DNA of 16,583 nt from Gemmatimonadota bacterium (GTDB taxonomy: Bacteria; Latescibacterota; UBA2968; UBA8231): assembly GCA_038153405.1 (NCBI GenBank), contig JAYOYH010000070.1, positions 2,632-19,214 of the forward strand, in the 5' to 3' direction. Position numbers and translations under genes: made by a program. Positions within the stretch are counted from its first letter, which is position 1; every line of letters starts with the position of its first letter. This document shows, piece after piece, positions 1 through 16,583 of this stretch. Under the pieces are notes generated by a model. It saw only the letters and a list, made by a program, of their open reading frames with translations, had not been told where the DNA came from and did no database searches.

Positions 1-244
1 CGCGCACGTCCTGAATGTCCTGCTTCAGCTCGCCGCGCACGTCGTGCAGCTCGCTGCGCACGTCCTGAATATCTTTCTTCAGCTCGCCGCGCATGTCGTG
101 CAGCTCGCTGCGCACGTCCTGAATATCTTTCTTCAGCTCGCTGCGCAGCTCGCGTATGTCCTGGTGCAAATCCTGGATATTCTCGCGTAGCAGAGTCACA
201 ACGAGCGGAAATTCTTCTGGAGTCGAAGGGCGCGATTCACTCAT
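1..244 (-). CDS. Coiled-coil repeat protein (DUF1640/CCDC90-like), 3' end outside the window
   Basis: Translated by hand from ATG at 244: MSESRPSTPEEFPLVVTLLRENIQDLHQDIRELRSELKKDIQDVRSELHDMRGELKKDIQDVRSELHDVRGELKQDIQDVR..., open to the window edge. SD-like GAGGA lies ~8 nt upstream. Hydrophobic periodicity is typical of a coiled coil. The family label is an inference from the repeat style. Confidence 0.8.
   Translation of the reverse strand, partial: MSESRPSTPEEFPLVVTLLRENIQDLHQDIRELRSELKKDIQDVRSELHDMRGELKKDIQDVRSELHDVRGELKQDIQDVR
3..146. repeat. 54-bp in-frame tandem repeat (about 2.7 copies visible; 18-aa unit ELKKDIQDVRS-ELHDxRG)
   Basis: Units beginning cgcacgtcctgaat start at 3, 57 and 111 (period 54) and are nearly identical. 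Confidence 0.95.
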
Positions 245-301
245 AATGGGTATCCTCGCATGGGAATATAAGGGAAGTCTGCGGTGCTACAAAATCCCCA
301 T

Positions 302-317
302 AGCAAGGACAGTGCCA
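302..317 (-). promoter_or_regulatory. Sigma54 (-24/-12) promoter upstream of the coiled-coil gene
   Basis: Minus strand reads TGGCAC-TGTCC-TTGCT. GG (316-315) and GC (304-303) are exactly 10 nt apart. The site is intergenic, correctly oriented and ~58 nt upstream of the ATG at 244. Confidence 0.75.
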
Positions 318-418
318 GTGCGAGCACAGGCCCCATGAGTGCGATTAGCTAGCATGGACTATGTTAAAAATGAGACGGCGCTGACGCGTGCGCGATACAA
401 CAACCTACGTGCACCACA

Positions 419-1771
419 CTACCCCAGTCCCCATTCCTTCATCTTGCGCCACAGCGTCGTGCGGTGCATACCGAGCCTGTCTGCCGCATCTGAGCGATTC
501 CAGTGGCACTGCTCGAGCACTTCGACTACCCGCTCGCGCTCGGGTCGCAGCGGCGTGGCGGAAGGCACTGAGACCACCATCCGCTCGCGATGCAAATGCG
601 CTGGAAGACACTCGGGCATTAGCAACTGACCACGGCACTTGATAAAGGCATGCTCGATGGCATTTTCCAGTTCGCGCACATTGCCGGGCCACTCATGATC
701 GAGCAGCACGGCTAGCGCGGCCTGGTCAATGGCCTCAATTTGCCGCCCCGTGCGCGCGTTGTATATATCTATGAAATGCTGTACCAGCAGCGGAATGTCT
801 TCCTTGCGCTGGCGCAGTGGCGGTAGCTCGATCGGCATGACGTGCAGCCGATAAAATAGATCTTCGCGAAAGCGGCCCTCGGCAATGAGCGCGCGCAGGT
901 CGCGATTGGTCGCGGCAATTACCCGCACGTCAATGGCAATGGTATCGCTGCTACCGACGCGCTCGATTTCGCGCTCCTGCAGCACGCGCAGCAGTTTGAG
1001 CTGCACGCCCAAACTGATATCGCCGATTTCGTCGAGAAATATCGTGCCGCCATGCGCTCGTTCAAAGCGCCCAATCTTATCGCGCACCGCACCCGTGAAG
1101 GCACCGCGCACGTGGCCAAACAATTCGCTCTCCAGCAAATTTTCAGAAAGAGCGGAGCAGTTGACCTTTACAAACGCACTCTCCTTCCGATGGCTACTCT
1201 CGTGCACGGCAGCAGCGACCAGCTCTTTGCCCGTGCCGCTCTCGCCCAAGATCAGCACGGTCGCGTCGCTGTCAGACAGGTCGTCTACCAGCTGATACAC
1301 CTCGCGCATGCGGTGGTCTTTGCCGACCATCTCGTGGAAATGCCCACGCGCCTCTAGCTGCTGGCGCAGCGTTTCCAATTCAGTATTATCTCGCAGGATC
1401 GCCACCACGCCCCGCTCTTGTTCATACTCGTCGCGCAAAAGGCGCGTCGACACGGTTAGATGGCGCCGACGGCCCTGCCGATCTACGACGACGACCTCCA
1501 AACCGTTAGTATCGCGGCGCTGAGCAAATAGCGCAGACAGCCCTTCTTCGCCGCCGTGTCCTAGCACTTCGGCGCACGACTCGCCAACGGCTTCCTGACG
1601 AGTATAGCCGATAATGTGCCGAGCCGCTTCGTTCAGGTTGCTCACGCGCAGATCGAGGTCAACGGCAATAATGCCGTCGGCTACCGAATTGAAAATGGCC
1701 TCTAGGTTTTGCCGCTGCATCATGCACGACTGCAGCTGGTCAACACTGCCTCTAATACGCTCTACGCTCAT
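419..1771 (-). CDS. Sigma54-dependent transcriptional activator (PAS + AAA+ + Fis-type HTH)
   Basis: N-terminal PAS ([13 protein letters not shown]...[10 protein letters not shown]), Walker [16 protein letters not shown], intact GAFTGA loop, Walker [27 protein letters not shown]-terminal HTH ([16 protein letters not shown]). No receiver domain. ATGA overlap with the RND stop. Confidence 0.96.
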
Positions 1772-4700
1772 TGCGCTCTCCGCTGTTGCCGTTTCTCCAC
1801 CATAAAGTAAAGCACGGGCACGGCCATGCGCGACAGCAGCAGAGAGGCGACCTCTCCAGCCATCAGCGAAATGGCCAGGCCCTGAAAGATCGGGTCAAAG
1901 AGAATGACCGAAGCACCAACGATCACCGCCGCAGCCGTTAACAGCATCGGGCGAAAGCGCACCGCACCGGCATCGACCACGGCCTCTTCGAGCGGCATGC
2001 CCTCGCTCAGGCGCAGCTCGATAAAGTCGACGAGAATAATCGAATTGCGCACCACGATACCAGCGCCGGCGATAAATCCGATCATCGACGTGGCGGTAAA
2101 AAAGGCATCGAGCCCACCGTGCGCCGGCATAATGCCCACCAGCGAAAAGGGAATGGCCGACATGATGACTAGCGGCACAATAAAGGATTGGAACCACGCC
2201 ACCACGAGAATGTAAATGAGAATCAACACCGCTCCAAAGGCGATGCCCAAGTCGCGGAACACCTCGTAGGTAATGTGCCACTCGCCGTCCCACTTCATCG
2301 CCAACTTGTCCGTATAAAAAGGCTGCTGGCCGGTGAACTGTTCCAGCGCATATCCCTCAGGCAACTCCAGCGCGTCGACCTTTTCCCCCAATTCCATTAT
2401 GGCGTATACCGGACTTTCAAACTCACCGCCCACATCGGCCGTTACATAGACGACGGGCATCAGATTTTTGTGAAAAATGCTGCGCTCATTCTCTTCCTTT
2501 TCCATGCGCACTAGCTGGCCGAGCGACACCATATCGCCGCTCGACGTCGGCATTTTTATATCCATCAGTTCGTCTACGTGCGAACGGTCGACCAGCGGCA
2601 GGCGCAGCTGTATGTCGAGATCCTCTACCTCCGTTGGCTGATGGACTAATCCCACCTCATAACCTGCTACTGCCATAGCCAACGTTTGGGCGATAGACTG
2701 CGAAGAAATGCCGCTGAGCGCGGCCTTCTCGCGATCGACGACAAAGCGGTACTTGTCCTGTTTTTCTTCTGCATACCAGTCTACGTCGACCACGCCCTCG
2801 GTCTCTTCAAAGATCGCCCGCACCTGCTGGGCGAGGGCCAACTGGCGCTCGTAGTCGGGTCCGTAGATTTCGGCAACTAGCGTCTGGAGCACGGGCGGTC
2901 CCGGTGGCACTTCAGCCACCTCGATACGGGCCCCATAGCGCTCGGCGATCGCCGTCAGATGCGGGCGAACGCGCTTGGCTACGTCGTGGCTCTGCTCGCT
3001 GCGCTCGTGCTTGGGCAGCAAATTGACCTGTATATCGGCGACGTTGGCTCCGCGGCGCATAAAATAGTGGCGCACTAGCCCGTTGAAGTTAAATGGACCA
3101 GACGTGCCCGCGTAGACTTGGTAGTCCACTACTTCTGGCACACTCCCTAAATAGATCCCCATCTCCTGAGCCATGGCCGCCGTCTCTTCGAGCGTCGTGC
3201 CCTCCGGGGCGTTGACCATCACCTGAAACTCACTCTTGTTGTCAAAGGGCAGCATCTTGACCACCACGAACTTCACGCCAACCAACGCCATGGCACCCAG
3301 CAGCAGTACGACCATGCCGACGAGAAAAATCGCGCGCGTCTTCGCCCCGCGCAGCAGCGGCTGCATGGCGCGACGATAGAGCTTGGTCAACATCCCTTCG
3401 TCCTCGTCGCCGTGCGCGCCTTCGCGCTTGAGCAGGCGCAGCGCAGCCCACGGCGTTACGACAAAAGCAACCACCAGAGAAAAGAGCATAGCAGCCGATG
3501 CACCCACGGGAATGGGGCGCATGTAGGGCCCCATCAAGCCGCCGACAAATGCCATTGGCAGGATGGCTGCAATCACCGTCATTGTCGCCAAGATCGTCGG
3601 GTTGCCCACTTCGTCTACCGCCTCGACTGCGATATCGGTCAGCGATCGTTCTCTGTTGCCGGGCATGCGAAAATGGCGCACGATATTCTCAACCACGACG
3701 ATCGCATCGTCGACCAAAATGCCAATGGAAAAAATCAGGGCAAAGAGGGTGATGCGGTTGAGAGTATACCCATACAGGTAAAACGTGAAGAGGGTCAGAC
3801 CCAGCGTCACGGGGATGGCAATGCCTACCACGCCGGATTCGCGAAATCCCAGTGTTAGCCAGATCAGCAAGATGACCGATGCCGTGGCCAGGCCCATGTG
3901 AAAGAGCAGTTCGTCCGATTTTTCGCGCGCTGTTTCACCGTAGTTGCGCGTCGTCACTACCTGCACATCGCCGGGAACGACGACTCCTTTGAGCAACTCA
4001 ACCTTTCTCAGCACCTGCTGAGCCAACACGGTGGCGTTGGTCCCCTTGCGCTTGGCTACCGACAGCGTCACTGCCGGCTGCGTCTCGCCGCGTCCGCTGC
4101 CAAATCGCACATAGCTGTTGGGCTCTTCCGGCCCATCGAGTATTTGCGCAACGTCCCTCAGGTAGACCGGCCGCCCCTCGTATGCGCTAACGACAATCTG
4201 ACCGATTTCATCGGCACCCTGTAAAAAGCGCCCCGTCTCGATAATCACTTCTCTGTTCAGCTCGCTGATGCGGCCAGCCGGAAGTTGATAGTTGGCTCCC
4301 TCCAGGGCGTCAGCAACGGCAGCCGGCGAAATGCCGTAGGCGGCCAGCCGATCGACGGAGAGTTCAATGCGCAGCTGGCGGCGCAAACCGCCGATCAGCT
4401 GGGTCTGCGAAACGTCGATGATCTGCTTGACCTCTCTCTCTACCTCGGCGGCTATGCGACGCAGGGCAAAACTATCATAGGTATCGCTCGTAAAAGTGAG
4501 CGCTAAAATGGGCACGTCATCTATGGAGCGCGGTTTGACCAACGGCCTCGATACGCCCGTTGGAATCAGATCAAAGTTGGCGTAGAGCTGGTTGTATGTC
4601 TTGAGAATGCTGTCCTCTTCGTCTTCGCCGACAAAGAAGCGCACGATGACCATGCTCTGACCGTTGCTCGACGTGGAGTACACGTACTCCACGCCGGGTA

Positions 4701-4938
4701 TTTCCCACAGCAGCTTTTCCATCGGGTAGGTGACGCGCTGCTCGACCTCTTTTGCACTGAGGCCCGGTGCCTCCACAAAGACGTCGACCATAGGCACGAT
4801 AATCTGCGGCTCCTCTTCGCGCGGCGTTTGCAGCAGGGCGAATCCGCCCAACAACAGCGAGGCAACGATTAGCAGCGGCGTCAGCTTGGAGTTGATAAAG
4901 AAACCGGCTAAGCGACCGGCAACGCCTGTACTAGCCAT
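1768..4938 (-). CDS. RND efflux permease (AcrB/AcrD/AcrF family)
   Basis: 1056 aa with RND topology. TM4 [16 protein letters not shown]10 [22 protein letters not shown]-terminal [17 protein letters not shown] upstream. Confidence 0.96.
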
Positions 4939-6004
4939 TGGAGCGCACCTCCACCAAACGACCCGCGCGCAGGTCGGCGGACGGCCCTAAGACCACCTGG
5001 TCTCCCTCGTTGAGTCCGGAAAGGACTTCGAAATCGTCGCCTAGGCGATCGCCTAGGCGCAGCCAGCGCAGTTGGGCACGCCCCTCGGCAACGACGTAGA
5101 CGCCCTCCAACTGTCCCTTGCGCACGAGAGCGGCTGCTGGAACCAGCAGCGCGCTGCGCGGCGCTTTCGGCAGCAGCGCGCGTGCGAACATGCCCGATCC
5201 AATGCGCCCGTCGACGTTGCCAATGGCAATTTTTGCGCGGAACGTGCGGCTGCGCGGATCGGCCGCCTGCACCTGCGCCAGCACGCGGCCATCGACCCGC
5301 CTGTCGAGCGCAGCAATCTCCACCTGGACCCGCTCACCGGCAGCGACGCGCCGATGCTCGGGCAGCAGCACTTCCACCTTGAGCGAGTCGAGTTGCTCAA
5401 GGATAAAAAGCGGCGCTCCGGGTGCAGCCATATCGCCCACCTGTGCAAATTTACGCACGATATATCCATCAAACGGCGCGGCAATGGCGCTGTAGTCGAG
5501 CTGCACAGAAGCTTGGACAAGTGCCTGACGTGCTGCCTTCTCAGCCGACTCGGCGCGAGCAAAGGCCGTTTCGGCATCGTCGAGCATCTGCTGCGAGGCC
5601 GCCTGTTGCTCAAATAAGTTTCGCAGACGTACCGCCGTTTTTTCAGCCAGCCGGCGCGCGCTGCGCGCTGCGCCCAATTCGGCTTGGGCCCGTGCATGAG
5701 CCGCCTGTAGCGCCGCGTCTTCCAAGCGCACGAGCACCTGTCCGGCCGACACGCGCTGCCCCTCGTCGAAATCGGCTGCGACTACCCGTCCCATTAGCTG
5801 GGCAGCGGCCGTGGCGCGCGCAAAGGGCTCGGTTGTGCCGACGACGGACGCTGTCGAAGCAATCTGACTGCGCTGCACCGACTGCACGCGCACGCTCAAG
5901 GCCGCCTCTTCACGCAGTCCCGGATATTCGGAATGCCCTTCGCAGGCCGTTAGAAACAAATAGCTGGAGACGACCGCAGTCATCACATAGTGCATCGGCT
6001 TCAC
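4931..6004 (-). CDS. RND periplasmic adaptor (membrane-fusion lipoprotein)
   Basis: Lipobox LTAC at residue 21; lipoyl halves ([14 protein letters not shown] / IAAPFDGYI) around an alpha-hairpin; [23 protein letters not shown] start in a GTGA overlap with an upstream GGGAGA SD. Confidence 0.93.
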
Positions 6005-7347
6005 TGTTGATCTCCCATTTGATATTCAAGTATGCTCCCCGCGGCTAGCTCCAAGGCAGCCAGACCGACGCGCACATCGCGCTGGGCCTGCAAATAGCCC
6101 AAGCGCGCCGCCGTCAGGGCCGTGCGCGCATCGAGTAGCTCCGTGGCGGTAACCATGGCCTCACCGTACTGCAGCTGAGCGATGCGACGGCGCTCCGCTG
6201 CCAGTTCTACGCCCTGCTGACGCGCGGCAACGCGCTCAAGGGCGGCCGCCAGCGCGCGATGGGCCGTGCGCACCTGGCGTTCAACCTGTGCCCGCAAGAA
6301 ATCCAGCTGGGCATGCGCCTGTCCGCGCTGGGCCACCGCGTGGCGCACCTGACCAACGGTGGCAGCTGCCGGCAGCTGCCAGACCATTATCGCGCCCACT
6401 GTCCAGCTATCGCCCTGGCGCTCTAACGGCGCATCGGCATCGAGAGCTGCCCTAGCAAAGGCGCTCAGCTGTGGCCAGTGAGCTGCTTTAGCCGCGCCCA
6501 CGCTGCTTCGCGCCGCTTCAAGACCGAGCTTGGCCACCTGCAGGTCGTCCCGCATCTCAAGCGCTCCTGCGACCAACTCTCCGAGCGGCGGCAGGTTGAC
6601 GCGGCCAGACAGCGTCTGCGTGAGCTCAAGCGGTGCGGTCGCCGCCATGCCCATCAATAGACTGAGTCCCTCGCTAGCGGCGGCGACCCCGTCAGCCGCC
6701 GACCGCATCTCTAGATCGGCTTCCAGCGCGTGCAGTTGAGCGGCCAACCGCTCCGTGCCCAGCGCCATACCCTGCTGGTAGCGCGCATCGACTACATCGG
6801 CATCGGCGTGCGCCAGTTGGGCACTTTCTTGCGCCGTCTCAAGCGCCGCCTGTGCCAGCACGAGATTCCAATAGGCCGCAGCCGTCTGCTGGCGCACCTC
6901 GGCGCGCTGCCGGGCTAGCTGCGCCTCGGCCAACTGAGCGCCCGCTTGTGCCCGACGCCGGTTATACAGCGCACGTCCACCGCTAAAAAGCGGCTGAGAG
7001 ACCTCTACCTGTGTTTGAAAATTGGTGATCGCGTCCGGCGCGTTGAGACGATCAATGGCAAAATCGGCCTGGCGAAAGCGCTCCTGCTTGAGCCGAAAGC
7101 CAAACGCATTGACCGCGTCGTTGCTGCGCACCGCCTGCTCGCTGATCTGCACGCTGGGCAAAAAACCGGACCAACTCTCCAGTGCGCGCGCGCGCGCCGC
7201 CTCTACTTGACTCGAGGCTGCCTTCAGCAGCGCGTTGTCCCGCTGGGCGCGCTCCACGGCATCCTCCAGCGAAAGGGCCGATGCCCCCTCGACCCACACC
7301 AGCGCAGCAACCGGCAGCGCCCATCTGATAAACAACCCATAGCTCAC
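6001..7347 (-). CDS. TolC-family outer membrane efflux protein
   Basis: Signal peptide (…EGASA/LSLEDAV), FLPSVQIS, VSQPLFSGG, AAYWNLV, WPQLS and ELLDA motifs across two OEP repeats; sits directly upstream of the MFP and RND genes. Confidence 0.92.
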   Translation of the reverse strand: MSYGLFIRWALPVAALVWVEGASALSLEDAVERAQRDNALLKAASSQVEAARARALESWSGFLPSVQISEQAVRSNDAVNAFGFRLKQERFRQADFAIDRLNAPDAITNFQTQVEVSQPLFSGGRALYNRRRAQAGAQLAEAQLARQRAEVRQQTAAAYWNLVLAQAALETAQESAQLAHADADVVDARYQQGMALGTERLAAQLHALEADLEMRSAADGVAAASEGLSLLMGMAATAPLELTQTLSGRVNLPPLGELVAGALEMRDDLQVAKLGLEAARSSVGAAKAAHWPQLSAFARAALDADAPLERQGDSWTVGAIMVWQLPAAATVGQVRHAVAQRGQAHAQLDFLRAQVERQVRTAHRALAAALERVAARQQGVELAAERRRIAQLQYGEAMVTATELLDARTALTAARLGYLQAQRDVRVGLAALELAAGSILEYQMGDQQ

Positions 7348-7682
7348 GAAACACTCTCCTCTATGAACGAATCCAATGCCGTTTCCAACTCGCGTTGCGA
7401 CAGCACGCCTACGCGCCGATAGACCGGCTCGCCACCGCGCATAAACAGCAGCGTCGGCAGAGCGTGCACATCGTACTTGGTTGCTAGCAGCGGCGCCTCA
7501 TCGACGTTGACACCGCACACTTTGACGCGCCCGGCATACTTTTGCGCCACGGCCTCTAAGACGGGTTTGAGCTGCTGGCAGGGCGCACACCACGCCGCCC
7601 ACAGATCGACCAGCACCCACTCCGCGCCGATCAGTTCTCCCTTGTAATTGTTGTCGTTTACTACGCACACCGAAGCCGACAT
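7344..7682 (-). CDS. trxA: Thioredoxin
   Basis: VLVDLWAAWCAPC active site, NVDE, cis-Pro motif ALPTLLF; 112 aa from ATG 7682. I prefer this start over GTG 7706 given thioredoxin size and the predicted sigma54 transcription start near 7717. The symbol denotes family, not proven orthology. Confidence 0.9.
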   Translation of the reverse strand: MSASVCVVNDNNYKGELIGAEWVLVDLWAAWCAPCQQLKPVLEAVAQKYAGRVKVCGVNVDEAPLLATKYDVHALPTLLFMRGGEPVYRRVGVLSQRELETALDSFIEESVS

Positions 7683-7727
7683 AGCGCTTATCCAGACGTT
7701 GCACACTGCGTTTAGGCCGAACTACTA

Positions 7728-7743
7728 CGCAAGCATCGTGCCG
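7728..7743 (-). promoter_or_regulatory. Sigma54 (-24/-12) promoter of the trx-tolC-MFP-RND-activator operon
   Basis: Minus strand reads cGGCACG-atgc-TTGCg. GG (7742-7741) and GC (7730-7729) are exactly 10 nt apart, ~46 nt upstream of the thioredoxin ATG. Confidence 0.8.
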
Positions 7744-7767
7744 GGGCGAGAGAGAATGGCGTATTCG

Positions 7768-7820
7768 CTTATAAAACCAATATAAACAAATATTTATTTT
7801 GTTTGGGATATGTATTTTAG
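7768..7820. promoter_or_regulatory. AT-rich tract with IHF-like site between the sigma54 promoter and the candidate enhancer
   Basis: Strongly AT-rich patch in a GC-rich window. AAACAAATATTTA (7784-7796) matches WATCAANNNNTTR with one mismatch. Confidence 0.5.
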
Positions 7821-7862
7821 TGCTGCAATTGATTTGCTATGCAGCTTTTTGATGCGAATTTT

Positions 7863-7879
7863 CGTTGCATATTGCAACG
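7863..7879. promoter_or_regulatory. Candidate upstream activating sequence (enhancer) for a sigma54 activator
   Basis: Perfect inverted repeat CGTTGCA-tat-TGCAACG about 150 nt upstream of the predicted start site. Extra GCAAC half-sites occur at 7885-7894, and a GCTGCA-N12-TGCAGC pair at 7822-7845. Confidence 0.65.
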
Positions 7880-7901
7880 TTATGGCAACGCAACTGTTTC
7901 A

Positions 7902-10415
7902 CTATTCGTCCCTCAACCTCTTTGGCGCTGCACCTTCATCAGCGTGTTGCACCCTCAATTCGCTTATGCGTTGGTCTAGCTCTGCCGCCTCTTTGGCCAA
8001 GCCTAGCCGCCTCGCTTCGCTCAGTAAGAGGTTCAGGTCGGTTCTTTTTTGCTCGTTGCTCAGCTGTGGATCCAGCGCTGCGGCAGCCCCAAGCAGTGCC
8101 AATCCCACAGCATAATCGCCCATACTAAAGGCTGTTTTTCCAGCTAGTTTATAGATCGGTTGCTGCGTGGCATCCAATTCGAGCGACGCCAGCCACCATT
8201 CTAATGCTTCTCGCTGGCTCTCTCTAAGAAAGGCCTGGGCCGCCAACGCGTTATAAAACTCGGCGCGTGGATCAACCTGCGCCGCTAGGCGATAAACCTC
8301 ACTGGCCATTTCATCCCATCCACCGCTTCCCAAGTGTCTGGCGATGGATGCATAGCTGTCGGCCAGTTGCACTTTCTGGTATGGGCGCATAAACGCGCGC
8401 TTGTCAACACCGTCCTTAAGTGCCATGATGGCCAAAGTAGGCAGGTCGAGCAAGAGAAGGCTTGTCGCCGACGCCCATGGGATATATTGCGCCATCAACT
8501 CAGTCTGTATATAGCCGCGATCGTAGTTGAGCATACTGCTCTCAACGCCTTCCTTATCTCCCATCTGCTGGTAGATGCCCGCTTTTATCAAAGCCGTTAG
8601 CAGCATGTCGGGATAGCGCTGCTCCAATGCCGCTGCACGCGCGGCCCATTGTTCGCTGCGTGCACCGCTGCGCCATTCGACAGATAGCGCCTTCAGCGCA
8701 TCGTCTGCACAGCGCTCGTCGAGTTCCATCTCACGCTGCCAGCGCTGCCAGTCTGCCGCGAGATCCTCCGTGCGCTGCAGCACCCACACACCGGGATGAT
8801 CAAAACCGTAAAACGATGGTTCGGCGCCCTCGCCAACAAATTTCCAGCGTCCCCAAGCCGGATCGACTTTGTCGCGGCGCACCGGCGTAAAGCCTAGTTC
8901 GCCCCGCAGCAGTCGCGCATAAAACTCGGAGAGTACTGGGTAGCGGTCAGGGGCGGCTGTGTATTGCACGTAGCGGTTGGCGTCCACGATCCAGATATAA
9001 TCGGCACCTGAGACGCGACTATAGAGATACTGGCGCCTAGCTTCGCAGAGCAAGTAGCCGCGCGTTCCAAAAATCCGGCTGCTATTTATGTATGACTTGC
9101 TATACGCTGCTCTACCTACAAATGCCCCGGTAGAAAAGCCGCCGTTTTCCACGGCGATGCGGCTGCCAGCGGGTGCGTTGGCGTATAACCAGCGCGCCGA
9201 CTGCAGACGGCTGTCATCCACCGCGTAGATACGCGCAAAGGCCACGCCATAGGCTGCCGTATAGCCCAGCACCCATGCCAAGAGCGCCAACGCGGGCCAG
9301 CGCCACCGACGGCGCAGCGCCTCTCCGGCCGCCGACGCCAGCAGCGCTAGGGCGGGCAGCAAGGGCAGCAGGTAGCGCACGTGCTTGGTGTGCAAGGGAC
9401 CGATACTGGCGAAGTAAAACACCGACCACAGCAGCAACAACGCGTGCGGCCAGCAGCGCCGCCACAGGGCATACCCCATGCCCACCAGCAGCGCACAGGT
9501 CATCGGCCAGCCGACGGCTTGGGGCCACAGCTGCGTCCAATAGTGGAGGTAGGGCGTCGTGTATAAGTCGAAGAGCGTCCATGGCTTTAGCACTTGGCCT
9601 CGCGCAACCTGCAGTGAATAGGCAAAATCGTCCGAGCTCTGCGCGTGCTGCATGAGCTCACTGTTGAAAAGTAGATAGGGTTGCAGAGACAGCAACACGA
9701 TCATTGCGACGAGCCCGGCCAGCCACAAATCTGCTCGGCGCAGACGCGCTAGCACGGCATTGGGACCATCTTTCATCGCATAGACGACAGCCAGCGCCAC
9801 GCCGCATAGCGCCCCATTAAGCCGGGTGGCCGTCGCCAAGCCGATGTAAAGGCCGCAGGCTAAATACCAACTGCGCCGTTCCGTGCTCAGCGCCTGCAGG
9901 CCGCAGGCCAACGCCGCTATGCTCAAAAAAACAAAGACTCCATCAACTGTATAGAAATGCGCCTGCTGTATGGCCAGCGGCGCACAGGCGACGGCCAGCG
10001 CGGCCCACAGGCCGACGCGCAATTTAAAGTGCGCCTTTCCAATCCACCATACGACGACTAAAGAGGCGATAGAAAACGCGATGGCCAGCAGGCGAACGAT
10101 GACAAATAATACCGGGCGCATTGCAGCTTCGTCGAACGAGATCTCGTCGCTAAAAAAAAGACCGACCACGCCCAGCGCAGCGCGGGCGGCTAGCATGGGA
10201 AAGACGCCGTAAGCCGTCAGCGGCGGATCGGTCGTGCTGTGCAATGCCAAGGCGGCGCGCAGCAGGGTCTCTTCGTCCGGATGAAATGTGTGGAATGCCG
10301 CGTAGTGCTCTCCACCCGGGGGGGAGTACTCAGCGTGGCCACGCGTCAGGCCCGTCAGGCGCAGCGCGGCGCCCAATAGCAATATTAGTAGGAGTAAAAT
10401 GTGTTCTCTGCGCAT
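7902..10415 (-). CDS. GT-C fold membrane glycosyltransferase (ArnT/PMT_2-like) with C-terminal TPR-like region
   Basis: First TM followed by FHPDE, QQAHFYTVDG, GLATATRL, RYLLPLLP; many TM helices; helical Ala-rich tail (AEFYNALA…EALEWW…SLELD). Start placed at ATG 10415 (MRREHILL; 837 aa) rather than 10514. Confidence 0.8.
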   Translation of the reverse strand: MRREHILLLLILLLGAALRLTGLTRGHAEYSPPGGEHYAAFHTFHPDEETLLRAALALHSTTDPPLTAYGVFPMLAARAALGVVGLFFSDEISFDEAAMRPVLFVIVRLLAIAFSIASLVVVWWIGKAHFKLRVGLWAALAVACAPLAIQQAHFYTVDGVFVFLSIAALACGLQALSTERRSWYLACGLYIGLATATRLNGALCGVALAVVYAMKDGPNAVLARLRRADLWLAGLVAMIVLLSLQPYLLFNSELMQHAQSSDDFAYSLQVARGQVLKPWTLFDLYTTPYLHYWTQLWPQAVGWPMTCALLVGMGYALWRRCWPHALLLLWSVFYFASIGPLHTKHVRYLLPLLPALALLASAAGEALRRRWRWPALALLAWVLGYTAAYGVAFARIYAVDDSRLQSARWLYANAPAGSRIAVENGGFSTGAFVGRAAYSKSYINSSRIFGTRGYLLCEARRQYLYSRVSGADYIWIVDANRYVQYTAAPDRYPVLSEFYARLLRGELGFTPVRRDKVDPAWGRWKFVGEGAEPSFYGFDHPGVWVLQRTEDLAADWQRWQREMELDERCADDALKALSVEWRSGARSEQWAARAAALEQRYPDMLLTALIKAGIYQQMGDKEGVESSMLNYDRGYIQTELMAQYIPWASATSLLLLDLPTLAIMALKDGVDKRAFMRPYQKVQLADSYASIARHLGSGGWDEMASEVYRLAAQVDPRAEFYNALAAQAFLRESQREALEWWLASLELDATQQPIYKLAGKTAFSMGDYAVGLALLGAAAALDPQLSNEQKRTDLNLLLSEARRLGLAKEAAELDQRISELRVQHADEGAAPKRLRDE

Positions 10416-10528
10416 TTCCTCATATTCCGCGTATCTGCTAATATATAGGGGACCACGCCTGGCATGCACCATTTGGTTCAGCGGGTGATGGTGGCTACTT
10501 TTGCAAGGTTGCACGCGAAATACTGCTT

Positions 10529-11413
10529 ATGACGACGACCACTTCTAGCGCATGGCGCGCCGACGCCCTGCTCTTGCTAACGGCCATTATCTGGGGCTTT
10601 GCCTTTGTCGCCCAGCGCCTGGGCATGGAGCACATCGGCCCGTTCTATTTCAACGGCGTGCGCTTTGCCCTCGGCACCCTGACGCTGCTGCCCTTTGTCG
10701 TGCGCAACAGCCGTGGAGCGCTGCGCACGGCCCTGGCCCGCACGGGTCCGGCGGCGGGGCTGGCTGGACTCGTGCTCTTTGCCGGTGCCTCACTGCAGCA
10801 AATCGGCATCGTCTATACCACGGCCGGCAAGGCCGGCTTTATCACGGGACTCTACGTGGTGCTCGTGCCCATCATGGGGCTATCCCTGGGCGCGCACACC
10901 CGCTGGAACACTTGGGCTGGCGCCCTAGCGGCAGCCTGCGGCCTGTACCTGCTCAGCGTGCAGCCACCGTTTTCCATCGGCCTAGGGGACAGCTTGGTCC
11001 TCATCAGCGCGCTATTTTGGGCCCTGCACGTGCTGCTGATCGGACGCATCGCCGGCCGGCACGATTGGGCACTGCTGGCCGCGGGACAATTCTTCACCTG
11101 CGCCCTGCTCAGCCTGGGCGTCGCCCTGTGTATTGAAGACGTTGCCCCACAGCGCATCGCCGACGCGGCTGCTCCCATTTTCTACGGCGGCGTGCTTTCG
11201 GTCGGCATCGCCTATACGCTGCAGGTCGTGGCACAGCGCAGAGCGCCGCCGGCCCACGCCGCCGTGATCCTCAGCCTCGAAGCCGTCTTTGCCGCGCTGG
11301 GTGGCTGGCTGCTACTCGACGAGCACTTATCGCCGCGCGGGCTAGTCGGCTGCATTCTAATGCTAGCCGGCATGCTCGTCTCGCAGTGGCGCGCCGGGGA
11401 TAACAGAGCCTAG
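10529..11413 (+). CDS. DMT/EamA family transporter
   Basis: 294 aa, ~10 TMs. IWGFAFVAQR, RFALG, AGKAGFITGLYVVLVP, GDSLVLISA, AYTLQVVAQ, ILSLEAVFA. Confidence 0.95.
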   Translation: MTTTTSSAWRADALLLLTAIIWGFAFVAQRLGMEHIGPFYFNGVRFALGTLTLLPFVVRNSRGALRTALARTGPAAGLAGLVLFAGASLQQIGIVYTTAGKAGFITGLYVVLVPIMGLSLGAHTRWNTWAGALAAACGLYLLSVQPPFSIGLGDSLVLISALFWALHVLLIGRIAGRHDWALLAAGQFFTCALLSLGVALCIEDVAPQRIADAAAPIFYGGVLSVGIAYTLQVVAQRRAPPAHAAVILSLEAVFAALGGWLLLDEHLSPRGLVGCILMLAGMLVSQWRAGDNRA

Positions 11414-12261
11414 TACGAGCGATTATCCGCCGCGTACTCAACGTTGCCGCCGGGCGGCCCGCCAATGGCCCACACGCCGCGAAAAAGCGTGCGGCGCCGC
11501 GGCGGCATCGCCTCTATCGCCTCGTCGTTCAGATTGAGCCGGTGCCACTGCGCCCAAATCGAATTGTAGCAGTTAAACACCGCGCAGCGCGGGTTGTCGG
11601 GGTTGGTCCAGTGATTGGCCGCGTGCACCAGGCTCTCACTGAAGATGACTACCGAACCGGGCGGACAGCTATAATCGTCCATCATCGCGCGCATAGATTC
11701 CTCCCACGGCGAACCGCCGATATTGGGCCGGTAGCGATCGGAGCCGCCGTAGTTAAAGTGCGCCTTGTGCGAACCACTGAGAAAAGACGTGGCACCCTGA
11801 CCGGACTTGACCTCTTCTAACTCCCAGACCACGCGCGTCAATCCGGAGAAAATCTTACCGCCGGCCACCTGGTAGCGCATCGCATTGGCCTGCTGCGGCG
11901 GGCGCACCACGTGCGGCATGCCGTTGTCGCTGCGCTCGCTGGTGTCCCATCCCGGCGGACGCACCGTCGTAAAGGAGCCCTCGCAGCGAAAGCTGTAGCA
12001 ATCGTCGCGCACAAAAGGTTCCTCTGCGAGAATTTCCGATAGAACACCGACGATAGCCGGATGGTCCAGCAGGCGCTGTAGGGAAGGGCCGTAGCTCTGC
12101 TTGGCACCGCCGTAGACCTCGGCCTTCATCTCCTCAAGTTCGCGCTCGTCCGTCAGAACAGCCGGCAGGAGAATCCAGCCGCGCAGGTCAAAGAAGAATT
12201 TCTGCTCTTCGCTCATGGGCACTGCGGGCGTGGCGTAGTCGCCCCGATCGTCTAGTTGCAT
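11410..12261 (-). CDS. Phytanoyl-CoA dioxygenase (PhyH)-family Fe(II)/2-oxoglutarate oxygenase-like protein
   Basis: EEQKFFFDLRGWILLPAVL, LLDHP, GATSFLSGSHK, PGSVVIFSESLVH…W…R motifs. SD AGGAGA upstream. Confidence 0.82.
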   Translation of the reverse strand: MQLDDRGDYATPAVPMSEEQKFFFDLRGWILLPAVLTDERELEEMKAEVYGGAKQSYGPSLQRLLDHPAIVGVLSEILAEEPFVRDDCYSFRCEGSFTTVRPPGWDTSERSDNGMPHVVRPPQQANAMRYQVAGGKIFSGLTRVVWELEEVKSGQGATSFLSGSHKAHFNYGGSDRYRPNIGGSPWEESMRAMMDDYSCPPGSVVIFSESLVHAANHWTNPDNPRCAVFNCYNSIWAQWHRLNLNDEAIEAMPPRRRTLFRGVWAIGGPPGGNVEYAADNRSY

Positions 12262-12323
12262 AGCATCTCTCCTGTCCAGTAAATGCGCTGAGCGCGTCTG
12301 TTTTCTTTGCTGGTATGCCGCCT

Positions 12324-12352
12324 AGTATAGCCTCTTGTCGCCCCGGCATCAA
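12324..12352 (-). promoter_or_regulatory. Sigma70-type promoter for the PhyH-like gene
   Basis: Minus strand TTGATG-17 nt-TATACT in the divergent intergenic region. Confidence 0.55.
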
Positions 12353-12405
12353 AAGCTGTTCTTTCTTAGCCCAAACAACAGACTACTCCAACCGAGGTGA
12401 ATCCC

Positions 12406-13242
12406 ATGAGCCGGCGGATCGGTTTCGTCGATTTTGACCTGAATAATTTTCACGCCGACGTCTATCTCAAGCTACTGCGCGGCGATCTGCAATCGCGCGG
12501 CTTTACCGTCGCCGGGGCCACAGCGCTTCAGGTCGAGCCAAGCAAAGCCTGGTGTGCCAACAACGGCGTGCCTTATTACGATGAAGTCGATGCACTCGAC
12601 GCACACGTCGATTGCTACGCCGTGCTGGCCCCTTCCAACCCAGAAGCGCACGAAGCGCTGTGTCAGCGCGTCTTTCCGCACGGCAAGCCGACCTACGTCG
12701 ATAAGACTTTTGCCCCCGACCTGTCTACCGCCGAGCGCATCTTTGCCCTGGCAGACCAGCACGGAGTGGCCATGCAAACGTCGTCGGCCCTGCGCTACAG
12801 CAACGTGCAGGAGCGCAGGGACCAATTGGAAAGCGACCTGCTGCACATCGTCACGTGGGGTGGCGGCTCTTCGTTTAGCGAGTATGCCATCCACCCGCTG
12901 GAACTGGCCATCAGCTGCATGGGCCCTGACGTAGAGCGCCTCTACCGGCGCGGCGCGGGCGAATGCGCTCAACTGCTACTCGACTTCCGCAACGACCGCA
13001 GCGCCGTCGTCAACGTCTATACGGGAGCCAGCACGCCCTTTGCCGCCGCGCTAACCACGGCCAAGGGCACCGACTACGTCGCCGTCGACAGCAGCGCGAT
13101 TTTTCGCAACACCGCCGCGGCCATGCTCGACCTGTTCGAAAGCGGCACTGCGGCCATCGACCGGCGCGAAACGCTGGCTATCCTCCGCGCGCTGGACGCC
13201 GCCAAGACGGATGCGGCGCGCGCGGGCTTTGTTTCCCTCTAG
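12406..13242 (+). CDS. Gfo/Idh/MocA-like oxidoreductase
   Basis: Rossmann-like N-terminus, VDCYAVLAPSNPEAH, GKPTYVDKTFA (EKP-equivalent), SSALRY, YAIHPLE. GAGGTG SD lies 6 nt before ATG 12406. Confidence 0.75.
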   Translation: MSRRIGFVDFDLNNFHADVYLKLLRGDLQSRGFTVAGATALQVEPSKAWCANNGVPYYDEVDALDAHVDCYAVLAPSNPEAHEALCQRVFPHGKPTYVDKTFAPDLSTAERIFALADQHGVAMQTSSALRYSNVQERRDQLESDLLHIVTWGGGSSFSEYAIHPLELAISCMGPDVERLYRRGAGECAQLLLDFRNDRSAVVNVYTGASTPFAAALTTAKGTDYVAVDSSAIFRNTAAAMLDLFESGTAAIDRRETLAILRALDAAKTDAARAGFVSL

Positions 13243-13278
13243 CATCCTGTTTGCAACGGCATAGATCGCGGAGCACCG

Positions 13279-13494
13279 ATGAGCGACCAACCAACCGATC
13301 GCTACAGCCGCGCCCTACCGCCCAACGACGGCGATATTTGGCGCATGGACTTTTCGCGCTTTAACCAGTATCGCGAAGCGCTGCCAGCCGACGACTCCGG
13401 CGCCTTTTTCTGGAGCCCGCACGGATCGCGCGACGCGCATATTCCCGAGTGCTTTCCCCTCATTCACTTCAGCCAAGAGCGGCTGCCGGGCTAG
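13279..13494 (+). pseudogene. Probable internally deleted remnant of a carbohydrate-binding family 9-like protein (71 aa)
   Basis: Good SD (GGAG) and ATG. Residues LPPNDGDIWRMDFSRFNQY…FWSPHGSRDAHIPECFPLIHFS resemble, from memory, the extreme C-terminus of CBM9-like proteins (P..GD.WR.NF.R…WSP…H.PE.F…F), which are normally several times longer. Confidence 0.6.
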
Positions 13495-13609
13495 GCCTAC
13501 CGCGAAGTTCACCCTATGCTGTATATTTGCCGCATTCGCATCCGTTGATCCTCGCATAGCGACCGCAAAAGCGTTCGCCGAACCCATTATTCTGGAAAGG
13601 CCCCCCGCT

Positions 13610-15409
13610 ACGAAACCGCTACGATTTCTCTACGGCTACGCCCGCCAATACGCCGGCGTTCTCACCATCACCGTCGTCAGTATGCTGCTCCTGGTCGGCG
13701 TGCAGCTGCTCATTCCGTGGATTATCAAAACCATGGTCGGCGCCATTACGGGAGTCGACGGCAATGTGCTGACTATGGAAAAGGTCACCGACCTGGCGCT
13801 GCTGGCCCTGCTCGTCTACGTGGCGCGCGCCTTTCTGCAGTTTCTGCGCAGCTATATGGCCCACGTAGCCGGCTGGGGCGTGGTCGCCGAAGCACGCAAG
13901 CTGATCTACGCGCACCTGCAGCGCCTATCGCTGCGCTTCTACGAGGATAAGCAGACGGGCCAGCTAATGTCGCGCGTGGTCAACGACTCCGACAAGTTCG
14001 AGCTGCTCATCGCCCACGCCATTCCCGACATCGCCGTCAACGTGCTGACGCTGATCAGCGTGACGGTCGTGCTCGTCAGCATGAACTGGCAGCTAACCCT
14101 GCTCAGCATGGTGCCCATTCCACTCATACTGGTTTCGCTGCGCCTATTTGCCCGCTACGTGCGACCGGCTTTCCGCGCGCGCCAGCAGGAACTGGGCGAA
14201 CTCAACGCCATTCTCAACGACAATATTTCCGGCATCCGCGAGATCAAAACCTTCACCCGCGAACATATTGAAACGCGCCGCATCGACGGGCGCATCGACC
14301 GCTATCGCGACTCGCTGCTGCACGCGCTCAAGATGATGGCCACCTTCCAGCCCTTTATTCAGTTTACCTCGGCGCTGGGCACCATTATCCTCATCTACTT
14401 TGGCGGCAAGCTGGCCTTTAATCATGTTCTTTCCGTGGCTGACCTGGTCGGCTTCTTCCTGTACCTAGAACTTTTCTACCAGCCACTACACCATCTCAGC
14501 GGCGCGTGGGAGCAGATCCAAGAAGCCTTGGCCAGTGCCGATCGCGTCACCGAGTTGCTCGACGAAATACCCGAGGTCGACGATGCGGCCGATGCTATTG
14601 CCCTGCCACTGCCCATTGGAGGTGCCATCCGCTTCAGCGGCGTGCGCTTTGGCTACATTCCGGAAGAGGCGGTGCTCGACAACGTCGACCTCGATATCGC
14701 CCCGCGCTCCACCGTAGCGCTCGTCGGTCCTACGGGCGTGGGCAAGACGACCCTGGCCGGGCTGATTCCGCGCTTTTACGACGTAGATGAGGGCAGCATC
14801 TCCATCGATGGCATCGACATCCGTCGCCTCTCGCTCGACAGCCTGCGCGGGCAGATCAGCATCGTGCTGCAAGATGTCTTTCTCTTTCACGGAACGGCGC
14901 GTGACAACATTCTATTTGGCCGCGCCGACGCCACCGAAGAAGAGGTCATCGCCGCCGCCCAGATCGCCAACGCGCACGACTTTATCAGCCAGCTGCCACA
15001 GGGCTATGACACCATTATCGGCGAGCGCGGTGTCAAGTTGTCGGGCGGTCAGAAACAGCGCTTATCTATCGCCCGGGCCGTGCTCAAGGACGCGCCGATT
15101 CTCATTTTAGATGAGGCCACTTCGTCGGTTGATACCGAGACCGAGCGGCTCATTCAGCAGGCCCTTGACCGGCTCATGCAGGGCAAGACGACGCTGGTCA
15201 TCGCCCACCGCTTGTCGACCATCCGCAACGCCGACCAGATCGTCGTGTTGGGCAACGGAGGCATTGCCGAGCGCGGCAATCACGACGACCTGATGGCGCA
15301 GCGCGGTCTCTACTGGCACCTCAATCAGGTGCAGCTGCAAGATCCCACGCTGGTGATTGAGGAGAGCGACGACGAGAATAGAGCCATGAGCGCGCGCATT
15401 CGCGCATAA
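13610..15409 (+). CDS. ABC exporter, fused permease/ATPase (MsbA/MdlB-like)
   Basis: 6-TM domain (HLQRLSLRFY, TGQLMSRV), Walker A GPTGVGKT, signature LSGGQKQR, ILILDEATSSVD, IAHRLST. The first in-frame ATG is 13682, but coding-like sequence extends to ACG at 13610 behind an SD. Confidence 0.93.
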   Translation, partial: TKPLRFLYGYARQYAGVLTITVVSMLLLVGVQLLIPWIIKTMVGAITGVDGNVLTMEKVTDLALLALLVYVARAFLQFLRSYMAHVAGWGVVAEARKLIYAHLQRLSLRFYEDKQTGQLMSRVVNDSDKFELLIAHAIPDIAVNVLTLISVTVVLVSMNWQLTLLSMVPIPLILVSLRLFARYVRPAFRARQQELGELNAILNDNISGIREIKTFTREHIETRRIDGRIDRYRDSLLHALKMMATFQPFIQFTSALGTIILIYFGGKLAFNHVLSVADLVGFFLYLELFYQPLHHLSGAWEQIQEALASADRVTELLDEIPEVDDAADAIALPLPIGGAIRFSGVRFGYIPEEAVLDNVDLDIAPRSTVALVGPTGVGKTTLAGLIPRFYDVDEGSISIDGIDIRRLSLDSLRGQISIVLQDVFLFHGTARDNILFGRADATEEEVIAAAQIANAHDFISQLPQGYDTIIGERGVKLSGGQKQRLSIARAVLKDAPILILDEATSSVDTETERLIQQALDRLMQGKTTLVIAHRLSTIRNADQIVVLGNGGIAERGNHDDLMAQRGLYWHLNQVQLQDPTLVIEESDDENRAMSARIRA

Positions 15410-15430
15410 GCGCGTATTGCACGGAAACAT

Positions 15431-15469
15431 AAAAAGAGGAGGCTACCTGTAGGACAGCCTCCTCTTTTT
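15431..15469. terminator. Rho-independent, potentially bidirectional terminator
   Basis: AAAAAGAGGAGGCT (15431-15444) and AGCCTCCTCTTTTT (15456-15469) form a perfect 14-bp inverted repeat with an 11-nt loop and flanking A/T tracts, just downstream of the ABC stop. Confidence 0.9.
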
Positions 15470-15534
15470 CTATATCCTCGCCCGGTCGCACAGTCCGTAT
15501 ATTACTCGCGTCACGCTTCCGACAGGAGAGATCC

Positions 15535-16583
15535 ATGTCTACAGACCGTTTTAGCAGGACCGTCGCCGCCTATGCCGACGCGGTTTTAGCGCACTGCGCG
15601 CAGGCCGAACTGCTGGCCGACGGCCTCGACCTGCAAACGCGTCAGGCCATTCTCTGGGGCGGTGAGTCCCTTTCCAATTTGGCCTGTCAGCAAAACTTCC
15701 TGCGCACGCTCGACGGACTGAACGCGCTCGGTTTAGCGAACTACGGCGCGCGTGCCGACGAGTGGATCGGCGCAGCCTTTGCCAAATTGCGCGATCCGTC
15801 CTCCGATCTGCTCTACTGGGGCGGCCACACCAGCTACGATCTGATCAACGATGCGCCCGTTATTGGCAACCACGAGCTCAAGTGCGTCTACCCGCACTAT
15901 GCCTACTTATACAGAGTGGATGCCGAAGCAACGCGGCGCTTTGTCGAGGCCTTCTGGCACGCCCACATTTGGGATTGGTCGACACTCCTTTTTAACCGCC
16001 ACGGCGAGTTTTCCGAATGGGAAGAAAAATGGCACGCGCCCTTTGCCGGCGGCCCCGTGCCCATCGTCGAAAACACGGCGCTGTCCTTTATCAATACCGG
16101 CAGTGACCTGATCCTGAGCGGCGGGCTGCTGCACGCCCTGTCGGGGAACGAGACGCCGCGGCGCGCTGCTGTCGCGCTGCTGTCGCGCTACGACCAGATA
16201 CGCCACCCCGAGACCGGGCTGGCCGGCTACCAGTTCAACCACCGCGATCCCTGCCGCGTGCGCGCCTCGTTCAAGAGCCCTCACGCCGAGCGCGACGACC
16301 TCAACGAAACCAGCGTGTTGACCAACGGCGTTATAAAAACGCGCTACGGGCGCGTCGCCGTTGCGCTGTGCAACCTTAGCGCCGCGCTGGGCGAGGAAAA
16401 GAGCGCACCCTTTCGCCAGTTCGTGCAGCGGGACCTGCGCGGCCTAGCCGAGCACTGCTACGACGCGCAAACGCACTGCTTCTATCCGGCGCTTAACGAC
16501 GGCACGCGCCTGCTGCCTGAATACGCCAACGAGGGCGTAGGCTACTGCCCACCGCAAAAGCTGCAGCCGGTGCCGGCCGACGG
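15535..16583 (+). CDS. Polysaccharide lyase family 2 pectate lyase (PelW-like), 3' end outside the window
   Basis: Translated by hand from ATG 15535 (SD AGGAG), open for 349 codons to the edge. PL2 motifs LLADG, SNLACQQNFLR, LLYWGGH, HELK, FVEAFWHAHIWDW…NRHG, LSFINTGSDLI, RHPETGLAGYQF. No signal peptide. Confidence 0.85.
   Translation, partial: MSTDRFSRTVAAYADAVLAHCAQAELLADGLDLQTRQAILWGGESLSNLACQQNFLRTLDGLNALGLANYGARADEWIGAAFAKLRDPSSDLLYWGGHTSYDLINDAPVIGNHELKCVYPHYAYLYRVDAEATRRFVEAFWHAHIWDWSTLLFNRHGEFSEWEEKWHAPFAGGPVPIVENTALSFINTGSDLILSGGLLHALSGNETPRRAAVALLSRYDQIRHPETGLAGYQFNHRDPCRVRASFKSPHAERDDLNETSVLTNGVIKTRYGRVAVALCNLSAALGEEKSAPFRQFVQRDLRGLAEHCYDAQTHCFYPALNDGTRLLPEYANEGVGYCPPQKLQPVPAD

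Follow-up and report, generated by a model that had tools for sequence, protein, structure and literature searches.

The window, as we call the whole stretch of 16,583 nucleotides analysed here, carries five genes, all on the reverse strand (Table 1). The initial annotation had described them as overlapping and ending with the activator gene, an arrangement upheld by an ORF check, Pfam searches and the reading of each junction. The products correspond to a thioredoxin, an outer membrane channel (OEP), a HlyD-type adaptor, an RND permease (ACR_tran) and a regulator composed of PAS, Sigma54_activat and HTH_8 domains. Successive genes overlap by GTGA (7344-7347 and 6001-6004), by 8 nt (4931-4938) and by ATGA (1768-1771). 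The thioredoxin start is probably ATG 7682 rather than GTG 7706 since homologues begin at that place. RNA reads came from two runs of a single study, as short near-identical pieces at low depth, and none of those listed spans a gene junction. The sigma-70 scan returned 0 promoters and the terminator scan 8 candidates against 7.7 expected by chance.

Table 1. Genes and upstream elements of the operon (positions in the window)
Feature	Position	Strand	Basis or remark
Thioredoxin (WCAPC)	7344..7682	-	PF00085; open frame reaches 7706
TolC-family outer-membrane channel	6001..7347	-	PF02321
Periplasmic adaptor (MFP)	4931..6004	-	TIGR01730, 219.7 bits, above its cut-off
RND permease, separate DUF2892-associated clade	1768..4938	-	Pfam, NCBIfam, trees, alignment
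Sigma-54 activator: N-terminal helix with Cys16, PAS with Cys66, AAA+ with GAFTGA, Fis-type HTH	419..1771	-	
Sigma-54 -24/-12 promoter	7729..7743	-	pattern scan; also upstream in G001, G002, G004, G026, G035
AT-rich tract between enhancer and promoter	7773..7826	.	76% AT; candidate bending region
Promoter-proximal degenerate half-site	7822..7828	.	weak, putative
Main enhancer	7863..7890	.	palindrome 7863-7879 and further half-site at 7884; predicted activator sites

The -24/-12 promoter, AT-rich tract and palindromic enhancer proposed by the initial annotation were all recovered. When the 219-nt region upstream was shuffled 2000 times with its dinucleotides preserved, a -24/-12 site arose in 6 shuffles, an equal number of half-sites in 1 and both together in 0. 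The exact GTTGCA-N3-TGCAAC palindrome (7864-7878) is the only one in the 4.86 Mb genome, which also includes an RpoN-box gene. Genus relatives likewise have AT-rich tracts; no match to the IHF pattern was found in that of the window. The predicted target promoter combines a -24/-12 element with upstream sites, through which the activator would act. The enhancer hexamers TGCAAC/GTTGCA are present in 14/14 promoters from 12 other genomes. When a motif trained on these 14 promoters was used to score 453 sites in the window genome, the two highest values were those of a DUF2892 promoter on contig C12 (C12:23274, 57.7) and of the window promoter (50.8), the next being 27.1. Binding of the activator is therefore predicted at TGTTGCA/TGCAACA sites, and its target set likely comprises the window promoter and the unlinked DUF2892 promoter. 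Since both are top-ranked and share the same architecture, the module is not self-contained, as had been supposed. The C12 gene encodes a small membrane protein with one cysteine. Within the genus, DUF2892 occurs in 5/5 pump-bearing and 0/3 pump-less genomes, with a -24/-12 site identified by pattern in 4/5 of its promoters and a variant in the fifth. Two other candidate targets were discarded: a second -24/-12 site at 303-317, which lacks an enhancer and ranks 49 of 453 by motif, and the YeeE-YedE-MBL/rhodanese operon on contig C44 of the same genome, which lacks the promoter motif.

The activator is a sigma-54 enhancer-binding protein according to its PF00158 (240.5 bits) and PF02954 matches and the presence of GAFTGA. 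Its only cysteines are C16 and C66, kept respectively in 25/25 and 24/25 aligned subfamily members. A second PAS cysteine lies about 13 residues after Cys66 in 13/25 members; the window protein has a serine there, which counts against sensing of sulfur. An AlphaFold model of middling quality (pLDDT 70.8, pTM 0.40) gave no readable Cys-Cys distance, and AAA+ domains were its sole Foldseek matches. The subfamily is small and its named members belong to Latescibacterota. The best 150 matches of a profile search against 1.84 billion representatives were all multi-PAS proteins and an Atlas search returned generic PAS clusters, results which set no bound on the range of the subfamily.

Eighteen copies of the activator were found in 17 of the 132 genomes of the class. 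Thirteen adjoin pump genes. Three sit before a -24/-12 site that leads into thioredoxin and MBL-rhodanese (persulfide dioxygenase/rhodanese) genes, with the same enhancer as the window operon; in G094 and G106 these operons run on with rhodanese-DUF2892, TauE, YeeE and YedE, and in G020 the contig ends. This context is absent from the window genome. All three copies come from one genus and fall into a single nested clade (100% support); they are consequently counted as one event. Of the remaining two copies, one neighbors a lone rhodanese gene and the other lies at a contig break. The activator gene closes the unit in 7/18 copies, the only ones in which autoregulation is possible, and is located upstream of the promoter in 9/18, so that the positive autoregulation initially proposed is not general. 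Positive feedback is possible in the window genus, where the activator comes last, but does not belong to the conserved design. The 24 metagenome loci mostly repeat the counted genomes or each other. In L165 and L173 the order is activator, promoter, thioredoxin, OEP, DUF2892, MFP and RND.

The thioredoxin leads 10 of the 18 activator units and is absent from four units seen whole (G004, G013, the pump copy of G020, and G081). It scores 95.0 bits with TIGR01068 (cut-off 96.8). It carries WCAPC rather than the WCGPC of housekeeping TrxA and falls outside the TrxA clade, clustering with other activator-linked thioredoxins (support 0.968) and grouping with the thioredoxins from persulfide operons (0.905). 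The WCGPC thioredoxin of the same genome, on contig C20, lies outside this group. By sequence, the operon thioredoxin is a dedicated paralogue distinct from housekeeping TrxA.

The initial annotation would have been refuted had the permease grouped with ordinary multidrug or heavy-metal pumps. In the trees it instead forms part of a distinct RND clade, separate from AcrB, MdtBC and CusA (SH-aLRT 100 and stem 0.9 in a quick tree; 1.0 with FastTree). It scores below every NCBIfam permease cut-off (304 versus 940 for TIGR00915). The proton relay is intact (D410, D411, R964, R994, T1001), matching AcrB D407, D408, K940, R971 and T978 with Arg for Lys. The relay is therefore that of HAE1 pumps, from which the permease is separated by clade and model score; it is separated from HME pumps by clade, model score and loss of the methionine triad. 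Its closest PDB match is MdtB (E 1e-69) and the clade has no close solved structure. The clade extends over many phyla and has no named family model. Vibrio VexLM may be a member.

Relatives of the permease do lie near sulfur genes, as initially suggested: DUF2892, rhodanese and YeeE neighbors were all found, and SQR-like ones as well. A DUF2892 gene is near the clade pump in 46/78 distant loci and 9/13 plasmid loci, and sulfur enzymes or transporters occur at 6/13 of the latter. Among plasmid SQR-like genes, 21/32 are about 4 kb or less from a clade permease (tables matched by hand). The ArsR proteins beside plasmid clade pumps have an aligned cysteine pair in 7/9 cases, which we take to be the BigR pattern. 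None of the sulfur markers was seen at the control RND loci, a small set of five (three more were dropped for want of an anchor). Against a link with sulfur, genes for sulfur enzymes or transporters turn up within 6 kb in only 3 of the 78 distant loci (the closest ones), and two clade members have a TetR or AraC regulator as neighbor but lack sulfur genes nearby. The activator subfamily, thioredoxin and promoter co-occur within the class, so the initially proposed linkage stands there. It fails outside the class, where the 78 distant loci include a thioredoxin in 3 and an activator of the window type in 0. Thioredoxin and activator are thus lineage-specific additions to the pump.

The reading we favor, with a probability of roughly 60%, is that the five overlapping genes form a sulfide-stress operon in which the cysteine-bearing activator senses sulfane sulfur and binds the enhancer, and the proton-driven pump expels excess reactive sulfur. 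Sulfide would be converted in the cell to persulfide or polysulfide, as is well established. These species might modify Cys16 of the N-terminal helix, Cys66 of the PAS domain, or both, thereby lifting PAS inhibition of the AAA+ domain. The enhancer-bound activator would then open both the window promoter and the C12 DUF2892 promoter, as conservation of the motif suggests. The tripartite pump, possibly aided by the one-cysteine DUF2892 protein, would carry a sulfur species or a toxic product derived from sulfide across the outer membrane, and the thioredoxin may reduce protein persulfides or reset the sensor. SQR was not found in the window genome with two queries, which counts against this reading, as does the missing promoter motif at the C44 operon. 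A bolder version, distinctly speculative, is that the activator founds a sigma-54 class of persulfide sensors of its own, switched by a Cys16-Cys16' polysulfide bridge between two subunits, and that it controls a four-component exporter in which DUF2892 hands sulfane sulfur to the cysteine-free RND pump for discharge outside. If true, it would assign a role to an entire RND clade that is so far uncharacterised and would provide an exit route for zero-valent sulfur from Gram-negative bacteria.

Other explanations were considered. The activator could be a degenerate redox sensor of the OrpR type, which reacts to redox potential or to thiol oxidation in general and may or may not carry a metal or Fe-S cofactor; the thioredoxin and pump would then serve a general disulfide or electrophile response. 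The sister branch of the subfamily (96% support) is an activator with C-x8-C-x3-C (L090), and Cys66, the acidic residue at +2 and the cysteine at about +13, where present, fit the first and third OrpR positions. The leading place of the thioredoxin and the OsmC genes flanking 13/78 distant pumps would also agree with such a response. However, the middle OrpR cysteine is missing in 25/25 members, the window protein also lacks the third, and the subfamily's remaining targets are genes specific to persulfide; this explanation is rather unlikely. Still less probable, in our estimate, is a sulfide-responsive regulon whose pump has a different cargo, either metal-sulfide or metal-thiolate complexes or damaged lipophilic compounds. 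The Azospira authors take this view in the sections of their paper drawn on here (PMC5358917). Five histidines of the permease (H347, H422, H624, H651, H940) are shared by 94-97% of 31 members of the clade, and its total lack of cysteines, which counts against the sulfur reading, leaves it none with which to carry sulfur. On the other hand, the permease does not preserve the methionine triad of CusA (M574, V633 and E676, the first column being variable), the relay is AcrB-like, the score with the CzcA/CusA model is 294 where the cut-off is 701, and three other Azospira MFP genes have no sulfide-specific defect in the supplementary data of that study. Capture of an ordinary efflux pump for an unrelated substrate behind this promoter, with thioredoxin and activator as passengers, is very improbable: regulators outside the class do vary (ArsR in 14/78, ECF sigma factors, TetR, AraC) and the thioredoxin is missing from the four units named above, but activator and pump, present in 17 and 16 of the 132 genomes, occur together in 13 (related genomes not being independent), their link withstands a change in gene order and reaches the deepest branch (G081), and the displaced DUF2892 gene retains the same type of promoter.

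A reactive-sulfur-induced exporter with FisR-like logic, whose activator is neither a FisR nor an OrpR member, is the best reading of the locus. The initial claim of an undescribed system is in part overtaken, the link between such pumps and sulfur having already been noted in print in the portions of PMC12423496 and PMC5358917 used here; no description of the activator was found in the literature consulted. In the extracts of PMC7315123 and PMC13467558, most of the reactive-sulfur sensors described belong to one of three classes, CstR, SqrR/BigR and FisR. With its different cysteine arrangement, defined motif and predicted two-promoter regulon, the subfamily is a candidate sensor, and would be a new type of bacterial sulfur-stress sensor if switched by reactive sulfur. 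Together with the Azospira fitness data, this sharpens the question of how excess sulfane sulfur is exported and names candidate parts for it.

Like FisR, a few subfamily members, the 3 of 18 copies that form one lineage, are sigma-54 activators beside persulfide dioxygenase genes, with TauE in two of the three; by this gene context they may control them. In Acinetobacter baumannii, FisR adjoins pdo-sqr-tauE, as given in the extracts of PMC7315123 and PMC8614764. However, the N-terminal domain of this FisR (L190:6926-8194, identified by that context) has no hit with the subfamily profile at E <= 10 and no cysteine ahead of the AAA+ domain. According to a citation in PMC8614764, the FisR of Cupriavidus pinatubonensis senses by means of a tetrasulfide between C53 and C64; the window activator lacks the C-x10-C pair with this spacing, and its predicted main target combines an RND pump, thioredoxin and DUF2892 but no SQR. 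Two plasmid loci were rejected as a source of FisR, being YeeE/PDO loci without an activator. OrpR of Desulfovibrio vulgaris shares the PAS-AAA+-HTH layout, the first PAS cysteine and the acidic residue at +2, but the window activator lacks the C-x8-C-x3-C triad, has an extra invariant N-terminal cysteine and has different targets. The OrpR site is a GGGCG...CGCCC palindrome (excerpt of PMC8359166), whereas that predicted for the subfamily is TGCAAC/GTTGCA.

The closest described pump is in Azospira suillum, where Dsui_3440-3443 encode DUF2892, RND, SQR and MFP proteins in an operon induced by H2S (text and supplement of PMC5358917, as far as drawn on here). Mean fitness in the control, 1 mM H2S and spiked conditions was -0.76, -2.21 and -2.69 for RND and -0.81, -2.12 and -2.63 for MFP. 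It changed little for the intervening SQR gene (-0.75, -0.86, -1.17), as for three other MFP genes in sulfide, and mutation of DUF2892 had almost no effect (-0.08, -0.15, -0.33). Deletion of the operon left the H2S oxidation rate unchanged, and the authors consider the pumps to be metal-sulfide exporters. From its gene context (DUF2892, SQR), the Azospira permease would belong to the window pump clade, and the published data point to a protective role against sulfide for a pump in such a gene setting. Both systems associate an RND pump with DUF2892; that of Azospira is sulfide-induced and required for fitness in sulfide but, as described there, its four genes include SQR and no thioredoxin or channel gene, and no regulator is mentioned in the portions drawn on here. 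Other RND pumps adjoin two-cysteine ArsR repressors of the BigR/SqrR/SoxR type and were read as likely sulfur-compound transporters (sections of PMC12423496). They resemble the window pump in lying next to reactive-sulfur sensors, but the window locus has a sigma-54 activator where they have a repressor. AcrAB-TolC and MdtABC (HAE1) and CusCBA (HME) share the tripartite layout and proton-relay residues, whereas the window permease is only 24-26% identical to their counterparts and forms a clade of its own.

The sigma-54 activator consists of an N-terminal helix (residues 3-29 in the predicted model) followed by PAS, AAA+ and HTH domains. Cys16 is conserved in all 25 aligned members and Cys66 in 24, while a second PAS cysteine occurs in 13/25, the window protein having Ser79 at this position. 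The three named homologues among 24 close matches belong to Ca. Latescibacterota or Handelsmanbacteria. Of the 132 genomes of the class, 17 carry the activator, 16 the permease and 13 both; no co-occurrence test was applied because these genomes are incomplete and related. G128 adds a permease fragment adjoining the activator at a contig edge.

The activator is the last gene, following the permease, in 7 of 18 copies (G000, the window genome, G001, G002, G004, G005, G026 and G128), and lies 5' of the pump genes in six (G013, G020, G027, G035, G081 and G123). Three copies lie 5' of a -24/-12 site, behind which thioredoxin and MBL-rhodanese genes begin a persulfide operon; this continues with rhodanese-DUF2892, TauE, YeeE and YedE in G094 and G106. 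One of the remaining copies adjoins a lone rhodanese (G031) and the other lies at a contig break (G080). The subfamily forms a single clade (support 97), to which a protein with cysteines arranged as in OrpR is sister (96). Within it, the copies at persulfide operons group as one nested clade (100); a pump-linked copy is among the members of the deepest branch. Activator-linked thioredoxins cluster together (0.968), except that of G026, and the window thioredoxin groups beside those of persulfide operons (0.905). Judged by copy placement and tree groupings, activator and thioredoxin thus behave as one block joined to two kinds of target, the joining to the persulfide operon being a single event.

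Several of these loci have additional features. The G081 activator lies 5' of two sigma-54 promoters, serving first XdhC-like, DUF302 and multiheme cytochrome genes and then OEP, DUF2892, MFP and RND genes, with radical SAM genes further upstream; the activator of locus L181 likewise seems to have an XdhC-like gene nearby. In genus g14 (L135, L136, L138 and L139), an opposite-strand rhodanese separates the activator from the persulfide operon, a TetR gene lies upstream and, in three of the four loci, so does an RND system that has two permeases and belongs to a different clade. In L137 and L144 the cysteine activator has another sigma-54 activator, of the receiver type, directly 5' of it, accompanied by a histidine kinase in L144.

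The initial annotation described five ORFs joined by four overlaps behind a -24/-12 promoter, an AT-rich tract and a palindrome, and re-examination bore out each of these elements. The promoter elements go beyond chance expectation: none of 2000 shuffles produced a -24/-12 site together with as many half-sites. The same architecture recurs upstream in G001, G002, G004, G026 and G035. Among the six other last-gene copies, the 4-nt permease-activator overlap is retained in G001 only. The PMT-type gene (Table) stops 12 nt upstream of the last enhancer half-site and read-through from it could provide basal expression, in the window genome only; it is missing in G002 and G004, where the EamA gene directly faces the promoter. 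The EamA, PhyH-family, GFO and ABC exporter genes keep their synteny in these two genomes and appear unrelated to the pump-activator system. On the other side, a small coiled-coil gene has a further -24/-12 site in front of it, an arrangement also found behind the activator in G005. Since the enhancer motif is absent from this site, the coiled-coil gene may be driven by a different one of the 13 sigma-54 activators in the window genome.

Coordinates of features in the window and in related loci
Feature	Location	Strand	Remark
Repetitive coiled-coil gene	window 2-244	-	54-nt repeats; enters assembly gap
Second -24/-12 site	window 303-317	-	
RND permease	window 1768-4938	-	
PMT-type glycosyltransferase	window 7902-10514	-	870 aa, long C-terminal part
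EamA transporter, PhyH-family dioxygenase, GFO oxidoreductase, ABC exporter, periplasmic pectate-lyase-like gene	window 10529-16581		
DUF2892 promoter	C12:23274		contig of window genome
SulP-like permease, YeeE, YedE, MBL-rhodanese	G000:C44:22400-26555		consecutive genes
G081 activator locus	L146:3650-14242		
A. baumannii FisR copy	L190:6926-8194		

TGCAAC and GTTGCA are the top hexamers and occur in 14/14 promoters from 12 other genomes. When the 453 relaxed -24/-12 sites of the window genome were scanned, the C12 site scored 57.7, the window promoter 50.8 and the next site 27.1, with a matrix built from these 14 promoters on a hand-chosen seed when both top sites were already known, three training promoters being orthologues of the window promoter. 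The C12 site precedes the sole DUF2892 gene of this genome, and the promoter sequences strongly suggest that the activator acts on both. DUF2892 lies inside the pump operon in eight genomes of the class. In the window's genus DUF2892 is encoded separately, as one copy in each of the five pump-bearing genomes; three pump-less ones (90-98% complete) yielded none. Half-sites and a -24/-12 site accompany these stand-alone genes, which is most simply read as DUF2892 having left the pump operon while retaining its control. The C44 operon, whose permease we read as SulP-like, lacks the motif and so speaks against a complete sulfur regulon in the window genome; -24-like and -12-like elements upstream of this operon are spaced 2 nt too widely.

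The window permease scores below every NCBIfam permease cut-off. Its closest solved structure is MdtB (E 1e-69), and it shares 24-26% identity with E. coli AcrB, CusA and MdtB. Together with 57-94% identical relatives from many phyla and 39-58% identical plasmid relatives, it forms a single, long-stemmed clade (FastTree 1.0; SH-aLRT 100 in a quick IQ-TREE run using 30 of 58 rows). An intact proton relay is present, the CusA methionine triad is not conserved, and the sequence contains no cysteine. H347, H422, H624, H651 and H940 are kept in 94-97% of 31 clade members.

The initial annotation also proposed a check of co-occurrence between the permease and thioredoxin, activator and sulfur genes. 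Within 6 kb of 78 distant pump loci (L014-L091; L013, a duplicate of G005, was excluded), thioredoxin (3/78) and sulfur enzymes or transporters (3/78) were few, and the activator subfamily was absent (0/78). A sigma-54 activator of any kind occurs once, and a -24/-12 site with at least two half-sites at none of the 78. DUF2892 was present at 46/78 (30/44 with wide flanks), ArsR at 14, OsmC at 13 and DUF302 at 6. By these counts, DUF2892 is the partner that the pump conserves, and its Cys49 is present in every aligned sequence (29/29). In 13 plasmid loci hand-picked among 57 matches, DUF2892 occurs in nine, ArsR in seven and sulfur enzymes or transporters in six; a Paracoccus locus has MBL, YeeE, DUF6691 and a sulfur transferase close by. 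Of 32 plasmid matches to an FAD oxidoreductase from one pump locus, presumably an SQR, 21 lie within ~4 kb of a clade permease, a count biased by query choice and near-identical strains. The sulfur context of the pump is strong in Proteobacteria and Cyanobacteria; in its closest relatives, a set rich in Acidobacteria, it is weak. In many Acidobacteria among the distant loci, an ECF sigma factor pair and OsmC or DUF302 genes flank the pump operon. Cytochrome bd genes lie 3' of it in L046, L080 and L081 and near it in two plasmid loci.

What is observed directly comprises the order of the genes, the promoter elements, conservation, the positions of the clades and the linkage counts; beyond this, the activator's signal is plausibly sulfane sulfur. 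Cys16 or Cys66 might be the sensing residue and, judging the spacing by eye, two Cys16 residues could pair in a parallel dimer of the helix. The pump might export a sulfur species, and the thioredoxin may conceivably process the substrate or reset the sensor, as initially proposed.

A link between such pumps and sulfur is already anticipated in print. In the available text of PMC12423496 and its preprint, RND pumps adjoining sulfane-sulfur-responsive ArsR proteins are read as likely sulfur transporters. According to the accessible part of PMC5358917, the Azospira operon (DUF2892, RND, SQR, MFP) is induced by H2S and pump mutants lose fitness in H2S; its deletion left the oxidation rate unchanged. 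A literature search covering few subscription papers returned no account of the activator subfamily, its motif or this operon (background: PMC8614764, PMC9774590, PMC12170894, PMC13467558, PMC10054925). FisR of A. baumannii is described in PMC7315123; the copy analysed here, translated from its first Met, has an N-terminal domain without cysteine and may therefore not share the sulfur-sensing mode of the Cupriavidus protein. The circuit logic of FisR is like that of the window system, yet the window activator falls outside FisR in the membership tests run, and likewise outside OrpR (PMC8359166, in part). As yet, neither the sensor subfamily nor its motif nor the split regulon appears to have been described, and all three are open to direct testing.
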